The notes under the pieces were generated by a model that saw only the letters and a program-made list of their open reading frames with translations, did no database searches and had not been told where the DNA came from. DNA of 64,000 bases, from the sequence record MH791398.1; one strand, written 5' to 3'. The position numbers were made by a program, and so were the translations under genes. Numbering within the stretch: position 1 is the first letter of the stretch; every line of letters begins with the position of its first letter. Shown here in pieces: positions 1 through 64,000 of this stretch.

Positions 1-675
1 AATACTCTTCCAAGACGGTCCTTTCTCAAGGATCCAATCAAGAATCCAATACGGGCAATTGAGGTATTGGTTACCAACAGCCCCAATCAGATTTACTTTC
101 GGCTTGAAACCATAAGTCAAATCCGGTTCTTGGGTATCTTTAGTAGTTTCCAAATTCATTTTTTCTTTAACGAACTTCTTTTCATCTTCAATTAATTCGT
201 CAAGAGTTTTAAACCCAGAAGAATCAATATATTCTGGTTGTTTCGGTGGAGTGAATTCAATTTTAACATCGTTGGGAGTATTGATATTAACCACCCCATC
301 ATCAATTTTGATTGATTCAACCACACCAAGTTCAATAACCTCATCTACATTGTCGAATTCGTCATCGACTACAACTGGTTCGACAAAAGGGGTTTTTTCT
401 TTCGGTTCCGGTGCAAGGTCCAGTTTTTCATTCTCTTTGGCGTCCGCCATTTCAAGGAGTTTAACGATCATATCGTCAACCGAAGTATTAGACTTGCTAA
501 TTTTAAAACCACATTCCTTAGCATATGCTTGAATTTTCGCTTTCGCTTCTGGTGCGGTATTAGCATCAACAATTTCGTTGATTACCCCAAGGTCAAGTTC
601 TTTTTGTTTTTTCGCAGTAGACTTTTTTGGTTTAGTTTCTTTTTCTACTGGTTCTTCTACATAATTCAATGCCAT
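1..675 (-). CDS. inh: Inhibitor of prohead protease (Inh), 3' end runs off window; not in ORF track
   Basis: Manual translation from ATG at 675 (SD GAGGA): AKAKIQAYAKECGFKISK and FKPKVNLIG..CPYWILDWI..GPSWK match T4 Inh motifs; CTAAATA late promoter upstream. Confidence 0.8.
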   Translation of the reverse strand, partial: MALNYVEEPVEKETKPKKSTAKKQKELDLGVINEIVDANTAPEAKAKIQAYAKECGFKISKSNTSVDDMIVKLLEMADAKENEKLDLAPEPKEKTPFVEPVVVDDEFDNVDEVIELGVVESIKIDDGVVNINTPNDVKIEFTPPKQPEYIDSSGFKTLDELIEDEKKFVKEKMNLETTKDTQEPDLTYGFKPKVNLIGAVGNQYLNCPYWILDWILEKGPSWKSI

Positions 676-687
676 TTCGCATTCCTC

Positions 688-954
688 TTAGTTTGTTAAT
701 GTATTTAGGGATTTGAGATATTTTACTGCCATCCCAATCTCGTTATACCCAAAGATCATACCATATTTGGTCTTTTTATAGCCATGGTCTTTTCGGATCT
801 GAGTTCCTTTGAACTTAGAATGACCTCCGTGGTCTGAAACCCTCACCATATGCCCCTGTACGTCGATATAAGAGCTTGTGGATGAAGATACCAACCTACA
901 CTCGATCCCGTTATTGAATAGCTCTATCATCAATTCACGAGCTTTGGGGTTCAT
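688..954 (-). CDS. Hypothetical protein (88 aa)
   Basis: ORF in minus-strand operon, abuts the 954-1673 ORF; SxSxYI..HxVRxSDH motif of unknown function. Confidence 0.65.
   Translation of the reverse strand: MNPKARELMIELFNNGIECRLVSSSTSSYIDVQGHMVRVSDHGGHSKFKGTQIRKDHGYKKTKYGMIFGYNEIGMAVKYLKSLNTLTN
702..708 (-). promoter_or_regulatory. Late promoter CTAAATA for inh
   Basis: Reverse complement reads CCCTAAATA, ~27 nt upstream of inh start. Confidence 0.7.
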
Positions 955-1673
955 TAATATAATTCTCCGGAATCACACATAATTTTAACAAGACCTAGAT
1001 CGCCTTTTACGGAATCTACCATATTTTTAATCATGATATTAGCCGCAACAGTTTTAAAGCTCAATTCATTCTGGATATAGATATCAAATTGACCATATTT
1101 CTTGGCATCGTTGATGAAATATTTTGTACCGTGTGCTTCACCCACAACCATCCCACAACCTTTTAACCAACTAGGATAACCCTTACCCACTTCTTTTGCG
1201 GAAAAGAATCCATCCTTATTAGTCATTCCACCAGTACGTTGTACTTCATCGACATAATATTTAATGTCTTTCACTACGTTTTTATTTTCAACAACAGACA
1301 CTTTCTTGATTTTTGGTTGTTCGGAACGAGTGAACACACTTTCATCATCTTGTTCGATGATTGGTTTAAGCATGGATTCAAGTTCTTGGATCCGAGTTTC
1401 ATGAAGTTGGTCGAGTTCTTCGATTGAAGATGCTTTATTACGACGTTTGACCCAATCCCGCTGACCTTCAATAATCGCCGGGTTAATTTTTCGAACTTCT
1501 TTATAAACAGAATTTAGTTTCTCGTCTGATTCACTCAAACGTTCGTCTGTACAAATAGTTCGTTCTATTTTGCTCGATGCTTTCTCACAATCAAAAGATG
1601 CGGCATTAACCTGTACCGCACTAATAGCGCACATCGCACCTAAGATAGCAAAACTAACAAACCGCTTTTTCAT
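954..1673 (-). CDS. Secreted protein with LprI/DUF1311-like lysozyme-inhibitor domain
   Basis: Signal peptide MKKRFVSFAILGAMCAISAVQVNA followed by ASFDCEKAS..IERTICTDERLSESDEKLNSVY..Q R.W...RN signature. Confidence 0.7.
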   Translation of the reverse strand: MKKRFVSFAILGAMCAISAVQVNAASFDCEKASSKIERTICTDERLSESDEKLNSVYKEVRKINPAIIEGQRDWVKRRNKASSIEELDQLHETRIQELESMLKPIIEQDDESVFTRSEQPKIKKVSVVENKNVVKDIKYYVDEVQRTGGMTNKDGFFSAKEVGKGYPSWLKGCGMVVGEAHGTKYFINDAKKYGQFDIYIQNELSFKTVAANIMIKNMVDSVKGDLGLVKIMCDSGELY

Positions 1674-1694
1674 TTTTCATTCCTCAATTTAAAG

Positions 1695-2330
1695 TTATTT
1701 GGTTTCTTTTTTTGCTGCTTCTTCCATTGCAGCAATGATTACATTCAGGGGGGTCAGGTGTCCACAAACGTAGTAGAAGGCGCGAACAAACACAGTACCT
1801 TTGTGTCCACGAACAAGGTGAACGTTAGCGGTTACCATCATCCGACCAAACATCTCATCCAAACGAAGACACCGGTTGAACTGTTCACCCCGAAGTTCCA
1901 TGATCTCCATGATGTTTTTCTTGATAACGGCTTCTTTCTCGCTAACTTTCTGTTCTGGTTGGTTGATGGGAGCGTTTTTAACTGTTGCAATCATAGCAAC
2001 AACCTGTTCACCCATAGAAACCAATTCTTCACACAGAGCTTTATCCATCCAAGGCATTGCTTTTTCTGCTTTTACCAGATATTTGGCGAAAGTCGCGGTG
2101 TTTGGTTGTGCATAATAAAGGTCTACCGCTGCTTCGTGTTCCGGAAGATTCATATTACGCTGTTCGATGTTGATGGAGTCCAGATAGAAAGAAGAGAATT
2201 CGGCCCGCACCAGTTCCATCATTTTTGCGCATTCGTTCAGGGCGCGTTTCTGACCGGCCTTAGAAACAAAACCGGCTTCAACCATACCAACTACGTTTTC
2301 CATAATTTCATTGAATTTTTCGTTGTTCAT
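1695..2330 (-). CDS. Hypothetical protein (211 aa), early promoter
   Basis: ORF with SD (AAGGA) and sigma70-like promoter upstream. Confidence 0.7.
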   Translation of the reverse strand: MNNEKFNEIMENVVGMVEAGFVSKAGQKRALNECAKMMELVRAEFSSFYLDSINIEQRNMNLPEHEAAVDLYYAQPNTATFAKYLVKAEKAMPWMDKALCEELVSMGEQVVAMIATVKNAPINQPEQKVSEKEAVIKKNIMEIMELRGEQFNRCLRLDEMFGRMMVTANVHLVRGHKGTVFVRAFYYVCGHLTPLNVIIAAMEEAAKKETK

Positions 2331-2366
2331 GGTTCGTTCCTTTTTGTCTCTTGTTTCGATATGGAT

Positions 2367-2396
2367 AAGATATCAAAAAGGCTCACCCATTGGCAA
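2367..2396 (-). promoter_or_regulatory. sigma70-like early promoter
   Basis: TTGCCA-18 nt-TATCTT with TGn extended -10 and upstream A-tract. Confidence 0.5.
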
Positions 2397-2414
2397 GCCT
2401 TTTTTCATTTATTT

Positions 2415-3416
2415 TTAGAAATTTCCATCAAGGATATTCATCCAGTGTTCCCGAACAAGTTCCCCTGCTAGGTTGTTCACTGCTTTACCTACATCAGAAG
2501 GACGTTCTGCATCTCGTAGATTTTTGCTGGTATCCTTCGTGAAATCTTCAATTGCGTCTTTCGAGAGGTTACCAGAAACCTTACCAAACTCTTTGGTGGT
2601 AGGGATCCCAATCTTACTGAGGACATTTTTAAGACGATTCACGTTGATATATTCAGCAATCTCATGAATCATAGCAAGATCTGATTCACCCAGAGGCTCT
2701 TTTACCTTTACCGGTTTGTCAGATTTCCCTTTCTCTGTAAACTTGGAGTTTTTAGATTTGAAAATAGTCCGACCTTGACGGGTATAATGTGGGTCTACTG
2801 TCTTCGCAACAAACCCCTCCGCAATGTTATCAGTTCCTTCAACAAGATCGAATTTTCCTGCTATGTTGCTTGGGATAACAACTGATTGGAAGTCGTTCGG
2901 GAGTTTTGTTACACCATCGAAATCCCCACGGTAGATAACAGGGGCATGTTTGAAGATCCCATCGATTGCATCCATAACGAAATCGTGGGAGAGATACATT
3001 CCAGTCTCACCAGAGAAAATGAAGATATCAAACACATAAAAGTCTTGATCTCCATACTCTACTTCTTTTTGAATCATTTTGCCAGTAGTAAGATTACCGG
3101 CATATTCCCCGAAGATTGTAACTTGATCAACTTCTGGGTGTTTTTGTTTAACAAAGTTGTATACTTTTCGGGCATTATCATGATATTTCTTTACAATCAG
3201 GTCTGCTTCATAAAACTGGTCAAAATCACCAAGAAGATCAGTTCGACGACCAGCCTGTACATGTTCATCATTTACAGCAAGTTGAAAATTAGTACCATGA
3301 ATCTTTTCCATTGCAACCCATTCAACACCCTTTGCAGTATATCCGGAAGTTGCAAAAGAGTCGATGACGTTTTGACGATAGTGGTTCTCAAGAGAGTTAT
3401 ATTTTACAAAAATCAT
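2415..3416 (-). CDS. rnlB: RNA ligase 2
   Basis: KYNSLENHY N-terminus, motif I EKIHGTNF, FGEYAG, AEGFV.K, FKSKNSKFTEK match T4 Rnl2. Confidence 0.95.
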   Translation of the reverse strand: MIFVKYNSLENHYRQNVIDSFATSGYTAKGVEWVAMEKIHGTNFQLAVNDEHVQAGRRTDLLGDFDQFYEADLIVKKYHDNARKVYNFVKQKHPEVDQVTIFGEYAGNLTTGKMIQKEVEYGDQDFYVFDIFIFSGETGMYLSHDFVMDAIDGIFKHAPVIYRGDFDGVTKLPNDFQSVVIPSNIAGKFDLVEGTDNIAEGFVAKTVDPHYTRQGRTIFKSKNSKFTEKGKSDKPVKVKEPLGESDLAMIHEIAEYINVNRLKNVLSKIGIPTTKEFGKVSGNLSKDAIEDFTKDTSKNLRDAERPSDVGKAVNNLAGELVREHWMNILDGNF

Positions 3417-3431
3417 ATTATTTCCTTTTAT

Positions 3432-3755
3432 TTAGTCGTAAAAACCGGGTTTTTTGCTTTCAGCAATAGATTTGCGAATTTGTGGCTCTTTGTCATAGCA
3501 GGTTTTGCAATATTTCCCAGCAAACACATTACCAACAAGTTGGTCTTCGTCTTGTGCAGTACCACAACAAGTACATACAAAATATCGAACACCTACATTT
3601 ACCAAACCACACTGTTCGTTAAGGAACTCAAGTGGTTTGTTTCGTGGGAGTGCTTCTGCATCTCTACCACCAACCCCTTTTCGCCAATAAGACCCTGTGC
3701 AGTACTTCGAAAAATAAATGTTTGGGTATTTTACTTGCAATTCTTCGTTACACAT
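3432..3755 (-). CDS. Hypothetical protein, Cys-rich (CTCC..CKTC) possible Zn binder
   Basis: ORF in operon; two Cys clusters. Confidence 0.6.
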   Translation of the reverse strand: MCNEELQVKYPNIYFSKYCTGSYWRKGVGGRDAEALPRNKPLEFLNEQCGLVNVGVRYFVCTCCGTAQDEDQLVGNVFAGKYCKTCYDKEPQIRKSIAESKKPGFYD

Positions 3756-4066
3756 TTTTGTTTCCTTTCTTTATAAAGGTTGTTAATAAAGTTAACAATT
3801 ACCGGGTGAGGGACACAAATTTCTTTCTCGGTATAACTTACCCTAGCTTTGTGTTTTCCACCATAAAATTTACCAAACACATTTTTGGCGATCATACCTT
3901 TTTGGTGGTGTTGGTTCCTCATTACTGAATCTTGATCTGCGTTAGATCGCATCAGTTTTGATGGGGTTTTCTCTTTCCAAGAAAATATACCAGTTCCTAA
4001 AAACTTGTCAAGACCATATGCCAGACCAAGACAAACAACACCAACAGACAAACTTTCTACCAACAT
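3731..4066 (-). CDS. Hypothetical protein with N-terminal hydrophobic segment
   Basis: ORF with SD GAGGA; N-terminal LSVGVVCLGLAYGL. Confidence 0.6.
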   Translation of the reverse strand: MLVESLSVGVVCLGLAYGLDKFLGTGIFSWKEKTPSKLMRSNADQDSVMRNQHHQKGMIAKNVFGKFYGGKHKARVSYTEKEICVPHPVIVNFINNLYKERKQKCVTKNCK

Positions 4067-4078
4067 AATTAATTCCTC

Positions 4079-4561
4079 TTAAAGGTCAGCGATATCAACA
4101 GCAACACCACCAGCAGCGATGAACGGGATGCGGCTCTTGGCACGGTCATCAACCAGACAAACGTTAGGACGAGCAAACGCGGCTTTGTCTTCACTACACA
4201 GGGTATAATGGAAGTTTTCTAACAGTACCGCAGCGACGTCAGCAGGATATACATAAGAGACCCAAGCTTTCTTCTGGCGAACTACGTTCTCTGGGTTTTG
4301 ACGACCGACGCTGGTTAAGATACTTACCTTGCGACCACTACGAACCATCTCAATAACCAGAGAAACCCCTTTTTCCATCACCGGAAGATGACGATAGAAA
4401 TTACCATTTGCCAGTTCTTCTTTGATAAGATTCTTATCTTCTTTGTTCAGACTGTCAAACTGTTCTGCCGCACCCTCACCAAAACGAGCATCGAATGCAC
4501 GACACCAGTCAGCCATCACCCCATCCATATCAAAAAACAACTCGTAAGGATCATTCAGCAT
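4079..4561 (-). CDS. HAD-family 5'(3')-deoxyribonucleotidase-like protein
   Basis: Motif I FFDMDGVMADW, motif II ILTS, Lys (QKKAWV, EDK), motif IV LVDDR; start moved to MLNDPY (SD GAGGA). Confidence 0.75.
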   Translation of the reverse strand: MLNDPYELFFDMDGVMADWCRAFDARFGEGAAEQFDSLNKEDKNLIKEELANGNFYRHLPVMEKGVSLVIEMVRSGRKVSILTSVGRQNPENVVRQKKAWVSYVYPADVAAVLLENFHYTLCSEDKAAFARPNVCLVDDRAKSRIPFIAAGGVAVDIADL

Positions 4562-4592
4562 TGTAATTCCTCTTTGTGTCTCAACGAGATAG

Positions 4593-4622
4593 ATAATACT
4601 ACACACAAGTTTCATGAGTCAA
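4593..4622 (-). promoter_or_regulatory. sigma70-like early promoter
   Basis: TTGACT-18 nt-TATTAT upstream of the HAD gene. Confidence 0.55.
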
Positions 4623-4630
4623 CCCCTTTT

Positions 4631-4668
4631 AAAAAGAAAAAAGGCCATGAGCAAATTGCATCATGACC
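4631..4668 (-). terminator. Rho-independent terminator
   Basis: GGTCATGA..TCATGGCC stem followed by T-tract on minus strand. Confidence 0.7.
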
Positions 4669-4681
4669 CACGTTAGACAAC

Positions 4682-5044
4682 TTAACCGTCCTCGCGTTTT
4701 GTTTGAGTTTTCTTCTCAACTCTGGCGTTTTCCATCTCACTGATCCGCTTCTCAAGTCTCTCCAATTCAACTCGGTTCCCCCTATTAACCTCATCGATAA
4801 GATCCTTACTATAAAGCATTGCCCGCAGTTGAGCAGTTTCTACAGAATCCTTATTTGGGAGAGATTTAATCTCCGTTCTTAGGTTATCTATAGATTTGTC
4901 CATGTGGGAAGTGATTTGCTCTTTAAAAGCTACTTGGCGGGAATCCGCTATAAATTCATTATATGAAAATATAGAGGCCCAGATCGCCACAATAACGGTT
5001 AGGACGGGTAGGGTGTCTTTAAACAGCTTACTATTTATAAGCAT
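4682..5044 (-). CDS. Late single-pass membrane protein with coiled coil
   Basis: TMD LPVLTVIVAIWASIFSY then heptad-like C-terminus; SD GGGAG; CTAAATA upstream. Confidence 0.7.
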   Translation of the reverse strand: MLINSKLFKDTLPVLTVIVAIWASIFSYNEFIADSRQVAFKEQITSHMDKSIDNLRTEIKSLPNKDSVETAQLRAMLYSKDLIDEVNRGNRVELERLEKRISEMENARVEKKTQTKREDG

Positions 5045-5089
5045 TTTATTTTCTCCCTACGTCACGAGGAAATGGTATTCCCTCGCATT

Positions 5090-5110
5090 TATTTAGTGTT
5101 GCCCTAAATA
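5090..5110. promoter_or_regulatory. Back-to-back late promoters CTAAATA (minus 5090-5096, plus 5104-5110)
   Basis: Both motifs read directly in the divergent intergenic region. Confidence 0.7.
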
Positions 5111-5144
5111 ATTATATATGTGAAAAATTTAAAGAGAGAATGAG

Positions 5145-6650
5145 ATGAAAGTATCAGTTAAATTCAACGACTATAGTAATGCAATTATCGAGTGTGAACG
5201 TGACATCTTCATGGAATTGAGAGAGTATTATTCATTTGAGACGGAAGGTGGTGCTCGATTTAATCCTAAGTTTAAATATAGCGGTTGGGATGGTCGGATC
5301 CGTCTCCTACAACCTGATGGAAAATTCCCTTATGGTCTGGTCAATAATCTTGAGAAATATTGCCATAGAAACGAATACGAATTTGAAAAAGAAGAAGACT
5401 TTACTCCTATTAACCATTTCACATCTAGAGAAGAGTTTGACAAATGGTTGGCTGATATTGATATATATTCTGGGGGAAATAAGATTACCGCTCACTGGTA
5501 TCAGGCTGATGCGGTTTATTACGCAATTCAGAATAACCGGGGTATCTTAAACCTTCCTACGTCTGCCGGTAAATCCCTAATAGCGGCTCTTATTTGTTAC
5601 TGGTATATGACTAATTATGATGGGAAAATATTGCTGATCGTTCCAACAACCTCCCTTGTTACTCAGATGATGGACGATTTCGCAGATTACCAGTTTATGA
5701 GACGGGAATTTTCTCATGGTATTATGGCTGGTAAAACAAAAGACCACCCAGCACCAGTATTTGTTAGTACATGGCAAAGTGCATCGAAACAACCAGTTCA
5801 TTGGTTCCGCCAATTTGGGGCTCTTTTGATTGATGAATGTCACAACGTAGGTAGTGAAATTAAGAATATCATCACAAACCTCTCTGAGTGCCCGTTTAAA
5901 TGGGGTATGAGTGGTTCTTTGAAAGATGGTAAATGTAATATTATGTCGTATGTTGGTTTGTTTGGGGATGTATTCAAGCCGGTTAGTACTAAACAACTTA
6001 TGGAAGAGGGTCAAGTAACAGATCTTAAAATAAATAACCTGTTCTTGCGGTATCCTAAACAAGATTGTGTATTAACTAAAGGAATAGAATATCAACAAGA
6101 GATTAAATATATCGAGGAACATACAAAGAGAAATGCTTTTGTGTGTCGTTTGGCTTTAAAATTAGCCAAAGAGAAGAAAGAGAATACCTTGATACTGTTT
6201 AGGCATAAGGAACATGGGAAGAAGCTTTATGAGGCCCTTAGCAAAAAACATGACAATGTATTCTTTGCTAATGGCGATACTAACGTAGAGGAACGGGATC
6301 AGCTTAAGAAAATTGCAGAGGGTAGCGACGGGATGATCATCGTTGCTTCTATTGGTATATTCTCAACCGGTATTTCTATCAAAAAGCTATTCCACGTTAT
6401 TTTCGCGTCTCCATTTAAATCTAAGGTTACCACGTTACAGAGTATTGGTCGGGTTCTTCGAAAGCATGGAGAAAAGACTATCGCCACTCTATGGGATATT
6501 GTAGATAACCTATGTATTGAGACCAAAAATTCGAAACCGGGCTCGGTTAAATATGCACATAAAAATTATGCGTACAAACATGCAATGCTTCGTATCGAAA
6601 GATATGCAAGTGAACAATTTGACTATCAAATTAAGGAAATAGAACTGTGA
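5145..6650 (+). CDS. uvsW: UvsW SF2 RNA-DNA/DNA-DNA helicase
   Basis: PKFKYSGWDGRIRL, LPTSAGKS, IDECH, LQSIGRVLRKH. Confidence 0.97.
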   Translation: MKVSVKFNDYSNAIIECERDIFMELREYYSFETEGGARFNPKFKYSGWDGRIRLLQPDGKFPYGLVNNLEKYCHRNEYEFEKEEDFTPINHFTSREEFDKWLADIDIYSGGNKITAHWYQADAVYYAIQNNRGILNLPTSAGKSLIAALICYWYMTNYDGKILLIVPTTSLVTQMMDDFADYQFMRREFSHGIMAGKTKDHPAPVFVSTWQSASKQPVHWFRQFGALLIDECHNVGSEIKNIITNLSECPFKWGMSGSLKDGKCNIMSYVGLFGDVFKPVSTKQLMEEGQVTDLKINNLFLRYPKQDCVLTKGIEYQQEIKYIEEHTKRNAFVCRLALKLAKEKKENTLILFRHKEHGKKLYEALSKKHDNVFFANGDTNVEERDQLKKIAEGSDGMIIVASIGIFSTGISIKKLFHVIFASPFKSKVTTLQSIGRVLRKHGEKTIATLWDIVDNLCIETKNSKPGSVKYAHKNYAYKHAMLRIERYASEQFDYQIKEIEL

Positions 6651-6928
6651 TATACTTTGCTGATTATCTTCGCCTTCAAGAAGAGGTAGAAGAAAAAAAC
6701 ACCGACGGTGGTGATGACAAACCTGCTGTAAGTATCGAAAAGTTTTTGGGCAAAATTATGTCAGCAATGACACCCAAAGGACTTGACGAACTAGAGCGTT
6801 ATTATAAAAGTCGAATAAAATCCGTTGCTATTTCGGATACTGATGATATTCAGATCCGTGATGCAATCGATGGTCGCCGCGAAGCCTTTAAACAAGAGGA
6901 AGGCGGTGAGGAAGTAGAAGACTTTTGA
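6647..6928 (+). CDS. uvsW.1: UvsW.1
   Basis: SIEKFLGKI..GLDELERYYKSR..DTDDIQIRDAIDGRR matches T4 UvsW.1. Confidence 0.92.
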   Translation: MIYFADYLRLQEEVEEKNTDGGDDKPAVSIEKFLGKIMSAMTPKGLDELERYYKSRIKSVAISDTDDIQIRDAIDGRREAFKQEEGGEEVEDF

Positions 6929-6933
6929 TTTTT

Positions 6934-6963
6934 AAAGCCCGCTTTATGCGGGCTTTTTGTTTT
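6934..6963. terminator. Bidirectional terminator
   Basis: AAAGCCCGC-TTTAT-GCGGGCTTT between convergent genes. Confidence 0.85.
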
Positions 6964-7300
6964 TAACGAACAGTGGGTCGTAACCAGTCGGTTTCATGAG
7001 GAATTTTTCATAATCTCGCAGAGTTTCATAGACCGACTGAGAAATGAAACCAACGCTACATTTTTCTTTTTGATATATTGTCCCACAAACCCGAGCATAA
7101 CGTGACGCGGAAAACAGGGGGGCGAGATCTGGGTCTACATCATAAAGGAGAGCCAAGATGCAGTTTTGGCGGTTCTTTCCCCGTGTGTGTTCTAGAACAA
7201 GACAATTAAGTTCTTTTCGAACTTGGTTAGTCAGTTCACGGATCTCCATCACTTGACCAAATTCACCATTTTTCAAAACATCGTTATTGTGGTGATTCAT
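6944..7300 (-). CDS. Hypothetical protein (118 aa)
   Basis: ORF with SD GGAG. Confidence 0.6.
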   Translation of the reverse strand: MNHHNNDVLKNGEFGQVMEIRELTNQVRKELNCLVLEHTRGKNRQNCILALLYDVDPDLAPLFSASRYARVCGTIYQKEKCSVGFISQSVYETLRDYEKFLMKPTGYDPLFVKNKKPA

Positions 7301-7311
7301 TTTATCTCTCC

Positions 7312-7539
7312 TTAGCGAACCATGGTTTTCATTTTCTTAACAACCACGGTAGTCTGGGTGGAAGGACCACGACGACCAGTACGGGTGAGGGTCATGGTCT
7401 CTTTTTTCTGGGAAGGGGTAACCTCAACAGAACGAGCCCAGCGATTAGCGGAATCTTTACCGTTGTCGGTCATTTTACCGAAGGAAGCGACACGGGCGGC
7501 AGAACGAGTAGCGAAGAAAACTTGAGCGGTCATAGTCAT
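7312..7539 (-). CDS. Small basic hypothetical protein
   Basis: ORF with SD AGGA, own promoter, biased codon usage. Confidence 0.7.
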   Translation of the reverse strand: MTMTAQVFFATRSAARVASFGKMTDNGKDSANRWARSVEVTPSQKKETMTLTRTGRRGPSTQTTVVVKKMKTMVR

Positions 7540-7587
7540 GGTTCATTTCCTTTTTCAGAAGAGGGACAACCCGTCCCGACATGAGTA

Positions 7588-7615
7588 ATATTACCAGAAC
7601 TGGATTTTGGTGCAA
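7588..7615 (-). promoter_or_regulatory. sigma70-like early promoter
   Basis: TTGCAC-16 nt-TAATAT with TGn extension. Confidence 0.5.
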
Positions 7616-7675
7616 GCGATTTTTGAAAAATAAATGCAAAAAATCCCAAGTGATTGATTCACTTGGGATTTTACT

Positions 7676-8092
7676 TTACTTTACACCAACCATAAGGGCT
7701 TGGTGGTCAACAATCGCTCTAATACTAAATCCACGTTGTCGGATAGATTCGATTGCACCATCACAAAACTTAATCATCAGATCCAGATAATCCAGTTTTT
7801 TTGATGACAAAAGAACTTTATCGTCCGCCGGGATGATGGTTTTTAATTCAGTTGCACTGAAATCGAACTCGCATATATCATCACCACGCCCAGTATTGTG
7901 CATTAGACTATCTTTCAGGATAACAACATGCGAAGAATGAATACCAATACGCTGGCGGCTTAAGTCTGCTTTGTACCGGATCCATTTCCCATAGATTACT
8001 GGATTGTCCATAGCGGAATTTTGAATATTACCACGGTCGATAACAAGGTCTTTTTCCAATTCGGCTTGTAAGCTTTCCAATGAGTAATCCAT
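7676..8092 (-). CDS. uvsY: UvsY recombination mediator
   Basis: LESLQAELEKDLVID..Y.KW..TGRGD..FCDGAIESIRQRGFSI matches T4 UvsY. Confidence 0.93.
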   Translation of the reverse strand: MDYSLESLQAELEKDLVIDRGNIQNSAMDNPVIYGKWIRYKADLSRQRIGIHSSHVVILKDSLMHNTGRGDDICEFDFSATELKTIIPADDKVLLSSKKLDYLDLMIKFCDGAIESIRQRGFSIRAIVDHQALMVGVK

Positions 8093-8271
8093 TACAGCAT
8101 TTGCACCTCTTCAATTTTAGAACTCAAATCCGATTCGTTTAGTTTAGAGTTTTCAAATTGATCTTTGTAGTATGCATAACACCCTTGATAATGGAGAGTA
8201 CCATGGGGAGTGTCTACAGTGGTTTGATGCGATTCAATTTTTTGTTTACAAATGATACATTTCATTTTCAT
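8092..8271 (-). CDS. uvsY.-2: UvsY.-2 homolog (59 aa); not in ORF track
   Basis: Manual translation MKMKCIICKQKIESHQTTVDTPHGTLHYQGCYAYYKD..VQML resembles T4 UvsY.-2; stop overlaps uvsY start. Confidence 0.75.
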   Translation of the reverse strand: MKMKCIICKQKIESHQTTVDTPHGTLHYQGCYAYYKDQFENSKLNESDLSSKIEEVQML

Positions 8272-8306
8272 ATTCCTTTCAAGTAAGGGGGAATTCCCCC
8301 TTTCCT

Positions 8307-9611
8307 TTATTTAGAGCCATCGAAGTACAAACAGAAATCTGTTGGGCGGGTCACGCCAACATAAACAAGCTGTTGCTGTAGGTCGGTATCGGCATAACTG
8401 ATATCATGCAACCCAAGCCAGACACCCTTCACAGTAGATCCTTGGCTCTTATGAATGGTACATGCACCAAGAGATTTCGTTTCTGTAAATGTCTTTTTAG
8501 CATCCCAGAACGAAGCCCACGCCGCCTTAGTTTGTCCACGTTGCATTTGTTTTATAACAGCCGCTGCCTCACTGAGTTGGTAATTAAACTCGGCTTTTGA
8601 GTCTTCGCCATATACAGACATAATGTCATGGGTCACACCAGAAAAATCTGATGTTACCTTAAGCTTGGCAACTGAAATAGAAAATGCAGGGGATCCATCA
8701 ATACGAATGTTCATATCAGACACTTCGATTTCATCAACAGTTACTACCTCACCATTAGTGAAGATTGTTTCTATCGTATCATCGTCGTATTCAACCATAA
8801 CCGGCTCTTGTAAAACAAGCTTCTCACCTTCGATGAATGGTAGATCTGTTTTGTATACGTGTTTTCGGACAATCGAGTTGACTTTATCAACTACCTTGTT
8901 TGTAAATGCCAAGAACCTGTATTTGGTTAGGTCGTCCGGAGTTTTCACAACTCGGAGATATGAGTTGATCAGGTCTGTGATACTTTTTACTTTGTACACG
9001 CCAGACTTTTTCTCTTTGTTCCAGTTCTGATAAATCCATCCACCTTCCCTGATAGTTGTTGCTACCTGAATAATCGGGTTATCCAGAGATTGACGCATAA
9101 TATCAGTCATTCGGATTTGAGTAAATCGACTATCTGTAAAATACGGACTCAATTCGCCCGGTGCGTGATCTACTGGTTGGATCTGGTCTTTATCACCTAT
9201 GGCAATAATACGACAAGTCGGAGGAATAGATTTCATCGTAATATTAAACAGGGTTTTTGAATGCATAGACGCTTCTTCGATAATGAGATATCGAACCGTA
9301 CTAAGGTCTGGCATTTTACTTTGGTCGAAGATCTGAATATCTTCAAGTGTTTCTGGGTGTATTTTCATTAGGCTATGGATTGTACAAGCCTCAATACCTG
9401 ACATCTCAGTTAGAACGATTTTAGCTTGATGTGTGGGGGCAGCAAGAACCGTACCCAATTCGTCACCAAGCATTTTGATAATATATTTTACCAAGAATGT
9501 TTTACCACTACCGGGAGGACCGGATATCGTAATATGACCAGTCCCAGATCGAACCGCATCTACCGCCATTTGTTGACTATTTGTTAGTGTTATTTCGTTC
9601 TCGTTCCTCAT
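8307..9611 (-). CDS. dda: Dda SF1B DNA helicase
   Basis: ISGPPGSGKT, LAAPTHQAK, IEEASM, GDKDQIQPV, TIHKSQGST, YVGVTR. Confidence 0.95.
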   Translation of the reverse strand: MRNENEITLTNSQQMAVDAVRSGTGHITISGPPGSGKTFLVKYIIKMLGDELGTVLAAPTHQAKIVLTEMSGIEACTIHSLMKIHPETLEDIQIFDQSKMPDLSTVRYLIIEEASMHSKTLFNITMKSIPPTCRIIAIGDKDQIQPVDHAPGELSPYFTDSRFTQIRMTDIMRQSLDNPIIQVATTIREGGWIYQNWNKEKKSGVYKVKSITDLINSYLRVVKTPDDLTKYRFLAFTNKVVDKVNSIVRKHVYKTDLPFIEGEKLVLQEPVMVEYDDDTIETIFTNGEVVTVDEIEVSDMNIRIDGSPAFSISVAKLKVTSDFSGVTHDIMSVYGEDSKAEFNYQLSEAAAVIKQMQRGQTKAAWASFWDAKKTFTETKSLGACTIHKSQGSTVKGVWLGLHDISYADTDLQQQLVYVGVTRPTDFCLYFDGSK

Positions 9612-10197
9612 TATTTTCCTTCTCTCTAACTTGTGCTATCAATTTTTCATGTAATTGTGTAGCTGCTTCTTTGACATTATCTGGCAACCCCTTCATATCG
9701 TAACAAAGTTCTCGACCCCAATCCCATCCCAAAGTATATGCGATAGATTGTTGAATATTTTTGTTCCCATAAGGTCGTTTTGCCTCACTAAGGAATACAG
9801 ACAGTTTACCATCATAATGCGAGTCTTTGTATTCTTCTTCATGGAAGAAATAAGACCCAATCATATTAAGGCGGTCAAGCTCACAATATTCCGGTTGACG
9901 ACGGCGCATTACCTCATCCCAGTATTCTTCTCTGGTCATACCATACTTATTACGATATTCACAATCATAAATTTCGATAAGGGACGATTTAATATCACCA
10001 TAAGAGAAAAAAGGTGAACCGAACTGGGTGGTATGCCAATCTCCAAAAACGTCTTGGATATTATAGATCCTACCAAAGTCCTCGTCATAATCTACTTCAA
10101 ATTCTCGAAACCAGAACAAAATCCCTTTGAGATAAGGATGTTTACTGATGAAATTGTTAAATGATTCTTCGTCTTTGAATTTAAATTTACGAGTCAT
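9577..10197 (-). CDS. Hypothetical protein (206 aa)
   Basis: ORF in operon; N-terminus resembles the small acidic ORFs at 55.6-56.2 kb. Confidence 0.7.
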   Translation of the reverse strand: MTRKFKFKDEESFNNFISKHPYLKGILFWFREFEVDYDEDFGRIYNIQDVFGDWHTTQFGSPFFSYGDIKSSLIEIYDCEYRNKYGMTREEYWDEVMRRRQPEYCELDRLNMIGSYFFHEEEYKDSHYDGKLSVFLSEAKRPYGNKNIQQSIAYTLGWDWGRELCYDMKGLPDNVKEAATQLHEKLIAQVREKENNEERERNNTNK

Positions 10198-10206
10198 AAA
10201 AATCCC

Positions 10207-10383
10207 TTACCGATGTACGTTGAAATGAAGGACATTACCATATGCATCAACAAACGTGTTTTTGTTAAACGCAGTCGGTAAAACTCCGACGATTGGAATC
10301 CCCATCGATTCAAAATCGATGTTGCCATTTTCGTCAAGCTCCACATCAACAACTTTACCCATATATGAGATATAACCTTTCAT
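10207..10383 (-). CDS. Hypothetical protein (58 aa); not in ORF track
   Basis: MKGYISYMGKVVDVELDENG..; SD GAGGA; fills gap between ligase and 9577-10197. Confidence 0.55.
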   Translation of the reverse strand: MKGYISYMGKVVDVELDENGNIDFESMGIPIVGVLPTAFNKNTFVDAYGNVLHFNVHR

Positions 10384-10437
10384 AATGTATTCCTCTTTTG
10401 ATTGTATGGGGGATTTTACTCCCCCTGCACATTTTTG

Positions 10438-11991
10438 TCAACTGATAACAAAAACATCTTCGTAGCGGTTTGCGGTGTTCTTATCCCATCTCAGTTTCTT
10501 GATGATAGGCAAGAAGAAACTATACTCTGGATCACCAGCTTTCCGGGTTTTTGATGTGGTTGGCGCGTTAACTTCACATTCAACAATCATATCATCAAGT
10601 TCCCCGTCGCGGTACATCTGCATCAATTTTTCTCGGTCTAGTTCACCACGTTCTTCCAACGGGATATAGATTTCGATAAATTGCCCACCCTTATCTTCAA
10701 ACCGTTCTAGTTCTGGATGGTTGAAAATGTCAACAGAACTATATGATTTTTTATGGGTTGTATCGGTAAGACCACTACCACCGTTTGTCTTGATAGTACC
10801 ACATTCAGAAACCATGACAAACCCACCAACCTTGTTAGGGTCTTTGTCATGAGGATAAACCTCAACGATCCGAAGATCAAACGGGTATTTTTCCTTGAAC
10901 TTAACAAACAGTTTACTACGCTTGTTTTCCCACAAAGAATCACCGTGTTTAAGAATGATACCTTCGTATCCATCCTGTACATAACCCTGATACACGCGAC
11001 GTACGTCAGCAAGGGTTTTAACAGGGGTAGACTCAATGATCTGGATACAATCATCATCCAACTTAGACAAGAAGTCAATCAAAATTTTACGTCGTTTCTG
11101 TTGAGTCAATTCTGGGGGACAAGGAACCAAACCATAATACACATCACGGGGTACAATATCCCATACCTGATAAACAACACGCTCTGAGTCTTCCGGAGTG
11201 ATACTGTTTTTAAGGGATGTATTCATGATCCCATTACCAGATTCACGGTCAAACACAGTTTTATCGTACTTTTTACTTTTCGACAGTTCAACTTCTTCAA
11301 CATCACCCATAAGGGCTGCCATAACATCGATTTCTGGCTCATCAGATGCTCGTACAACGAATTCCCCGTCCAACACCCACCCAATACACTGCATCTTATC
11401 AATCGCTCTCAAAATGCGATTAAGACCCAAATATTCGTTTGAACTACGGGTAAAGAAATGTACACCATCATCAGTTGACAATCCAGTCACATCACCAAAT
11501 CCACGAGCCCCGTCAGCCTTAAGTTCTGCATATGCATTACCAAGTTTGAGAATTTTATCAATCAGTTTTTGATCTTCTGGACTACTCAGCATCTGAGGTT
11601 GTTCTTTAACCAGACCTTTCCATACCTTGTTGATAGTGGATACGTTAATACCGACATCTAGATCACCAAACATGATCCTTTTAACCACTTCCGAATCAGA
11701 TTCAGACAATTGACTGAGAATTTCAGAAAGTCTACTGATAGCATCTCCACCAGTAAAGACCCGAGTTGCGAATTTTTCCATCATGAAAGTTAGAGCTTTT
11801 TCAAGACTGCATTCCCCGGTATGGGATGACACAACCGGGAATGTCTTTTTGCTGATACCAAAGGTAATCTGCTTACTGTATGTCATCAGACATACTCGGG
11901 AGAGAAGTTCGTTATCTACATGTGATTTCAAAACTTCCAGTTTTGCGCTACCACGGGCGGTATTAATTTCGTTCAGAATATCAAGAATCAT
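10438..11991 (-). CDS. 30: ATP-dependent DNA ligase
   Basis: MILDILNEI, QPQML, motif I ELKADGAR, LDGEF, EGIILK, KFKE. Confidence 0.96.
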   Translation of the reverse strand: MILDILNEINTARGSAKLEVLKSHVDNELLSRVCLMTYSKQITFGISKKTFPVVSSHTGECSLEKALTFMMEKFATRVFTGGDAISRLSEILSQLSESDSEVVKRIMFGDLDVGINVSTINKVWKGLVKEQPQMLSSPEDQKLIDKILKLGNAYAELKADGARGFGDVTGLSTDDGVHFFTRSSNEYLGLNRILRAIDKMQCIGWVLDGEFVVRASDEPEIDVMAALMGDVEEVELSKSKKYDKTVFDRESGNGIMNTSLKNSITPEDSERVVYQVWDIVPRDVYYGLVPCPPELTQQKRRKILIDFLSKLDDDCIQIIESTPVKTLADVRRVYQGYVQDGYEGIILKHGDSLWENKRSKLFVKFKEKYPFDLRIVEVYPHDKDPNKVGGFVMVSECGTIKTNGGSGLTDTTHKKSYSSVDIFNHPELERFEDKGGQFIEIYIPLEERGELDREKLMQMYRDGELDDMIVECEVNAPTTSKTRKAGDPEYSFFLPIIKKLRWDKNTANRYEDVFVIS

Positions 11992-11994
11992 ATA

Positions 11995-12456
11995 TCAACC
12001 TTTATGAGTACGAGTTTTAATAAGGAGATCGATTACTGGGTTTGTTGGGACCAATTCCTTGTTATTTTTATAGAATTCAATATCCAACATTTCATCCTCA
12101 GAGGGAACATATGCAATTGCAGTAACCATATTGTTCATATCTGGTTCGTTAAATGATGCAAACACATTGTCAGCACCATACAAAATCCCCATAATCTGGT
12201 TCATGTTATCGGAATTACCACCATCCAGAGCAACCAGAGTTTCGTGGTTTTGGATCCACTCAATCATATCAGTATTTGCGTATTGATCATGTACAAGTCG
12301 TGCGAGTGCATGTGCAAGCTGAATACCAGCATAGATACCAGAGATCCCACGATGTACAAAAACGTACCCCCGGCGAGGTACAGAATAGGTTGGAACCGGA
12401 GATTTAATATTTAACATCGGATTATTTGTTTCATCACAAATTACTTCATATTGCAT
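11995..12456 (-). CDS. PTH2-like (peptidyl-tRNA hydrolase II fold) protein
   Basis: YVFV..GIQLAHA..W...HETLVAL..FNEPDMNNMVTAIAYVP pattern. Confidence 0.55.
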   Translation of the reverse strand: MQYEVICDETNNPMLNIKSPVPTYSVPRRGYVFVHRGISGIYAGIQLAHALARLVHDQYANTDMIEWIQNHETLVALDGGNSDNMNQIMGILYGADNVFASFNEPDMNNMVTAIAYVPSEDEMLDIEFYKNNKELVPTNPVIDLLIKTRTHKG

Positions 12457-13058
12457 TAAATTTTACCTACTAGTTGACTAAAATCGTTAACTACGAATTC
12501 GGATTTGTCGCTATTACGACGGTTCATTTCATAAACTGGAATATTGAGTCCACAACGGTCATTTAGCACCTTACGAGCCATATCACAGTGATGAGGTAGA
12601 TCATCCACATAAGTTACTATCCGGTTTCCATAGTGTTGAAACGCCTCTTCAAACAGTTTCTCTTTACTTTCGTTGTGATCGCAGATCAGAACTTCGCGAA
12701 ACGCACCGGGAAACAATACGTTCAGGTTTGACATCCGGTTTGCAGCAACTTCAAACTTAGTTCCCAAAGCAGTAATACCAACGAAATCGAATTCATCTTT
12801 ATTTTCGTTGATGAATTTTAGTGCGTCGTTATAAGGTTTGAGACCACGAATCCACTTACTTTCATTGTATTTCCTGAGAAGCTGGTCACCAAATGCAGGG
12901 GAGCAATTAAAAATCTCACTCATCGGTCTAAACTTCTCGTCCATAATCATCTCGATAATTACGTCAGTCGGTAGGTTATGCTCTGCTGCAAAGAACGGTA
13001 GATTACTTTGCCAAGAAACACATACACCATCAATGTCTGTTAAGAATACACTTTTCAT
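12456..13058 (-). CDS. 30.2: gp30.2-like HAD phosphatase
   Basis: MKSVFLTDIDGVCVSWQSNLPFFA..LFPGAF..YVDDL matches T4 gp30.2; start adjusted. Confidence 0.9.
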   Translation of the reverse strand: MKSVFLTDIDGVCVSWQSNLPFFAAEHNLPTDVIIEMIMDEKFRPMSEIFNCSPAFGDQLLRKYNESKWIRGLKPYNDALKFINENKDEFDFVGITALGTKFEVAANRMSNLNVLFPGAFREVLICDHNESKEKLFEEAFQHYGNRIVTYVDDLPHHCDMARKVLNDRCGLNIPVYEMNRRNSDKSEFVVNDFSQLVGKI

Positions 13059-13115
13059 TTTAAACCTCATTATGTTTTGAATCATTCTATCACAAAATTT
13101 CATACGTTGTAAACT

Positions 13116-13142
13116 AAAAAAGAGACCCGAAGGTCTCTTTTT
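13116..13142 (-). terminator. Terminator after gene 32
   Basis: AAAAAGAGACC-TTCG-GGTCTCTTTTTT (UUCG tetraloop) on minus strand. Confidence 0.9.
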
Positions 13143-13148
13143 GAATTC

Positions 13149-14120
13149 TTACAGACCAGCCAACAGAGCGTCGAGGTCGTCATCACCATCAGAGGAACCT
13201 ACACTTTCTGACACAGCTTTAGCCAGTTCGTCGGTATCATCTTTCTTTACTTCCGGTTTGGAAGTGGTGCTTGCTTCGAAGTTTTTCATATCCGCTTCGA
13301 ATGAATCGAGTTCTTGATCAGCTTTCTTTGCAGAAGCAGTAGAACCACGAACACCCATAATAGTATCAAACTTCTTCTTGAGTTCATCATAAGGCTTGAA
13401 TTGGTCAGGTGCTACAATCTTACGCAGATCTTGCATACCTTCCAAAATTGCCTTCTGAACTTCCGGCTTTTCGATACCCGGAAGCGGGCTTACTGGTTGG
13501 AACTTGGAAGTTTCCAGAGTGGCATTCTTCTCGTTTTTCTTGGTAGAACGGAGCAGGAAGTTAGCACCTTCGTCAAGGTCAGTAACTGTAACCTTGGCTT
13601 CACCCATTTCCTCATCACCAGCGGCAGCGGCTTGAATCATTTTCAGGATGGTAACACCAAAACGGTATTTGAATACTTTACCTTCATTATCCGGGTTAGC
13701 CGGGTCTTTGATGACCATGATGTTAGCCCAGTAGTTGGTATTGATACTGGTTCCAGTTTCACGAGCAGCTTTCTTATCAGCTTCGCTAGACCAGTCCCAA
13801 CCTTGAGCATTGCGCCATTGACACACAGGGCAGCCATCGTAATTCTTGTGAGTACCACCGGTACAGTTTTCTACGTAGTACTTACCACCGCGCTCTACAA
13901 AGTGGTTAGAGATGGTCACGATGGTGGGCCAATCTTCCATACCTTCCAGATCACTAGGTTGCAGGAAACGAATGATAGCGGAGCCTTCTTTGGTCTTCTT
14001 ATCAACAGTCAGTTTCCATTCAGTCAGATCTTGTTGGAAACCACCTTTGTTAGATACAGCTTCCAGTTGAGCTTGCAGGGCGGACGGGTCTTTTTTACGA
14101 CGAACAAATGCAGTAGACAT
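13149..14120 (-). CDS. 32: Single-stranded DNA-binding protein
   Basis: EWKL...GSAIIRFL, Zn ligands H..C..CPVC, YWANIMVIKDP, acidic tail DDLDALLAGL. Confidence 0.96.
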   Translation of the reverse strand: MSTAFVRRKKDPSALQAQLEAVSNKGGFQQDLTEWKLTVDKKTKEGSAIIRFLQPSDLEGMEDWPTIVTISNHFVERGGKYYVENCTGGTHKNYDGCPVCQWRNAQGWDWSSEADKKAARETGTSINTNYWANIMVIKDPANPDNEGKVFKYRFGVTILKMIQAAAAGDEEMGEAKVTVTDLDEGANFLLRSTKKNEKNATLETSKFQPVSPLPGIEKPEVQKAILEGMQDLRKIVAPDQFKPYDELKKKFDTIMGVRGSTASAKKADQELDSFEADMKNFEASTTSKPEVKKDDTDELAKAVSESVGSSDGDDDLDALLAGL

Positions 14121-14145
14121 ATTTTATTTTCCTTTTGGATTATTT

Positions 14146-14811
14146 TTAGATATTGTTTAGTTCTTTGTAATCTTCGATTATTTTTTTGAAATGCTTTCTT
14201 ACTTTTTCTTTATCTATTTTAACTAAGCTACGATAAGCTTTGATACGGCTAGAATAACCGTTCTGCCAAACATGGTCGTTTAATTTATCATATGAATCAA
14301 TGAAATTGAATAATGAATCCAAAAGCAACATCGTTTCATAGCTAATAACGTCTTGTTGGACGTATTTAAATAACCAAGGTTGACCATCAGTCGGTAGTAT
14401 CATATCACGGAACGACACACCTTTTGATTTTGATTTCCTGAGTAAGTCTTGAATTTCTTTCTTAAAGACTATGCTCATTCTCTCATATTTACCGGTAGTT
14501 TTTAAGTAATGATCGTGGGCGTCTTCACCACCGAATTCACCACCCCACATATCCGGATTAGAACACAGATTCGTGATCATTATACCACAGAGAGTACCCA
14601 GATTATATTTCTTCGCCAACCTTTCATAAATGTGCTTTCGCGCCATTTTATTATAGGTTGCTTCCGATGTATTTAGGAGTTTCCAATCACCACCTTTAAC
14701 CACCTGATATTTAGGGTTCGAAAATTGGGTCTTTAAAGACCTATAAAGGCGATAACAGCTTCTCCCATCAATCGTAATCATTGGTTTTGGAGGGAGAATT
14801 AGTTTAATCAT
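14146..14811 (-). CDS. 59: Helicase loader
   Basis: MIKL..P...IDGRSCYRLY..LK, YERLAKKY matches gp59; position. Confidence 0.92.
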   Translation of the reverse strand: MIKLILPPKPMITIDGRSCYRLYRSLKTQFSNPKYQVVKGGDWKLLNTSEATYNKMARKHIYERLAKKYNLGTLCGIMITNLCSNPDMWGGEFGGEDAHDHYLKTTGKYERMSIVFKKEIQDLLRKSKSKGVSFRDMILPTDGQPWLFKYVQQDVISYETMLLLDSLFNFIDSYDKLNDHVWQNGYSSRIKAYRSLVKIDKEKVRKHFKKIIEDYKELNNI

Positions 14812-15047
14812 TGGTTAAATAGAAAGTCCAAGTTATTTTCTTGTTCAACTCGAAGCACTCGGTTGCTGATAGCTTCCATTCGAATTTTCTCTTTTAAAAC
14901 AGGATGGATATGAGAATGGATCTGATCCTCTTCCACCGATTGTTCGTCAGCCACTTCAAAACAGGCTGTAAGCAGGCTCAAACCTTGAGCCTCTGCTAGT
15001 TCTTCTACTCTCTTAGAGAATTCAATCTTATCGTTTTCTGTAGCCAT
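14808..15047 (-). CDS. 33: Late transcription co-activator
   Basis: FSKRVE..LTAC..I..IHPVLKEKIRMEAI..RVLR; conserved position. Confidence 0.85.
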   Translation of the reverse strand: MATENDKIEFSKRVEELAEAQGLSLLTACFEVADEQSVEEDQIHSHIHPVLKEKIRMEAISNRVLRVEQENNLDFLFNQ

Positions 15048-15370
15048 TATTCATCTTCCTCAACTTCATCATCGAAGTCATGGGATTTTTGTTTCATACC
15101 ATTAACAAACAGAGTATCAAAGAGGTCGATTGCTTCTTCGTTTTCTTGTTCTACTTCGTCGCGGTTCTGGTCAAGATACATTTTCAGAACCTTATTGAAA
15201 CGCTTACCGTCCACACCCATAGCCTTTGCTGCATCTTTAGCGGCTTTGATACCTTCCTTCTCGATAGAGATCTTGGTGTGATGTTCATAGCAAGTTTTTA
15301 CTAGTTGAATAAGTTCTTGCTTAGAAGAATGGATATTAAAAATAGGTTTTTCTTTTGCTTCACGAGCCAT
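15047..15370 (-). CDS. dsbA: dsDNA-binding protein DsbA
   Basis: MAREAKEK..IKAAKDAAK.MGVDGKRFNKVLKMY..QNRDEVE; start adjusted to SD. Confidence 0.88.
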   Translation of the reverse strand: MAREAKEKPIFNIHSSKQELIQLVKTCYEHHTKISIEKEGIKAAKDAAKAMGVDGKRFNKVLKMYLDQNRDEVEQENEEAIDLFDTLFVNGMKQKSHDFDDEVEEDE

Positions 15371-15385
15371 ATTATATTTCCTCAA

Positions 15386-16321
15386 TTAAAATTCAGATTC
15401 TTTTCCGATCATTTCTGACATACCAGAAGAGATAAAGTAATTTGTGATTTTACCACGAGCTGGGACTTTGAAAGAATGATATTCTGTTAGTATTTTAGCA
15501 GAAATATCATCTGGTATGAAGTTAAAATCAATTAATTTTTCATTTTCTTCAAATCTTGCCAATACATCACCTTCAAAAAGTGATTTTGGTTCCTTGGCAG
15601 TAAATACACTTGCCAACAATTCTTTTCGAATTGACTTCTGTCTCACTCGGTCTTCTTTTTCCAGAAGACTATTCTTATAAATAAGATCTGACGGGGAGTA
15701 GATATTTGCGATAGAGTCCTTGGTATCACCCTTTACAATTTTATAAAGGAGATCCCGTTGGGCGCTACCATGTTCAGGTTTAACCCATTTCTTATGCATT
15801 GGATTCCATTGACGAACACCTTTCCATTTTTGAAGCTGGGTAAAGTCTCCATCTGCTGATGTTATGTGTATCTTAACATCTGGGTCTTTTTCTTTGAAGT
15901 ATTTTATCAAAACACCAAAAATGTCATCTGCTTCTGCACCCGGAACATAAATAGTCTTATATGGAAGGTATTGCGCAATTTCTTTCCGAACTTCGGTCAT
16001 TGCTTCACCAATAGATTTCCAATCGTAGCCACTTTCTTCTTTTTTGGCGATCCGGCTCTTTTTATAATACGGAGCTACGTCCCGTCGCCAATATCCATCA
16101 ACGGAATCTATTGCAATAATGATATTTGGATAATCATTTTTGTTTTTCAATACATGAGAACGCAATGCATCGATGATGATATTACGAATGATTTTTGGAG
16201 TGATGATATCTTCCGGTTTGAAGTAATACATCAAATTTGAAATTACTATTTGGCTATAATCTATTAGTTGAATATTGGGTTCGCCAGTTAGCCCAAGATC
16301 TGGATTGTCAAATAATGACAT
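15386..16321 (-). CDS. rnh: RNase H (FEN1-type 5' exonuclease)
   Basis: IDYSQI, YWRRDVAPYYKKSR, EADD, SADGDFTQLQK, KGDTKD. Confidence 0.95.
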   Translation of the reverse strand: MSLFDNPDLGLTGEPNIQLIDYSQIVISNLMYYFKPEDIITPKIIRNIIIDALRSHVLKNKNDYPNIIIAIDSVDGYWRRDVAPYYKKSRIAKKEESGYDWKSIGEAMTEVRKEIAQYLPYKTIYVPGAEADDIFGVLIKYFKEKDPDVKIHITSADGDFTQLQKWKGVRQWNPMHKKWVKPEHGSAQRDLLYKIVKGDTKDSIANIYSPSDLIYKNSLLEKEDRVRQKSIRKELLASVFTAKEPKSLFEGDVLARFEENEKLIDFNFIPDDISAKILTEYHSFKVPARGKITNYFISSGMSEMIGKESEF

Positions 16322-16333
16322 CTGTTAATCTCC

Positions 16334-16340
16334 CTAAATA
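16334..16340 (+). promoter_or_regulatory. Late promoter CTAAATA for gene 34
   Basis: CCCTAAATA ~40 nt upstream of gp34 start. Confidence 0.75.
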
Positions 16341-16379
16341 ATATATGATAACTAATTCTAACACAAGAGGATCTTGTAA

Positions 16380-19300
16380 ATGTCTTCAATTCCGTTTCGC
16401 GTTACCGACGGCTTAGATGCCGCTGGTCAAAAAATAGTTAACGTCGGTTATCCCGATATTAACTCAAAGATGGATGGTGTGAGTGTCGATTTCTTTGTAC
16501 AAGAAAACACAATCCAACTATATGACGCAACTAGAACATACGACAAAAACTTTGCTGTTATCTATGATAACCGCATATACCTAAGCCAAGTTGATATAAC
16601 CTCACCCGAGGCATTCAACCCGGTAAAATGGAAACCAGTACGTACAGACCCAAGTTGGAAGCTGGTTACGACTAATGCACCAGCGTTGACGAATCTTTCT
16701 GCTGGCGATCACATATTGGCACAGACCATAAGTAGCGACGTAACATTTACCTTACCAACTAATGCTCTTAATGGGGACGTTATTGTTATCAGAGATAATG
16801 GTTCTAATCTTCACGATTATACCATAGATGTTTCTGGTAATGGAAGAACTATTTCCGGTTTGGCTTCTTATAAGATCACAGCCAAAAATTCATCCAACTA
16901 CTTCATTTTGAATGGTAGCGAATGGTTTGTTCAAACTGAATACGCTGGTGATGTAAACAAATCATTTATCAGCAACAAGTCGTACCCAGCCGGTGGATAT
17001 TATAAATCCATTGTAGGTGACCAGTTGATGAGAGAAACCAGATATACTGGTGGAATTAAGATCCAACTACCAAAATACGCCAGAAACGGTGATACTATTA
17101 CCACATATGATCTTGATGGTAATAACCCCGTAACAAAGACAACCGTAAACGTTCATCCGGGTAGTAGCCACAACATTATAGTTGAATACGGATCGACCCC
17201 AATGAAAACGGTCGTTTTTGATTCTACTGATTGGGGTATGTTTGTTTTTGATTCAAGTCTAAACGCTTGGAGAGTTTTCGACGCCGACAACCTTAGTCGT
17301 TGGAAAAGTGTCAAAACATCCACATACTTAGGTCAACCAAACGACCGACTAGTAGTTTATACTGAAACTCCGTCGACTGTCAACATTACATTCCCTCGTG
17401 ATGCGGCAAGAGGTGATAGCTTCTTTATAGACACACGATACATGAAAAGGGGTTCCACTTTAACTTTAAATATTGATGCATCCAGTACAAATGATTTCTT
17501 TGTACCAGATGGTAACACTCTAATGAACCCCCGGATCAGCGCATACCGCGATTTTCTTGCTAATATGGAATCAAATACCGTAAAAACTCAGTCATTTGAT
17601 ATCCAAAACCGTGGGGAACAGTGGGAATTTGTGTACTTCACAAATGCTCTTGGTTCTGGTAAAGACGTTTGGTCTGTTGTTACTATGTCTGAGATTCCGT
17701 ATCGAGTAGACCGAAATGTACCAGAATTTTATGGTATGGCTGCCATTGCATCTCAATCATCTGTAAACAAGAACAAAGAAGAGATCACGACAGGTCAAAA
17801 CCCAGATTGTGAGGATTTTGTTACCGCAGAAACATTGGCTAACAAAACAGCAAGTACCGTCCGGCGTGGTATCACCCGATATGCATCTAATAGTGAATCA
17901 AAGGCAGTTAGTGGAAACCTATCCGATGAAGCATGGTCCGGGGTGGCAATAAGCCCGTTCCTGTTGAACGACCGTCTATCTACAACAACAATGCGTGGTT
18001 TGTTGAAGGTAGCGACACAGAGTCAAGCAAACGCACAATCCGGTTCCGGTGAAAACTGGGCTCAGGTTGCGGTCACACCATCTACCCTTAACGGTAGAGT
18101 TGCCACAGAGTCCATGACTGGTTTATCGGCTCTTGTCTCAGCTAATGGAACTAAGCCTACCACAAGAACAACTCCGGGTACAGGTGTTTATGATTATAAC
18201 GATCATAGCAAGGTAATCACTCCGAAAACCCTATTTGAGAAAAACGCAACTGAGTTTTCACAAGGTATGGTGTACATTGCCAACCAAGGGGAGGTTAACA
18301 CAGGTACTGCTGATACCGCAACTGGTGCGCTAGTAGTAACCGCAACTACCCTAGAAGGACGTCAGGCTACAGCATCACTAACCGGGTTGTCAAGGGCTGC
18401 AACATCAACAGAAGTACTTAGCAACACACCACCGGCTGGTGACAACGTACACGTTAGCGCAAAAGGGCTTGTAAGTAGAACCGCAACAGAAACCCGTTGG
18501 GGTTTGTCCGAAACCGCAACACAAGCGGAAGTAGATGCAGGGACATTACATGACAAATGGTTTGTTACTCCAAAAACATTTGGTAACTGGTTAGCTAGAG
18601 AAAGACTGACTGTGTTCGATACATCGGGACTTAGAACAGTTGGTAATATTTGGGAAGGTCAATCTTTTAATATCGTTATTCCTACTGAGTCACAACGAGG
18701 TACTGCGAGAATTGCAACCCAGATCGAAGCAAACGATATGACCGGAACCGCAAATGACGAAATTATCGTAACTCCAAAGAAACTGAGTGCAAGACTAGCG
18801 ACTACGACCCAAACGGGTTTGTCTCAAATTGCAACTCAATCTGAGGTTGATACCGGTACTAACAACACAAAATACCTAACCCCGTTAACCGCTCTAACCA
18901 GCTCTAGAAATAGTGCGGGTTATAGAATGACTGATACTAGATATGGTGTTGGTATTACTGCAATATTGTCAAACAACAACTCTGCTAACTCCGTGTTTGA
19001 AGGCAATGATATTCTTGGTTCTACAAGAGCATTAACAGGCTACGCACATGGAGATGTATTGGTTTCCCCGAGAGGTTTGAATACAGCATTAGCTAATTTC
19101 CTACCACTTAAAGCTGTGGCTGTAAGTGCCAGTGCAATGGAGGTTGGTGGAAACCGTATACCTTCAACTGATTGGGTTCGTCGTACTATCGCACAAACAA
19201 TAACTGGCGAAATGACGTTTACCGCAAATCCGTCTATTGAGAAGATTAGACCTTATTTCTATCTCAACGAAACATCGACTACATCTCATGTATCCATGAT

Positions 19301-20072
19301 CCAGTGGAAACGTCAGGGTAGCAATGCGTTTTTAGATCTTGGTGTAAACACGATTGACGGTCCATTAATCCTTAACGCAATGGACGAAAACAGTAGATAT
19401 TATAGGATCTTTACTGTTGAACGGGATGGTAACGCAATATTCACCAACCAAGTTCAAAACGGCGGACAGAACCCAACGTCTGGGAACCACCTTGTTCGTT
19501 TTGCTTATGCAGAAGAAAGATATGTTCGTGGGCCGGGTAACTTCGCAGAAACTATTACCGGTAACAAGACTTTTGTTAACACTACATATTTTAAGAACAG
19601 CGGTGTCCAAAATATATGGATGGGTAATACTTCTAAGAGTGGGATAACCATAAACGCAAACGAGAGTTTGAATATTGGTTCTCTTGGTGGATTACAAATT
19701 CGCCCTAATGGTCTATCTTCGCCATCAAATACATCATCGTTTGAATCGAATGGTGACCTAAAGGTAAATGCTCAAGTTAAGATAGGAAGTGCATTACCGA
19801 TTGATCCTGATGATGCAATTCGTAAAGACTATCTGGATTCCGTGATAGACGATATGAATACTACATCTGGTTCTCGTGTGTTTAAGGGTGGTGATACCAT
19901 GACAGGCGAGCTTATCATCAATTCGGTGAAAGCGCTAACCGTAAATGGTGATTCTAACCTGAATGGAACAACAACCGTAAATAAACTTAGGATAGCAGTT
20001 GGTAACGGAGAATTCTTAGAAATAAGAGCAAACCCAACTACCAAGTCTGTTGACTTTGTTTGGATCAGTTAA
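16380..20072 (+). CDS. 34: Long tail fibre proximal subunit
   Basis: FRVTDGLDAAGQKIVNV N-terminus; repeated ATQ.E...G / VTPKTL motifs; position after rnh. Confidence 0.93.
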   Translation: MSSIPFRVTDGLDAAGQKIVNVGYPDINSKMDGVSVDFFVQENTIQLYDATRTYDKNFAVIYDNRIYLSQVDITSPEAFNPVKWKPVRTDPSWKLVTTNAPALTNLSAGDHILAQTISSDVTFTLPTNALNGDVIVIRDNGSNLHDYTIDVSGNGRTISGLASYKITAKNSSNYFILNGSEWFVQTEYAGDVNKSFISNKSYPAGGYYKSIVGDQLMRETRYTGGIKIQLPKYARNGDTITTYDLDGNNPVTKTTVNVHPGSSHNIIVEYGSTPMKTVVFDSTDWGMFVFDSSLNAWRVFDADNLSRWKSVKTSTYLGQPNDRLVVYTETPSTVNITFPRDAARGDSFFIDTRYMKRGSTLTLNIDASSTNDFFVPDGNTLMNPRISAYRDFLANMESNTVKTQSFDIQNRGEQWEFVYFTNALGSGKDVWSVVTMSEIPYRVDRNVPEFYGMAAIASQSSVNKNKEEITTGQNPDCEDFVTAETLANKTASTVRRGITRYASNSESKAVSGNLSDEAWSGVAISPFLLNDRLSTTTMRGLLKVATQSQANAQSGSGENWAQVAVTPSTLNGRVATESMTGLSALVSANGTKPTTRTTPGTGVYDYNDHSKVITPKTLFEKNATEFSQGMVYIANQGEVNTGTADTATGALVVTATTLEGRQATASLTGLSRAATSTEVLSNTPPAGDNVHVSAKGLVSRTATETRWGLSETATQAEVDAGTLHDKWFVTPKTFGNWLARERLTVFDTSGLRTVGNIWEGQSFNIVIPTESQRGTARIATQIEANDMTGTANDEIIVTPKKLSARLATTTQTGLSQIATQSEVDTGTNNTKYLTPLTALTSSRNSAGYRMTDTRYGVGITAILSNNNSANSVFEGNDILGSTRALTGYAHGDVLVSPRGLNTALANFLPLKAVAVSASAMEVGGNRIPSTDWVRRTIAQTITGEMTFTANPSIEKIRPYFYLNETSTTSHVSMIQWKRQGSNAFLDLGVNTIDGPLILNAMDENSRYYRIFTVERDGNAIFTNQVQNGGQNPTSGNHLVRFAYAEERYVRGPGNFAETITGNKTFVNTTYFKNSGVQNIWMGNTSKSGITINANESLNIGSLGGLQIRPNGLSSPSNTSSFESNGDLKVNAQVKIGSALPIDPDDAIRKDYLDSVIDDMNTTSGSRVFKGGDTMTGELIINSVKALTVNGDSNLNGTTTVNKLRIAVGNGEFLEIRANPTTKSVDFVWIS

Positions 20073-20080
20073 TAAAACAA

Positions 20081-20104
20081 AGCCATCCTACGGGGTGGCT
20101 TTTT
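20081..20104 (+). terminator. Terminator/attenuator between 34 and 35
   Basis: GCCATCC-TACG-GGGTGGC + TTTTT. Confidence 0.75.
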
Positions 20105-20119
20105 CATAGGGGCAATATA

Positions 20120-23100
20120 ATGGCCGAACTTGTTATATCAAGTATTTCAAATGGTGGTATCAAGTCTAATAAATTATCAGAGAACTTTTCTGGATTAAAT
20201 CAGATCAAGATATCCCCAAAAACAGACACTCAAAATAAAATTGCGTCTATCAACGGATACTCAATTAACCCAGTAGAAATAGACGGTCTTGAGTGTATCA
20301 GTATAAACAACGATCTCAGTGTTGGAATCAGAGACGTTTTTAATTTTAAGAATTCAACTGACGTAAATCGGTTTGAAGGTTGGATCAATTCCATTGGTAG
20401 TGGGATTATTCTAATGATCTCTCATGGTGAAAACATAACAACTACATCAATCAACAACTATTTCAAAAAAATTGGATGTATTGGTTGGTCAAATCATTGG
20501 AATCCATCAACAAACACACAGAACACCCGATACGCTGCAATATATGACTGTGGTCTGAAAAAGGTTATGGTAGAACAATTTGGGGTTAGTTCGCTTATAA
20601 ATGTTTCTCTAGAAGTTGTTTTTGATACGTTCAATGATATTGGTGTTGTAGGATATGGAAACAATATCATCTCAGACCAACAGGAATATATAAACGAAAA
20701 ATCAAAAACAGCGGAATTCAAAACATTCATGAATAAAACCCTTATATCTGATATGGTGGTTAACTGGGGCGAAACCCTTAGATTCAGCCTTGAGACGTAT
20801 AGGGACGACCTAGCGGCGGCGGCTGGTGAATCAATAAGACTATATTATATTGGATATAACGGAAATACTTCCGTTACTTCCGGATATGTCAGTTCTCTTG
20901 ATACGTCTGGGCAGTGGGATTTTGTTTATAACGATTTTGTTGTTCCAACCACAATAGATAGATTAACCGTATATGCTACGTCATGGCCCGTTAAATCCCA
21001 ATATATTGGTACTACTGGGGTTCGCACGGTATCCGTATTCAGGAAAAAACCGGTAGTTGTTAAATCCGGAACTGCTTCTTTTGGTCAATGGGGTTTTATT
21101 ACAGAAGACGCGATAGAAACCAGTGGGGACATCGCAGGTAGAATTAAAGAGAAAAATATTACCGCATTTGAATATGGTAATTTAGAAAATGTCAGTTTTC
21201 CACACTTCACATATAATGACGGAAAATATATAAAAGACCCTAAATTGGTAGTTGGTAAGAAATTTTCTTATTTTATATCAATGGTTTATACAGATACCAA
21301 CGTACCTGTAAACCGGGTTGGATCTGGATCCGATGATACTATTTTCATTGGTATGACAACAAAGACTCATCCTACTGGTATGGGGCATATTGTTACTTAT
21401 GCTGGAAAAACGATAACCACGAATGAAATAATTTCTTGTAATAAAGAATATTTGTATAAGTTGGAAATTGATAGCCCAAGTATGAAGTTTTATGTCAACG
21501 GGGTTTTAGTTGGAAGTACAACAATAGAAGACTTAGCAAGACGAGAGTTTGAAGAAATTCGAGTGGGTTCTGAAATGAGTGGGTATATCATATCTTCGGA
21601 GTATGAAGATTATGAGCTACCAAATAATTCAAGATATTATGAATATCCACAATCAGAAAAACTACCTTTTATTAAAGGGTCTTCTCCTGCTAGTGGTGTT
21701 TATTATTCCGGTTCCAATATCACACCGGATGCGGGTGGTGGTTGGCTATATTGCGGTATCGGAAGTCAACTAATCCCAGCAGGAATGAAAACCGGTTCTA
21801 AGGCTTATGTTACCATAGTTGAAAATAACGGGGCTACGTTGAATACCGGTATTGAAATGAACAAAAGATATGAGGTTATTGCAGAAAGACAACCAGCGCA
21901 AGGACTACAACCTAGACACATGTTCTTCTTTAGAAAAGATGGTGTGAATTGGATATCTGCCGGTAATATGTCAAACCTTAAATTTGATGTCGATTGTTAT
22001 ACGGACCCAGACATAATTAGTGAAAAACCTACTATATCGTGGGTTAAAAACAACAAATACACCTTCAATTTCAATGGAGGTACGATGGTTGATATTCCAC
22101 CAGTATATTTGATCAATAAATCTGGTTACGCAACGTTCAATTTCATTTTTGGATACACAGATTTCAATATGTACTTACTGGATGGAAGAAGTTCTAATAC
22201 CCAAGAGTTACAGGGTGGTTGGTTGTATATATCTAAACAGAAAACACTCGCATTTTCTTCTACATATATGTCCATTGTTCAATTGGACGGAAAGCCATAT
22301 AACGGTGAAGCAATTACTCCTAATATTCCACATAGTATTGTTGTTGAACTGAAAAAAGGTTCGGTAATCAGAAATATTGGTGGTAGATATTCAAAAACTG
22401 AATGTTTGAATGGTCAAATATGGGACATTAATATTGTCGGGGATAATGATTCCCGAGCATATATAAACACGCAGGAATCTAGATTTAACTACTACTCCAC
22501 GGGTATAGAAGATCAGAATAATGCTGGTGTATTGGTATATGATACCGTTGATCTGTCTAAATGGAAAATGTCGGATGAACTAAACTCACCGATTAGTGTG
22601 GTTAGCAACAACCGATTTAAATTTGTGAAAGATGTATCAGAAGGTGGGATGACATATCATCTTAACTTGCCAGCAAAGGGAAGATACAGAATAGAATATG
22701 ATATCGATTGTCCAAGACCATTATTTCTTAAAGATGTATATGGGACAACAGTTGGTGTCGGTCAGATTCTAAAATCTTTACCATACGGTAGATTTAAAGG
22801 TGTTATTTATCATAACCACACAGAATCGTCTCATGATTCGGGTCTGTATATCTGTGTACCAAATGCAAGGAACGGGGATGTGGTAACTGTTAGAAGCCTA
22901 GTAGCATATTCCACAAAAACGGATGCTATCGGCTATAACGTATCGGGGGCTTCGTATTTCTTTAATACATTTGAAGAACCTCAAATGATCGGGAATACAA
23001 TGAGTTCTTGGGTTCCAAACCTATCAAATAACAACTACCTAAATATATTACCGGCGTGGTTACCACAAAAAGATTCATGGAGACTGAGATTCGTTGGTGA

Positions 23101-23899
23101 TAATTTCTCTAGTGGTTATTATCTAGATAATACGGATAAAACCCATGGTATATTCATCACTTTATCGTCAACCACTTTACAGTTTGTTGTCAAAAACCGT
23201 GGTTCTAATATAAGCAATATTACCATTAACCATGGTATGACTGTTGGTAAGGAATTTGATATTGACATTCAATACAATTTTCCAGACCTATATATCAGAA
23301 CAAACTCTGTTATTAGCAATTCAACATATAATCATGTTGATGGGATATCTTCTGATATGTGTATGAGGAATTCATCCTGTATCATCAAACAAATTGATAT
23401 GATAGAATCAACAAATACCGTATCTAGCTCACGAGTTTATAACTTAGTTGACAATGGATATATAATCCCAGAAAACGATGTTATTCAAAATACTCTGACA
23501 TTCAGAAAGAAGCTACGCTCTGTTCTTCTTAAAACTGGTGGTGGGGTTGTTGGATGGGATTCTGTGCTGGGTGATGTAGCAGGGAACGGTAGGTTGAAGG
23601 ATGATATCTATATATACAATAATAGGATATCTAAAATTGTTAGTGGTGGTTCAACTCATAGTATGGTCATTGAGTTTGAAGGAAAAGTTACACCGTATTC
23701 TCAGCTAGAAGTAACCTTAAAAATTGGTGGTATATTGCAAACTAAATATGCATATATAGGAACTGATAACTATGTTATATCGAAAGATATTGATGTAGAT
23801 AACTGGTTAGAGCCATCTAGTCAATATAAAGTTATTGACATAAGACCAATTGGTCTGGTAGGTGTAAAACTACAGACAGTTAATTGGAAAAAGGTATAA
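20120..23899 (+). CDS. 35: Tail fibre hinge gp35 with ~900-aa C-terminal extension
   Basis: YAAIY..KK...LEVVFDTFNDIGVVGY matches T4 gp35 N-half; follows 34; start adjusted. Confidence 0.75.
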   Translation: MAELVISSISNGGIKSNKLSENFSGLNQIKISPKTDTQNKIASINGYSINPVEIDGLECISINNDLSVGIRDVFNFKNSTDVNRFEGWINSIGSGIILMISHGENITTTSINNYFKKIGCIGWSNHWNPSTNTQNTRYAAIYDCGLKKVMVEQFGVSSLINVSLEVVFDTFNDIGVVGYGNNIISDQQEYINEKSKTAEFKTFMNKTLISDMVVNWGETLRFSLETYRDDLAAAAGESIRLYYIGYNGNTSVTSGYVSSLDTSGQWDFVYNDFVVPTTIDRLTVYATSWPVKSQYIGTTGVRTVSVFRKKPVVVKSGTASFGQWGFITEDAIETSGDIAGRIKEKNITAFEYGNLENVSFPHFTYNDGKYIKDPKLVVGKKFSYFISMVYTDTNVPVNRVGSGSDDTIFIGMTTKTHPTGMGHIVTYAGKTITTNEIISCNKEYLYKLEIDSPSMKFYVNGVLVGSTTIEDLARREFEEIRVGSEMSGYIISSEYEDYELPNNSRYYEYPQSEKLPFIKGSSPASGVYYSGSNITPDAGGGWLYCGIGSQLIPAGMKTGSKAYVTIVENNGATLNTGIEMNKRYEVIAERQPAQGLQPRHMFFFRKDGVNWISAGNMSNLKFDVDCYTDPDIISEKPTISWVKNNKYTFNFNGGTMVDIPPVYLINKSGYATFNFIFGYTDFNMYLLDGRSSNTQELQGGWLYISKQKTLAFSSTYMSIVQLDGKPYNGEAITPNIPHSIVVELKKGSVIRNIGGRYSKTECLNGQIWDINIVGDNDSRAYINTQESRFNYYSTGIEDQNNAGVLVYDTVDLSKWKMSDELNSPISVVSNNRFKFVKDVSEGGMTYHLNLPAKGRYRIEYDIDCPRPLFLKDVYGTTVGVGQILKSLPYGRFKGVIYHNHTESSHDSGLYICVPNARNGDVVTVRSLVAYSTKTDAIGYNVSGASYFFNTFEEPQMIGNTMSSWVPNLSNNNYLNILPAWLPQKDSWRLRFVGDNFSSGYYLDNTDKTHGIFITLSSTTLQFVVKNRGSNISNITINHGMTVGKEFDIDIQYNFPDLYIRTNSVISNSTYNHVDGISSDMCMRNSSCIIKQIDMIESTNTVSSSRVYNLVDNGYIIPENDVIQNTLTFRKKLRSVLLKTGGGVVGWDSVLGDVAGNGRLKDDIYIYNNRISKIVSGGSTHSMVIEFEGKVTPYSQLEVTLKIGGILQTKYAYIGTDNYVISKDIDVDNWLEPSSQYKVIDIRPIGLVGVKLQTVNWKKV

Positions 23900-23903
23900 A
23901 ATG

Positions 23904-23933
23904 AAAAGCCTACCCTGTTTTGGGTAGGCTTTT
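23904..23933. terminator. Terminator after gene 35 (may be bidirectional)
   Basis: AAAAGCCTACCC-TGTTTT-GGGTAGGCTTTT. Confidence 0.85.
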
Positions 23934-23939
23934 CGTGTC

Positions 23940-24244
23940 TATGGATTAGTTTCAAGTGCAATCAAAGTATAAAATCTCTATAAGTATTTATATAGAAGAT
24001 CTATAATTAGAAAGTGAGCGAAGCGAACAGGCGGCTACGCCGTCTCACTACGTTCGAGATCTATAGTTTACATTCTGTTTTGGATGTAGTACTATCTAGT
24101 AATCAACTAACCATAAGGATAATTTTTGATGAATAGTAAAACTTTTTCAGTGACAATCCCACTGATCCCATTCCCCTTTGACAAAAACCCATCTCTATCA
24201 TATCTCTATGTTGAATGGGCTTTCGCTGTCTTGGCATCGCTTTA
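23940..24244. other. Structured non-coding region, candidate replication origin
   Basis: Longest non-coding gap; AGATCTATA repeated at ~23997 and ~24057 around a GC-rich core with inverted repeats and GCGAAGC. Confidence 0.35.
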
Positions 24245-25147
24245 TTAAGCCTTAGACAATCTAATCCGGTAAGCTTCCCGGTCTTCTGCTGGGAAGTGTT
24301 CACACTCGGATTTGTCAACCTTTGCGGATTTCAACTCTGCTGTACTGTAGTATGAAACACCGTCTTTTACCCAACGTTGGGGTTCCCGTTGAATCTTCAT
24401 GGTGTATGAACCTATGTTCAGAATTTCACCAGATCGAAGCCGACTAAGATCCCCTGCAACACACTCAAGTTTTTTTGAAACTTCGTATTGAGTTTTGAAA
24501 TCACTGATGGTATATTCAGTTCCAGTTTCCTTACATTTGATTGTATAGGGAACCATTGGAATACTTTTACGATGATATTTTTCTGGTAAAGACGCGACAG
24601 ACCAACCAGCTTTGATGTATTCTTTTGCTGATTGTTTGTCACATATAACACTCCGGTCTCCACCACGGTAAACAATTACCTGTGGGATAGACTCATCATA
24701 TTGCTCAATCGCAACGAGACGAGCAACGTCATCGTATACCTTTTTATCAAAACATGCCCCCGTAAACATGCCTTCAATTTGCTTGTTTAGGTATATATCG
24801 GAGGTTAACGCATTGAGCGAGAATTGGAGCATACATTCTAAAAGAAGTACTTTACCCCAAGAATCATAGGTGGCGAGGATCCTCATCTCTGAGATCTCTA
24901 TACCTCTGGTTTCCAGTTCAACCACTTCGTTTGAACTGGACCTATACGAGCGCCAATCAGATTCAATAAATTCTGTTTTACCCTGCCTCTTGTATGTGGA
25001 TGGCGGGCGTTTTAGGTTTTTCCAAACCCGTTTCGCTCCAATGTATTTTTTACCATTGGAGAAAGTAATCATATACACAAAACCAAGAACCGTTTTTGGG
25101 TCAAACTGCTCGTCAGTTACCCAGTGACCATAGTTAATTTTTTCCAT
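24245..25147 (-). mobile_element. Free-standing Seg-like GIY-YIG homing endonuclease
   Basis: N-terminal GFVYMITFSNGKKYIGAK, W..Y.SS, E..L, YLN; antisense to neighbours. Confidence 0.85.
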
Positions 25148-25172
25148 TTCAATTTCCTCTAATATCTAAAAG

Positions 25173-25193
25173 TATTTAGGGAAATGGTATAAT
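25173..25193. promoter_or_regulatory. Divergent promoters: late CTAAATA (minus, endonuclease) and TGnTATAAT (plus, nrdA)
   Basis: TATTTAG at 25173-25179; TGGTATAAT at 25185-25193. Confidence 0.6.
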
Positions 25194-25219
25194 AATGGAA
25201 AAACAAAGGAAGAGATAAA

Positions 25220-27472
25220 TTGATGATCAGTAAAGTTGTAAAATCGAGCGGTATTACCGAAGAATTTAGCAAGGATAAGATTCTAAAAGTCATAGAATTT
25301 GCATGTGAGAATACAGAGGCAGACCCACAAGCTATTCTTGATGCTGCAATGTCATCCATTACAGATGGTATGAACACGAAGGATATCCAAAAGCAAGTTA
25401 TTAAAGCTGCAACAAATATGATTTCCGTTGAAGAACCGGATTATCAATATGTGGCAGGTCGTTTAACTATGTACACCCTTCGTAAGGATGTATATGGACA
25501 ATTCGACCCAATTTCATTGTATGACCATATTTCTAAACTGGTTGATCTTGGATTTTATGATAAAGACCTTCTGAAACAATATTCCCCAGCAGATATCGAA
25601 TATCTCAATCTTCATATTGACCATTCCCGAGATATGAATTTCACATATGCCGGTGCAATGCAGTTAAAAGAAAAATACTTGGTTCGAAATCGAGTAACCA
25701 AGGAGATGTACGAAACTCCCCAATTCCTTTATATGGGAATTGCTATGGCACTGCATCAGAGTGAAAAAGAAAACCGACTTCAACACGTAATCAACTATTA
25801 TAATGCGGCTTCTCTATTTAAGATTTCAATCCCAACCCCTATTTTGGGTGGTGCCCGCACCCCAACTCGCCAATTTAGTTCTTGTGTGAAAATTGAATCT
25901 GGTGATTCTCTGAAATCTATTAACGATACGTCCGCATCTATTATTAGCTATATCAGTCAACGTGCTGGTATTGGTATTAATGCTGGTGCTATTCGTGCCG
26001 AGGGTTCACCCATTCGTAACGGTGAAGCAACCCATACCGGCGTAATCCCATTCTACAAGCACTTCCATACTGCGGTTAAGAGCTGTTCACAAGGTGCTCT
26101 ACGTGGTGGCTCTGCTACTCTGAATTACCCTATGTGGCATTTGGAGGTTGAGAAACTGCTTGTATTGAAGAATAACAAGGGTACTGATGAAACCCGGATC
26201 CGGGGTCTTGATTACAGTGTGCATATCAACAAGCTGTTTCTAGAGAGATTGCGTGATGATGGGTATATCACCCTATTCAGCCCTGACGTTGATTGCGGTC
26301 GGTTGTATGAAGACTTCTATGATGCAGATGATACCAAATTTAGGAAACGTTATGCATCACTTGAGATGAACCACGTTATACGCAAGAAGCGTATTAAAGC
26401 ATCTGAATTGTTTACTGCATTTGCGACAGAACGGGCTGGTACTGGTCGGATCTATTGCTTGTTTGTTGATAACATGAATAAACAGACCCCGTACAAAGAA
26501 AAGATCAAAATGTCAAATCTTTGTCAAGAGATTTTCTTACCAACTTATGCTATGGGATCAAATCAGGAAGAAATCGCACTATGTACCCTCTCTGCTATTA
26601 ACTTGGGTATGATTGAATCGACAGATGATTATCTCGAATTGGCAAGAATAGTCGTTCGTTCTCTCGATAATCTGTTGGACTATCAAGATTATCCAGTAAA
26701 ACAAGCTCTTGCTGCAAAAAAACGTCGTGCTCTTGGTGTTGGTGTGGTAAACTTGGCATACTTCTTGGCAAAGAATTATGTTGGATATAACGACAAAGCC
26801 GCGCTTTCGTTGGTACACGAGCATATTGAGGCTATGCAGTTCTCCTTGCTTCAAGCGTCTATGGAACTTGCTAAAGAGCGAGGTCGTAGTGAATGGCATG
26901 ATCGGACCAAGTGGGCTGATGGTTTGCTTCCCATCGATTGGTATAACAAGAATGTGGATGACCTAACCCCAAATGATCTAAAACAAGATTGGGAATGGTT
27001 GCGTGGTCAAATCCGAATGTATGGTCTTCGTAATGATACCGTAACTGCACAAATGCCTGCTGAGAGTAGTTCACAGCTCCTAAATGCAACTAATGGTATC
27101 GAACCGGTGCGCTCTCTGGTGAGCGTAAAAGCTTCTAAAGACGGTTCGTTTAATCAGGTTGTTCCAGATGTAGAATTCCTTGCTGATGAATATGAACCTC
27201 TGTGGAAAATGGTTAATCGCGGTGGGATGACTGGTTATCTGTCTATATGTGCTGTCATCCAAAAATTCTTCGACCAAGGTATTAGTGCGAACACTAGTTA
27301 TATCCCATCAAATTATGAAGACAACAAACTCCCTATTCACGTTATTCTTCGTGATGTTGTCTTTGCTAATAAGTATGGAATGAAATCCCTTTACTATCAT
27401 AATACTCGTGATGGTAGTGAAGAAGGGATTGAAGTAACCAAAGAAGCTGATTGTGCTGGTTGCAGTATTTAA
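25220..27472 (+). CDS. nrdA: Class Ia ribonucleotide reductase alpha subunit, intact
   Basis: ATP cone, FSSCV, SNLCQEI, LCTLSAIN, KSLYY, C-terminal CAGC; start TTG 25220 or ATG 25223. Confidence 0.97.
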   Translation: MMISKVVKSSGITEEFSKDKILKVIEFACENTEADPQAILDAAMSSITDGMNTKDIQKQVIKAATNMISVEEPDYQYVAGRLTMYTLRKDVYGQFDPISLYDHISKLVDLGFYDKDLLKQYSPADIEYLNLHIDHSRDMNFTYAGAMQLKEKYLVRNRVTKEMYETPQFLYMGIAMALHQSEKENRLQHVINYYNAASLFKISIPTPILGGARTPTRQFSSCVKIESGDSLKSINDTSASIISYISQRAGIGINAGAIRAEGSPIRNGEATHTGVIPFYKHFHTAVKSCSQGALRGGSATLNYPMWHLEVEKLLVLKNNKGTDETRIRGLDYSVHINKLFLERLRDDGYITLFSPDVDCGRLYEDFYDADDTKFRKRYASLEMNHVIRKKRIKASELFTAFATERAGTGRIYCLFVDNMNKQTPYKEKIKMSNLCQEIFLPTYAMGSNQEEIALCTLSAINLGMIESTDDYLELARIVVRSLDNLLDYQDYPVKQALAAKKRRALGVGVVNLAYFLAKNYVGYNDKAALSLVHEHIEAMQFSLLQASMELAKERGRSEWHDRTKWADGLLPIDWYNKNVDDLTPNDLKQDWEWLRGQIRMYGLRNDTVTAQMPAESSSQLLNATNGIEPVRSLVSVKASKDGSFNQVVPDVEFLADEYEPLWKMVNRGGMTGYLSICAVIQKFFDQGISANTSYIPSNYEDNKLPIHVILRDVVFANKYGMKSLYYHNTRDGSEEGIEVTKEADCAGCSI

Positions 27473-27514
27473 TTTTCGTAGGGGCGAAAGCCCCTTTTCT
27501 CCAAGGATTTAAAA

Positions 27515-28642
27515 ATGAGTTCAACTGTTTTCAATAAAGAAATTATCGACCACACAAAACAATATATGTTCTTCGGTGAGTCTCCAAACGTACAACGATT
27601 TGATACCATGAACACCCGAACTTTCTATGAGTTGATGGATCGTCAATTAAGCCTGTTCTGGCGACCGACTGAGGTAGATCTTAGTAAAGATACTATTGAG
27701 TTTCAGCAATTATCTGACCATGCCAAACATGTTTTCACTCAGAACCTGTTTGTTCAATCCCTACTAGACTCAATCCAAGGTCGTGGGCCTAATTTGGTAT
27801 TGCTTCCTCACGTTAGTGATGTTACTCTAGAGAACTTCATTACCGCTTGGACAATGACAGAAGGTAACCTTCATAGCGATTCATATACCCATATCGTTCG
27901 TGCCGTTTATACAGACCCAACCGTTGTTTTTGATGGTGTTATGTTGACCCCTCAGATCATGAAACGTGCTGAGTCTATTACCAAGTATTACGACGATGTT
28001 ATAAAAGAATCCGATATGCTTACTGCAATGCGTATCATGAATATGGATGAGGGTCTGCAAAAGCTACAACTGACTAAGCTTAAAGAAGCCCTTTATTTGT
28101 GTGTCCATACAATTAACGCACTTGAAGCCATTCGGTTCTATGTCAGTTTTGTCTGTAACTTCTCTTTCCCGGAATTCACTGGGATGATGGAAGGTAGTGC
28201 CAAGATCATGCGTCTAATCGCCCGTGACGAAGCAGTACACCTTAAGGCAACCCAGACTATCCTACATCGCTGGCAAAGCGGTAAAGACGACCCAGAGATG
28301 GTAGAAATCGCGAAACGGCTTGAACCTATTGCTGTTAAGATTTTTGAAGATGTGGTAGATCAAGAAAAAGAATGGGCTAATTACCTTTTTGGTGATAAGG
28401 CTCTTAATGGTCTTACTGCTAAAAATCTTTGCGATTATATCGAGTATCTTTCTGATAACCGAATGCGGGCGGCTGGTCTCCCTAGTTCGTATGCGAAGAG
28501 AAAGAACCCTCTGCCATGGGTAACTAAGTGGCTGAACTCTGAATCTGTTCAGGTTGCCCCCCAAGAGGTGGAAGTGTCTGAATATCTGTCTGCGGTTGTT
28601 GCGGACTTGAGCAAAGAGAAACTAGCTTCTCTTGATGTATAA
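27515..28642 (+). CDS. nrdB: Class Ia ribonucleotide reductase beta subunit
   Basis: FWRPTEVDL, LLDSIQGR, HSDSYTHI (radical Tyr), LEAIRFYVSF, RDEAVH, VAPQEVE. Confidence 0.97.
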   Translation: MSSTVFNKEIIDHTKQYMFFGESPNVQRFDTMNTRTFYELMDRQLSLFWRPTEVDLSKDTIEFQQLSDHAKHVFTQNLFVQSLLDSIQGRGPNLVLLPHVSDVTLENFITAWTMTEGNLHSDSYTHIVRAVYTDPTVVFDGVMLTPQIMKRAESITKYYDDVIKESDMLTAMRIMNMDEGLQKLQLTKLKEALYLCVHTINALEAIRFYVSFVCNFSFPEFTGMMEGSAKIMRLIARDEAVHLKATQTILHRWQSGKDDPEMVEIAKRLEPIAVKIFEDVVDQEKEWANYLFGDKALNGLTAKNLCDYIEYLSDNRMRAAGLPSSYAKRKNPLPWVTKWLNSESVQVAPQEVEVSEYLSAVVADLSKEKLASLDV

Positions 28643-28648
28643 ATAGAT

Positions 28649-28683
28649 GAAAGGGAACCAAATCGGTTCCCTTTCTTGTTTTT
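28649..28683 (+). terminator. Terminator between nrdB and nrdD
   Basis: GAAAGGGAACC-AAATC-GGTTCCCTTTC + T-rich tail. Confidence 0.7.
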
Positions 28684-28702
28684 AAAAGAAAAGGTATGTA
28701 AA

Positions 28703-30532
28703 ATGAATCTTTATAAAGAAGTAATGGAAATTGTTCACGATTCTTCGTCCGGTTTGGCTAAAGAAAATGCAAATAAAGATCTGAAAATATTCGTGACGAA
28801 GAGAGATGCGCTTGCTTCTGCTGTTAGTAAAGAATTTGCAAAAGAATTTATTCCGGTTGATGTTCTGGAAGCACACAATGAAGGTATCATCCACTATCAT
28901 GATCTTGGATATAGTCCTCTCCTACCGTTCTTTAATTGTATGCTGATCAACGTAAAGGATATGTTCGACAAAGGGTTCACTATGTCTAGTGCTAAGATCA
29001 GTAAACCTAAGAACATTAAAACAGCAACTACCCTCATTTCTCAGATCATATGCTCTGTTGCTAATCACATATACGGTGGTAATACTGTCGCGGATATTGA
29101 TATTCTCTTAGCTGAATATGTGAAAATGGATTATGACAAACTTTGTAACGAAGCTGATTATTATAAAATCCCAGACAAACATTCCTACGTAGAAAATAAA
29201 ATCAGAAAGATTGTATATGATGCGATCCAAACACTGGAATATCAGATTAATTCATTAAGTACTTCACAGGGTCAAACCCCGTTTACCACATTGTCTTTCG
29301 GATTGGGGGATACCCCAGAAGCAAAATTGATCCAAGAAACAATTTTACAAGTTAGAATCGATGGTCTTGGTTCCGATAATGAAACTCCTGTATTTCCAAA
29401 GCTGGTATTCATCCTTAAAGATGGTCATAATCTTAAACCATCGGATCCTTTCTATGACGTAAAGCTGAAAGCCTTACTATGTTCCTCAAAAAGGATGTAT
29501 CCGGATATCATCAGTTATGACCAAGTTGTAAAGGTTACTGGTGGACTGGTCTCCCCTATGGGATGTAGAAGTTACCTAAATCCATGGAAAAACGAGCATG
29601 GTGAATATGAATATAATGGTCGTCAAAATCTTGGAGTTGTAACGCTGAACCTCCCTAGGATCGCCCTAGAAGTTGGTGGAGATAAGAAATTGTTCTTTGC
29701 CCTTCTTGAGGAACGAATGGAATTGGTGAAGAAAGCTCTTGTATCGCGTATAGAGAGATTTAAAGGTGTTAAAGCATCGTGTGCCCCCATATTGTATATG
29801 AATGGTGCTGTAGCTCGTTTAAACGCAAATGATGAGATATATCCTCTTTTCCAAAACGGGCGTTCTTCCGTTTCCTGTGGGTATATTGGTTTGCATGAAG
29901 TAAGTGAGATTGTGAAATTCAATGATGATTCTCACATTTTCGGAAACGAAGAAAAGAAAGAATTTTGTATTTCTATTCTTCGAAAGATGAAATATATAAC
30001 AGACCGGTGGACAGATGAAACGGGCTTTGCATTTTCATTATATGGAACACCTTCCGAATCTCTTTGTAAGCGTTTCGTTGATATCGACGAAACGAAATAT
30101 CCTCATATGGTTCATGAAAAAGGATATTACACGAATAGTTTCCATCTTGACGTTGAGTATAAAACAGACCCATACCACAAGATCCTGTTTGAACGAGATT
30201 TCATTACATATTCGAAAGGTGGCTTTATTTCATATGGTGAATTCCCAAATATGAAAAATAACTTAAAGGCACTTGAAGATGTTTGGGATTTTGCGTATCA
30301 AAATACCCCGTATTATGGGACAAATACCCCAATCGACCAGTGTTTTGATTGTGGTTATCATGGGGAAATGGTTCCTACATCCAAGGGTTATGAATGCCCA
30401 TCATGTGGAAACCACGATGGTAGTAAATTGGATGTTAAGCGTAGAGTTTGTGGATATCTTGGTGATGTAGAAAAACGTCCGCTGAACGAAGGTAAACATA
30501 AAGAATCCATCAGAAGGGTAAAACATCTATGA
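28703..30532 (+). CDS. nrdD: Class III anaerobic NTP reductase
   Basis: KENANKD, HYHDL, QGQTPF, MGCRS, Zn CxxC pairs, glycyl-radical RRVCGYL. Confidence 0.96.
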   Translation: MNLYKEVMEIVHDSSSGLAKENANKDLKIFVTKRDALASAVSKEFAKEFIPVDVLEAHNEGIIHYHDLGYSPLLPFFNCMLINVKDMFDKGFTMSSAKISKPKNIKTATTLISQIICSVANHIYGGNTVADIDILLAEYVKMDYDKLCNEADYYKIPDKHSYVENKIRKIVYDAIQTLEYQINSLSTSQGQTPFTTLSFGLGDTPEAKLIQETILQVRIDGLGSDNETPVFPKLVFILKDGHNLKPSDPFYDVKLKALLCSSKRMYPDIISYDQVVKVTGGLVSPMGCRSYLNPWKNEHGEYEYNGRQNLGVVTLNLPRIALEVGGDKKLFFALLEERMELVKKALVSRIERFKGVKASCAPILYMNGAVARLNANDEIYPLFQNGRSSVSCGYIGLHEVSEIVKFNDDSHIFGNEEKKEFCISILRKMKYITDRWTDETGFAFSLYGTPSESLCKRFVDIDETKYPHMVHEKGYYTNSFHLDVEYKTDPYHKILFERDFITYSKGGFISYGEFPNMKNNLKALEDVWDFAYQNTPYYGTNTPIDQCFDCGYHGEMVPTSKGYECPSCGNHDGSKLDVKRRVCGYLGDVEKRPLNEGKHKESIRRVKHL

Positions 30533-31002
30533 AAATTATTGACTATAAGTCAGTTGATGTGGTGAACGGGTTTGGAACCCGTTCTTCAATTTGGTTCTCT
30601 GGTTGCGACCATATGTGTAAAGGTTGCTTCTCAAAAAACACTTGGAATTATGATAATGGGTCTGACATTGACATTTATAAACTAGTTGACAATGACATGA
30701 ACGACCCAATTATAAAGCGGGATGGTATTTCCTTGCTGGGTGGGGATCCTTTATTTCACAAGAATCGTGGTGGGGTTCTTAGATTCGTTGCTTGGTTCAA
30801 AGATAAATACCCCGAAAAAACGATCTGGATGTGGACAGGGTATACAAAAGATGAAATCTCAAAAGATGTATCCATGTGTGGTATAATCAGGTTCATAGAC
30901 GTACTAATCGATGGGAAATTTGAAGAAGATAAGAAAGACCCAGACCTTAAATGGCGAGGTTCGTCTAATCAAATTATACATCTACTCAATAAGGAAAAAT
31001 AA
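30529..31002 (+). CDS. nrdG: NrdD activase (radical SAM)
   Basis: DVVNG.G.R..IWFSGCDHMCKGC, GISLLGGDPL, WRGSSNQ. Confidence 0.95.
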   Translation: MKIIDYKSVDVVNGFGTRSSIWFSGCDHMCKGCFSKNTWNYDNGSDIDIYKLVDNDMNDPIIKRDGISLLGGDPLFHKNRGGVLRFVAWFKDKYPEKTIWMWTGYTKDEISKDVSMCGIIRFIDVLIDGKFEEDKKDPDLKWRGSSNQIIHLLNKEK

Positions 31003-31003
31003 A

Positions 31004-31273
31004 ATGATTACCATTTTTGGTTTCGACCCTGATAATTACAAATGTGTCCCGTGCATCAAAGCGAAAAAATTTGCAGATACGAAAAAGCTTGATTACGTTT
31101 TCAAACCAATTCTAAAAACCGGTACATCAGAAGAATCTCGTTCCAATAAGAAGGAACTCGGGGAACGTCGTAAAGCACTTGGTCTTGAAATTACAGGTTT
31201 CACCATGCCACAAATTTTCATTGGTGATGTTCTTATTGGTGGCTTTGATGAGTTGAGAAATTATGAATTCTGA
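31004..31273 (+). CDS. nrdC: Glutaredoxin/thioredoxin NrdC
   Basis: IFGFDPDNYKCVPC..TMPQIF..IGGFDELRNY matches T4 NrdC; start adjusted. Confidence 0.9.
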   Translation: MITIFGFDPDNYKCVPCIKAKKFADTKKLDYVFKPILKTGTSEESRSNKKELGERRKALGLEITGFTMPQIFIGDVLIGGFDELRNYEF

Positions 31274-31487
31274 TATCATTCTACCAAACCTGAATTACTC
31301 TAAACTGACATATGACAGTGTGTTTTCTTTCTTTTATGGTCGCAAATTCAGACTCATTGATCTGAATACGTTAGAATTGATTATCCATCATATGAATGAA
31401 AACTATCCATCTAATGAGGATATTCCTAGGCTAGTCTCTTGGCATTCTGCATTGCGAAACGGGTTTGCTATGAGAGGTGAGTTGTAA
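31263..31487 (+). CDS. Hypothetical protein (74 aa)
   Basis: Overlapping ORF within nrd operon. Confidence 0.55.
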   Translation: MNSDIILPNLNYSKLTYDSVFSFFYGRKFRLIDLNTLELIIHHMNENYPSNEDIPRLVSWHSALRNGFAMRGEL

Positions 31488-31768
31488 TGTTTGTTGAAAT
31501 CTATGGAGTTCCGGAAGATATTGCAAAATGCGCCGGTTGTATCGACTCTATTAGATTTTGTATTGAAAACGGGTATGAATATGAACTCATACCCGTTCTT
31601 TCTAAATCTAATAATAGTTTGGGATTTGATTATATAATCGAAAAATTTGATGAAATAAAAACCAGAGCAAATCTTCCATATCGTCCTACATCATTTCCTA
31701 GAATATTTGTTGATGGTCGATATATTGGGTCTCTGAAACAATTAAGGGACTTATATGGCGATCATTAG
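31487..31768 (+). CDS. nrdH: Glutaredoxin NrdH
   Basis: VEIYGVPEDIAKCAGC..SFPRIFVDG..IG resembles T4 NrdH. Confidence 0.85.
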   Translation: MFVEIYGVPEDIAKCAGCIDSIRFCIENGYEYELIPVLSKSNNSLGFDYIIEKFDEIKTRANLPYRPTSFPRIFVDGRYIGSLKQLRDLYGDH

Positions 31769-32360
31769 AAAAGAACAAGACTGGGAAGTAAAAGAGAAAC
31801 TGACCGAAAGTGATATACAAGGGTATTTTGGTACGTATTTTCCAATGCAGAAGAAGTACGACCTGATAGTACCAAACTGCTTTTACACCCATGACCTAGA
31901 AGCTGATTTGTTGGCCTTTAGGAAAAGCGGGTTTCGGGATGAGTTTGAGATCAAGATCAGTAGAGCCGATTTCAAGAACGACGCCAAGAAAATGGTTAAA
32001 ATTTGGCCTGAGAGAGATAACGGTAGAAGATACAAAGCCGACCTTGAAGAGATGACCAAATATGAAGCACTAGAAAAAGGTAGACTTCTCAACTATTTCT
32101 GGTATATTGTTCCACATGGATTGATAACCCCAGAAGAAATACCTACATTTGCCGGATTGATGTATATAGAAACTGTCAATAGACACAATCAAAAATATCA
32201 ATTTAGGGTAATTAAAGACGCCAAGCGTCTCCATGGTAATAAATCTTCACAAGAAGACTATGACAAGTCTCTCAGGAAACTTGGGTATCGTTATTGGAAT
32301 CTTGTTGAAAAGAACATAAAAAATAAGCATGATGGAAAGCAAAATGAAATTGACTCGTGA
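31755..32360 (+). CDS. PD-(D/E)xK nuclease-like protein (MmcB-like)
   Basis: EADLL..G...EFEIKISRADFKND..K, NYFWYIVP..LI..EEIP..AGL. Confidence 0.6.
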   Translation: MAIIRKEQDWEVKEKLTESDIQGYFGTYFPMQKKYDLIVPNCFYTHDLEADLLAFRKSGFRDEFEIKISRADFKNDAKKMVKIWPERDNGRRYKADLEEMTKYEALEKGRLLNYFWYIVPHGLITPEEIPTFAGLMYIETVNRHNQKYQFRVIKDAKRLHGNKSSQEDYDKSLRKLGYRYWNLVEKNIKNKHDGKQNEIDS

Positions 32361-32604
32361 AAATTATATTAGTATCCAGAACTTGTGCAAGCGACACATT
32401 ATTGAGAGCGTTGAAGTTCGGATCGAAAATAAAAATATTGTTACTGAAAAATTCCTAGACGTTATTGTTAACTTCATGGCAAAAGAAACTGCACATATTG
32501 GAAATATCCACAAGAACAAATTACGCGAAATTGCGGTTGGGTATATTCTTGAGGTATATGGCGCGGAGTCTTTTGGAGTTGATAATGGGATCGCTAAACG
32601 TTGA
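32344..32604 (+). CDS. Hypothetical protein
   Basis: Overlapping ORF in operon; start may be 32329. Confidence 0.55.
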   Translation: MKLTRENYISIQNLCKRHIIESVEVRIENKNIVTEKFLDVIVNFMAKETAHIGNIHKNKLREIAVGYILEVYGAESFGVDNGIAKR

Positions 32605-34039
32605 GATTTTGACATCGGTCCCCGGTAGTGGAAAAACAAAAGCAATTCTAAAACATGTTGGTCGGAGTCGAAAACCGACCATTATTGCATCAATTTCCTG
32701 TCAGTTATCTAAGCAATCTTATGATTTCTTTACAATGACCCTTGGTTATGATAACGCAATCATCTTAGATACTGACAATATTAAAAAACGGGCATCGGTA
32801 TATGATTCTATAAAGGAATCTATTGGGAAGTATCGGGTTATTTTTATTACCCATTCGGCATTAATGAACTTTCCTCATTTTGATTTATTTGAAGGTCATG
32901 AGCTTTATATAGATGAAGTTCCTGATATGGTCGATCTTCGTCAGGTTCAATTCAAGACAAACATCGACGTTGTTTCAAGATACTGTGACATTGCTAGTAA
33001 TGGTCGTATGACCGTCGTGGAAAAGCATAGAAAGACTCTTGAAGAAATTGCTATGGATGGTATGCATAACCTAGACGTCGTGTCTAATAGTGTATTCCCT
33101 TTGGTTAAAGCACTATTAACTGACATCCCAGTAATTATTAAGGATAGCTGTGCTTATTTTGTTGAAGATATGAGTACCCAATCATGGGAATTGTTTACAA
33201 AAATCACAATTGCTTGTGCAAATTTTCGAGAAACATTTACGGGTGTTGTTCTTAAAGAATATGCGGGTTGGGAATTTGTAGAAAGTCCTTTGGTTTCCGA
33301 TTTGGATTTCAGAAACTACAAGAACACTCAACGAATTGAGATCATACCTATGTATGACGGGAATTGGTCTCGATATGCATCCGATATAGAAATTGGTGGT
33401 GAAACCGTATACAACAAAGTAAAAGATATTGTTTATAATGTTGTTGGTCCAGTTAATTACATATACACAACAAACTCATATAGAGGTCCGTTGAATGGTG
33501 GGACTAAGATCCCATATAACCCACATGGGATGAACAATTATATGAACTTTTCAACTGCGGTTGCGTTATTCTCTTATAACCCAAGCCCATGGCAGTTGGA
33601 GTTGTTGAAGTCTCTTAGTTATAATCAGGGTCTGGATGTAGACCATCTGACAAACGCATTCTTGGTTTCGAAATATCTAGAGCCAGCTTTCCAACTTTGT
33701 TTGAGAACTGACATTCGAAATAATAAAAGTATGTCTCCGGTTAGGCTTATTGTTCCTGATATGAGGGTTGCTGAATATCTCAAGAATAAGTATCTTCCAG
33801 ACGCAAATATCGATTGTTCATTGATGATTTTCGCAGAAAAGGAAAGAAAGCCAAGAAAGAAAGAAACTACCCCAAGAGCTAGGAAAGAGAGTTTTAAATC
33901 TATATTCGGTCTTGATAATAAAGAGCAATCCGCATTGTCATATTATCAAAAGCAGATCGGACGTAAATTATCTGTCTTGGAACCAACCGATATTGCTTTG
34001 GTTTCTGATTGGATTTCTACCCGTCGTAAATCAAAATAA
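32585..34039 (+). CDS. P-loop helicase-like protein without a T4 counterpart
   Basis: Walker A SVPGSGKT, FITH, Walker B LYIDE, AFQLCLRTDIR; basic C-terminus; start adjusted to SD GGAG. Confidence 0.65.
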   Translation: MGSLNVEILTSVPGSGKTKAILKHVGRSRKPTIIASISCQLSKQSYDFFTMTLGYDNAIILDTDNIKKRASVYDSIKESIGKYRVIFITHSALMNFPHFDLFEGHELYIDEVPDMVDLRQVQFKTNIDVVSRYCDIASNGRMTVVEKHRKTLEEIAMDGMHNLDVVSNSVFPLVKALLTDIPVIIKDSCAYFVEDMSTQSWELFTKITIACANFRETFTGVVLKEYAGWEFVESPLVSDLDFRNYKNTQRIEIIPMYDGNWSRYASDIEIGGETVYNKVKDIVYNVVGPVNYIYTTNSYRGPLNGGTKIPYNPHGMNNYMNFSTAVALFSYNPSPWQLELLKSLSYNQGLDVDHLTNAFLVSKYLEPAFQLCLRTDIRNNKSMSPVRLIVPDMRVAEYLKNKYLPDANIDCSLMIFAEKERKPRKKETTPRARKESFKSIFGLDNKEQSALSYYQKQIGRKLSVLEPTDIALVSDWISTRRKSK

Positions 34040-34091
34040 AAAACATGCATACTGTGTGTTATAATAAATCATAAAACGATGAGGTGTAATA

Positions 34092-34643
34092 ATGGCTGTA
34101 TACGTAGATAATCAAAAACTGATTGCTGATATAGTTCAGTGGAAAAAAGACCGAGAAGACCCAACGAAAAAAATGTCTGATTCTCTCGGCGAAGCAATAA
34201 TGAATATTGTACAAGGATGTACAGAGTATTATAGATTTAGACGAATGACCCCGATATGGAAAGAAAACCTTGTGCTCGAAGCACAAGAGATCCTTATCAG
34301 AAAAATCCATAAATTTGACGAAAAGTCCTTTGGTAATGCACACGCTTATGTTACAATGATTGCAATGCGGGCATTCTTTGACGAACTAAAGAGAGAGAAG
34401 AAAAAGGAAGCTACCAAAAACCGATATTTCGTTGAATGTGTTTACGATTCAGACGACGACGATATGGCTGAAATGGTAGACCCCGATTTTTATCTTGACT
34501 TGGTTGGTAAAGTCAACGAATATGAAGAATCTATAAAGAAAGCGGATAAAGAAAAAGAAGAACAAGTCGGGGAACTTGATTGGCTATATGATTACGAAGA
34601 AAGTCAAGAGGATGACGACAATGAAACGTTACCTAACAATTGA
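34092..34643 (+). CDS. 55: Late sigma factor
   Basis: YVDNQKL..I..WK, LGEAIMNI, FDEKSFGNAHAYVTMIA..AFF..K.EKK, YDSDDDDM..D..F. Confidence 0.93.
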   Translation: MAVYVDNQKLIADIVQWKKDREDPTKKMSDSLGEAIMNIVQGCTEYYRFRRMTPIWKENLVLEAQEILIRKIHKFDEKSFGNAHAYVTMIAMRAFFDELKREKKKEATKNRYFVECVYDSDDDDMAEMVDPDFYLDLVGKVNEYEESIKKADKEKEEQVGELDWLYDYEESQEDDDNETLPNN

Positions 34644-34842
34644 TCTTCTTGATTTACTTGAATATAGTGAATACGACATAAAAGCAATGCAATATATCCT
34701 CATGGTGGAATTGAAAAGTTCTGGGTTTCCAATCGACTTCGATTATACAAACCCACATAATCCAAAACCATCTCTTGTTCGTGGTACAATTAAAACAGAA
34801 TCAACCGATAATATAAAACTGGAATATAAATTCGATGAATGA
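34621..34842 (+). CDS. Hypothetical protein (positional a-gt.5 equivalent)
   Basis: ORF between 55 and a-gt.4; position only. Confidence 0.5.
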   Translation: MKRYLTIDLLDLLEYSEYDIKAMQYILMVELKSSGFPIDFDYTNPHNPKPSLVRGTIKTESTDNIKLEYKFDE

Positions 34843-35233
34843 ACAACAAGAATTGTCTACTGTAGTAGATGAAGTTATTGAAGAAAATAACTCTGATGTG
34901 AAACTGACTGAATATCAACAAAAGATGGTAGAGAAGTTGGCTAAAAAACACTATAAGAAGCATGAAAAAGAAATCAAACGTCTTAGCTCCCACGCTCGCG
35001 ACTGTCTGATCACTGCGAATAAAGAAGGTTATATCTATTCCATTGAGAAACTTCGTTTTATCTCACAGCAACCAAAGCTGGACCGCGAGACTCTAGAAAC
35101 TCTGTACTTGACTTCGAAACAACAAACAGATAAAATTCTGTTCGATGCTTTCAAACAAGCTGAACAAGCTGAACAAGAAACATATCTAGTGCCACAGTCT
35201 GAGGGTAAAACAACCCCAGTATGTGCAGCTTAA
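34835..35233 (+). CDS. a-gt.4: a-gt.4-like protein
   Basis: VEKLAKK..KKHEKEIKRL..HA..YIYSIEKLR. Confidence 0.75.
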   Translation: MNEQQELSTVVDEVIEENNSDVKLTEYQQKMVEKLAKKHYKKHEKEIKRLSSHARDCLITANKEGYIYSIEKLRFISQQPKLDRETLETLYLTSKQQTDKILFDAFKQAEQAEQETYLVPQSEGKTTPVCAA

Positions 35234-35242
35234 TGAACCACC

Positions 35243-35272
35243 AGACCCATCCTAAACCGGGTGGGTCTTTTT
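35243..35272 (+). terminator. Terminator
   Basis: AGACCCATCC-TAAACC-GGGTGGGTCT + TTTT. Confidence 0.75.
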
Positions 35273-35287
35273 GATTATGAGGTTAAA

Positions 35288-36319
35288 ATGAAGACTATAA
35301 AGTGTGGTGATACCCATTTGGGAGAAGCCAAGGACAGTCCATATATCCAGAAAGCACAGAAGCTGTTTTTTAAACAGATGTGTGATTATGCAAAAGAAAA
35401 TGGGATCCGTGTACTTCTTCAAGCCGGGGACTGGTTTGATGTGCGGAGTGGTGTAACTCAGGAAACCTTGCGCTTTATGCGTGAAGAAATTCGACCTATG
35501 CTCGCAGACGCATTTGATGTAATCCATGTTATACCGGGTAACCATGATTGCCATTACAAAAATACGGTCATGCCTAATTCCGTTCATGAAAATTTTGGTC
35601 ACGACCCGTTATTCAAGATTTATAATGAACCAACCACTATTTTGCTTGGTTCTCTGATGTTTGATATGATCCCTTGGGAATGCAAAGAAAACAAAGAGCA
35701 GATTCGAGAGTTCATCAAGAATAGTGCATCTCAATATTCTATGGGTCACTGGGAGCTGATGGGTTTTGACTTCTATTCTGGTATCCCCGCGATTCATGGT
35801 GAAGATAAAGAGTTTCTGAGTAAGTATAAAACTGCATTCTCCGGTCATTATCACACAGCCAGTAAGAAGGGTAACGTCCATTACCTTGGAACCCCATACA
35901 CGATTACCATGAACGATTGTAATGATGTTCGAGGCTTCTATGTGTTCGATACAGATACCGAGGAACTTGAATTCGTCCCAAACGAAAACATGTGGCATAT
36001 CAAGGTAAATTATGAAGATGTGGACAAAAAAGATGTTAGCATGTACACAGATAAATGTGTTATGCTGGTAATCCATAAATCTGATAAAGAACTCGATGCT
36101 ACTCTTACCGCACTTGAAGCTGTGGTAGAAAAACTGAATCAAAAGAACTTGGAAGATTTTTCAGGTGCTATCGATGATGCAGACGAAAAAGACCTAGAAG
36201 TAAAAACAATTGATGTCCTTATCAAGGAATATATTAACTCTATGGATCTTGATGAGAAAGAGCGTGATCATGCAATGAAATACGCCAGTCGTCTTTTTAT
36301 AGAAGCGAACAACTCATGA
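35288..36319 (+). CDS. 47: Recombination endonuclease subunit (Mre11/SbcD-like)
   Basis: GDTHLG, QAGDWFD, PGNHD, MGHWEL.GF, SGHYH, YLGTPY. Confidence 0.95.
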   Translation: MKTIKCGDTHLGEAKDSPYIQKAQKLFFKQMCDYAKENGIRVLLQAGDWFDVRSGVTQETLRFMREEIRPMLADAFDVIHVIPGNHDCHYKNTVMPNSVHENFGHDPLFKIYNEPTTILLGSLMFDMIPWECKENKEQIREFIKNSASQYSMGHWELMGFDFYSGIPAIHGEDKEFLSKYKTAFSGHYHTASKKGNVHYLGTPYTITMNDCNDVRGFYVFDTDTEELEFVPNENMWHIKVNYEDVDKKDVSMYTDKCVMLVIHKSDKELDATLTALEAVVEKLNQKNLEDFSGAIDDADEKDLEVKTIDVLIKEYINSMDLDEKERDHAMKYASRLFIEANNS

Positions 36320-36570
36320 TAGATGTATATCGAATATGTACTTTTCTCCGAGAAGCAAACGAAGATGATGATGGGCTTGGGTGGTATGATACATCACCCA
36401 GCGTAATGGTAGTTGATGGTGTTATTATTATCCAGATTCAATATTATGGTGATGATGGGAAACTATATCAAATCGTGAGACGATATGACGAGAAAGATAT
36501 GGTAGAGGATCATATGATTCGGTATAACATCCAACAAATTTGTAATGAACTTATTGAGGCTATGAGTTAA
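36316..36570 (+). CDS. Hypothetical acidic protein between 47 and 46
   Basis: Overlapping ORF, positional 46.1/46.2 equivalent. Confidence 0.6.
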   Translation: MIDVYRICTFLREANEDDDGLGWYDTSPSVMVVDGVIIIQIQYYGDDGKLYQIVRRYDEKDMVEDHMIRYNIQQICNELIEAMS

Positions 36571-38900
36571 TGGATATTACGTTTAATTGGATTAGTTACA
36601 AAAATATTATGTCGGTTGGTGCGGCTCCAATTCGTGTGCAACTCGACGAAAGCGCCAAGACCTTGGTTACTGGGTCTAATGGTGCCGGTAAATCAACGAT
36701 GATTGAAGCGCTGTCTTTCCTTATGTACGGTAAACCATACCGTAAGTTGAAGAAAGATCAGTTGATCAACCAGATCAATAAGAAAAACCTTCATACCGAG
36801 GGGGAGCTTACAATCGGCGGTAAAGTTGTTCATATCGAGCGCGGTATCAAACCGACAATTTTTAAGGTTACTGTTGATGGAGAACCAATCCCAGAAGCAG
36901 CAAGCGCAATTGAATATCAACGGATCCTTGAAGAAGATATTCTAAAAGTTTCCCATGAGAGCTTTAAACAGTTGATTGTTCTGGGTACTGCGGGTTATAC
37001 TCCCTTTATGGAACTGAAACCAGAACAACGCCGGACAATGGTCGAAGACCTTCTCAAATTGTCTGTTCTTGGTCAAATGAACAAGCTTAACAACGTAGAG
37101 CTAAAGCAAGTTAATACAGCTTATGATTTGGTTTCGGTTGAAATGACTGGTCTTGAGAATGAATATCGTTCTATAGAAAAGTCTATCGAAGAACAAAAAG
37201 TGTCTAACGAAGCTGCGATTAGTCAACAAACAGAACAGGTTAAAACTCTGGTTTCTCGTATTCATTCAGCAAAAGGTGAAATCGAGAAACTGAAAGGTTC
37301 TCTTGTTGATCTTGTTGAACCGGATTCGTCTGGTATTGATGAAATTGTTAAACGTATCGAACAGGAATACCTTGACTCCGGTCACGTTCTCCGTCTGTCT
37401 ATCGATAACACAAAACATCAGATCTCCTGTGTTGAGTCAAAATATGATGAACTGATTGAGAAGGCAAAAAATGAAGTTGTTGATGAATCATCTTTCTTGA
37501 ATGAAATCAAAGAGTTGGAATCCACTCTGATTGATGATAAGATCCTTGACGACCGAATCTCTGGTTTGAAATCTCAATCGTTTGAGGTTCCAAAACCGGA
37601 AGATAACCGAATCAAGATTGATGTTAGTCTGGGTGACCGTAAAACCGTTAAGTCCAGTCGTTTGTTCGAACTTGATTTTATTATCAAAGAGAAAACAAAG
37701 GCGCTTGAAAACTTCGCTGACGGAGTTTGTCCGACTTGTGGTACTGATGTTTCTGATGGTCACAGTCACGTCGACGCGATCCGCGATGAGCTGGAATCTG
37801 CTAAGTCTGAAAAAGAAAAGGTAGAATCTGAAATCTCTGAGATTACTGCATTGATTGATGCGGATAAAGCTGCTGTACGTGCATCAGAAGAAGAGTATGC
37901 GGTTTCTCTAACCGAGTGGTCTAACCAAGAGAAGGAATTCAACCAGTCGATTTCTGATGAGGTTTTGAAGGAACAACGTAAGGTATCAGAACATAATAGC
38001 GGTGTTCGAGAGAAGATTGGTGTTCTAAAAACTCGTCTTGAGACTATTTCCGGTGAGACAAAACGAAAGATCTCTTCTTTGGAAACTCAAAAATCAAATG
38101 AGATGATAGAACTCAAAACCAAACTGAGTGCTACACAATCCCAACTTGATCGGATTGACATCGATAAAGACCGTAAGATTACTGATTTGACGGCTGAACA
38201 TAACCGGAAAGTTGAGGATATTGCTCGTCAACGTGCGGTAATTGAATCTACCATCGCAGCAACAGAAAAATCTATTGCTGAAAATACCGAGATGGCTAAA
38301 TTCATCAAGGATAATATTGACAATCTAAAATCTAAGGTTTTCGAATCTCCGAGAATGGCGGAAGTCCAGTCTATCCTATCTGAAAAGGCAAAAGAGAACG
38401 AAGAACTTTTCAATCAGAAGTTTAGTTGTGGTATACTTAAGGACATGCTTAAAGATGATGCCATCAAGGGCGACATCGTTAAGAAATATATCCCTCTGTT
38501 TAACTCAAAGATTAACGAATACCTTGGTATTACTGGTGCTGATTATGTTTTCTCTCTGAATGAATCTTTCGAGGAAACTATCAAATCTCGTGGTCGTGAT
38601 GAGTTTACTTATATGTCATTCTCACAAGGTGAAAAAGCTCGTATCAATATCGCACTTCTGTTTACTTGGAGATATATCGCGTCGTTGGTTTCTGGGACAA
38701 ATATTTCCATGTTGATCCTTGATGAAATCTTTGATGGTGGTATGGATTCCGAAGGTGTATATGCGGTTAACCGTCTTCTCAATGAGATTGGAGGAAACAC
38801 CTTTATTATTTCCCACCGAGTAGAAAACCGTGACGATAGCTTCACATCGCATATGAAAATGACAAAGAAAGGTCGTTTCACTGTAATGGAAAGAGAATAA
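36570..38900 (+). CDS. 46: Recombination ATPase subunit (Rad50/SbcC-like), 776 aa
   Basis: YKNIMSVG, GSNGAGKS, hook CPTCG, signature FSQGEKARI, Walker B LILDEIFD. Confidence 0.95.
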   Translation: MDITFNWISYKNIMSVGAAPIRVQLDESAKTLVTGSNGAGKSTMIEALSFLMYGKPYRKLKKDQLINQINKKNLHTEGELTIGGKVVHIERGIKPTIFKVTVDGEPIPEAASAIEYQRILEEDILKVSHESFKQLIVLGTAGYTPFMELKPEQRRTMVEDLLKLSVLGQMNKLNNVELKQVNTAYDLVSVEMTGLENEYRSIEKSIEEQKVSNEAAISQQTEQVKTLVSRIHSAKGEIEKLKGSLVDLVEPDSSGIDEIVKRIEQEYLDSGHVLRLSIDNTKHQISCVESKYDELIEKAKNEVVDESSFLNEIKELESTLIDDKILDDRISGLKSQSFEVPKPEDNRIKIDVSLGDRKTVKSSRLFELDFIIKEKTKALENFADGVCPTCGTDVSDGHSHVDAIRDELESAKSEKEKVESEISEITALIDADKAAVRASEEEYAVSLTEWSNQEKEFNQSISDEVLKEQRKVSEHNSGVREKIGVLKTRLETISGETKRKISSLETQKSNEMIELKTKLSATQSQLDRIDIDKDRKITDLTAEHNRKVEDIARQRAVIESTIAATEKSIAENTEMAKFIKDNIDNLKSKVFESPRMAEVQSILSEKAKENEELFNQKFSCGILKDMLKDDAIKGDIVKKYIPLFNSKINEYLGITGADYVFSLNESFEETIKSRGRDEFTYMSFSQGEKARINIALLFTWRYIASLVSGTNISMLILDEIFDGGMDSEGVYAVNRLLNEIGGNTFIISHRVENRDDSFTSHMKMTKKGRFTVMERE

Positions 38901-39088
38901 TGTTTTACAATCTTCACGAAATGTACCCAGAATATAAGGACTTCTGGGTTCTTACTAATAAGGTCACGGATGACCCTATAGAGCTTGTTGTTACAATGCA
39001 GGATCTAGAAGAACGGTTCTCACCAGAAGAACTAACTAAAATTATAAACGGTTCCCATAAATTTTGGGATGCCTTCAAAAAATACTAA
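38900..39088 (+). CDS. 45.2: gp45.2-like protein
   Basis: Position between 46 and 45; FSPEELTKIING..FW. Confidence 0.6.
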   Translation: MFYNLHEMYPEYKDFWVLTNKVTDDPIELVVTMQDLEERFSPEELTKIINGSHKFWDAFKKY

Positions 39089-39111
39089 TCTGATTAAAAG
39101 GTAATGTCTCA

Positions 39112-39804
39112 ATGAAAATTAATAAGTCTACTATCGAAATTCTGAAATTGTTTTCTTCTATCAACCCATCTATCCTGATCCAGCCGGGTAATTATATCAA
39201 CACCCGCACCGCCGATGGTAATATCTACGCAGAAGCAACCGTAGAAGATACATTTGAACACAAAATCTGTCTCTATGCGATGGATCAACTCCTTGGTGTT
39301 ATTAATAACTTCAAGGGTGAAATGGAAATGACCGTCGATAACAAAGATGATGATCTGAAATTGAATCTCAAACATGAATCCGGGGCTAAAGCAACTCTGA
39401 TTATGAGTCAAGAAAGTCTGATTGTTTACCCGAAAAAGCCTATTGTATTCCCAGCGGCTCAAATTGAGTTTGATCTGAAAGCTGATGATATTTCCCGTCT
39501 TCAAGCAATGGGTAATACTCTTAAACTGAATATGTTGAAATTCATCAAAGAAGATGGTAAAATCGTAGCTCGCTTGTTTTATGTCGATAAATCCGGTGGT
39601 GTATCCGAGCAGGAAAGCAACCAGTTTGATGTGGTTATCGGTGAAACTGAATACGCTGGTGATTTCGATCTTCGTTTCGATATGAAACACCTTTCTTATC
39701 TTACCGGTGATACCTCAGTAAAATGTATCCGTGGTGCAGCACAATTTAAGTGTCCGCAAGTAACTTATGTAATTTCCATGAACAAAGCATCTACTTTGTC
39801 TTGA
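39112..39804 (+). CDS. 45: Sliding clamp
   Basis: MKINKSTIEILKLFSSINPSI..G, YAEA.V, IVYPKKPIVFP.A..EF.L. Confidence 0.93.
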   Translation: MKINKSTIEILKLFSSINPSILIQPGNYINTRTADGNIYAEATVEDTFEHKICLYAMDQLLGVINNFKGEMEMTVDNKDDDLKLNLKHESGAKATLIMSQESLIVYPKKPIVFPAAQIEFDLKADDISRLQAMGNTLKLNMLKFIKEDGKIVARLFYVDKSGGVSEQESNQFDVVIGETEYAGDFDLRFDMKHLSYLTGDTSVKCIRGAAQFKCPQVTYVISMNKASTLS

Positions 39805-39874
39805 TAGGTTTTCCCCCGTCTATAGGGCGGGGCTTTATGAATTTTTAGATAATGATATAAAAGAGGTTTTTGAT

Positions 39875-40855
39875 ATGTTGTCAGTTGATAATTCCCATCA
39901 CATGATGGAAATGAAATTTCGTCCCCAGTCCATTGCAGAATGTATTCTTCCCCGTCACGATATTGAGCGTTTTAATGGTCTGATTAAGCTTGGTCGGATC
40001 CCCCATCTTCTCCTTTGTTCTAAGTCCCCCGGTACTGGCAAAACAACCACCGCACTCGCACTAGCTAATGATGTAGATGCTGATGTTATGTTTATTTCGG
40101 GTGGTAATCTTCGGATTAATGACCTTCGGACTACTCTAACTGACTTCGCCAGCACCAGCACACGTAAGAAAGGCGGAAAAATTATCATCATCGATGAAGG
40201 TGATAACGATGATATGTCAGCAGTACAAAAAGAGCTTCGTAGTTGGATGGAAGCATATGGTGGTAACTGTACCATTATTATGACTTGTAACAATATCGAA
40301 AAGATTATTGATCCTCTTCGTAGCCGGTTCCGTATTTTTGAATTTGGTAAAGTGGTTGAAGAATCAGAAGAATTGGTCAAAGCTGACGAACTTCGTATGA
40401 TGAAAGAAATGATTGTTCGCTGCTTTGCAATCTGTAAAGAAGAAGGAATCGAAATTCGGGATAAAAATTCTATTGCTGCTTTGGTTAAAAAGAATTTTCC
40501 AAACTTCCGAACCACTATTACAGAGATGAACAAGTATGCTGCTTGTGGTTATATTGATGAAGGTGTACTGACTTCTGTAAATCGTTCTACAAAAGAAATG
40601 GAAAAACTTTTCGAGCTTATTAAAGCCAAAAAAGTTCAAGAAATTCGCCAACTGGTTCCTAACTTCTCTAGTGACTATGTGAATTTTGTAAACGCATTTT
40701 ATGAGCGAGCAACTACCCAAGTTACCGGACAGTCTTATCGTATGATGATTAAGATCCTTGCTGAATTCCAGAAATTTGCAAGCACTGTGCCAAATATGGA
40801 AATTCATCTTATGGATATGTTGTCTGATATGGCATGTGAGGTTAACTGGAAATGA
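39875..40855 (+). CDS. 44: Clamp loader large subunit
   Basis: KFRPQSIAECILP, SKSPGTGKTT, IIDEGD, LRSWMEAY, DPLRSR. Confidence 0.96.
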   Translation: MLSVDNSHHMMEMKFRPQSIAECILPRHDIERFNGLIKLGRIPHLLLCSKSPGTGKTTTALALANDVDADVMFISGGNLRINDLRTTLTDFASTSTRKKGGKIIIIDEGDNDDMSAVQKELRSWMEAYGGNCTIIMTCNNIEKIIDPLRSRFRIFEFGKVVEESEELVKADELRMMKEMIVRCFAICKEEGIEIRDKNSIAALVKKNFPNFRTTITEMNKYAACGYIDEGVLTSVNRSTKEMEKLFELIKAKKVQEIRQLVPNFSSDYVNFVNAFYERATTQVTGQSYRMMIKILAEFQKFASTVPNMEIHLMDMLSDMACEVNWK

Positions 40856-41430
40856 GTTTAGACTTCCTTGGGCTAGAAACCCCGAATGAACACCGTTTAG
40901 CATGGGATAATAAGGATTGGGATAAAGTCAAGGAACTCTGTAACGAGTTTAAGGTTGATAAAGACAAAAGCTTATTCGAGATAATTAAAAATGTAACCCA
41001 GAAAACGGGTTACAAAAATGTCAGGGAATTTGCAGATTACGATCAGTTCATGATAAACATGATGATATCCCAACACGCACATATGGTTGGTTATGCTTCC
41101 GAGCTTAACCAGTGGGCTGGTTGCATCACGGATCAAATGCATTATGATTATCTGTATCACACCGTAGTTAAATGTCAGTTACCTTTTATGAAGGCTGCTA
41201 AAGCTAGTAACGACTGGGATTATATCCTCATCGTAAAACTCCTAGCTCGTCACTACAGCGTATCCGATTCCAAGGCTAAGGACTTCATCGAACTTCATGA
41301 TGAAACGCAACTGAGAGCGATTAAGAAGCTTTACAAGGGTATTGTTACTTCACCCGATTGTGATTTTTTGAAGTTTGCACCAAATAAAACAGAAAGAACC
41401 CGCCTATATGGCGTGGTCAAGAAATGGTAA
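40852..41430 (+). CDS. 62: Clamp loader small subunit
   Basis: MSL-acidic N-terminus, LAW..KDW.KV.EL..EFK, Y.QFMI..MISQH, QMHYDYL. Confidence 0.9.
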   Translation: MSLDFLGLETPNEHRLAWDNKDWDKVKELCNEFKVDKDKSLFEIIKNVTQKTGYKNVREFADYDQFMINMMISQHAHMVGYASELNQWAGCITDQMHYDYLYHTVVKCQLPFMKAAKASNDWDYILIVKLLARHYSVSDSKAKDFIELHDETQLRAIKKLYKGIVTSPDCDFLKFAPNKTERTRLYGVVKKW

Positions 41431-41434
41431 AAAT

Positions 41435-41797
41435 ATGATTCGTATCGGTATTCAGGAAGCAACAGACTTCCTTTCAATTCAAGAAACCTTAACCCGCATC
41501 GGTATTGCAAACCGAGAACAAAAAAAGTTGTGGCAAAGTTGTCACATTGTTAGAAAACATGGTTTCTATTATATTGCTCACTTCAAAGAGCTATTGCGTC
41601 GGGATGGGCTTGATGTTGTGATCTCACAAGAGGACATTGACCGTCGTGACGACATTACATCTCTTTTAGAAGATTGGGGTTTGTGCTCTATCATAGACCT
41701 AATCAATCCACCAAAAGTTTATGAATTTCACATTATCCAACATAAAGATAAACCAGATTGGACCTTAAAAAGTAAGTATATTTTCAAGAAAAGTTAA
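41435..41797 (+). CDS. regA: Translational repressor RegA
   Basis: DFL.I.ETLTRIGIAN..K.LWQSCHI....YYIAHFKELL.RDG..D..RR..I..LL.DWGL. Confidence 0.95.
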   Translation: MIRIGIQEATDFLSIQETLTRIGIANREQKKLWQSCHIVRKHGFYYIAHFKELLRRDGLDVVISQEDIDRRDDITSLLEDWGLCSIIDLINPPKVYEFHIIQHKDKPDWTLKSKYIFKKS

Positions 41798-41803
41798 ACC
41801 ATC

Positions 41804-41829
41804 TATGGGGATCTGATAAGATCCCCGTA
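41804..41829 (+). promoter_or_regulatory. Hairpin just 5' of the gene 43A SD, candidate autogenous translational operator
   Basis: ATGGGGATCT-GATA-AGATCCCCGT with no U-tract, directly before TAAGAGGA; same position as the T4 gene 43 operator. Confidence 0.5.
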
Positions 41830-41845
41830 TCTATAAGAGGATTAT

Positions 41846-43369
41846 GTGATGAATTTTTATACAAGTGTTTGGCTAGATGGAAATACCATTTACGACCGAT
41901 ATTTCGATGATAACGGTAATGATAAGATCCGAAAGGTTAGATATGAACCAACTATGTATCGTCATGTTGGTGACCATATTGATACTCCATATCGGGATAT
42001 TTTCGGTAAGCGTTGTTTGCCTAAGAAACTAGATTCTGTTAGCGAAGCTAGGAAATGGTTTAAAGATATGCAGTCTATGGGGAAAGACGTATTGGGTATG
42101 GATAATTACACATTCCAATATATCTCTGATACTTACGGCTCTAATGTGTATTATGATTATACATATCTTGATATTATGTTTTTGGATATCGAGGTCCCAA
42201 CTGATGGACCTTTCCCACAAGCAGAAGAAACGAAGTATGAAATAGATACCATTCAGATCTATAGTACCAAATCAAAAAAATATTATATCTGGACTATTCG
42301 TGAATGGGATGCATGTAAATCTATTCTGGATAAGAAGGTTCTTGACGACGTTGAATATGTTTTGTGTGGGTCTGAAAAAGAAATCCTGATTAAGTTCATG
42401 CACTTTTTCTGTACGAATACACCCCATTATCTTAGTGGGTGGAATAGTGAGTTTTTTGATATTCCCTATATCATGGGTCGTATTAAAAAAGTCCTTGGTG
42501 AAAAATTTATCCATAAACTGAGTCCATTTGGTGAGACTACAGAGATCACCCAAAAGGATGACAACGACGAAGATTACACCACCTACACTATCCAAGGTGT
42601 AAACTGTGTTGACTTCATGGCAGCATATAAGAAGTTTACTTTTACCACACGACCAAACTATAAACTAGATACGATTGCGGAAGCAGAACTTAAAACAAAT
42701 AAAGTCGAAATGACTTATAAAACCTACTTGATGTTTGCTGAAAAGGATCCACAGACTTATATCGATTACTCTATTCGAGACGTTGAAATTATCAAACGAC
42801 TGGAAGAAACATTGAGTTTGATATTCCTGATTGCGTCTGTATCCTATTATGCGAGTATCAACGCACCAGACGTATTCAGTCCGTTGAAAACTTGGGATGC
42901 TATCATTTATAACAGCCTCCTTGCCAATAACGTAATTATCCCTGAAAACAAACATGCCCAACGGTCTAAGTTCGCTGGCGCATATGTTAAGGACCCGATT
43001 CCGGGGTTGTATGAGTGGCTTATTTCGTTTGACTTGACTTCCCTTTATCCACACGAAATCATGGGTAAGAATATCTCTCCCGAGACTTTGGTTGATCAGG
43101 TTGATTTCCCTCGCATCTTGGTTAAAGACCGTATGGTTCCTGATATCGAGGGGATGGGTTTGGTTAACAAGACGTTTGATGTTCCTCATGAAGGTAAATA
43201 TTCCGTCGCCCCAAATGGTGTTCGTTATAGAAATGACAAACGCGGTTTCCTTCCTATTGAAGTTGAGAAGGTGTTTGTCCAACGGAAACAAGCCAAGACC
43301 GAAGAGTTTAAAGCTGATGCCCTTGCAACTAGAGCTGCTGCGATCTTGGCAAAGAGGAATGATAAATGA
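41846..43369 (+). CDS. 43A: DNA polymerase N-terminal subunit (exonuclease, palm A)
   Basis: Exo I DIEV, Exo II GWNSEFFD, Exo III YSIRDV, motif A SFDLTSLYP; stops in the fingers domain. Confidence 0.95.
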   Translation: MMNFYTSVWLDGNTIYDRYFDDNGNDKIRKVRYEPTMYRHVGDHIDTPYRDIFGKRCLPKKLDSVSEARKWFKDMQSMGKDVLGMDNYTFQYISDTYGSNVYYDYTYLDIMFLDIEVPTDGPFPQAEETKYEIDTIQIYSTKSKKYYIWTIREWDACKSILDKKVLDDVEYVLCGSEKEILIKFMHFFCTNTPHYLSGWNSEFFDIPYIMGRIKKVLGEKFIHKLSPFGETTEITQKDDNDEDYTTYTIQGVNCVDFMAAYKKFTFTTRPNYKLDTIAEAELKTNKVEMTYKTYLMFAEKDPQTYIDYSIRDVEIIKRLEETLSLIFLIASVSYYASINAPDVFSPLKTWDAIIYNSLLANNVIIPENKHAQRSKFAGAYVKDPIPGLYEWLISFDLTSLYPHEIMGKNISPETLVDQVDFPRILVKDRMVPDIEGMGLVNKTFDVPHEGKYSVAPNGVRYRNDKRGFLPIEVEKVFVQRKQAKTEEFKADALATRAAAILAKRNDK

Positions 43370-44541
43370 ATCTAGATTATACCGATGAACAATTGGAAAA
43401 TATGACAGACGATGAGCTGAAAAAGCTCATCTCTGACTGTCGGAAATATGAGAAAGTATGTAACGTAACCCAACAAGCAAAAAAGGTATTGATCAACTCT
43501 CTTTATGGGTCTTTGGGTCATCCTGTGGGTCGTTATTATGATCTACGAATGGCAGAATCAATTACGATGGGTGGTCAGTTATCCATTAAATGGATTGCCA
43601 GAAAAACGAACGAGTATTTCAATAAGCTGTGTAACACAGAAGACGTAGATTACGTTATCTATTGTGATACCGACTCTCAATATGTTTGTGTTGAAAACTT
43701 CGTTAAAATGATGGCAGACAAGAAAGGCGTTAAGATTGAGGATGTTGAACCTATTAAATGGGTTGATATGCTTGATAAGTTCGCAAAGAATATGGTCGAG
43801 CCATATATCGATGAATGTTATCGCGAACTGAAAGATTACATGAACTATTTCGACCATAAATTGTTCATGGACCGTGAAGTAATCGCAACTCGTGGGTTCT
43901 GGACCGCTAAGAAACGATATGCTCTATCTGTGTGGGATAACGAAGGTAAGAGAAAGCTAGACTCTCATGGTAATGTAGTTCCAAAGCTCAAGATTATGGG
44001 TATCGAGACACGCCGTAGCAGTACACCACCTTTTGCGTCAGAATGTCTTGAAAAAGCGATTGACATCATTTTGACTGAGAATGAAACAAATCTCCATGCT
44101 CACGTTGACAAGGTAAAGGGTGAATATCCAAAACAGGATTATCGTAAGATTGCACAAGTAAGTAGCGCAAATAATATTGAAAAGAACTCAGACGAATTTT
44201 TCAATCATAAATCTGGTTGTCCCGGTCACGTTAAAGCAGCTATTAACTACAACAAGATTTGTGATCAGTTGAAATCAGTATCCTATGTTGACCCAATCCG
44301 TTCTGGTGAAAAAATTCAGTATGCGATGTTGAAGGTCCCGAATAAATATCATATCGAAACTATTGCTTGGCCTTCCGGTGATAAGATCCCAGACGAATTC
44401 GGAATTAATCCGGAAAAAGATATTGATTTCGTTGGTATGTATTGTAAACACTTCCAAAAGCCGCTTGGTAATATCTGCGATGCTATTGGGTGGAAACAAG
44501 AAAGCCCCGCGAATTTTTCTCTGGATGACTTGTTTGGTTAA
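43366..44541 (+). CDS. 43B: DNA polymerase C-terminal subunit
   Basis: Motif B QQAKKVLINSLYG, motif C YCDTDS, KKRYAL, clamp peptide SLDDLFG; own SD and ATGA overlap. Confidence 0.95.
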   Translation: MNLDYTDEQLENMTDDELKKLISDCRKYEKVCNVTQQAKKVLINSLYGSLGHPVGRYYDLRMAESITMGGQLSIKWIARKTNEYFNKLCNTEDVDYVIYCDTDSQYVCVENFVKMMADKKGVKIEDVEPIKWVDMLDKFAKNMVEPYIDECYRELKDYMNYFDHKLFMDREVIATRGFWTAKKRYALSVWDNEGKRKLDSHGNVVPKLKIMGIETRRSSTPPFASECLEKAIDIILTENETNLHAHVDKVKGEYPKQDYRKIAQVSSANNIEKNSDEFFNHKSGCPGHVKAAINYNKICDQLKSVSYVDPIRSGEKIQYAMLKVPNKYHIETIAWPSGDKIPDEFGINPEKDIDFVGMYCKHFQKPLGNICDAIGWKQESPANFSLDDLFG

Positions 44542-44606
44542 AAACAAAAATTAAATGGAGAGGTTATTGATGATATAATCTCTCCATAATCAAAAAGGAA
44601 AATAAA

Positions 44607-45017
44607 ATGCCAGAACAAAAAAGTAAGTATCATGATATTTTGGTTGCAGGTGACCATTACAAAAAGGTAAAAGAACATATAAATATAGATATTTCGGATA
44701 CAATACGAGATAAGTGTTTCACCCAAGAATTTATCGACCAACCGAATTATTCAGATGATATGGTTGAGCTTGTTAGTAGGGTGGTGGAAAATTCCATTAA
44801 TAAAGAACTTATATCTAGGTTCGCCATCAAAGTCAATTCAGATAGAGATGTGATTAAAATCGAGTTTGAAGCTCCATTTAAAGGTTCGAGTGAGTTTAAA
44901 TCCATCTTCCTTACAAGAGATTCGACATATATCCGCCTTTCTGGATTAAAACATTTACCAGAAGATATAAAGACGAAAAGAAAGAACCATGAGATTTTAG
45001 AAAAAGAATTTAAATAA
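44607..45017 (+). CDS. Hypothetical protein (136 aa) at the T4 gene 42/b-gt locus
   Basis: ORF with SD AAGGA and TGnTATAAT upstream. Confidence 0.65.
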   Translation: MPEQKSKYHDILVAGDHYKKVKEHINIDISDTIRDKCFTQEFIDQPNYSDDMVELVSRVVENSINKELISRFAIKVNSDRDVIKIEFEAPFKGSSEFKSIFLTRDSTYIRLSGLKHLPEDIKTKRKNHEILEKEFK

Positions 45018-45043
45018 TTAAATATTAATATAGGAAAATTAAA

Positions 45044-46153
45044 ATGGCTAAAAAAGCAAAAACGGTTAATACTGGTGCCCTTCTGGAACGTCTGTCTGGT
45101 ACTTCCTCAAATAAAATGAGTTCTATGCTATCCGATAGCGTTTTCTTTAACGACAAGGATGTAATCCGGACTCGTGTCCCGATCATTAACCTGATGTTGA
45201 GTGGTCATCTTGATGGTGGTTTGAAGCCGGGTCTAACTTGTATTGCCGGACCGTCTAAACACTTTAAATCTAACCTGAGTTTGGTTCTGGTTTCTGCTTA
45301 TCTTCGTAAGTATCCGGATGCAGTTTGTCTGTTCTTTGATAATGAATTCGGTTCTACTCCTGATTATTTTACTTCTCAAGGTGTAGATATTGACCGGGTT
45401 GTACATTGTCCGTTTATTGACGTAGAAGAACTTAAATTCGATATCGTTAAGAAACTGGAAGCAGTCAAACGTGGTGATAAGGTTATTATCTATATTGACT
45501 CTATCGGTAACGTTGCTTCTAAGAAAGAACTTGAAGATGCGAAGAATGAAAAGTCTGCACAGGATATGACCCGAGCAAAGCAGATCAAGAGTCTGTTCCG
45601 TATGGTTACCCCTTACCTGACTGTTAATGACATCCCGTGTATTGCTGTAAACCACACATACGAAACCCAAGAGATGTACAGCAAAACTGTTATGAGTGGC
45701 GGCACCGGACCGATGTATTCCGCTGACACCGTTATCATTCTTGGTAAGCAACAGGACAAAGATGGCAAAGAGCTGTTGGGTTATAACTTTGTGATGAATG
45801 CGGAAAAGAGTCGCACTATCAAAGAAAAATCCAAATTGGACTTGCAAGTTTCCTTCCAAGGTGGTATTAATACATACTCAGGTTTGCTAAAGATTGCACA
45901 AGAACTTGGTTTTGTTACCAAACCACAAAACGCACGTTATCAGCGCAATTATCTCGACCTCGAAACTGGTGAGATGTATCTGATCACCGATGATGAAAAG
46001 AAATGGACAGAAGAGGATTCCAACTCTCTGGAATTCTGGAAACCTATGTTTTCTCACAAGCCTTTTATGGATGCTGTGTCTGATGCATACAAACTGAAAG
46101 CAGTTGAAGTATCTCAGGAAGTGTTTGATGAAGTTGACCAGTTGTTCGGTTAA
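45044..46153 (+). CDS. uvsX: UvsX RecA-like recombinase
   Basis: IAGPSKHFKS, FFDNEFG, IDSIGN.ASKKE, DMTRAK, MSGGTG.MYSAD. Confidence 0.97.
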   Translation: MAKKAKTVNTGALLERLSGTSSNKMSSMLSDSVFFNDKDVIRTRVPIINLMLSGHLDGGLKPGLTCIAGPSKHFKSNLSLVLVSAYLRKYPDAVCLFFDNEFGSTPDYFTSQGVDIDRVVHCPFIDVEELKFDIVKKLEAVKRGDKVIIYIDSIGNVASKKELEDAKNEKSAQDMTRAKQIKSLFRMVTPYLTVNDIPCIAVNHTYETQEMYSKTVMSGGTGPMYSADTVIILGKQQDKDGKELLGYNFVMNAEKSRTIKEKSKLDLQVSFQGGINTYSGLLKIAQELGFVTKPQNARYQRNYLDLETGEMYLITDDEKKWTEEDSNSLEFWKPMFSHKPFMDAVSDAYKLKAVEVSQEVFDEVDQLFG

Positions 46154-46164
46154 TAAATCAAACC

Positions 46165-46193
46165 CTAAATAATACGACCTAGGAAACTAGGTC
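46165..46193 (+). promoter_or_regulatory. Late promoter CTAAATA and 5' GAAA-tetraloop hairpin for gene 40
   Basis: CCCTAAATA then GACCTAG-GAAA-CTAGGTC. Confidence 0.65.
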
Positions 46194-46212
46194 TATTTCT
46201 TACAGGTAATAT

Positions 46213-46503
46213 ATGGAAGAAATAAACGAAGATACCTATAAAGATGTAATCAATGACGCATTAAAGAATGTACAAACAGAATTGGTTATCCGGATTGATA
46301 GTGAGAATTTTCTTGTGTTTATCAACGATATACAGTATCATGATGGGAAGGTTGTATTAGATTGGAGTACTCCACACGAAGACATGAAGGAAGAACTATA
46401 CCCACATGTTAAAAATGCAGTACAAGCCATGTATAACCAAGCCAATGTCGAGATTGAAAAATCTTTCTTTGGGCGTTTTCTTGATCTTTTCAAAAGGAAA
46501 TAA
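46213..46503 (+). CDS. 40: Head vertex assembly chaperone
   Basis: After uvsX; L..V.TELVI....V.I..I....KV.LDWST....KEELYPHV..AV. Confidence 0.8.
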   Translation: MEEINEDTYKDVINDALKNVQTELVIRIDSENFLVFINDIQYHDGKVVLDWSTPHEDMKEELYPHVKNAVQAMYNQANVEIEKSFFGRFLDLFKRK

Positions 46504-46504
46504 A

Positions 46505-47020
46505 ATGACAGAACAAACCTGCGACCGTAATGATTGTTATGATGTAACTGGATTTCCAGAGGATACCCTTGTTACCTTTTGTGCCCCCGACATTTACGGG
46601 GACATGAGGGAACAAACATGGACTCTATATCAACTTCTAGAGATTCAACAGGGTAACCGGATCCTTCTAAAGGGGCCGGAAACCGGTAAATACGCAACGA
46701 TCTTACGTATGGTCGATACGGAGTTCACAGAACCGGTCAACCCCAACGTATGGGAAATCCATATGTCTAACGGGAAATCTTGGTTGTGTGCAGAGAACCA
46801 TCAAGTTCTGAGTCTATATGACCGCAAGAGCCCCTATCAGGCTCTATATGCAGCTCAATATTGTACTCCTGATGGTGGTGTTGTGAATCGGGTAAAACGG
46901 GTTCGTCAATACAAATATAAGGCTAGGTTCTGGATGCATATCATCACCGAGGACGATGTGCCGTTCGTGCTGAATGATACCGGTATTCTTCATTTTTCCT
47001 CACAGAAAAAGGTTGTATAA
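46505..47020 (+). CDS. Free-standing HINT/intein-like domain protein (degenerate)
   Basis: Block A-like GFPEDTLV, block B-like WEIHMSNGKSWLCAENHQVL, block F/G-like ..EDDVPFVLNDTGILH; SD AAGGA. Confidence 0.6.
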   Translation: MTEQTCDRNDCYDVTGFPEDTLVTFCAPDIYGDMREQTWTLYQLLEIQQGNRILLKGPETGKYATILRMVDTEFTEPVNPNVWEIHMSNGKSWLCAENHQVLSLYDRKSPYQALYAAQYCTPDGGVVNRVKRVRQYKYKARFWMHIITEDDVPFVLNDTGILHFSSQKKVV

Positions 47021-47026
47021 ATAATT

Positions 47027-47080
47027 AAAAAGTCGCTTGCGTTATGGGATAATCTTTAACGTAAGCGACTTTTCTTTTTT
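47027..47080 (+). terminator. 17-bp hairpin with U-tract before gene 41
   Basis: AAAAGTCGCTTGCGTTA..TAACGTAAGCGACTTTT + TCTTTTTT. Confidence 0.6.
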
Positions 47081-47093
47081 ACAGGTGTTTTTA

Positions 47094-48653
47094 ATGAGTA
47101 TTTCACAAATTATTATCAATAACCTCGTTTTCAACGGCGAGTATTTTGGTAAGGTGTACCCTTTTCTTAAATCCGAATATTTCTCTAAGGGGCCTTATCG
47201 TATTGCATTTGACTTGATTGATACCTATGCAAAAAAGCATAACAAAGCTCCGTCGGTTGCGGCTCTGGATGTTATGCTGGAACGCAAACAGAATATGAGT
47301 CAAGTAGAGTATGACCAGACTAAAGTTTTGGTATCTCGAATTGAACAAATCCCAGAAGATAAAAACTGGTTGATTGAAGAGACAGAATCTTTCTGTAAAG
47401 AACGTGCTATCGATATTGCATTATCTGAGTGTATCCAGATCCGTGAAAACTTCGCCAAACCACTGGATGAGCAAGACCCGAAAATAAAAGATATCGGGGC
47501 AATGCAAGAGATCATGAAAAAGGCTATGTCTGTTGGCTTTACTTTTGACGTTGGTCATGATTATATGAACAGCGCAGAAGAACGTTGGGAAGCATATAAC
47601 CAAAAGACAAATAAGATCCCGTTCCTGAATCATATGCTGAACCGGATCACCAAGGGTGGGGTTGAACGTGGTACGCTTAACGTTATTCTAGCCGGTACTG
47701 GTGTTGGTAAGTCTATCGGTCTGTGTCACCTTGCAACCGAGTATATGCAACTCGGGTTAAACGTGTTGTACGTCTCGTTTGAGATGTCGGAAGAAACTGT
47801 AGGTAAGCGTATTGACGCAAACCTAATGGACCTGACTCTGGACGAGCTAGATAGTGGACTTATCCAAAAATCTGAGTTCATGAACCGGTTCAACAAAAAG
47901 GTTGCAGGTAAAAAGCTTGGTAAGCTTTATGTTAAGCAGTTCCCAACATCAGGGGCAAACGTAAACCACATCAGAAACCTGATGGATGAGCTTGAAATGA
48001 AAAAGGGTTTCAAGCCAGATGTTATCTGCTGCGATTACCTAGGTATCATGGCGTCGTCTCGTATGAAATTCTCTGATAACTCTTACTCTTTCATCAAGGC
48101 AATTTCAGAGGAAGTTCGTGGTCTGGCAATAGAGAAGAAAGTTGTTGTATGGTCTGGTGCGCAAACCAACCGTGGGTCTTCTGGTTCCCTTGAGATTGAC
48201 AAAGCGGATATCGCGGATTCGTTTGCACTTCTCCATGGTTGCGACTTCGTATTGGCAATTTCAGAAGATGAAGATCTGGTACAGATGGGACAACAGTTGT
48301 TTAAGCAACTTAAATCTCGTTATGGAGATATCAACACCCATAATAAATTCTGTCTGGCTGTTCAGAAAAATTATATGAGGTGGTCAGATCTCGACGACAC
48401 AACACCATATACCGTTGTGTTTGAGCGCAAAGATTTGGAAGAGAAAACGGATATTCAGGAGGATGCTGTTATTGTTCGTCAAGGAGACCAAATCACATCG
48501 ATCCCCGTTGAGATAACTCAAGAAATGGAAGATGTCATCGACACAACCCCCATGGGTAGTTCTATGTTCAAGCGAAGGATGAGCAAAACCGAAGTTGATT
48601 TTAATGACCTCCTTGCAGAACAATCGGTTGACGAAGATATCCCTTGGGATTAA
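47094..48653 (+). CDS. 41: Replicative helicase, no intein
   Basis: YFGKVYPFLKSEYF, LAGTGVGKS, YVSFEM, CDYLGI, KQLKSRYGD; start adjusted. Confidence 0.96.
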   Translation: MSISQIIINNLVFNGEYFGKVYPFLKSEYFSKGPYRIAFDLIDTYAKKHNKAPSVAALDVMLERKQNMSQVEYDQTKVLVSRIEQIPEDKNWLIEETESFCKERAIDIALSECIQIRENFAKPLDEQDPKIKDIGAMQEIMKKAMSVGFTFDVGHDYMNSAEERWEAYNQKTNKIPFLNHMLNRITKGGVERGTLNVILAGTGVGKSIGLCHLATEYMQLGLNVLYVSFEMSEETVGKRIDANLMDLTLDELDSGLIQKSEFMNRFNKKVAGKKLGKLYVKQFPTSGANVNHIRNLMDELEMKKGFKPDVICCDYLGIMASSRMKFSDNSYSFIKAISEEVRGLAIEKKVVVWSGAQTNRGSSGSLEIDKADIADSFALLHGCDFVLAISEDEDLVQMGQQLFKQLKSRYGDINTHNKFCLAVQKNYMRWSDLDDTTPYTVVFERKDLEEKTDIQEDAVIVRQGDQITSIPVEITQEMEDVIDTTPMGSSMFKRRMSKTEVDFNDLLAEQSVDEDIPWD

Positions 48654-48693
48654 ACTATGTGGGTACTAGTTACCCACTTGTTGAGGTTGTATT

Positions 48694-49644
48694 ATGAAAG
48701 ACGAATTTATTGGTTCTACTTTTAAGACTCCAAAAGGTGGGGTACTAACTGTGGTTGGTATATTTGGAAAAACCAAGACGCATAATAAGGTGTATCTGGC
48801 GAAATGTTCAATATGTTCATTGGATACAGAATTATATCCTGATGGATTTAGGTCTACTAAGGGTAGTTTTAAATTGGGACAAACCCCATGTGGATGTGCA
48901 AAATCCCCACAATTAAATTCTCGTCAGAGGTCAATAATAATCAAAAGATTGTTGAAATCAGAAAACATGAACCATATTTTTGTTGGATTTGTTGGTGGTG
49001 AATATAAGACGAATACGACAAAGTTGATATGTATTTGTCCAACACATGGCGAGTATCGAGTATCATATGCAAACTTTTCTAACAAAGGTTCTCGATGTTC
49101 TAAATGTGGAATCAATTACACATCGAGACTGAAAAAATTCAAAGACCCATATAATACAGCAAAAAGTAGATGTGAAGGTTTTGGTGTTGAATTTATTGAA
49201 TTCGTTGGTGGTGAATACATAAACCAGAAAACATTGGTTTTATATAAATGTCCAAAACATGGTTTACATAGGAAATCATTCTCAGCCATCGTGAATACTG
49301 ATAGTGGTTGTCCAAGCTGTGCTTCTTCTGGATACGATAAATCAAAGTCTGGGTGGTTTTATATCTTTGAATATACAAAAGATAATGATACCGTATACAA
49401 ATACGGGATAACAAATAGAGATCCCGATATTCGTTCGAAAGAACATATTAAGGGTATTCATAACGTTGTTTCTAATTGTGTATTGGTGAAACAATTTGAA
49501 GATGGAAATCTCCCACTCATAATAGAGTCCAAAATAAAAGCTAAATACAATGGTGTATGTGATTGGTTGTCCTCTGGAAACACAGAAACTGTAACCAAAG
49601 ATAATCTTAATGATATACTTTCTATTGTTGAGGATTTAACGTGA
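48694..49644 (+). mobile_element. Free-standing homing endonuclease-like gene (Cys/Zn repeats, C-terminal GIY-YIG-like domain)
   Basis: Repeated FVGGEY...CP.HG...C..C units; GWFYIF..YKYGITNRDPDIR..E. Confidence 0.75.
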
Positions 49645-50090
49645 GTATTAAAACTATTATGGACGGGATTTATTCCGTCCGTATGCTAGACCTATTAAGA
49701 AAACCATTTCGTAATTGGGAAGCATACAAGCGCGGTATTATCGACGAAGCCGGTGAGTTTATTAAGAAGCCGGAAACCGTGAGAGAAAAAGCGGCGTATA
49801 CATCATTTCACGCAGCAATTAGATCACTGAAAATAAACCTTCAAAAGTATGGGGGCGAGTCGGTATCTAAATCGTTGGCGGTGAAGGCTGGATATGACAC
49901 TTTAACAGAATCATATGGTCAATCAGAATACACGATTGAAATGTTGTATGAAGAGATGATCGCTGGTGATTCCGGGGGTAATGTGACAAACATCGCAACT
50001 GGGGTAAAATCTGGTTCTGTTACAGATAAAGGTCCGTCTGTCATGGGGAAGAAAAAAGAGCGTCGTAAAATTGAAGTAAAAGCCCCGTAA
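49641..50090 (+). CDS. 61.1: gp61.1-like protein (GTG start)
   Basis: YSVRMLDLLRKPF..WEAYKRGIIDE.G..EK.AYT.FH. Confidence 0.75.
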   Translation: MSIKTIMDGIYSVRMLDLLRKPFRNWEAYKRGIIDEAGEFIKKPETVREKAAYTSFHAAIRSLKINLQKYGGESVSKSLAVKAGYDTLTESYGQSEYTIEMLYEEMIAGDSGGNVTNIATGVKSGSVTDKGPSVMGKKKERRKIEVKAP

Positions 50091-50147
50091 TTGGGGCTTT
50101 ATTGTTTCTGGTGAGTGTGATATCATAGGTTGAAAGAGGATTTTTAT

Positions 50148-51203
50148 ATGAACATAATTTATATCGAACGACAGTTTGCAACTAGACTTAGTTACCGGAT
50201 GGAATTGTGCACAGATCATTCCCGTGGTGTTGAGGTAAAGTATAATTTCCGTTGTCCTATATGTGGTGATAGTAAAACTGACTACAGCAAAACCCGTGGG
50301 TGGCTATACGAATCAGAGGGTCATGTTCGGTACGGTTGCTTTAACTGTAACGTTAATATGAAGCTAACCAACTATCTGTATGATAATGAACCAGAAATGT
50401 ACAGAGAATTTGCAAAGGAAAAATTTGCAAACAAAGACGACAGCGAATGGTTCGAAACTAAAAAAACAGTTGAGAAACCAGTTGAACTAATCACAAAAAG
50501 TGTGATACCATATTCAACTTGTATAGCGGATCTCCCAGAAAATCACCCAGCCGTGAAATGGGTTGCTTCTCGTAAAATCCCAAAACATCAATACAAACTG
50601 TTCTTCTTTACTGCGGATTGGAAGAAGGTTGCTAATAGTGTTAAGCCAGAAACCTATCTGTATGACGATAAGAAAGAATATCGATTGGTTATCCCGATCT
50701 ATAACAAAGATGGAACATACTCATCTTTGCAGGGTCGAGCATTAGATCCAAACGTTGATAAAAGTAGACGATATTTGACTATCAAGGCTGATGACAAAGC
50801 GTCGAAAGTATATGGTATGGAACGTGTGGATCCATCAAAGACAGTTTGGATGTTGGAAGGACCAATCGACAGCGTGTTCATCCCCAACGCATGTGCTATC
50901 GTCGGTGGTGTTATGGCTCTCGAAGATGCACCGTTCCCAGATAAACGGGTATGGGTACTTGATAAAGAGGGTCGGTCCTTCGACACACTAAAACGGATCG
51001 AAAATCTGATCAAAGCCGGTGAAAAGGTTGTCATCTGGGATGAATGTCCGTGGTCTTCCAAGGATATCAACGATTTCATAAAAAATGATGGTGCTACCAT
51101 TGATGAAGTGGTACAATACCTGAAAGACCACACATATAGTGGTTTGAGAGCTGAACTTGCACTTAGCAAGTGGCGCAAATTTGGACATAAGAGGATTTCG
51201 TGA
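50148..51203 (+). CDS. 61: DNA primase
   Basis: FRCPICGDS..K.RGW..C.NC Zn ribbon, RLVIPI..QGRAL, EGPIDS.F, DINDFI. Confidence 0.95.
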   Translation: MNIIYIERQFATRLSYRMELCTDHSRGVEVKYNFRCPICGDSKTDYSKTRGWLYESEGHVRYGCFNCNVNMKLTNYLYDNEPEMYREFAKEKFANKDDSEWFETKKTVEKPVELITKSVIPYSTCIADLPENHPAVKWVASRKIPKHQYKLFFFTADWKKVANSVKPETYLYDDKKEYRLVIPIYNKDGTYSSLQGRALDPNVDKSRRYLTIKADDKASKVYGMERVDPSKTVWMLEGPIDSVFIPNACAIVGGVMALEDAPFPDKRVWVLDKEGRSFDTLKRIENLIKAGEKVVIWDECPWSSKDINDFIKNDGATIDEVVQYLKDHTYSGLRAELALSKWRKFGHKRIS

Positions 51204-51565
51204 TGTATACTGAAAATGAACAAGATTATAAAATGACCATTTCTGAGGTTCTTTACAACGTTTCTGTTGGAATTTTTCCTGAGTGGTGGTGTTTTGAAAT
51301 TGGTCTCTGTAACCAATCGTGGCATTACTGTATTGACTTTGAGAAAATCACAAATGAATATGCCACAGAAGATGGTATGTGTGATGTTTTCTCGTTGTTT
51401 TGGGTAGAGTGGGATCATTTTTCCGGTGATAGCAGCTATCCTGTAAAATCCCCTTATGGTGATAACGCCTATGGGATGTACAATGAAGCAGATAGTCACT
51501 ATGATCTTGCTTATGGTGAGAGTCGGAAACAGCTTGCAGAATTTTTATCTAAAAAATTGAAATAA
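51200..51565 (+). CDS. Hypothetical acidic, aromatic-rich protein
   Basis: Overlapping ORF in operon. Confidence 0.6.
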   Translation: MMYTENEQDYKMTISEVLYNVSVGIFPEWWCFEIGLCNQSWHYCIDFEKITNEYATEDGMCDVFSLFWVEWDHFSGDSSYPVKSPYGDNAYGMYNEADSHYDLAYGESRKQLAEFLSKKLK

Positions 51566-51577
51566 GAGAGAACAAAA

Positions 51578-52069
51578 ATGGAAATGAATTTTATTAGTGG
51601 TTTTGAGTATGGTGTTTGTCCTGATTTTCAACGAGAAGGGGACGCAGCTATTGACCTTCGTACCCCGGAAGCTATTATGTTGAAACCGGGTGAAGATATC
51701 ATCGTTAACACTGGTATGCGATTTGATATGAGTCAGATCGATACTGGTATTCCGGGTGTTGGTATTGCTGCAATGGTTCTCCCCCGTTCGGGTCTCGGGT
51801 TCAAATTCTATACCCGGTTGGCTAACACTGTTGGTCTTATCGATGGAAACTATCAGGGTGAGGTCATGGTGAAGGTCCGGAATGAACATATTGTTAACGA
51901 AGACGACCCGATGAGCTTCAACAAGGTTTTGCATATTCCGAAGGGTGAGCGTTTCTGTCAGATGGTGTTTATCCCTGTATTCAACCAGATCAAGTTTAAC
52001 CAAGTTGATGATTTCGATACACAAACTGTTCGTGGTTCTGCTGGGATTGGTTCTTCGGGGACAAAATAA
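51578..52069 (+). CDS. dut: Trimeric dUTPase
   Basis: GDAAIDL, LPRSGLG, GLIDGNYQGE, GERFCQ, RG..GIGSSG. Confidence 0.93.
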   Translation: MEMNFISGFEYGVCPDFQREGDAAIDLRTPEAIMLKPGEDIIVNTGMRFDMSQIDTGIPGVGIAAMVLPRSGLGFKFYTRLANTVGLIDGNYQGEVMVKVRNEHIVNEDDPMSFNKVLHIPKGERFCQMVFIPVFNQIKFNQVDDFDTQTVRGSAGIGSSGTK

Positions 52070-52722
52070 TGGTTACCGATTATATTACTGACTTTGAGAC
52101 TTTGAATACGGTAGAAAAAGCTACCTTAGTTGAATTTTCTGTGATACCATTCAAAATGGATATTGAACATCCACCTACATTTCAAAGTCTGGTTGAATCC
52201 GGAAAGAAAATTAAATTCGACCTGAAACATCAAAAGGCTCTAGGACGTCGTGTGAGTGCGTCCACCGTGGAGTGGTGGAAATCTCAGGGAGAAGCAGCAA
52301 AATCTCTCTTGAAGCCATCCAGCGACGATAAGACCCTATATGATGGATATATGGACATCAAAGATTGGTTTGTGGAAACCGGGGTTGAGTTTAAGAAGTC
52401 CCATATCTGGACTCGTGGGGAAATGGATATCATTTGGTTCCGTAGTTGGTATTGTGATGCTATGGACCTAGCAGACGATGATATTTCTGCTGCTATGCCA
52501 GTGATGTTCAATAACTTCCGTGAAGTAAGAACCGCAATCGAAGCAAACATGGATCGCGATGTTACGTATTGCCCCCTTCCTAACGGGAGTCTTCCGGGTT
52601 TCGTAAAACATAACTCACTTCATGATTGCGCTCGTGACATTCTTATGTTAATCTATTCAAAACGATATGCGTATGGTCTGGAAGATATTCCGACTGACGT
52701 AGACCCTAACTCAATGAGGTAA
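52069..52722 (+). CDS. dexA: DexA exonuclease
   Basis: YITDFET, KIKFDLK.Q, STVEWWKSQ, CPLP.G.L.GFV.HNSLHDCARDI..RYAYGLED. Confidence 0.93.
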   Translation: MVTDYITDFETLNTVEKATLVEFSVIPFKMDIEHPPTFQSLVESGKKIKFDLKHQKALGRRVSASTVEWWKSQGEAAKSLLKPSSDDKTLYDGYMDIKDWFVETGVEFKKSHIWTRGEMDIIWFRSWYCDAMDLADDDISAAMPVMFNNFREVRTAIEANMDRDVTYCPLPNGSLPGFVKHNSLHDCARDILMLIYSKRYAYGLEDIPTDVDPNSMR

Positions 52723-52727
52723 TTGAA

Positions 52728-52919
52728 ATGGCTATTAAATATCTGTCTATCGAAGAATTTGAATCCATCGTTAACCAAGAGGGTGTTGTAATGCGCTCAT
52801 CATACGACCCGGAAGGGTATACTCAAGCGTATTATCTGGATGGTGAGCTGGTTGCGCAGATGGATTGCACCGATAACGTAACCGTTCGGTTTATCGAGGT
52901 GGATGATGGGAGCGAGTGA
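52728..52919 (+). CDS. Hypothetical protein (63 aa)
   Basis: ORF with SD GAGG. Confidence 0.6.
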   Translation: MAIKYLSIEEFESIVNQEGVVMRSSYDPEGYTQAYYLDGELVAQMDCTDNVTVRFIEVDDGSE

Positions 52920-53211
52920 TCTAAACCCATTCAACAATCCATGGGTTGATGTCAATGTTGATTATCAAACCAGAATTAAACCGGGGGGTTTCTTAAACCC
53001 TTCTCAAGAAGAATATATTACGTTTGAGCGATTCATAGATCTAACTTCCGTTAATGATATGGTTTCTGTAGTTCCGGACCTTGTTCACCCATCAATGGAG
53101 CGGCATCGACACTATCTTAAGATCGGTTCAAACCGTATTCATTACATGGCTACGAAAATAAAATTCACAACCAGTAAAGATACGTTATATTCTATAGAAA
53201 AAGGTTTATAA
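52903..53211 (+). CDS. Hypothetical protein (102 aa)
   Basis: ORF with SD GAGG, followed by terminator. Confidence 0.6.
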   Translation: MMGASDLNPFNNPWVDVNVDYQTRIKPGGFLNPSQEEYITFERFIDLTSVNDMVSVVPDLVHPSMERHRHYLKIGSNRIHYMATKIKFTTSKDTLYSIEKGL

Positions 53212-53229
53212 GGGGATTCGTCCCCTTTT
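53210..53229 (+). terminator. Terminator
   Basis: AAGGGGA-TTCG-TCCCCTTTT. Confidence 0.8.
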
Positions 53230-53244
53230 ATCATTGAGGTATAA

Positions 53245-55248
53245 ATGAAAGAACAAGAAGGTAAAATCCTAAGTGATTACGAACATATTTTCCTCAATAG
53301 TGATATGTATGTTGGGTCGCTTTCGGAAGAAACCCATTTAGTGTTGGTTGATGGGAATTTTGTAGAAAAGCAATACATTCCGGGTTTGGTTAAAATTATC
53401 GATGAAATTATCGATAACTCGGTTGATGAAGCTATTCGTACCGATTTCAAATTTGCTAATAAAATTGATATTGTTGTTGATGACCAGACCAATCAGGTAT
53501 CCATTTCTGATAATGGTCGTGGTATCCCACAATATGACGTAAAGACCCCGGAAGGCGAAACCATCCCATATCCACAAGCTTGTTACACCCGAGCCCGTTC
53601 CGGTGGTAACTTCTCGGCTGATCGTAAGGGTATCGGTAAAAATGGTGTTGGTTCGGTATTGACCAACCTATACTCTACAATGTTCCGTGCGACAACTTGT
53701 GATGGGAAAAATACGGTCACAATCTATTGTACACAAAATGCAGAACACCAATCCTACACCAAGAAAAAAGGTGGCACTCAGGGTACAACTGTTGAGTTTA
53801 TTCCAGATCTTCTTGATAAATTTAACATCTTTGGCGGTATGCCCCCTGATGTAGTTGATGTTATCCGTTCTCGGGTAGAAATCCTTTCTGTTTTGTTCCC
53901 ACAAGTAAAATTCACATTCAATAAGAAAAAAGTAGATTCCAAGTTCAAGAAATTTGCTAGTGACTTTGGGGATCCTGTTATCTTTGAAAATGAGAATTGT
54001 TCGTTCTTTATCGGTACATCAGATGAATTCCGTCAACTGAGTTATGTTAACGGGGTTCACACTAAGCAGGGTGGTAACCACGTTGAATATCTGATAAACA
54101 GTCTATGTGATGAATTGACCCCCATGATCAAGCGTAAGTTTAAGGTCGAGATTAACAAAGCCCGTATCAAGGAAAACACTTTGCTGTTCCTTTCTCTTCG
54201 TGGCTTTGAGGGTGCCAAATTTGACGGACAAACTAAAGAACGGTTGAGTAATTCCAACGGTCAGATCAAGGATCACTGCGGGATCGATATCAAGTCCATA
54301 GCCAAAAAGATGATATCCAACGATTCTGTTATCATGCCAATTGTAGAGAGTGCAATTGCAAAACGGGATGCGGTGGAAAAGGCACTAGCGACAAAAGCAC
54401 AAAAGAAGGCTTTAACTGCCAACGTACCAAAACATATCCAAGCGAACAAATATGGAAAGAAAGGGTTTGAAACCACTCTGTTCTTGACCGAGGGTGATTC
54501 TGCAAGTGGCCCACTGGGTATAACTCGCGACCACGACACTCAGGGTGGATTCCCGTTGAAGGGTAAACTTCTATCTGTTCATAAATGCGAAAAGGTAAAG
54601 GTAATTGCCAACAAAGAGATTGCCAATATTATTTCAATTCTTGGTATGACTCTAGATGATACAAAAGAGCTACCATCAGGAGATTTCTTTGTAAATAAAG
54701 ATGGTTTCATTGTTGCAGAAAATGATGAAATGTTGGTAAATGGTAAATGGGTTGAAACTCGTGGTATTGTAAACGGTAAGGATTGGGAACAAACTCTACA
54801 GCCTGATATGTTAAAATATCGTGGTCAAAAAGGGGTTCGACGTAACACCAAGGCAAATTATGATTATGTTGCTATCTTGGTAGATGCGGATCCAGATGGA
54901 CGAGGACATATCAGTAACCTGATAATCTCGTTGTTCCATAAGTACTGGAAACACTTTATTGATCAAGGTCGTTTGTTGGTATGCCGTACCCCGGAATTCA
55001 TTAGTCGAAACGGGAAAGAAACCGTTTGGAGTTATGATACGGTAGAATTTCACTCCAAGACGTTCAAGGGTTCTGGGTGGAAGCATGAACACGTTAAGGG
55101 TCTGGGTCAGTTAGACCGAGCTGACTACAAGAAATGTATTCGAGATCCTTATATGGAGGTTGTTCGGGTTGATGAACAAGCAGCAGATGCGTTAGAAATG
55201 TTCTTTGGAACCGAATCGGACCTTCGTAAGGTGTGGATGGATGATTAA
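53245..55248 (+). CDS. 39+60: Type II topoisomerase large subunit, fused gp39+gp60
   Basis: GHKL EIIDNSVDE, DNGRGIP, GKNGVG; TOPRIM LTEGDSA, PLKGK, DADPDG, KGLG in one uninterrupted frame. Confidence 0.95.
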   Translation: MKEQEGKILSDYEHIFLNSDMYVGSLSEETHLVLVDGNFVEKQYIPGLVKIIDEIIDNSVDEAIRTDFKFANKIDIVVDDQTNQVSISDNGRGIPQYDVKTPEGETIPYPQACYTRARSGGNFSADRKGIGKNGVGSVLTNLYSTMFRATTCDGKNTVTIYCTQNAEHQSYTKKKGGTQGTTVEFIPDLLDKFNIFGGMPPDVVDVIRSRVEILSVLFPQVKFTFNKKKVDSKFKKFASDFGDPVIFENENCSFFIGTSDEFRQLSYVNGVHTKQGGNHVEYLINSLCDELTPMIKRKFKVEINKARIKENTLLFLSLRGFEGAKFDGQTKERLSNSNGQIKDHCGIDIKSIAKKMISNDSVIMPIVESAIAKRDAVEKALATKAQKKALTANVPKHIQANKYGKKGFETTLFLTEGDSASGPLGITRDHDTQGGFPLKGKLLSVHKCEKVKVIANKEIANIISILGMTLDDTKELPSGDFFVNKDGFIVAENDEMLVNGKWVETRGIVNGKDWEQTLQPDMLKYRGQKGVRRNTKANYDYVAILVDADPDGRGHISNLIISLFHKYWKHFIDQGRLLVCRTPEFISRNGKETVWSYDTVEFHSKTFKGSGWKHEHVKGLGQLDRADYKKCIRDPYMEVVRVDEQAADALEMFFGTESDLRKVWMDD

Positions 55249-55250
55249 CA

Positions 55251-55284
55251 AAAAGGGAACCGATGGGGTTCCCTTTTCTTTTTT
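55251..55284 (+). terminator. Terminator
   Basis: AAAAGGGAAC..GTTCCCTTTT + T-tract; followed by TGnTATAAT promoter. Confidence 0.8.
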
Positions 55285-55318
55285 ATTGTGTATAATAGTG
55301 GAAAATAGAGGAATAATT

Positions 55319-55645
55319 ATGGCTAACCTAAATGATATCGCTCACTCAGTAAGACCTACAATCTCAATTGGAGACAAATCCACCGTGTGGTTTATCCGTG
55401 AAAAGCTTGTAGGGTGGTTTGAAGAAAGTGTAGAATACTGGCTTGAATGGTGTAAAGAAGATGGTATAGAACCTATCGAAGAGGTTCTAAAAGAAAATAT
55501 GAAGCTTCTCAACGCAATAAAAACATGTTCTACAATCACAAAGAAAACTGTTGATTGGAAACTGGTTATGGGTTATGATGTTGACATTGATAAGCTTGCA
55601 CTCGACTGGTTAGATCTATATCTTGACTATGAGGTTAAAAAATGA
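55319..55645 (+). CDS. Hypothetical protein
   Basis: Start adjusted to SD GAGGA. Confidence 0.65.
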   Translation: MANLNDIAHSVRPTISIGDKSTVWFIREKLVGWFEESVEYWLEWCKEDGIEPIEEVLKENMKLLNAIKTCSTITKKTVDWKLVMGYDVDIDKLALDWLDLYLDYEVKK

Positions 55646-55914
55646 GTATGTACAAATTCCGAAGTGACTATGAAAAAGAAGAGTTCATTTCTGTTGGTGA
55701 GGTTTTTCACGAATTTGAAGAGGATGGTATTAACTCAAACAAGTTAATCGTTGATTTTCTTAAAAAGACTGGTCGTGACGAATTTGAACTTGTGCCGTTT
55801 GTACCTGATGAAAAATACGTTATCGATTTAGAAGAAACTCCCGATGAACTGAAAGACTTGATCTATCATTTCAGCCAAGCTGACATCGAAAACTATCTTG
55901 TGGAGATTGAATAA
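55642..55914 (+). CDS. Small acidic protein, paralog family
   Basis: Aligns by eye with 55914-56201. Confidence 0.7.
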   Translation: MSMYKFRSDYEKEEFISVGEVFHEFEEDGINSNKLIVDFLKKTGRDEFELVPFVPDEKYVIDLEETPDELKDLIYHFSQADIENYLVEIE

Positions 55915-56201
55915 TGAACAAATACCGGTTTAAAAGTGAGAACCATAAACAGGAATTTCTGAATTCTTCGTGGGATTTTGAAGATGAGATGGAATTCAAC
56001 TACAACGAATCCATCTGTAAATTCTTGGATATGGAAGGTATTGACGAATTTTATGTTGACGAAACAGAAGACCATCAGTATTGTATCCTAATCGAAGACG
56101 ACGACGGTAATTTTGGAATCGCAGAAGTCATCCATATCGGTAAACCGCTTCTGTTCCACTTCTACCCAGAAGACGTACATCATTATCTCGAAGTAGTTTA
56201 A
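55914..56201 (+). CDS. Small acidic protein, paralog family
   Basis: Aligns by eye with 55642-55914. Confidence 0.7.
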   Translation: MNKYRFKSENHKQEFLNSSWDFEDEMEFNYNESICKFLDMEGIDEFYVDETEDHQYCILIEDDDGNFGIAEVIHIGKPLLFHFYPEDVHHYLEVV

Positions 56202-56223
56202 AAGGTTAAATGAGAAATACATT

Positions 56224-58458
56224 ATGAAAATTGTTACAAATAAACAACCTGTATTTGGGACTGTTATGGAAGAGTCCCGCGATTTTGGTATGAAGTTTGA
56301 TGAAAAAGCTTATACCATTCTTAGTTCTGGGCTTTATAAATTCAAGATCCGAGCTTTCATTCGTGAATTGAGCTGTAACGCAATCGATGGTCACATTGCA
56401 TTGGAAAAGATTGGTGGAACCCCACCGAAATATTTTGATGTAGAGCTTCCGTCTGATATTAATTTGCAATGGAGACTCCGCGATTATGGTATTGGTATGG
56501 ACAAGGATGGTATTTTCAACTTGTTCACCACATATTTTGCATCAACCAAGGAAGATTCTGACGATTTTATCGGTGCATTTGGTCTTGGTTCTAAAAGTCC
56601 GTTCTGCTACACAACAACATTCACTGTAACATCGTGGTGTAAGGGTCTCAAAACCGTCTATAGCATCTTCATGAACAACGGTATACCAAAGTGTGTCCCC
56701 ATCTTCGAAGAACCGTCAGACGAGCCCACAGGTATCGAAATCGTAATCCCTATCGATCAAGATGATATTACCGAAGTTCGGAATGAAGCTCGGGTGGTGT
56801 ACCACACATTTGATAAAGATGGATTTTATCCAAACATCATCAATCAGAATTTCGAGTTGACTAACTACAAGTCATCTGGTTACTATGGTTCCATCATGGA
56901 TAATGGCGTATATGCTGTTATGGGTGGTGTTTCTTACAAGATCCCAGCAAAGCTTTACGAAAATGAGGTTTGTTCGGTATTCTTTAATAATTCATATAAC
57001 TTTATCGATTTTCCTGTTGGGTCTCTCAATCCTCTCCCGAACCGGGAAGAATTGAGTCTTGATAAACACACACTGAATACACTGAATTCTTATTTTAAAT
57101 CCCAATCGGACCAAGTTATTGATGAAGTCAATAAAAAGGTTTCTGAACATGGAAAGGATGCACGAAGTAAAATTCATGCTATTTTGTCTATGGATTTTGG
57201 TGAGCATATCTTTAACAAAGTATCAAAGATTATTGACCATAACGGCAAGTCTCTTCAAGATTGGCGCTTCTTCTACGAAAGTATTACATCTTCGAAAGAA
57301 TGGTCTTTGTTTAAAGATTTCTGTGTGGATTACAGTTATAAAAACAAAAATTTCGTTTATATCGATACATTTAGTAATGCGGTGCGAAATGTTTGGAATC
57401 TTGAACGTGCAAGATATTACGGGTCGTCTCGTAAAATCGAGTTTAATGACTATTTCATGCCGTCAGTAAAGAATAAGCGATATCCATTCCCAATCCTTCT
57501 GTCTAATATGGATGGTAAGTGGAAGGTACGGATCAAGCTTCTTATGAAGTATGGTATCATTCCTAATGAACGGGTTGTTGTTATGAGCGATTACCCTTAT
57601 TCTCGCAAACCTTTCAAGAATGTAACTCGAAATCTCTTTATCCAGATTGCAAAGCGTTACCACAAAGACGATATCGATGTTTTTCATGTAGAGAAGTTGT
57701 ATGATAAGCACGTTCAAGAAATTGAAGAGAAAGAAGCAGAAGAGAAGCGCCAACGTCGTTTAGAAGCACAGCGGAATAGGGCTAAAACTCCACGTTACAA
57801 ACCAGACAACTCGCATTATTATAATAAAGGGTATCGCAGTACTGGCAATTTCCTTGCCAAGGATGTACACGAGCTTAGTGGGCTGTATGGTCTTCGTTCT
57901 GGCGAATATATTGTTGTTGATGGTCATGAAGTTACAGATGGACTTCAAAGTTGGTTATCTGAGATGTTTGATACAACGTTGTATGCATTTCCGAAAACCC
58001 TTGAACGACGGGCTAACATGAATGAGAATTTGACTCTCATTACAAAGGAAATGATCAAAGGTAAACTTGTTGAATATCTCAATAACAATTTAAAGGGTAA
58101 TAAAATTGGTTGGAATATCAATAGGTCTGATAAGCCAAGGGTCGATATGGAAATTACTCGGGAAATGAAGGACTATTTTGGTATCTCGGAATCCGGTGAT
58201 TGGGATCATGATCTTGGTAATATTTATGTTCATGCTCAAGAATATTTGACTGAACATGAATATCAAGTTTATACCGATGTTGTTGAAAACCATCGTCAGA
58301 GTATGTATGATGTATATCATAATTTTTATGACGAAATGAAAAAGCAATTCCCCATGGAATGTGCGATTCTTAGGTTGAAGAAAAATTATAGTTGTGTAAA
58401 AAACGAAGAGTTCGAACTTGCAACTAAACTTATTATGGAAAACTACAAAGGGGTGTAA
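56224..58458 (+). CDS. rIIA: RIIA protein
   Basis: LSSGLYK.KIRA.IRELSCNAID.H, RDYGIGM, YF.STK, IGAFGLGSKSPF.Y GHKL-like N-terminus; precedes rIIB. Confidence 0.93.
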   Translation: MKIVTNKQPVFGTVMEESRDFGMKFDEKAYTILSSGLYKFKIRAFIRELSCNAIDGHIALEKIGGTPPKYFDVELPSDINLQWRLRDYGIGMDKDGIFNLFTTYFASTKEDSDDFIGAFGLGSKSPFCYTTTFTVTSWCKGLKTVYSIFMNNGIPKCVPIFEEPSDEPTGIEIVIPIDQDDITEVRNEARVVYHTFDKDGFYPNIINQNFELTNYKSSGYYGSIMDNGVYAVMGGVSYKIPAKLYENEVCSVFFNNSYNFIDFPVGSLNPLPNREELSLDKHTLNTLNSYFKSQSDQVIDEVNKKVSEHGKDARSKIHAILSMDFGEHIFNKVSKIIDHNGKSLQDWRFFYESITSSKEWSLFKDFCVDYSYKNKNFVYIDTFSNAVRNVWNLERARYYGSSRKIEFNDYFMPSVKNKRYPFPILLSNMDGKWKVRIKLLMKYGIIPNERVVVMSDYPYSRKPFKNVTRNLFIQIAKRYHKDDIDVFHVEKLYDKHVQEIEEKEAEEKRQRRLEAQRNRAKTPRYKPDNSHYYNKGYRSTGNFLAKDVHELSGLYGLRSGEYIVVDGHEVTDGLQSWLSEMFDTTLYAFPKTLERRANMNENLTLITKEMIKGKLVEYLNNNLKGNKIGWNINRSDKPRVDMEITREMKDYFGISESGDWDHDLGNIYVHAQEYLTEHEYQVYTDVVENHRQSMYDVYHNFYDEMKKQFPMECAILRLKKNYSCVKNEEFELATKLIMENYKGV

Positions 58459-58482
58459 GCCCCTTTTTAATGAGGAAATAAA

Positions 58483-59676
58483 ATGGAAACTATCCATATT
58501 GAAAAACTTGAAGCATTGATTCGTAGCGGTATTTACGATGTAACCGGTTATAAAATAAAAGAACTTGACAACAACAGAACTTTTGCATATTACAACCTAG
58601 ACGATCTCGATGTTGTAGAACTTGTTATGTATATCGAGGAAGAACTTGATATAGATCTTGGCGATCTCGATGTACTTGAAGGATGGGAAGCCCTTACAAT
58701 TAAAGAATTGATTAAATTGATGGTTGGGACTAATAAAATCGATTTGCAATTTGATGTACATGATTATTCTGAAAATAAAGTCGAAGAAAGTCGTGATGAT
58801 AAAATTATCCGACTTCATAATCTCGGAATCAGCCAAAACGAAATTTCCCGTCAAACTGGTATCCCTCGTTCAACAGTAGGTGATGTAGTTCGTCGCTATA
58901 AGGGAATTCAGAAGAAGTCGGATAAAACAATCCATTTGAAGGAAATAATCGAACCGGTTCATACCCCCGTGGTATCTTGGAATGCAAGTTATGACTTTAT
59001 TAACTGCTTCATTGATGGAACCCCATACGTTGCAGACCGAGCCCACCCACGGTTTGAAGATGCGTTTCAACTCCTGATCCGCGACAATGATGTGGTCGGT
59101 GCGGTAAACCTGATTTCTATCAAAGAAGCAATCAAAACCTATTCTTCTGGTGATATTCGGATTGAAGGCGACACACTCTACTATCGTGATATTGTTCTTG
59201 ATACATCGATGACCCGAAGAATCATTGATATGTGGGCGTCCGGGGAAGAGTTTGAGTATATGGTTACCTTCCTGAAAAACCTGTTACAGAATCCGCGCCG
59301 TGCGGCTGTATACGAGCTTTTTGACTTCCTGACTCATAGTGACATCAAAATCACCAACGATGGTCATTTCCTAGCGTACAAGCGCGTTACCGAGGATTAT
59401 AAGGATATCCGCACCCACACGTTTGATAATAGTATTGGTTCTAAGCCACGAGTCGAGCCATTTGAGGTAGATGACGACCGAAACAATACTTGTGCTGCGG
59501 GTCTTCATGCTGCTGCTCGTCACTACATCCCATACTATTCATCTTGTGAGAATGACCGGGTTGTGATGGTTAAGATCAACCCAGCCCACGTCGTTGCTAT
59601 CCCAACTGATTACGACAATGCGAAACTTCGTACTTGGACTTATGAAGTAATCTCAGACGTAACTCACGAGTTCTAA
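58483..59676 (+). CDS. rIIB: RIIB protein with extra N-terminal acyl-carrier-protein-like domain
   Basis: HTH, WNAS..FI, FL.NLLQNP...AV.ELFDFL, I.IT.DG, DNSIG, C..GLH, DYDNAKLR match RIIB; first ~85 aa align to AcpP. Confidence 0.9.
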   Translation: METIHIEKLEALIRSGIYDVTGYKIKELDNNRTFAYYNLDDLDVVELVMYIEEELDIDLGDLDVLEGWEALTIKELIKLMVGTNKIDLQFDVHDYSENKVEESRDDKIIRLHNLGISQNEISRQTGIPRSTVGDVVRRYKGIQKKSDKTIHLKEIIEPVHTPVVSWNASYDFINCFIDGTPYVADRAHPRFEDAFQLLIRDNDVVGAVNLISIKEAIKTYSSGDIRIEGDTLYYRDIVLDTSMTRRIIDMWASGEEFEYMVTFLKNLLQNPRRAAVYELFDFLTHSDIKITNDGHFLAYKRVTEDYKDIRTHTFDNSIGSKPRVEPFEVDDDRNNTCAAGLHAAARHYIPYYSSCENDRVVMVKINPAHVVAIPTDYDNAKLRTWTYEVISDVTHEF

Positions 59677-59678
59677 AT

Positions 59679-59698
59679 AAGGGGAGAAATCCCCTTTT
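59679..59698 (+). terminator. Terminator after rIIB
   Basis: AAGGGGA-GAAA-TCCCCTTTT. Confidence 0.8.
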
Positions 59699-59781
59699 AA
59701 CATATGAGAAAATCAAAATCAAAACATGAGTACATTGTGATATATAATGTTTATAACAAAACACATAAGGTACTTTAAATA

Positions 59782-60735
59782 ATGGCTATCAGTAATTACG
59801 AAACTGTCATCTCACAGATTGTCGAGATGAAAGAGAACAAGGGTATGGGTTCGCGAGCAATTGCGAAAGAACTTGGTATTTCTAAATCTTCCGTAAACTA
59901 TTATTACGAGCGTTTCATGGAAGAGAACAATATTGTGGACGATATCAAAACCGGTCCCCGTGTTCTAGTTCTGGATATTGAAACCGCTCCGATTATGGCT
60001 CATGTATGGCGCTTGTTTAAGACCAACGTTGGTCTGAATATGATCGAGTCCGATTGGTATATGCTTAGTTTTGCTGCTAAATGGTTTGACAGTGATGAAA
60101 TCATTTATATGGACCAGCGAAATGCACCAAATATCGAAGATGATTCAGAAATGCTGAAAGTTCTATGGGAGCTTCTTGACGAAGCTGATATCGTTCTTCA
60201 TCAGAATGGTCGTCGGTTTGATATTCCAAAAATTCGCAGTCGTATGATCGTTCATGGTATGAAACCGTTCTCTACCGTGAAGCATATTGATACTCTTGAG
60301 ATCGCAAAACGCACGTTTGGTTTTACTTCCAACAAGCTGGAATATATGACCGATAAGCTATGCACAGAAACCAAGAAATCTAAACATACTCAATTCCCCG
60401 GTTTTGAATTGTGGAAAGAATGCTTGGCTGGTAATATCGAAGCTTGGAAAGAGATGGAAGAATATAATATTGATGATATCGTATCTCTCCAAGAACTATA
60501 TGTTAAATTGGCTCCATGGTCGGATCGTCTTCCGAACTTCTCTCTTTATACAGATTCAGACAAATTCACTTGCGTATGTGGAAATCATGAGTTTGAAGAT
60601 GCCGGGTTCGCGTATACCGAAGTTAGTAAGTTCAAACAATATAAATGCACCCACTGTGGTAAACACTGGCGTGGTCGCAAGAACCAAATCACTAAGATTA
60701 AGTCAAAACTTCTGTTGACTAATGCTCGTGAATAA
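59782..60735 (+). CDS. HTH + DEDD (RNase H-like/DnaQ) exonuclease + Zn ribbon
   Basis: GSRAIAKELGISKSSV HTH; VLDIETAP, NGRRFDIP, IDTL, YNIDDI; CVCG..CTHCG. Confidence 0.8.
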   Translation: MAISNYETVISQIVEMKENKGMGSRAIAKELGISKSSVNYYYERFMEENNIVDDIKTGPRVLVLDIETAPIMAHVWRLFKTNVGLNMIESDWYMLSFAAKWFDSDEIIYMDQRNAPNIEDDSEMLKVLWELLDEADIVLHQNGRRFDIPKIRSRMIVHGMKPFSTVKHIDTLEIAKRTFGFTSNKLEYMTDKLCTETKKSKHTQFPGFELWKECLAGNIEAWKEMEEYNIDDIVSLQELYVKLAPWSDRLPNFSLYTDSDKFTCVCGNHEFEDAGFAYTEVSKFKQYKCTHCGKHWRGRKNQITKIKSKLLLTNARE

Positions 60736-60746
60736 TAGTAAACTAT

Positions 60747-60772
60747 AGGGAATCCTTCGGGGTTCCCTTTTT
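60747..60772 (+). terminator. Terminator
   Basis: AGGGAATCC-TTCG-GGGTTCCCT + TTTT. Confidence 0.85.
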
Positions 60773-60789
60773 CGTTATGAGGAAATAAA

Positions 60790-61083
60790 ATGGTTGATAT
60801 GTTTGGTAATGAGCTTGTGGTCGGTGATTATATCGTCCACGGTATGGACAACGGTTCTACCCTGTTATTGGGTCGTGTGTTCAAGCTAGGTGAGAAGAAA
60901 TGTTGGTTCTACTATGTTCATAAGCATGAACAGGGGTACTATGAAATGTGGTTGAACAACCGTCATAACCGAGACTATGACAGAGTTGTTAAGTATACTG
61001 GTGATATCCATCTGATCAATAAAGGGTTGGGTGGTATTCGTGATGAAAATGGTAAATTGGTTGATCGATTTTTAGAATTTTGA
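60790..61083 (+). CDS. Hypothetical protein
   Basis: SD GAGGA; DMFGNELVVGD SH3/KOW-like start. Confidence 0.65.
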   Translation: MVDMFGNELVVGDYIVHGMDNGSTLLLGRVFKLGEKKCWFYYVHKHEQGYYEMWLNNRHNRDYDRVVKYTGDIHLINKGLGGIRDENGKLVDRFLEF

Positions 61084-61090
61084 GGTGTAT

Positions 61091-61375
61091 ATGTTTAAAT
61101 ATAAAGTGTGGTTTGCGTCGGAAGAACAAAAAGCTGAAATGATCAGGTATATAAATGAAGATGAGTTGGGACCTTGTAAAGTAGTTGTACCATATCTTGA
61201 AGAAATTGATGTTGGGGTGAAATATGATTTTGAATCAAATAAAAAACTAGAAACTTATTCTTATTCTGACGGGACGTTAAAAACCGTATTTAATGGGAAA
61301 TATAACGATGGTATAAACCTCTTTATACCGGAAGATATTGACGATGGTCGGGTGTGTTGTGAGGCAATAGAATGA
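61091..61375 (+). CDS. Hypothetical protein
   Basis: SD GAGG; start 61085 (GTG) or 61091. Confidence 0.6.
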   Translation: MFKYKVWFASEEQKAEMIRYINEDELGPCKVVVPYLEEIDVGVKYDFESNKKLETYSYSDGTLKTVFNGKYNDGINLFIPEDIDDGRVCCEAIE

Positions 61376-61668
61376 AAATTTTTCAAGAATACAAAAACGG
61401 CAAGCTAATTGAAACCAAAGGCCCATTTTCTGTAATCCGGTGTAGTCGTTATTATCTGGTGGCGGTTATTAACGGGGAGAAGATAGAACTAGGTCAGTGC
61501 AATGATTATGAAAAAACTTATAAAAAAGGTATTGACCAATGGATCTCTAAGGTGTACTCTAGGTGTATTGATACAGAAGAGAGTTACCGTTGGCAGGCTG
61601 AGAACCTTATCAAGCAAGCTGACGGAGAACGAGAGATTATTGAATTAATCAAATCACTGAGGGAATAA
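61372..61668 (+). CDS. Hypothetical protein
   Basis: ATGA overlap in operon. Confidence 0.6.
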   Translation: MKIFQEYKNGKLIETKGPFSVIRCSRYYLVAVINGEKIELGQCNDYEKTYKKGIDQWISKVYSRCIDTEESYRWQAENLIKQADGEREIIELIKSLRE

Positions 61669-61670
61669 TT

Positions 61671-61784
61671 ATGGAAATCATCGATATCATTTATCAACCA
61701 GTATGTTTTTGCCCTGAATGTGGCGGTGCCCTTGATGGTGGTATCGACGATGTGTGCGAATACTGCACAACAGAAGAGGAATAA
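61671..61784 (+). CDS. 37-aa Zn-ribbon micro-protein; not in ORF track
   Basis: MEIIDIIYQPVCFCPECGGALDGGIDDVCEYCTTEEE; SD GAGG. Confidence 0.5.
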   Translation: MEIIDIIYQPVCFCPECGGALDGGIDDVCEYCTTEEE

Positions 61785-61789
61785 CAATT

Positions 61790-62047
61790 ATGGATATGAT
61801 CGAATACTACGACTCTTTGGGTTGGAAACCTTTTCGTGAGTATATGTGTGATGTCATCTATATGGAATATGATGCACAACTGGTGATTCGCACAAAAGAT
61901 CTTGGAGAACCACCACATTATAAAGATGTCTTCCTTGTTACCTTAAACTGGGAACAGGGACACGGCAACAACTGGTATTTTGAAACAGAAGATGGTTTGA
62001 TTTTCAAGCCAGACGAAGTAAAAGAATTTTTGTTCGATTATAGTTGA
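61790..62047 (+). CDS. Hypothetical protein
   Basis: Start adjusted to SD GAGGA. Confidence 0.6.
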   Translation: MDMIEYYDSLGWKPFREYMCDVIYMEYDAQLVIRTKDLGEPPHYKDVFLVTLNWEQGHGNNWYFETEDGLIFKPDEVKEFLFDYS

Positions 62048-62071
62048 CTCCCATAGCCGTTAGATTATAAT
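62044..62071 (+). promoter_or_regulatory. Near-consensus sigma70 early promoter
   Basis: TTGACT-16 nt-TATAAT. Confidence 0.65.
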
Positions 62072-62101
62072 CATGGTTATCAACTGTTCTGAGGTAGTAC
62101 A

Positions 62102-62668
62102 ATGAAAGTTTCATATGAATGCGATTACACCAGCTTTGAACATTGCAAAGGCGTTGACATTGTTGTTAAACATTTCACAAAATTTGCGGTTGTTGCATCT
62201 AAAATAATCGACGATTCAAATATGGAACTTCTTGTTACTCAATATGAAGGGAACCAATACGAATTCTCTTTGTCCTGTGGAAAGAAACTCAGTATGATCC
62301 GAGTTGTTAACCTACGTACTGGTCATTATGAGCACGACACATTTTCCCTTGGGGAAGAATTCCAAGGGAGAGGACTTGTTAAACATATGTTCCGTTGTAC
62401 TATTGACATATGCGAGGCACTTGGTATAACAAAAGTTGTTACGTCCGCGATTCTCGATGGTCGGATCGTATGGTTGAAACGTGGATTTGTTCCGTTCTGC
62501 TGCGAAACCTACTTCAAACGACTTGAAAATCTGGGTGTTCGTGTTCCTGTTTGTGAACGTAACGAATATTGGTTCAATCAAGAAAACCTGAAAAAATACG
62601 AAAGAGAGGTGGCAGAAATCTCTTGGCACGGTTATGCTATGGTTGAGACTCTAAAACAATATGCATGA
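62102..62668 (+). CDS. GNAT-family acetyltransferase
   Basis: Motif A L.EEFQGRGLVKHM, GITKV, motif B W.KRGF. Confidence 0.7.
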   Translation: MKVSYECDYTSFEHCKGVDIVVKHFTKFAVVASKIIDDSNMELLVTQYEGNQYEFSLSCGKKLSMIRVVNLRTGHYEHDTFSLGEEFQGRGLVKHMFRCTIDICEALGITKVVTSAILDGRIVWLKRGFVPFCCETYFKRLENLGVRVPVCERNEYWFNQENLKKYEREVAEISWHGYAMVETLKQYA

Positions 62669-62679
62669 AGGAAAATATA

Positions 62680-62850
62680 ATGAAAGTAACTGAAATTGGT
62701 GTTAAGTTGTGTGGTGTTTATGTGGTTTGTCCACATTGCAATAAGGAACTGGATGGTTGGTGTGTAGACCCACGAGGGCAAACTACAACTTGCGACTTCT
62801 GTGATAAAGAGTTTGAAATCCACTCTGATGCAGATCTGGAATTACTATGA
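62680..62850 (+). CDS. Small Zn-ribbon protein
   Basis: CPHC..CDFC; start adjusted to SD AAGGA. Confidence 0.6.
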   Translation: MKVTEIGVKLCGVYVVCPHCNKELDGWCVDPRGQTTTCDFCDKEFEIHSDADLELL

Positions 62851-63101
62851 GTCGAGTAAAAATTATCGCAAAATTGAAGAAGATTGAAGAACTTCGTAGT
62901 CAAATAGAAGAACTTCGGTCTAAATGTCCACATAATGCGGTTATCCTGAAACTAGGTTCCAATACCGGAAACTGGGATGGATTTGATTTATATTGGTACG
63001 ATATCGAGTGTGAAGATTGCTTGAAGACTTGGAGAGAAGACCAAGAAGGTAGTAATTACAGTATTTACAATGACCCTCGTGTTGTTAAGGTGATCCGATG
63101 A
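62847..63101 (+). CDS. Hypothetical protein, Cys/His Zn-like
   Basis: CPH..CEDC; ATGA overlap. Confidence 0.6.
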   Translation: MSRVKIIAKLKKIEELRSQIEELRSKCPHNAVILKLGSNTGNWDGFDLYWYDIECEDCLKTWREDQEGSNYSIYNDPRVVKVIR

Positions 63102-63391
63102 ACCACCGTCTATCCAAATCTCAAAATAGAAATGTGGTTAGTGCTTTCGTCATGAGTGGTTGTGCGAACAAACAAACTCTTGCTGATTTCATCATATCTC
63201 TTGCTAGATCACAAATGTACATGGATTTCACCCATTACAAATATTTTATTGATGATTCTATCATCTTTGCAACCGATTCCATGAGCCAATTGGTTACCGG
63301 GGTTGGGTACGAAGAGTTGAAAGAAGAGGTCGACAAAAAGATTTTTGACCCTTCTGGCGTTTTTGGAAATAAAACTGTTGACCCGATATAA
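63098..63391 (+). CDS. Hypothetical protein
   Basis: ATGA overlap in operon. Confidence 0.55.
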   Translation: MNHRLSKSQNRNVVSAFVMSGCANKQTLADFIISLARSQMYMDFTHYKYFIDDSIIFATDSMSQLVTGVGYEELKEEVDKKIFDPSGVFGNKTVDPI

Positions 63392-63436
63392 ATTTTGATG
63401 TAGTATACTCATATCAACTGATGAGAGGAAATATAG

Positions 63437-64000
63437 ATGTCTTTGATTAAGAGCCAAGCCCGAGTGATTGTTGAGAAACGGATTGCAGAAGTCGTGGAAA
63501 TTGCAAAGACACTCTACCCCGAAATGGCTGGTTTTAAGTATACGTTTAAAGAATGTACAGGTCGCTGTGCAGGTATCGCCAGTTACACCAATAAAGGATG
63601 GAGCGATACAGAGTACACTATCAAGATTAACATCAATTTGATGGTGCAAGGGATGAAGGAATGGAATCATATTTTCCACAACACGATCCCTCACGAAATT
63701 GCACACCTTGTTGATTATGTTATTCGTGGTAAAAGTAACCATGATCGTGTGTGGGAACGGATTGCAAAATCTCTTGGTTGTGATGGTGTATCCCGTCATA
63801 GTCTCCCGGTTGCTGGTCGTGGACGTGTGGTTTACATGGTTCCGGGGTATGGTAAAGTAACTGTTACAAATAGCACCCATATGGTCATTCAAGGTAAAAA
63901 TTACGACAAGCCGTTTACTTGTGGTGGTGGGGCCTTTGAGATTAAGAAGGAACATCTTCTTTCTGGAACTGTAATGGACTCAATCCCTGACGGATACGGC
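63437..64000 (+). CDS. SprT-like zinc metalloprotease, runs off window; not in ORF track
   Basis: Manual translation: CAG.A...I.IN..TIPHEIAHL..G..NHDRVW..IA..LG; SD GAGGA. Confidence 0.8.
   Translation, partial: MSLIKSQARVIVEKRIAEVVEIAKTLYPEMAGFKYTFKECTGRCAGIASYTNKGWSDTEYTIKININLMVQGMKEWNHIFHNTIPHEIAHLVDYVIRGKSNHDRVWERIAKSLGCDGVSRHSLPVAGRGRVVYMVPGYGKVTVTNSTHMVIQGKNYDKPFTCGGGAFEIKKEHLLSGTVMDSIPDGYG

Follow-up and report, generated by a model that had tools for sequence, protein, structure and literature searches.

The usual view of inteins is that of selfish elements whose survival depends entirely on clean splicing from essential proteins. To our knowledge, yeast HO is the only well-known domesticated intein descendant, and it has kept its endonuclease.

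[quoted passage not shown] Yeast HO is a free-standing, non-splicing, intein-derived protein without exteins (PMC7282813). BIL domains are HINT domains outside the classical intein setting; they lie within larger proteins and keep the residues for N- or C-terminal cleavage (PMC7664689). BIL domains and class 2 inteins have also been revived (PMC7664689). The HINT domains of Hedgehog proteins are also part of larger proteins, and they have kept catalysis. In the 'fractured genes' of T4-like phages, split gp41 inteins occur as two halves, each joined to part of the host gene (PMC2677866). These systems are compared here with a small ORF of Aeromonas phages that is predicted to encode a HINT domain and nothing else.

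The ORF lies in a window of 64,000 nucleotides (record MH791398.1), the whole stretch of DNA analysed. Positions 44000-50000 of the window are a 100% match to Aeromonas phage Asswx_1 and have 95-99% identity to other CC2-type phages (Straboviridae, Emmerichvirinae, Ceceduovirus; megablast); by this sequence match, the window comes from a T4-like phage of Aeromonas that belongs to the CC2/Asswx_1 type. In several CC2 relatives, megablast covers only 75-91% of 44000-50000. The genes of the locus follow one another on the plus strand in the order 43A, 43B, 136-aa ORF, uvsX, gene 40, HINT ORF, gene 41, and endonuclease-like ORF:

41846 to 43369, plus strand: DNA polymerase 43A
43366 to 44541, plus strand: DNA polymerase 43B
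44607 to 45017, plus strand: 136-aa ORF (phrog_26473) between 43B and uvsX
45044 to 46153, plus strand: uvsX
46176 to 46193, plus strand: smaller terminator-like hairpin between uvsX and gene 40
46213 to 46503, plus strand: gene 40, head vertex assembly chaperone (PF11113, E = 1e-17), stop codon at 46501-46503
46494 to 46499, plus strand: Shine-Dalgarno-like AAGGAA within the 3' end of gene 40, 5 nt 5' of the ATG of the HINT ORF
46505 to 47020, plus strand: HINT ORF of 171 aa, ATG at 46505, stop codon TAA at 47018-47020; match to phrog_16672 over residues 1-171 of 171 (E = 2.1e-104)
47028 to 47073, plus strand: hairpin of 17 bp with a subsequent U-run (47070-47079), downstream of the HINT ORF and ahead of gene 41 (dG -25.3 kcal/mol, z -7.4)
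47094 to 48653, plus strand: gene 41, DnaB-type replicative helicase (phrog_19, E = 2e-110), intact, 519 aa, ATG at 47094
48694 to 49644, plus strand: homing-endonuclease-like ORF of 316 aa directly after gene 41

A sequence-only reading of this DNA had described a 171-aa ORF with its own Shine-Dalgarno sequence between genes 40 and 41, which it took to be adjacent in T4, next to an intact gp41, and these points are borne out. A single nucleotide separates the gene 40 stop codon from the ATG of the HINT ORF. The gap between genes 40 and 41 of T4 is 9 nt, so the HINT ORF is an extra gene relative to T4. The product of gene 41 is encoded by one ORF that is colinear with T4 gp41 and uninterrupted (45% identity, 3 gaps), and its length equals that of gp41 in the sister phage L007. 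The start of the HINT ORF is placed at 46505 because the orthologs all begin at the equivalent Met and because a frame of 204 aa opening at 46406 would overlap with gene 40; this longer frame was therefore rejected as the gene. A foreign GC content was also rejected, as the HINT ORF has 45% GC, like its neighbours uvsX and gene 41. The setting is similar to that of the split gp41 genes in that it is found in a T4-like phage, in the neighbourhood of gene 41, and with an endonuclease-like gene nearby (48694..49644); in contrast to the split inteins, which are halves fused to host gene pieces, there is one contiguous HINT ORF and an intact gp41 (PMC2677866).

Some features of the flanking genes are of separate interest. 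Two ORFs with a 4-nt overlap make up gene 43 (family B DNA polymerase), and their junction has no intein; phage 65 has the same split, annotated as 43A/43B, and a split intein is present in PolB of other Aeromonas T4-like phages (PDB 9hth, which is among the fold matches of the HINT protein). Most of the stretch around the 136-aa ORF (about 44514-45053) aligns to gaps in sister phage L007, which suggests that the region from 43B to uvsX is an indel or replacement hot spot. The gp40 protein has 96 aa here and 114 aa in T4, and BLASTP aligns residues 12-77 here with residues 36-102 in T4; T4 gp40 thus has about 24 extra residues ahead of the aligned core. Mutants of T4 gene 40 show temperature dependence. 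The ORF at 48694..49644, which has three CapR homology domains and DUF723 and matches phrog_681 ('endonuclease'), resembles, by its sequence, a homing endonuclease encoded on its own. In L007 this ORF has diverged (42-77% DNA identity), and a second CapR ORF lies further downstream there. Scans of the window with Rfam and for tRNA found nothing.

Family searches with the HINT protein of the window gave no match in Pfam at E<=1 and none in NCBIfam or PADLOC, and only the uncharacterised phrog_16672 was matched in PHROGs. Two orthologs have weak, sub-threshold matches to Pfam Intein_splicing (E = 0.041 and 0.14), with a score of 14 bits that is far below the cut-off of 35.8. Searches of PDB sequences with single sequences and with a five-sequence profile found nothing significant, the gp41-1 intein appearing at E = 1.2. 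A profile of five orthologs was then run with HMMER against 1.84 billion representative proteins and, outside the family itself, matched two multi-intein proteins (E = 4.5e-5 and 7.5e-4). Both are genuine (Pfam Intein_splicing, E = 1e-36 to 1e-38), and the matches sit on block B of all six intein copies in the two proteins. Three of the five marginal matches from this search (P0008-P0010) are repetitive Ig-like proteins and were judged spurious.

Alignment A3 of the family consists of the five earlier sequences and three more divergent members. When these eight sequences were compared by hhalign with four mini-inteins cut from the two multi-intein proteins, HINT residues 16-164 were aligned globally with intein positions 1-139 (score 28.4, P = 2.3e-5), and the local score was 42.5 (P = 2.3e-6); none of 24 column-shuffled controls exceeded 5.0, and reversed controls reached 1.5 in the global and 10.3 in the local comparison. 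Blocks A, B, F, and G are present in the HINT ORF in the order and with the spacing of inteins (hhalign global alignment; HMM match for block B). In the reciprocal direction, an HMM of these same four inteins, which are unrelated to the ORF family, searched against all six-frame pieces of the window places the HINT ORF first (E = 4.4e-4) and detects no second HINT domain in the 64 kb. By these sequence comparisons the likeness of the HINT ORF to inteins exceeds chance.

Structure prediction, which the sequence-only reading had proposed as a check of the HINT fold, agrees with the profile comparisons. A first AlphaFold2 model from five sequences was poor (pLDDT 55) and was used only as a weak pointer; its best 22 PDB matches are all inteins or BIL domains. 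The AlphaFold2 model from alignment A3 has pLDDT 88.8 and pTM 0.83 and has the all-beta HINT fold. The top 50 Foldseek matches of this model in the PDB are without exception (50/50) inteins, BIL domains, or Hedgehog, with a Foldseek probability of 1.00. The best match is the VidaL intein 6vgv (E = 1.5e-5, TM 0.76 on target, rmsd 3.3 Å); BIL domains (2lwy, 6tmm/6y75) are found at ranks 2 and 7-10, the gp41-1 intein (6qaz) is at rank 11, and further matches include NrdJ-1 (8ubs), Npu DnaE (4kl5), and class 3 DnaB inteins. Among the predicted viral structures of BFVD, the CC2 ortholog is followed by intein-bearing terminases, polymerases, and helicases and by a few small stand-alone Hint proteins. 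The profile alignments and the predicted model show a HINT fold and homology to inteins. The fold predicted for the HINT protein is that of class 1 mini-inteins (6vgv, 8ubs, 6qaz, 4kl5; TM 0.72-0.76 on target length), with which the protein also shares the arrangement and spacing of blocks A, B, F, and G, a similar size, both His residues, and the lack of an endonuclease insert. Unlike them, it does not interrupt a host protein, and its sequence identity to them is only 10-16%.

The segments of the HINT ORF that correspond to parts of an intein are the following:

46505 to 46549, plus strand: leader of 15 residues where an N-extein would be, with weak conservation and D/N at -3, modelled as packed on the core (pLDDT 87 for residues 11-20)
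46550 to 46576, plus strand: block A-like segment G16-T24 (GFPEDTLVT), with invariant Gly16 at the position of the Cys1/Ser1 nucleophile
46748 to 46810, plus strand: block B-like segment V82-L102, with Ala96 at the Thr position and invariant His99; the most constrained part of the protein
46928 to 46996, plus strand: block F/G-like segment F142-F164, with His145 at the Asp/Cys position F:4, invariant penultimate His163, and Phe164 at the terminal Asn position, followed by Ser165 at +1

Residue states were read across eight sequence clusters of the family, which is tiny, so that conservation statistics are thin. The Cys1 position is occupied by Gly in 8/8 clusters, and the block B His (His99) and the penultimate His (His163) are also found in 8/8. 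At the block B Thr position the clusters have A, A, C, C, C, C, P, and S; at F:4, H or N; and in place of the terminal Asn, F, F, V, Y, G, V, G, and A. The +1 residue is Ser in six of the eight. [quoted passage not shown] There is no class 3 WCT motif, the residue at His99+2 being V/T/I/L, that at F:4 H/N, and that before the penultimate His L/M/V. The block motifs, the Gly at position 1, the change of Thr to Ala with retention of His in block B, and the lack of a terminal Asn had all been read from the letters of this one phage, and the residue map agrees; across the aligned clusters it shows that Cys1, the terminal Asn, and the class 3 Cys have been lost in every family member.

With Gly in place of Cys/Ser1 and F/V/Y/G/A in place of the terminal Asn, every splicing step is without its nucleophile, and because Cys/Ser1, the terminal Asn, and the block F Cys are all missing we infer that the HINT protein is incapable of splicing or self-cleavage. 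The ORF is not an in-frame insertion with exteins in a host gene; it has its own ATG and stop codon in seven lineages, and the only sequence outside the HINT domain is the leader of 15 aa and a tail of 7 aa. Blocks B and F are about 40 residues apart, which leaves no room for an endonuclease domain. The protein might still be autocatalytic in an unconventional manner, be it splicing akin to that of class 2 or class 3, cleavage as in BIL domains, or detachment of the 15-aa leader, as the two catalytic His residues are invariant, most clusters have Ser after the Asn position, and inteins tolerate many active-site variations (PMC7664689). Such activity is very improbable given the residues at the terminal position, the H/N at F:4, the Gly at position 1, the lack of Trp at His+2, and the lack of exteins for joining. 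The invariant His99 and His163 could reflect the survival of residual chemistry or of ligand binding.

Yeast HO is, by analogy, the nearest described system in concept: it is a stand-alone, intein-derived gene without exteins, non-splicing (a property inferred from residues for the HINT ORF), and kept for a new role. HO differs in having a LAGLIDADG endonuclease and a zinc finger and in cutting DNA, whereas the HINT ORF encodes the splicing domain only; with 171 aa in total and no Pfam domain it has neither the LAGLIDADG endonuclease nor the C-terminal zinc finger. BIL domains rank high in the list of fold matches, but the HINT ORF stands alone and is without their cleavage residues. It is also unlike the catalytic Hedgehog HINT domains. 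Predicted 'Hint module' proteins of other phages (BFVD A0A8S5P792, 144 aa, and A0A2Z3EFP0, 172 aa) are similar in size and fold (TM 0.65) but have no detectable sequence relation to the HINT ORF (6-13% identity); given these small ORFs, free-standing HINT ORFs are not unique. In the part of the literature covered by our search there was no paper on the phrog_16672 family or on stand-alone phage Hint proteins, and no description of a conserved, nucleophile-free, free-standing HINT protein.

By tblastn the HINT gene is found in 21 phage records, all of them Aeromonas T4-like Emmerichvirinae, and phrog_16672 is present in 21/21 sequenced Emmerichvirinae records. Identity is 100% across 14 CC2-type genomes, 62% in Aswh_1/ZPAH1, and 32% in phage 65; metagenome members include P0002 (80%), P0004 (54%), P0006 (29%), P0007 (21-22%), and P0005. 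A word-index search, IMG/VR, and two scans of metagenomes yielded no copies other than known ones or ones like that of phage 65, and tblastn with the divergent P0004, P0006, and P0007 found nothing beyond the 21 Aeromonas phage records. A 40-aa insertion in the ortholog of AsSzw2 (MN871441.1, L003 3501-4136) was dismissed, as it consists of a run of N with in-frame stops in a record labelled UNVERIFIED_ORG. The order of gp40, HINT ORF, and DnaB-type helicase is kept in every lineage for which the context is available (seven lineages, down to about 22% identity). In these seven lineages the HINT ORF is a separate gene call, and its length (163-175 aa) and intact frame are kept even where gp41 is only 53% identical.

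Codon comparisons likewise point to a maintained gene. In the CC2 group the HINT gene has 0 nonsynonymous and 7-11 synonymous differences, and against P0002, the nearest divergent allele, dN/dS is 0.12. Constraint is concentrated in codons 77-125, which comprise block B and the following residues (pS 0.68, which is saturated; pN 0.02; dN/dS about 0.01), and codons 17-76 form a variable lobe (pN 0.31). These substitution patterns show strong purifying selection on a gene that, by this measure, is not decaying. Both the synteny and the dN/dS comparison had been suggested in the sequence-only reading, which also raised the idea of a relic. Of the two outcomes that it had named as refuting a HINT protein, a non-HINT fold in structure prediction and orthologs free of purifying selection, neither was observed. 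That the ORF is a decaying intein relic with no present function would fit the loss of all catalytic nucleophiles and the lack of any family annotation, but it is highly improbable in view of the preserved frame, length, and position across lineages and of the purifying selection, both overall and in the core. The more specific suggestion of a relic excised from gp41 is not supported either: gp41 has no scar, the gp41-1 intein is only at rank 11 of the fold matches, the ORF is coupled to gene 40, and a hairpin precedes gene 41. Apart from adjacency, nothing speaks for an origin in gp41.

The HINT protein is the fastest-evolving among the products of four neighbouring genes (uvsX, gene 40, HINT, and gene 41), with 34% identity to phage 65 compared with 90% for uvsX, 83% for gp41, and 54% for gp40. 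The gp40 protein is itself fast-evolving in the clade (43-57% identity between lineages). Between the window and the sister phage L007 the divergence of the HINT gene is sharply bounded:

46554 to 46973, plus strand: allele island with 45-87% DNA identity to sister phage L007, flanks mostly at 92-100%

Because synonymous sites are saturated, the divergent allele of L007 is likely an old allele swapped in by recombination and not the product of a local burst of change.

Regulatory context separates the HINT ORF from gene 41 and joins it to gene 40. The HINT ORF starts 1-5 nt after the gene 40 stop codon in all lineages, and a strong, GC-rich, terminator-like hairpin precedes gene 41 in 6/6 lineages; the hairpin sequences are unrelated, and most are followed by a U-run. 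Given the short gap and the downstream hairpin, the HINT ORF appears to be the distal cistron of a 40-HINT pair, apart from gene 41. The relative frame of gene 40 and the HINT ORF is the same in phage 65 and L013 but different in the window, L002, L009, and L010. This variation among lineages rules out a conserved gp40-HINT fusion by recoding, and a fusion by readthrough or frameshift was rejected; it also fits the view that the ORF is free-standing, as had been proposed. The T4 late-promoter consensus TATAAATA is found at 47016..47023 (plus strand), overlapping the HINT stop codon, and a sigma-70-like TTAAAA-17-GATAAT with an extended -10 TG is found at 47025..47053 (plus strand), within the hairpin just upstream of gene 41. 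Neither is above chance or kept in relatives; the late-promoter consensus, no more frequent in the window than chance predicts, was rejected. The 3' end of the HINT ORF recalls the late promoter and hairpin layout described upstream of phage homing endonuclease genes (PMC2677866).

The ORF very probably encodes a dead, free-standing HINT protein that is under selection. It would be a single HINT domain lacking exteins, an endonuclease insert, and the nucleophiles for splicing or cleavage, and selection would keep it as a stand-alone protein in Emmerichvirinae, i.e., the CC2- and 65-like Aeromonas T4-type phages. The explanation that we favour, and regard as probable, is that of an exapted, splicing-dead mini-intein that serves as a non-catalytic binding module and is made in step with gp40. 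The former active-site core (block B, His99, His163, and Gly16) would serve as the scaffold, the fast-evolving N-terminal lobe (residues 17-76) may provide the specificity surface, and the protein would be produced with gp40 as the last cistron of the 40-HINT unit. A binding module is favoured because the active-site residues Gly16, His99, and His163 are invariant and the block B core is near-frozen while the N-terminal lobe varies, and because the HINT protein has no enzyme signature; its acidic pI (5.2-6.2) argues against a general nucleic-acid binder. The translational coupling and the layout of the 40-HINT unit make gp40 the first candidate partner. Taken as a specific claim, the binding role together with the gp40 partnership is tentative, as it draws on gene order and translational coupling only.

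A partner in the replisome is equally conceivable, because gene 40 and the HINT ORF sit in a replication and recombination cluster (uvsX, 41, 61). As a replisome accessory, the dead HINT protein would bind the gp41 helicase, its loader, or the primase and modulate loading or activity. The HINT ORF is directly upstream of gene 41 in every lineage, within the uvsX-41-61 cluster, and helicases of the DnaB/gp41 kind often carry inteins and split inteins (PMC2677866), with 6qaz and 6bs8 as examples among the fold matches. This role is nonetheless fairly unlikely: the terminator-like hairpin sets the HINT ORF apart from gene 41 in each of the six lineages and the coupling is to gene 40, the HINT protein evolves far faster than gp41 between the window phage and phage 65, and the same replisome works in T4 and in other T4-like phages that have no HINT protein.

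The rapid evolution of the HINT protein, the divergent allele of L007 in a genome otherwise mostly 92-100% identical, and the hypervariable lobe beside an ultra-conserved core also bring to mind a protein used in conflict with the host or with co-infecting phages, as an inhibitor or decoy of host factors, a decoy for HINT systems, or a trap for split inteins; the last two had been raised in the sequence-only reading. The protein is small, acidic, and clade-specific, and split inteins are present in other Aeromonas T4-like phages (Aes123 PolB1, PDB 9hth). However, the PADLOC and NCBIfam searches gave no match, the divergent allele with its saturated synonymous sites points to an old recombinational import and not to local positive selection, and the HINT protein is identical across the 14 CC2-type genomes; a role in conflict is therefore unlikely. 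The trap in particular is mechanistically unlikely, as a HINT domain that folds completely in cis offers no unpaired half for the capture of a split-intein fragment.

The favoured reading of a splicing-dead mini-intein retained as a binding module has consequences for how inteins and these phages are viewed. A splicing domain that has neither its chemistry nor a host gene, and that is selected at a fixed locus throughout a subfamily, would indicate that the HINT scaffold can be recruited for a non-catalytic job. The 'hypothetical protein' family phrog_16672 gains a name and a testable hypothesis, and the HINT ORF offers a natural nucleophile-free HINT scaffold for comparisons in protein engineering. 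It is possible, if speculative, that the virus keeps a bare intein domain, stripped of its host protein, nucleophiles, and mobility, as a binding scaffold, either as an obligatory partner of gp40 or as a weapon in conflict, with the cleft that held the exteins and the two His residues as the site of interaction. If true, this would be the first case in a virus of a bare intein splicing domain kept as a gene of its own.

Follow-up and report, generated by a model that had tools for sequence, protein, structure and literature searches.

The stretch of DNA analysed here, called the window below, comprises 64,000 nucleotides of sequence record MH791398.1 and is 100% identical to Aeromonas phages AS-zj and AS-sw (Straboviridae, Emmerichvirinae; T4-like). 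It contains the adjacent genes rIIA and rIIB (Table 1), an order also found in related contigs. RIIA is close in length to T4 RIIA (744 vs 725 aa), and the first ~310 aa, the only part that BLASTP aligns, are 35% identical. Relatives of the window RIIB contain PF26926 Phage_T4_rIIB.

Table 1. Features of the rII locus in the window.
Feature	Coordinates	Strand	Details
rIIA	56224–58458	+	744 aa; directly 5' of rIIB, its partner gene; phrog_612 'RIIA lysis inhibitor', E=2e-162
GC-rich hairpin AGGGGTGTAAGCCCCTTT	58449–58466	+	between rIIA and rIIB; loop contains the rIIA stop codon
Shine-Dalgarno GAGGA	58472–58476	+	6 nt 5' of the ATG at 58483; direct sequence reading
rIIB	58483–59676	+	397 aa plus stop; ORF list; phrog_609 'RIIB lysis inhibitor', E=4e-106
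ACP-like (PP-binding fold) domain	58483–58752	+	residues 1–90; net charge -13; Pfam, PDB, AF2, Foldseek
Helix II 'recognition helix' motif LDDLDVVELVMYIEEELDIDL	58597–58659	+	residues 39–59, equivalent to AcpP residues 34–54
GAT codon of Asp41	58603–58605	+	site of the phosphopantetheine-accepting Ser36 of AcpP; local motif L-D-D-L-D
Disordered linker (predicted)	58756–58782	+	residues 92–100; pLDDT <50 in the full-length AF2 model
HTH domain	58792–58899	+	residues 104–139; net charge about +5; AF2 helices 104–113, 118–125, 129–139
Second disordered linker (predicted)	58921–58956	+	residues 147–158; pLDDT <50
Conserved RIIB core	58972–59673	+	residues 164–397; family-invariant C337-x2-G-x-H342; alignment of 62 homologues; pLDDT mostly >85
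Matching hairpin AGGGGAGAAATCCCCTTT	59680–59697	+	directly 3' of the rIIB stop codon

The T4 RIIB protein (312 aa) aligns with window residues 107–397 only, with 39% identity over 291 residues, and the window RIIB therefore has ~95–105 extra N-terminal residues, as a first-pass annotation of the sequence had proposed. The two proteins share the HTH and the core, and both genes lie directly downstream of rIIA (PF26926; phrog_609), but T4 RIIB begins ~13 residues ahead of the HTH, while the window RIIB adds ~100 residues that make up an acyl carrier protein (ACP)-like domain and a linker. The reading frame runs uninterrupted from this domain through the HTH to the core, and the sequence thus predicts one translated protein. 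A Shine-Dalgarno sequence was sought at every ATG, GTG and TTG in codons 2–160 of the window rIIB and none was found, nor is there a stop codon between the domain and the HTH, as had been claimed earlier; 15 near-identical phage records likewise annotate one ORF here.

As modelled, the window RIIB is a protein of three modules on flexible linkers: an ACP fold (residues 1–90), an HTH (104–139) and the core (164–397). The full-length AF2 model has a mean pLDDT of 87.9, yet its pTM is only 0.55, and this value together with the low pLDDT of both linkers indicates that the ACP-like domain is an independent tethered module. PF25787, PF13384 and other HTH families match residues 106–142, each under its Pfam gathering cut-off, and the HTH aligns with the N-terminus of T4 RIIB. 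The core has invariant residues common to the window protein and 61 homologues; a search for a structural relative of the core in the PDB found none.

Sequence and predicted structure both identify residues 1–90 as a true ACP homologue, with a resemblance far beyond chance. This had been suggested from an alignment by eye to E. coli AcpP, and the peptides quoted at the time are present (KELDNNRTF at residues 26–34, and the helix II motif). The PF00550 PP-binding profile scores 27.7 bits against the domain piece and 24.1 bits against the full protein, passing the gathering cut-off of 20.8, as it does in only 3 orthologue clusters, the other clusters being sub-threshold. PHROG 'acyl carrier protein' families also match the domain. 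A BLASTP comparison with E. coli AcpP aligns 54 aa at 39% identity (E=2e-9, for this one pairwise comparison), and AcpP chains in the PDB are matched by the single sequence at E~1e-5 and by a profile of nine RIIB N-domains at E=1e-9. Polyubiquitin chains, the top PDB phmmer matches, were rejected as an artefact, the sum of nine ~2-bit stretches. The AF2 model of the domain (pLDDT 86.4) has helices at residues 6–21, 41–55, 68–70 and 73–82, which is the ACP helix topology, and all of the best 50 Foldseek matches in the PDB are ACPs (TM 0.60–0.75 on target length).

The likeness is closest to the E. coli and gamma-proteobacterial AcpP (PF00550, TIGR00517), with which the domain shares its helix topology, short third helix and strong acidity. 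The helix II motif LD-x-LD-x-VELVM-x-x-EEE-x-D is almost identical in the two. However, AcpP is a free protein of ~78 aa, whereas the window domain is part of a 397-aa protein, has Asp41 in place of the acceptor serine, and in the model adds a small two-stranded sheet (residues 2–5 with 86–89). It also fails the AcpP equivalog TIGR00517, at 28.7 bits against a cut-off of 70.45. By sequence the domain is a fold homologue of carrier proteins but not a functional carrier, since the acceptor serine is absent.

Residue 41 is the first residue of helix II in the domain model. The five residues on either side of it include neither Ser nor Thr, and as judged from the sequence the canonical site of the window domain cannot take a phosphopantetheine or an acyl chain, because the acceptor serine is missing; the first-pass annotation had read the codon and its consequence in the same way. 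Helix II was compared column by column in E. coli AcpP and ten RIIB ACP-like domains, the window included. AcpP residues L37, D38, E41, L42 and E47 are invariant across the ten RIIB domains, D35 and M44 are kept in nine of ten, and position 48 is acidic in all ten, which bears out the statement that the acidic recognition helix was kept. All ten domains have a net charge between -10 and -16. The acidic helix III residues E57 and E60 of AcpP are replaced by hydrophobic residues in the RIIB domains, so that the docking surface is only a partial copy of that of AcpP.

At the acceptor position itself the ten domains differ: the residue at AcpP position 36 is D in two, S in one, G in three and E in four, with the codons GAT, AGT, GGA and GAA among the orthologous fusions. 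All four of these residues are ordinary in the first turn of a helix. The site varies while its helix II neighbours are invariant, and therefore the position of the cofactor serine looks released from constraint in the RIIB domains rather than selected as a phosphate mimic. The earlier proposal that the Asp imitates the charge of holo-ACP is not supported by this survey.

The fusion is limited to a single RIIB clade of ~10 protein clusters, with ~21 cultured phages, and all bearers of the ACP-like module belong to one core clade (support 100/99). Of the phage records in the collection that encode RIIB, ~99% lack the domain, including other Aeromonas T4-like phages, and it is therefore accessory, not central to rII function. 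Within the clade the domain persists in lineages that are merely 20–45% identical over its length, and no stops or frameshifts were found in it in ~21 phage records or in metagenomic relatives. Its dN/dS is 0.14–0.24 (CC2, AS-szw and the window). Taken with the column comparison, these sequence data indicate that the AcpP-type acidic and hydrophobic docking face of helix II is retained in full under purifying selection, although helix II conservation is general to the ACP fold too, and part of the signal may be structural.

Relative to AS-szw, no part of the gene has evolved faster than the domain, at 91% nucleotide identity. In this comparison a single divergent block takes in rIIA together with codons 1 to ~200 of rIIB, and identity is 100% from position 59083 on. 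The block comprises rIIA, the ACP-like domain, the HTH and the start of the core.

Several relatives within the clade differ in what they carry. One (P0002) retains the canonical LDSLD motif; it is the only Ser bearer, the other nine of ten orthologue clusters being without the serine, and on its sequence this domain might be loaded. Two others (P0010 and P0011) have the ACP-like module between the HTH and the core and not at the N-terminus, which fits a self-contained docking unit; E. coli AcpP is as close to the N-terminal type as these internal domains are, or closer, so that the ACP fold may have been captured once or twice. A further member (P0009) carries a different N-terminal extension. 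A 305-aa RIIB (P0007) was considered as a natural deletion of the domain and rejected: its contig begins only 162 nt upstream, where the second half of the ACP-like domain can still be read in frame, so the short form is a contig-end truncation.

Wider searches added little. A close-alignment search of IMG/VR for further fusions returned only AS-zj, CC2 and phage 65, a word-indexed protein search with residues 1–95 returned the AS-szw cluster only, and a profile search with eight clade members gave no new clusters. Pfam scans of ten other long RIIB homologues found no other recognisable accessory domain. The inserts between HTH and core in the RIIB of Proteus PM2, phiP4-3, Aeromonas 31 and AS4 are not ACP-like. 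A phmmer search of residues 1–95 against 1.84 billion representatives gave 19 matches below E=1e-3, none of them a close stand-alone ancestor. No second ACP-like gene was found in the window or among the ORFs of the 228-kb sister genome AsSzw2.

Small ACP folds encoded by phages also occur as stand-alone 'carrier domain' proteins (phrog_5934, phrog_4154; BFVD entries for phiCbK, Motura and pf16). Some metagenomic relatives of this kind lack the serine, as the window domain does, with E in P0066, A in P0072 and P0073, and D in P0074. Unlike the window domain, they are not fused to RIIB, and none is close to it (best E=3.5e-6 among 1.84 billion proteins); P0072, on a 175-kb phage-like contig, has no rII genes in its vicinity. 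Among the Foldseek matches are structures in which ACP is a bound component of MukBEF, of a membrane protein (MmpL5, EmbC) or of the Ycf2-FtsHi motor. With such non-catalytic bound ACPs (AcpP/MukB neck, AcpM/MmpL5, AcpM/EmbC, Ycf2-FtsHi, Nfs1-ISD11) the window domain would have in common that the ACP fold docks or regulates instead of carrying a group. Those proteins are the cell's own, loadable and non-covalently bound, whereas the fold described here is joined covalently to a protein of the phage and predicted to be non-loadable.

We tentatively favour, at somewhat less than an even chance, the reading that the N-terminus of RIIB stands in for ACP, cannot be loaded, and uses helix II to dock, most likely on a host ACP client. 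The module would be a permanently 'apo' ACP, used purely for protein–protein docking, with helix II binding a basic patch on some protein whose usual ligand is ACP. ACP docks on fatty-acid synthesis enzymes and SpoT through helix II, including its L42-V43-M44 triad (PMC3340395). The likeliest target would be an inner-membrane or nucleoid client for which apo-ACP is acceptable or preferred, for example the acyltransferase PlsB, MukB or AcpS; docking could place the RIIA/RIIB complex beside the client or block it. PlsB stays a possible target because apo-ACP inhibits this glycerol-3-phosphate acyltransferase more strongly than holo-ACP does (PMC3896788), and so does MukB, which binds apo- and holo-AcpP equally (PMC8602292). 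SpoT is unlikely, since according to a review it does not bind apo-ACP (PMC3896788). Of the ACP decoy put forward in the first-pass annotation, then, the general idea is in keeping with the conservation of the helix II face, but SpoT, one of the targets it named, is not a good candidate. Beside host clients, RIIA and the basic HTH of RIIB itself are equally open as targets.

It is rather unlikely, though a serious prospect, that the module works wholly inside the phage. The acidic domain would then bind RIIA, or fold onto the basic HTH as a DNA-mimicking autoinhibitor, and would regulate rII assembly or DNA binding with no host ACP client. A flexible linker does connect a domain of charge -13 to an HTH of about +5, and the divergence of rIIA together with the 5' part of rIIB from AS-szw is compatible with co-adaptation with RIIA; the unrelated inserts that fill the HTH–core slot elsewhere (Proteus PM2, Aeromonas phage 31) suggest a generally variable regulatory region. 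However, AlphaFold shows no confident packing of the domain onto the rest of RIIB (pTM 0.55, disordered linkers), RIIA, of which BLASTP aligns the first ~310 aa, is near the length of its T4 counterpart, and what has been kept is not generic acidity but precisely the helix II face of AcpP, L-V/I-M included, which a phage-internal role leaves unexplained. The same preserved face, and the ACP fold as a whole, would be unexplained if the extra domain were a shield that masks or alters a part of RIIB recognised by host defences. Expression of RIIB (of T6) alone triggers a bacterial CARD-gasdermin system, and phages escape it through loss of RIIB (PMC10312443). The N-terminal and inter-domain regions of RIIB do differ between lineages. 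There is no sign that such systems sense the RIIB N-terminus, and we regard a shield as very unlikely.

Selection argues against a decaying relic, in which an ACP gene fused once to rIIB would have lost its serine and persisted without function. The dN/dS values, the frames free of stops and frameshifts, the invariance of surface acidic residues despite 20–45% overall identity and the confident fold prediction all make this improbable, even though the acceptor position drifts (D, S, G or E), the domain evolves faster than the rest of the gene relative to AS-szw, Pfam detection is above threshold in only three orthologue clusters, and a member of the same clade (P0009) carries a different extension. 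A working carrier, loaded with phosphopantetheine and carrying an acyl or other group, would be consistent with true AcpP homology and with the LDSLD motif of P0002. For the phage of the window the sequence already contradicts it, since the acceptor position is Asp and neither Ser nor Thr lies close by. The absence of the serine in nine of ten clusters, the failure against TIGR00517 and the lack of any other ACP-like ORF in the 228-kb sister genome point the same way, leaving a working carrier only the slightest chance.

Few genes in genetics are as famous as rIIA and rIIB, and their proteins counter RexAB and trigger other defence systems. The biochemical activity of the rIIA and rIIB products is nevertheless still unknown (PMC2993671, PMC10312443). 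A literature search found no publication describing the ACP–RIIB fusion, in agreement with the first-pass annotation, which knew of none. The fusion is confined to one small clade and may be a lineage-specific accessory of limited generality. Within that clade, a well-understood interaction module on RIIB points to a concrete class of partners, those with a site on which ACP can dock, and as a small soluble handle for pull-downs it offers a new route into rII protein function. The domain probably has no role other than docking. It is also a clean natural case of a carrier-protein fold turned into a pure binding module, with the recognition residues all retained and only the cofactor serine freed. 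A broader Rosetta-stone reading is unlikely: that RIIB or RIIA/RIIB of T4-like phages acts with host ACP or with an ACP-dependent membrane or nucleoid protein, and that the Emmerichvirinae have hard-wired this partner as a non-loadable copy. If it were true, the 70-year-old question of rII biochemistry would become directly testable.

The window DNA is identical (100%) to that of the Aeromonas phages AS-zj, AS-sw, Asswx_1, AsSzw2 and Aszh-1 and 95.6% identical to that of CC2; the matching phages are T4-like (Straboviridae, subfamily Emmerichvirinae, genus Ceceduovirus). T4 RIIB (312 aa, from NC_000866) aligns from its residue 14 with residues 107–397 of the window RIIB, with 39% identity, so that ca. 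100 N-terminal residues are extra, as the first-pass annotation had stated. The core, the HTH and the gene position were each tested, and all place the protein in the RIIB family.

Features of the rII region and associated elements in the window
Feature	Position	Strand	RIIB residues	Remarks
rIIA	56224–58458	+		ORF of 744 codons, directly upstream of rIIB; PHROG profile phrog_612, E=2e-162
rIIB	58483–59676	+		Uninterrupted ORF of 397 codons; PHROG profile phrog_609, E=4e-106
ACP-like domain			1–90	Net charge −13
Serine-site codon	58603–58605		41	GAT
HTH			104–139	Net charge about +5
RIIB core	58972–59673		164–397	
317-aa gene	59782–60735	+		Directly 3' of rIIB
AGGGG-N8-CCCCTTT hairpins	8286–8303, 27480–27497, 53211–53228, 58449–58466, 59680–59697			Five sites
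Small-gene cassette	61083–61482			5–54% identity to CC2
Small-gene cassette	61683–61882			49% identity to AS-szw

The extra piece is an ACP homologue, on which four lines of evidence agree; its likeness to AcpP had been noticed by eye in the first-pass annotation. Residues 14–78 match the Pfam PP-binding family (PF00550, gathering cut-off 20.8 bits) with 27.7 bits when the piece is scored alone and 24.1 bits within the full protein; there are matches to two 'acyl carrier protein' families of PHROG as well. In a direct BLASTP comparison E. coli AcpP was 39% identical over 54 residues, the single-domain matches among PDB sequences were E. coli AcpP chains (E~1e-5), and a profile built on nine RIIB N-domains reached AcpP at E=1e-9. 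Polyubiquitin chains ranked above AcpP in the PDB sequence search and were rejected as an artefact of summed repeats. The AlphaFold2 model of the domain (pLDDT 86.4, 19-sequence alignment) has ACP topology, with helices at 6–21, 41–55, 68–70 and 73–82 and Asp41 as the first residue of helix II. All of its best 50 Foldseek matches in the PDB were acyl carrier proteins (TM 0.60–0.75, target length), and the matches include several complexes with ACP as a bound, non-carrier subunit. The best NCBIfam family was TIGR00517 (fatty-acid-synthesis ACP), at 28.7 bits against a cut-off of 70.45; judged by its sequence, the domain is an AcpP homologue and not an AcpP equivalog. The defining functional feature of the PP-binding superfamily, the serine, is absent, and the domain is therefore a fold homologue that should not be named an acyl carrier protein.

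The full-length AlphaFold2 model (62 sequences) has a mean pLDDT of 87.9 and a pTM of only 0.55, with residues 92–100 and 147–158 at pLDDT <50, so the three modules are predicted to lie like beads on a string. A Shine-Dalgarno sequence (GAGGA) lies 6 nt before the rIIB start codon, none precedes any ATG, GTG or TTG in codons 2–160, and the fusion is annotated as a single gene in every related phage record; as first proposed, the domain is not translated separately. Foldseek with the whole model returned mostly ACPs again and no credible match for the core, which thus has no solved structural relative. Cys337 and His342 (motif C-x2-G-L-H), N270, K300, Y348 and K381 of the core are invariant across 62 RIIB homologues; the motif might correspond to an active site or a binding site in this uncharacterised family.

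Ten RIIB ACP-like domains were aligned with E. coli AcpP, whose numbering is used here. L37, D38, E41, L42 and E47 are invariant, D35 and M44 are each kept in nine of the ten and D51 in eight, position 48 is acidic in all and position 53 in nine, and V43 is V, I or A. E57 and E60 of helix III are mostly replaced by hydrophobic residues. The acceptor position, S36, is D in two domains, S in one, G in three and E in four – in this alignment, the carrier-defining serine position is the sole motif position released from constraint. The codon is GAT in the window, CC2 and AS-szw, AGT in the RIIB homologue P0002, GGA in phage 65 and GAA in the homologue P0010. The change from Ser to Asp reported at first pass is therefore real in the window, but the idea of Asp as a selected mimic of the holo-ACP phosphate is opposed by the G and S states among relatives. 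Nor is that idea needed, since D, S, G and E all occur commonly in the first turn of helices.

The domain evolves under purifying selection (dN/dS = 0.14–0.24 in three pairwise comparisons). Between the window and AS-szw it is the most divergent part of rIIB. Identity per 200 nt is 91–100% between 55483 and about 59080; beyond this, from 59083 to about 61300, it is 100% except for a few differences immediately 3' of rIIB. The divergence ends abruptly near 59083, a mosaic boundary which implies that rIIA and the first ~200 codons of rIIB travel as one block, with a recombination breakpoint inside rIIB.

Several neighbouring features were also recorded. The BLASTP alignment of T4 RIIA covers only the N-terminal ~310 residues of the rIIA product (35% identity), a stretch to which the N-terminal portion of the long phrog_609 profile is matched as well; the C-terminal ~430 residues have no likeness to T4 RIIA at BLASTP sensitivity. 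The 317-aa gene occupies the same place in all related loci examined (L003, L004, L005, L008), and its product combines an HTH-like segment at the N-terminus with an RNase-H-like 3'-5' exonuclease domain (PF13482 in relatives) and, at the C-terminus, a CxxC motif resembling a zinc ribbon; the phage 65 counterpart is annotated as 'DNA polymerase exonuclease subunit'. The hairpin motif has six strand matches in the window (0.04 expected by chance). All four sites checked (27480, 53211, 58449, 59680) are intergenic, the copy at 58449 holding the rIIA stop codon in its loop and that at 59680 following the rIIB stop; the hairpins are probably terminators or RNA-stabilising elements. The cassettes downstream of rIIB are hypervariable, being replaced or highly divergent in sister phages.

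Among 63 RIIB homologues drawn from 5.8 billion protein clusters and screened with a local HMM of the domain, only the window protein, P0001–P0006, P0008, P0010 and P0011 have it, and a second, profile-based search gave no further clusters with the fusion. In IMG/VR it was found in AS-zj, CC2 and phage 65 only, and in BFVD phage 65.2 was the only RIIB match. In the phage collection, tblastn of the domain gave 19 records, beside which ZPAH1 carries the fusion and Aswh_1, ZPAH1-like in its core sequence, probably does too; ca. 1% of the 2,293 records encoding a RIIB homologue have it. Beyond these, no RIIB-ACP fusion was found in any collection, nor was a close stand-alone ancestor, and the phage showed no second ACP-like gene.

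In a maximum-likelihood tree of core sequences, all ACP-bearing RIIBs fall with P0009 in one clade (support 100/99); the domain is absent from the sister group, which consists of P0012 and P0013 (the latter from Pantoea phage Phynn). The ortholog survey suggested at first pass thus recovered the fusion in one core clade, but not a fixed Asp. The fusion is lineage-specific rather than host-genus-specific, because the RIIB inserts of other T4-like Aeromonas phages, 31 and AS4 (Biquartavirus), are not ACP-like; they lie between HTH and core, as do those of Proteus PM2 and phiP4-3, likewise not ACP-like. The Proteus inserts are roughly 100 aa, that of 31 and AS4 may be a second HTH, and P0009 (551 aa) has a different N-terminal extension of 242 aa. 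RIIB appears to be a constant core with variable accessory slots around it. A metagenomic relative of phage 65 rIIB (L005 1–165) has an in-frame stop within the ACP-like region, only 18 nt away from the end of the contig; an assembly-end artefact is the most likely cause, a disrupted variant the alternative.

In P0010 and P0011 the module order is HTH, ACP-like, core: residues 59–112 match phrog_5934 'acyl carrier protein' (E=5.5e-10) and residues 10–50 align weakly to the T4 HTH. Their contigs have the gene order of the window (topoisomerase, small genes, rIIA, rIIB, RNase-H-like gene). These internal domains resemble the N-terminal type no better than E. coli AcpP does, and one capture followed by rearrangement and divergence or two captures of the ACP fold are both possible. 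Under either origin, the module would work both before and after the HTH. Among the most similar stand-alone proteins are small, serine-less ACP-like ones, with E (P0066), A (P0072, P0073) or D (P0074) at the site; P0072 (L001 6001–6285) is encoded on a phage-like contig of 175 kb that also carries genes for TerD, vWA and NAMPT. Judging from such sequences, the ACP fold without its serine may be more widespread among phages.

The ZPAH1 protein has a precomputed PF00550 match on record, so the domain is already visible in databases, though it is not known to have been discussed. A full-text search for rIIB with 'acyl carrier protein' or 'phosphopantetheine' gave no relevant paper, in keeping with the first-pass statement that the fusion was undescribed.

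The RIIB domain is non-loadable, AcpP-like and flexibly tethered, and its partner-docking face is conserved. In ACP, helix II, in which acidic residues flank an L-V-M triad, is the docking site for fatty-acid enzymes and SpoT (PMC3340395). SpoT does not bind apo-ACP, and glycerol-3-phosphate acyltransferase is inhibited more strongly by apo-ACP than by holo-ACP (review PMC3896788); apo- and holo-AcpP stimulate the ATPase of MukB to the same extent (PMC8602292). The favoured reading, tentative and somewhat short of an even chance, is that the domain stands in permanently for apo-ACP and would dock through helix II on an ACP-binding site. Its target would most likely be a host client that accepts apo-ACP, e.g. 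PlsB, MukB or AcpS, and docking would either position the rII complex at that client or block it.

A phage-internal role, either through contact with RIIA or by autoinhibiting the basic HTH, is less probable, though to be taken seriously. RIIB alone is toxic on expression and is sensed by gasdermin defence systems (PMC10312443, PMC13716836), but a shield against RIIB-sensing defences is quite improbable. A functionless relic is only slightly easier to credit, being disfavoured by the selection data. A working carrier protein is scarcely conceivable, being excluded for this phage by its sequence. The mechanism by which RIIA and RIIB counter RexAB is unknown (PMC10312443, PMC13716836). It is rather doubtful that rII proteins as a class work together with ACP of the host or with one of its clients, as a Rosetta-stone reading of the fusion would have it. 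The fusion, confined to one small clade, is a testable handle on rII function.
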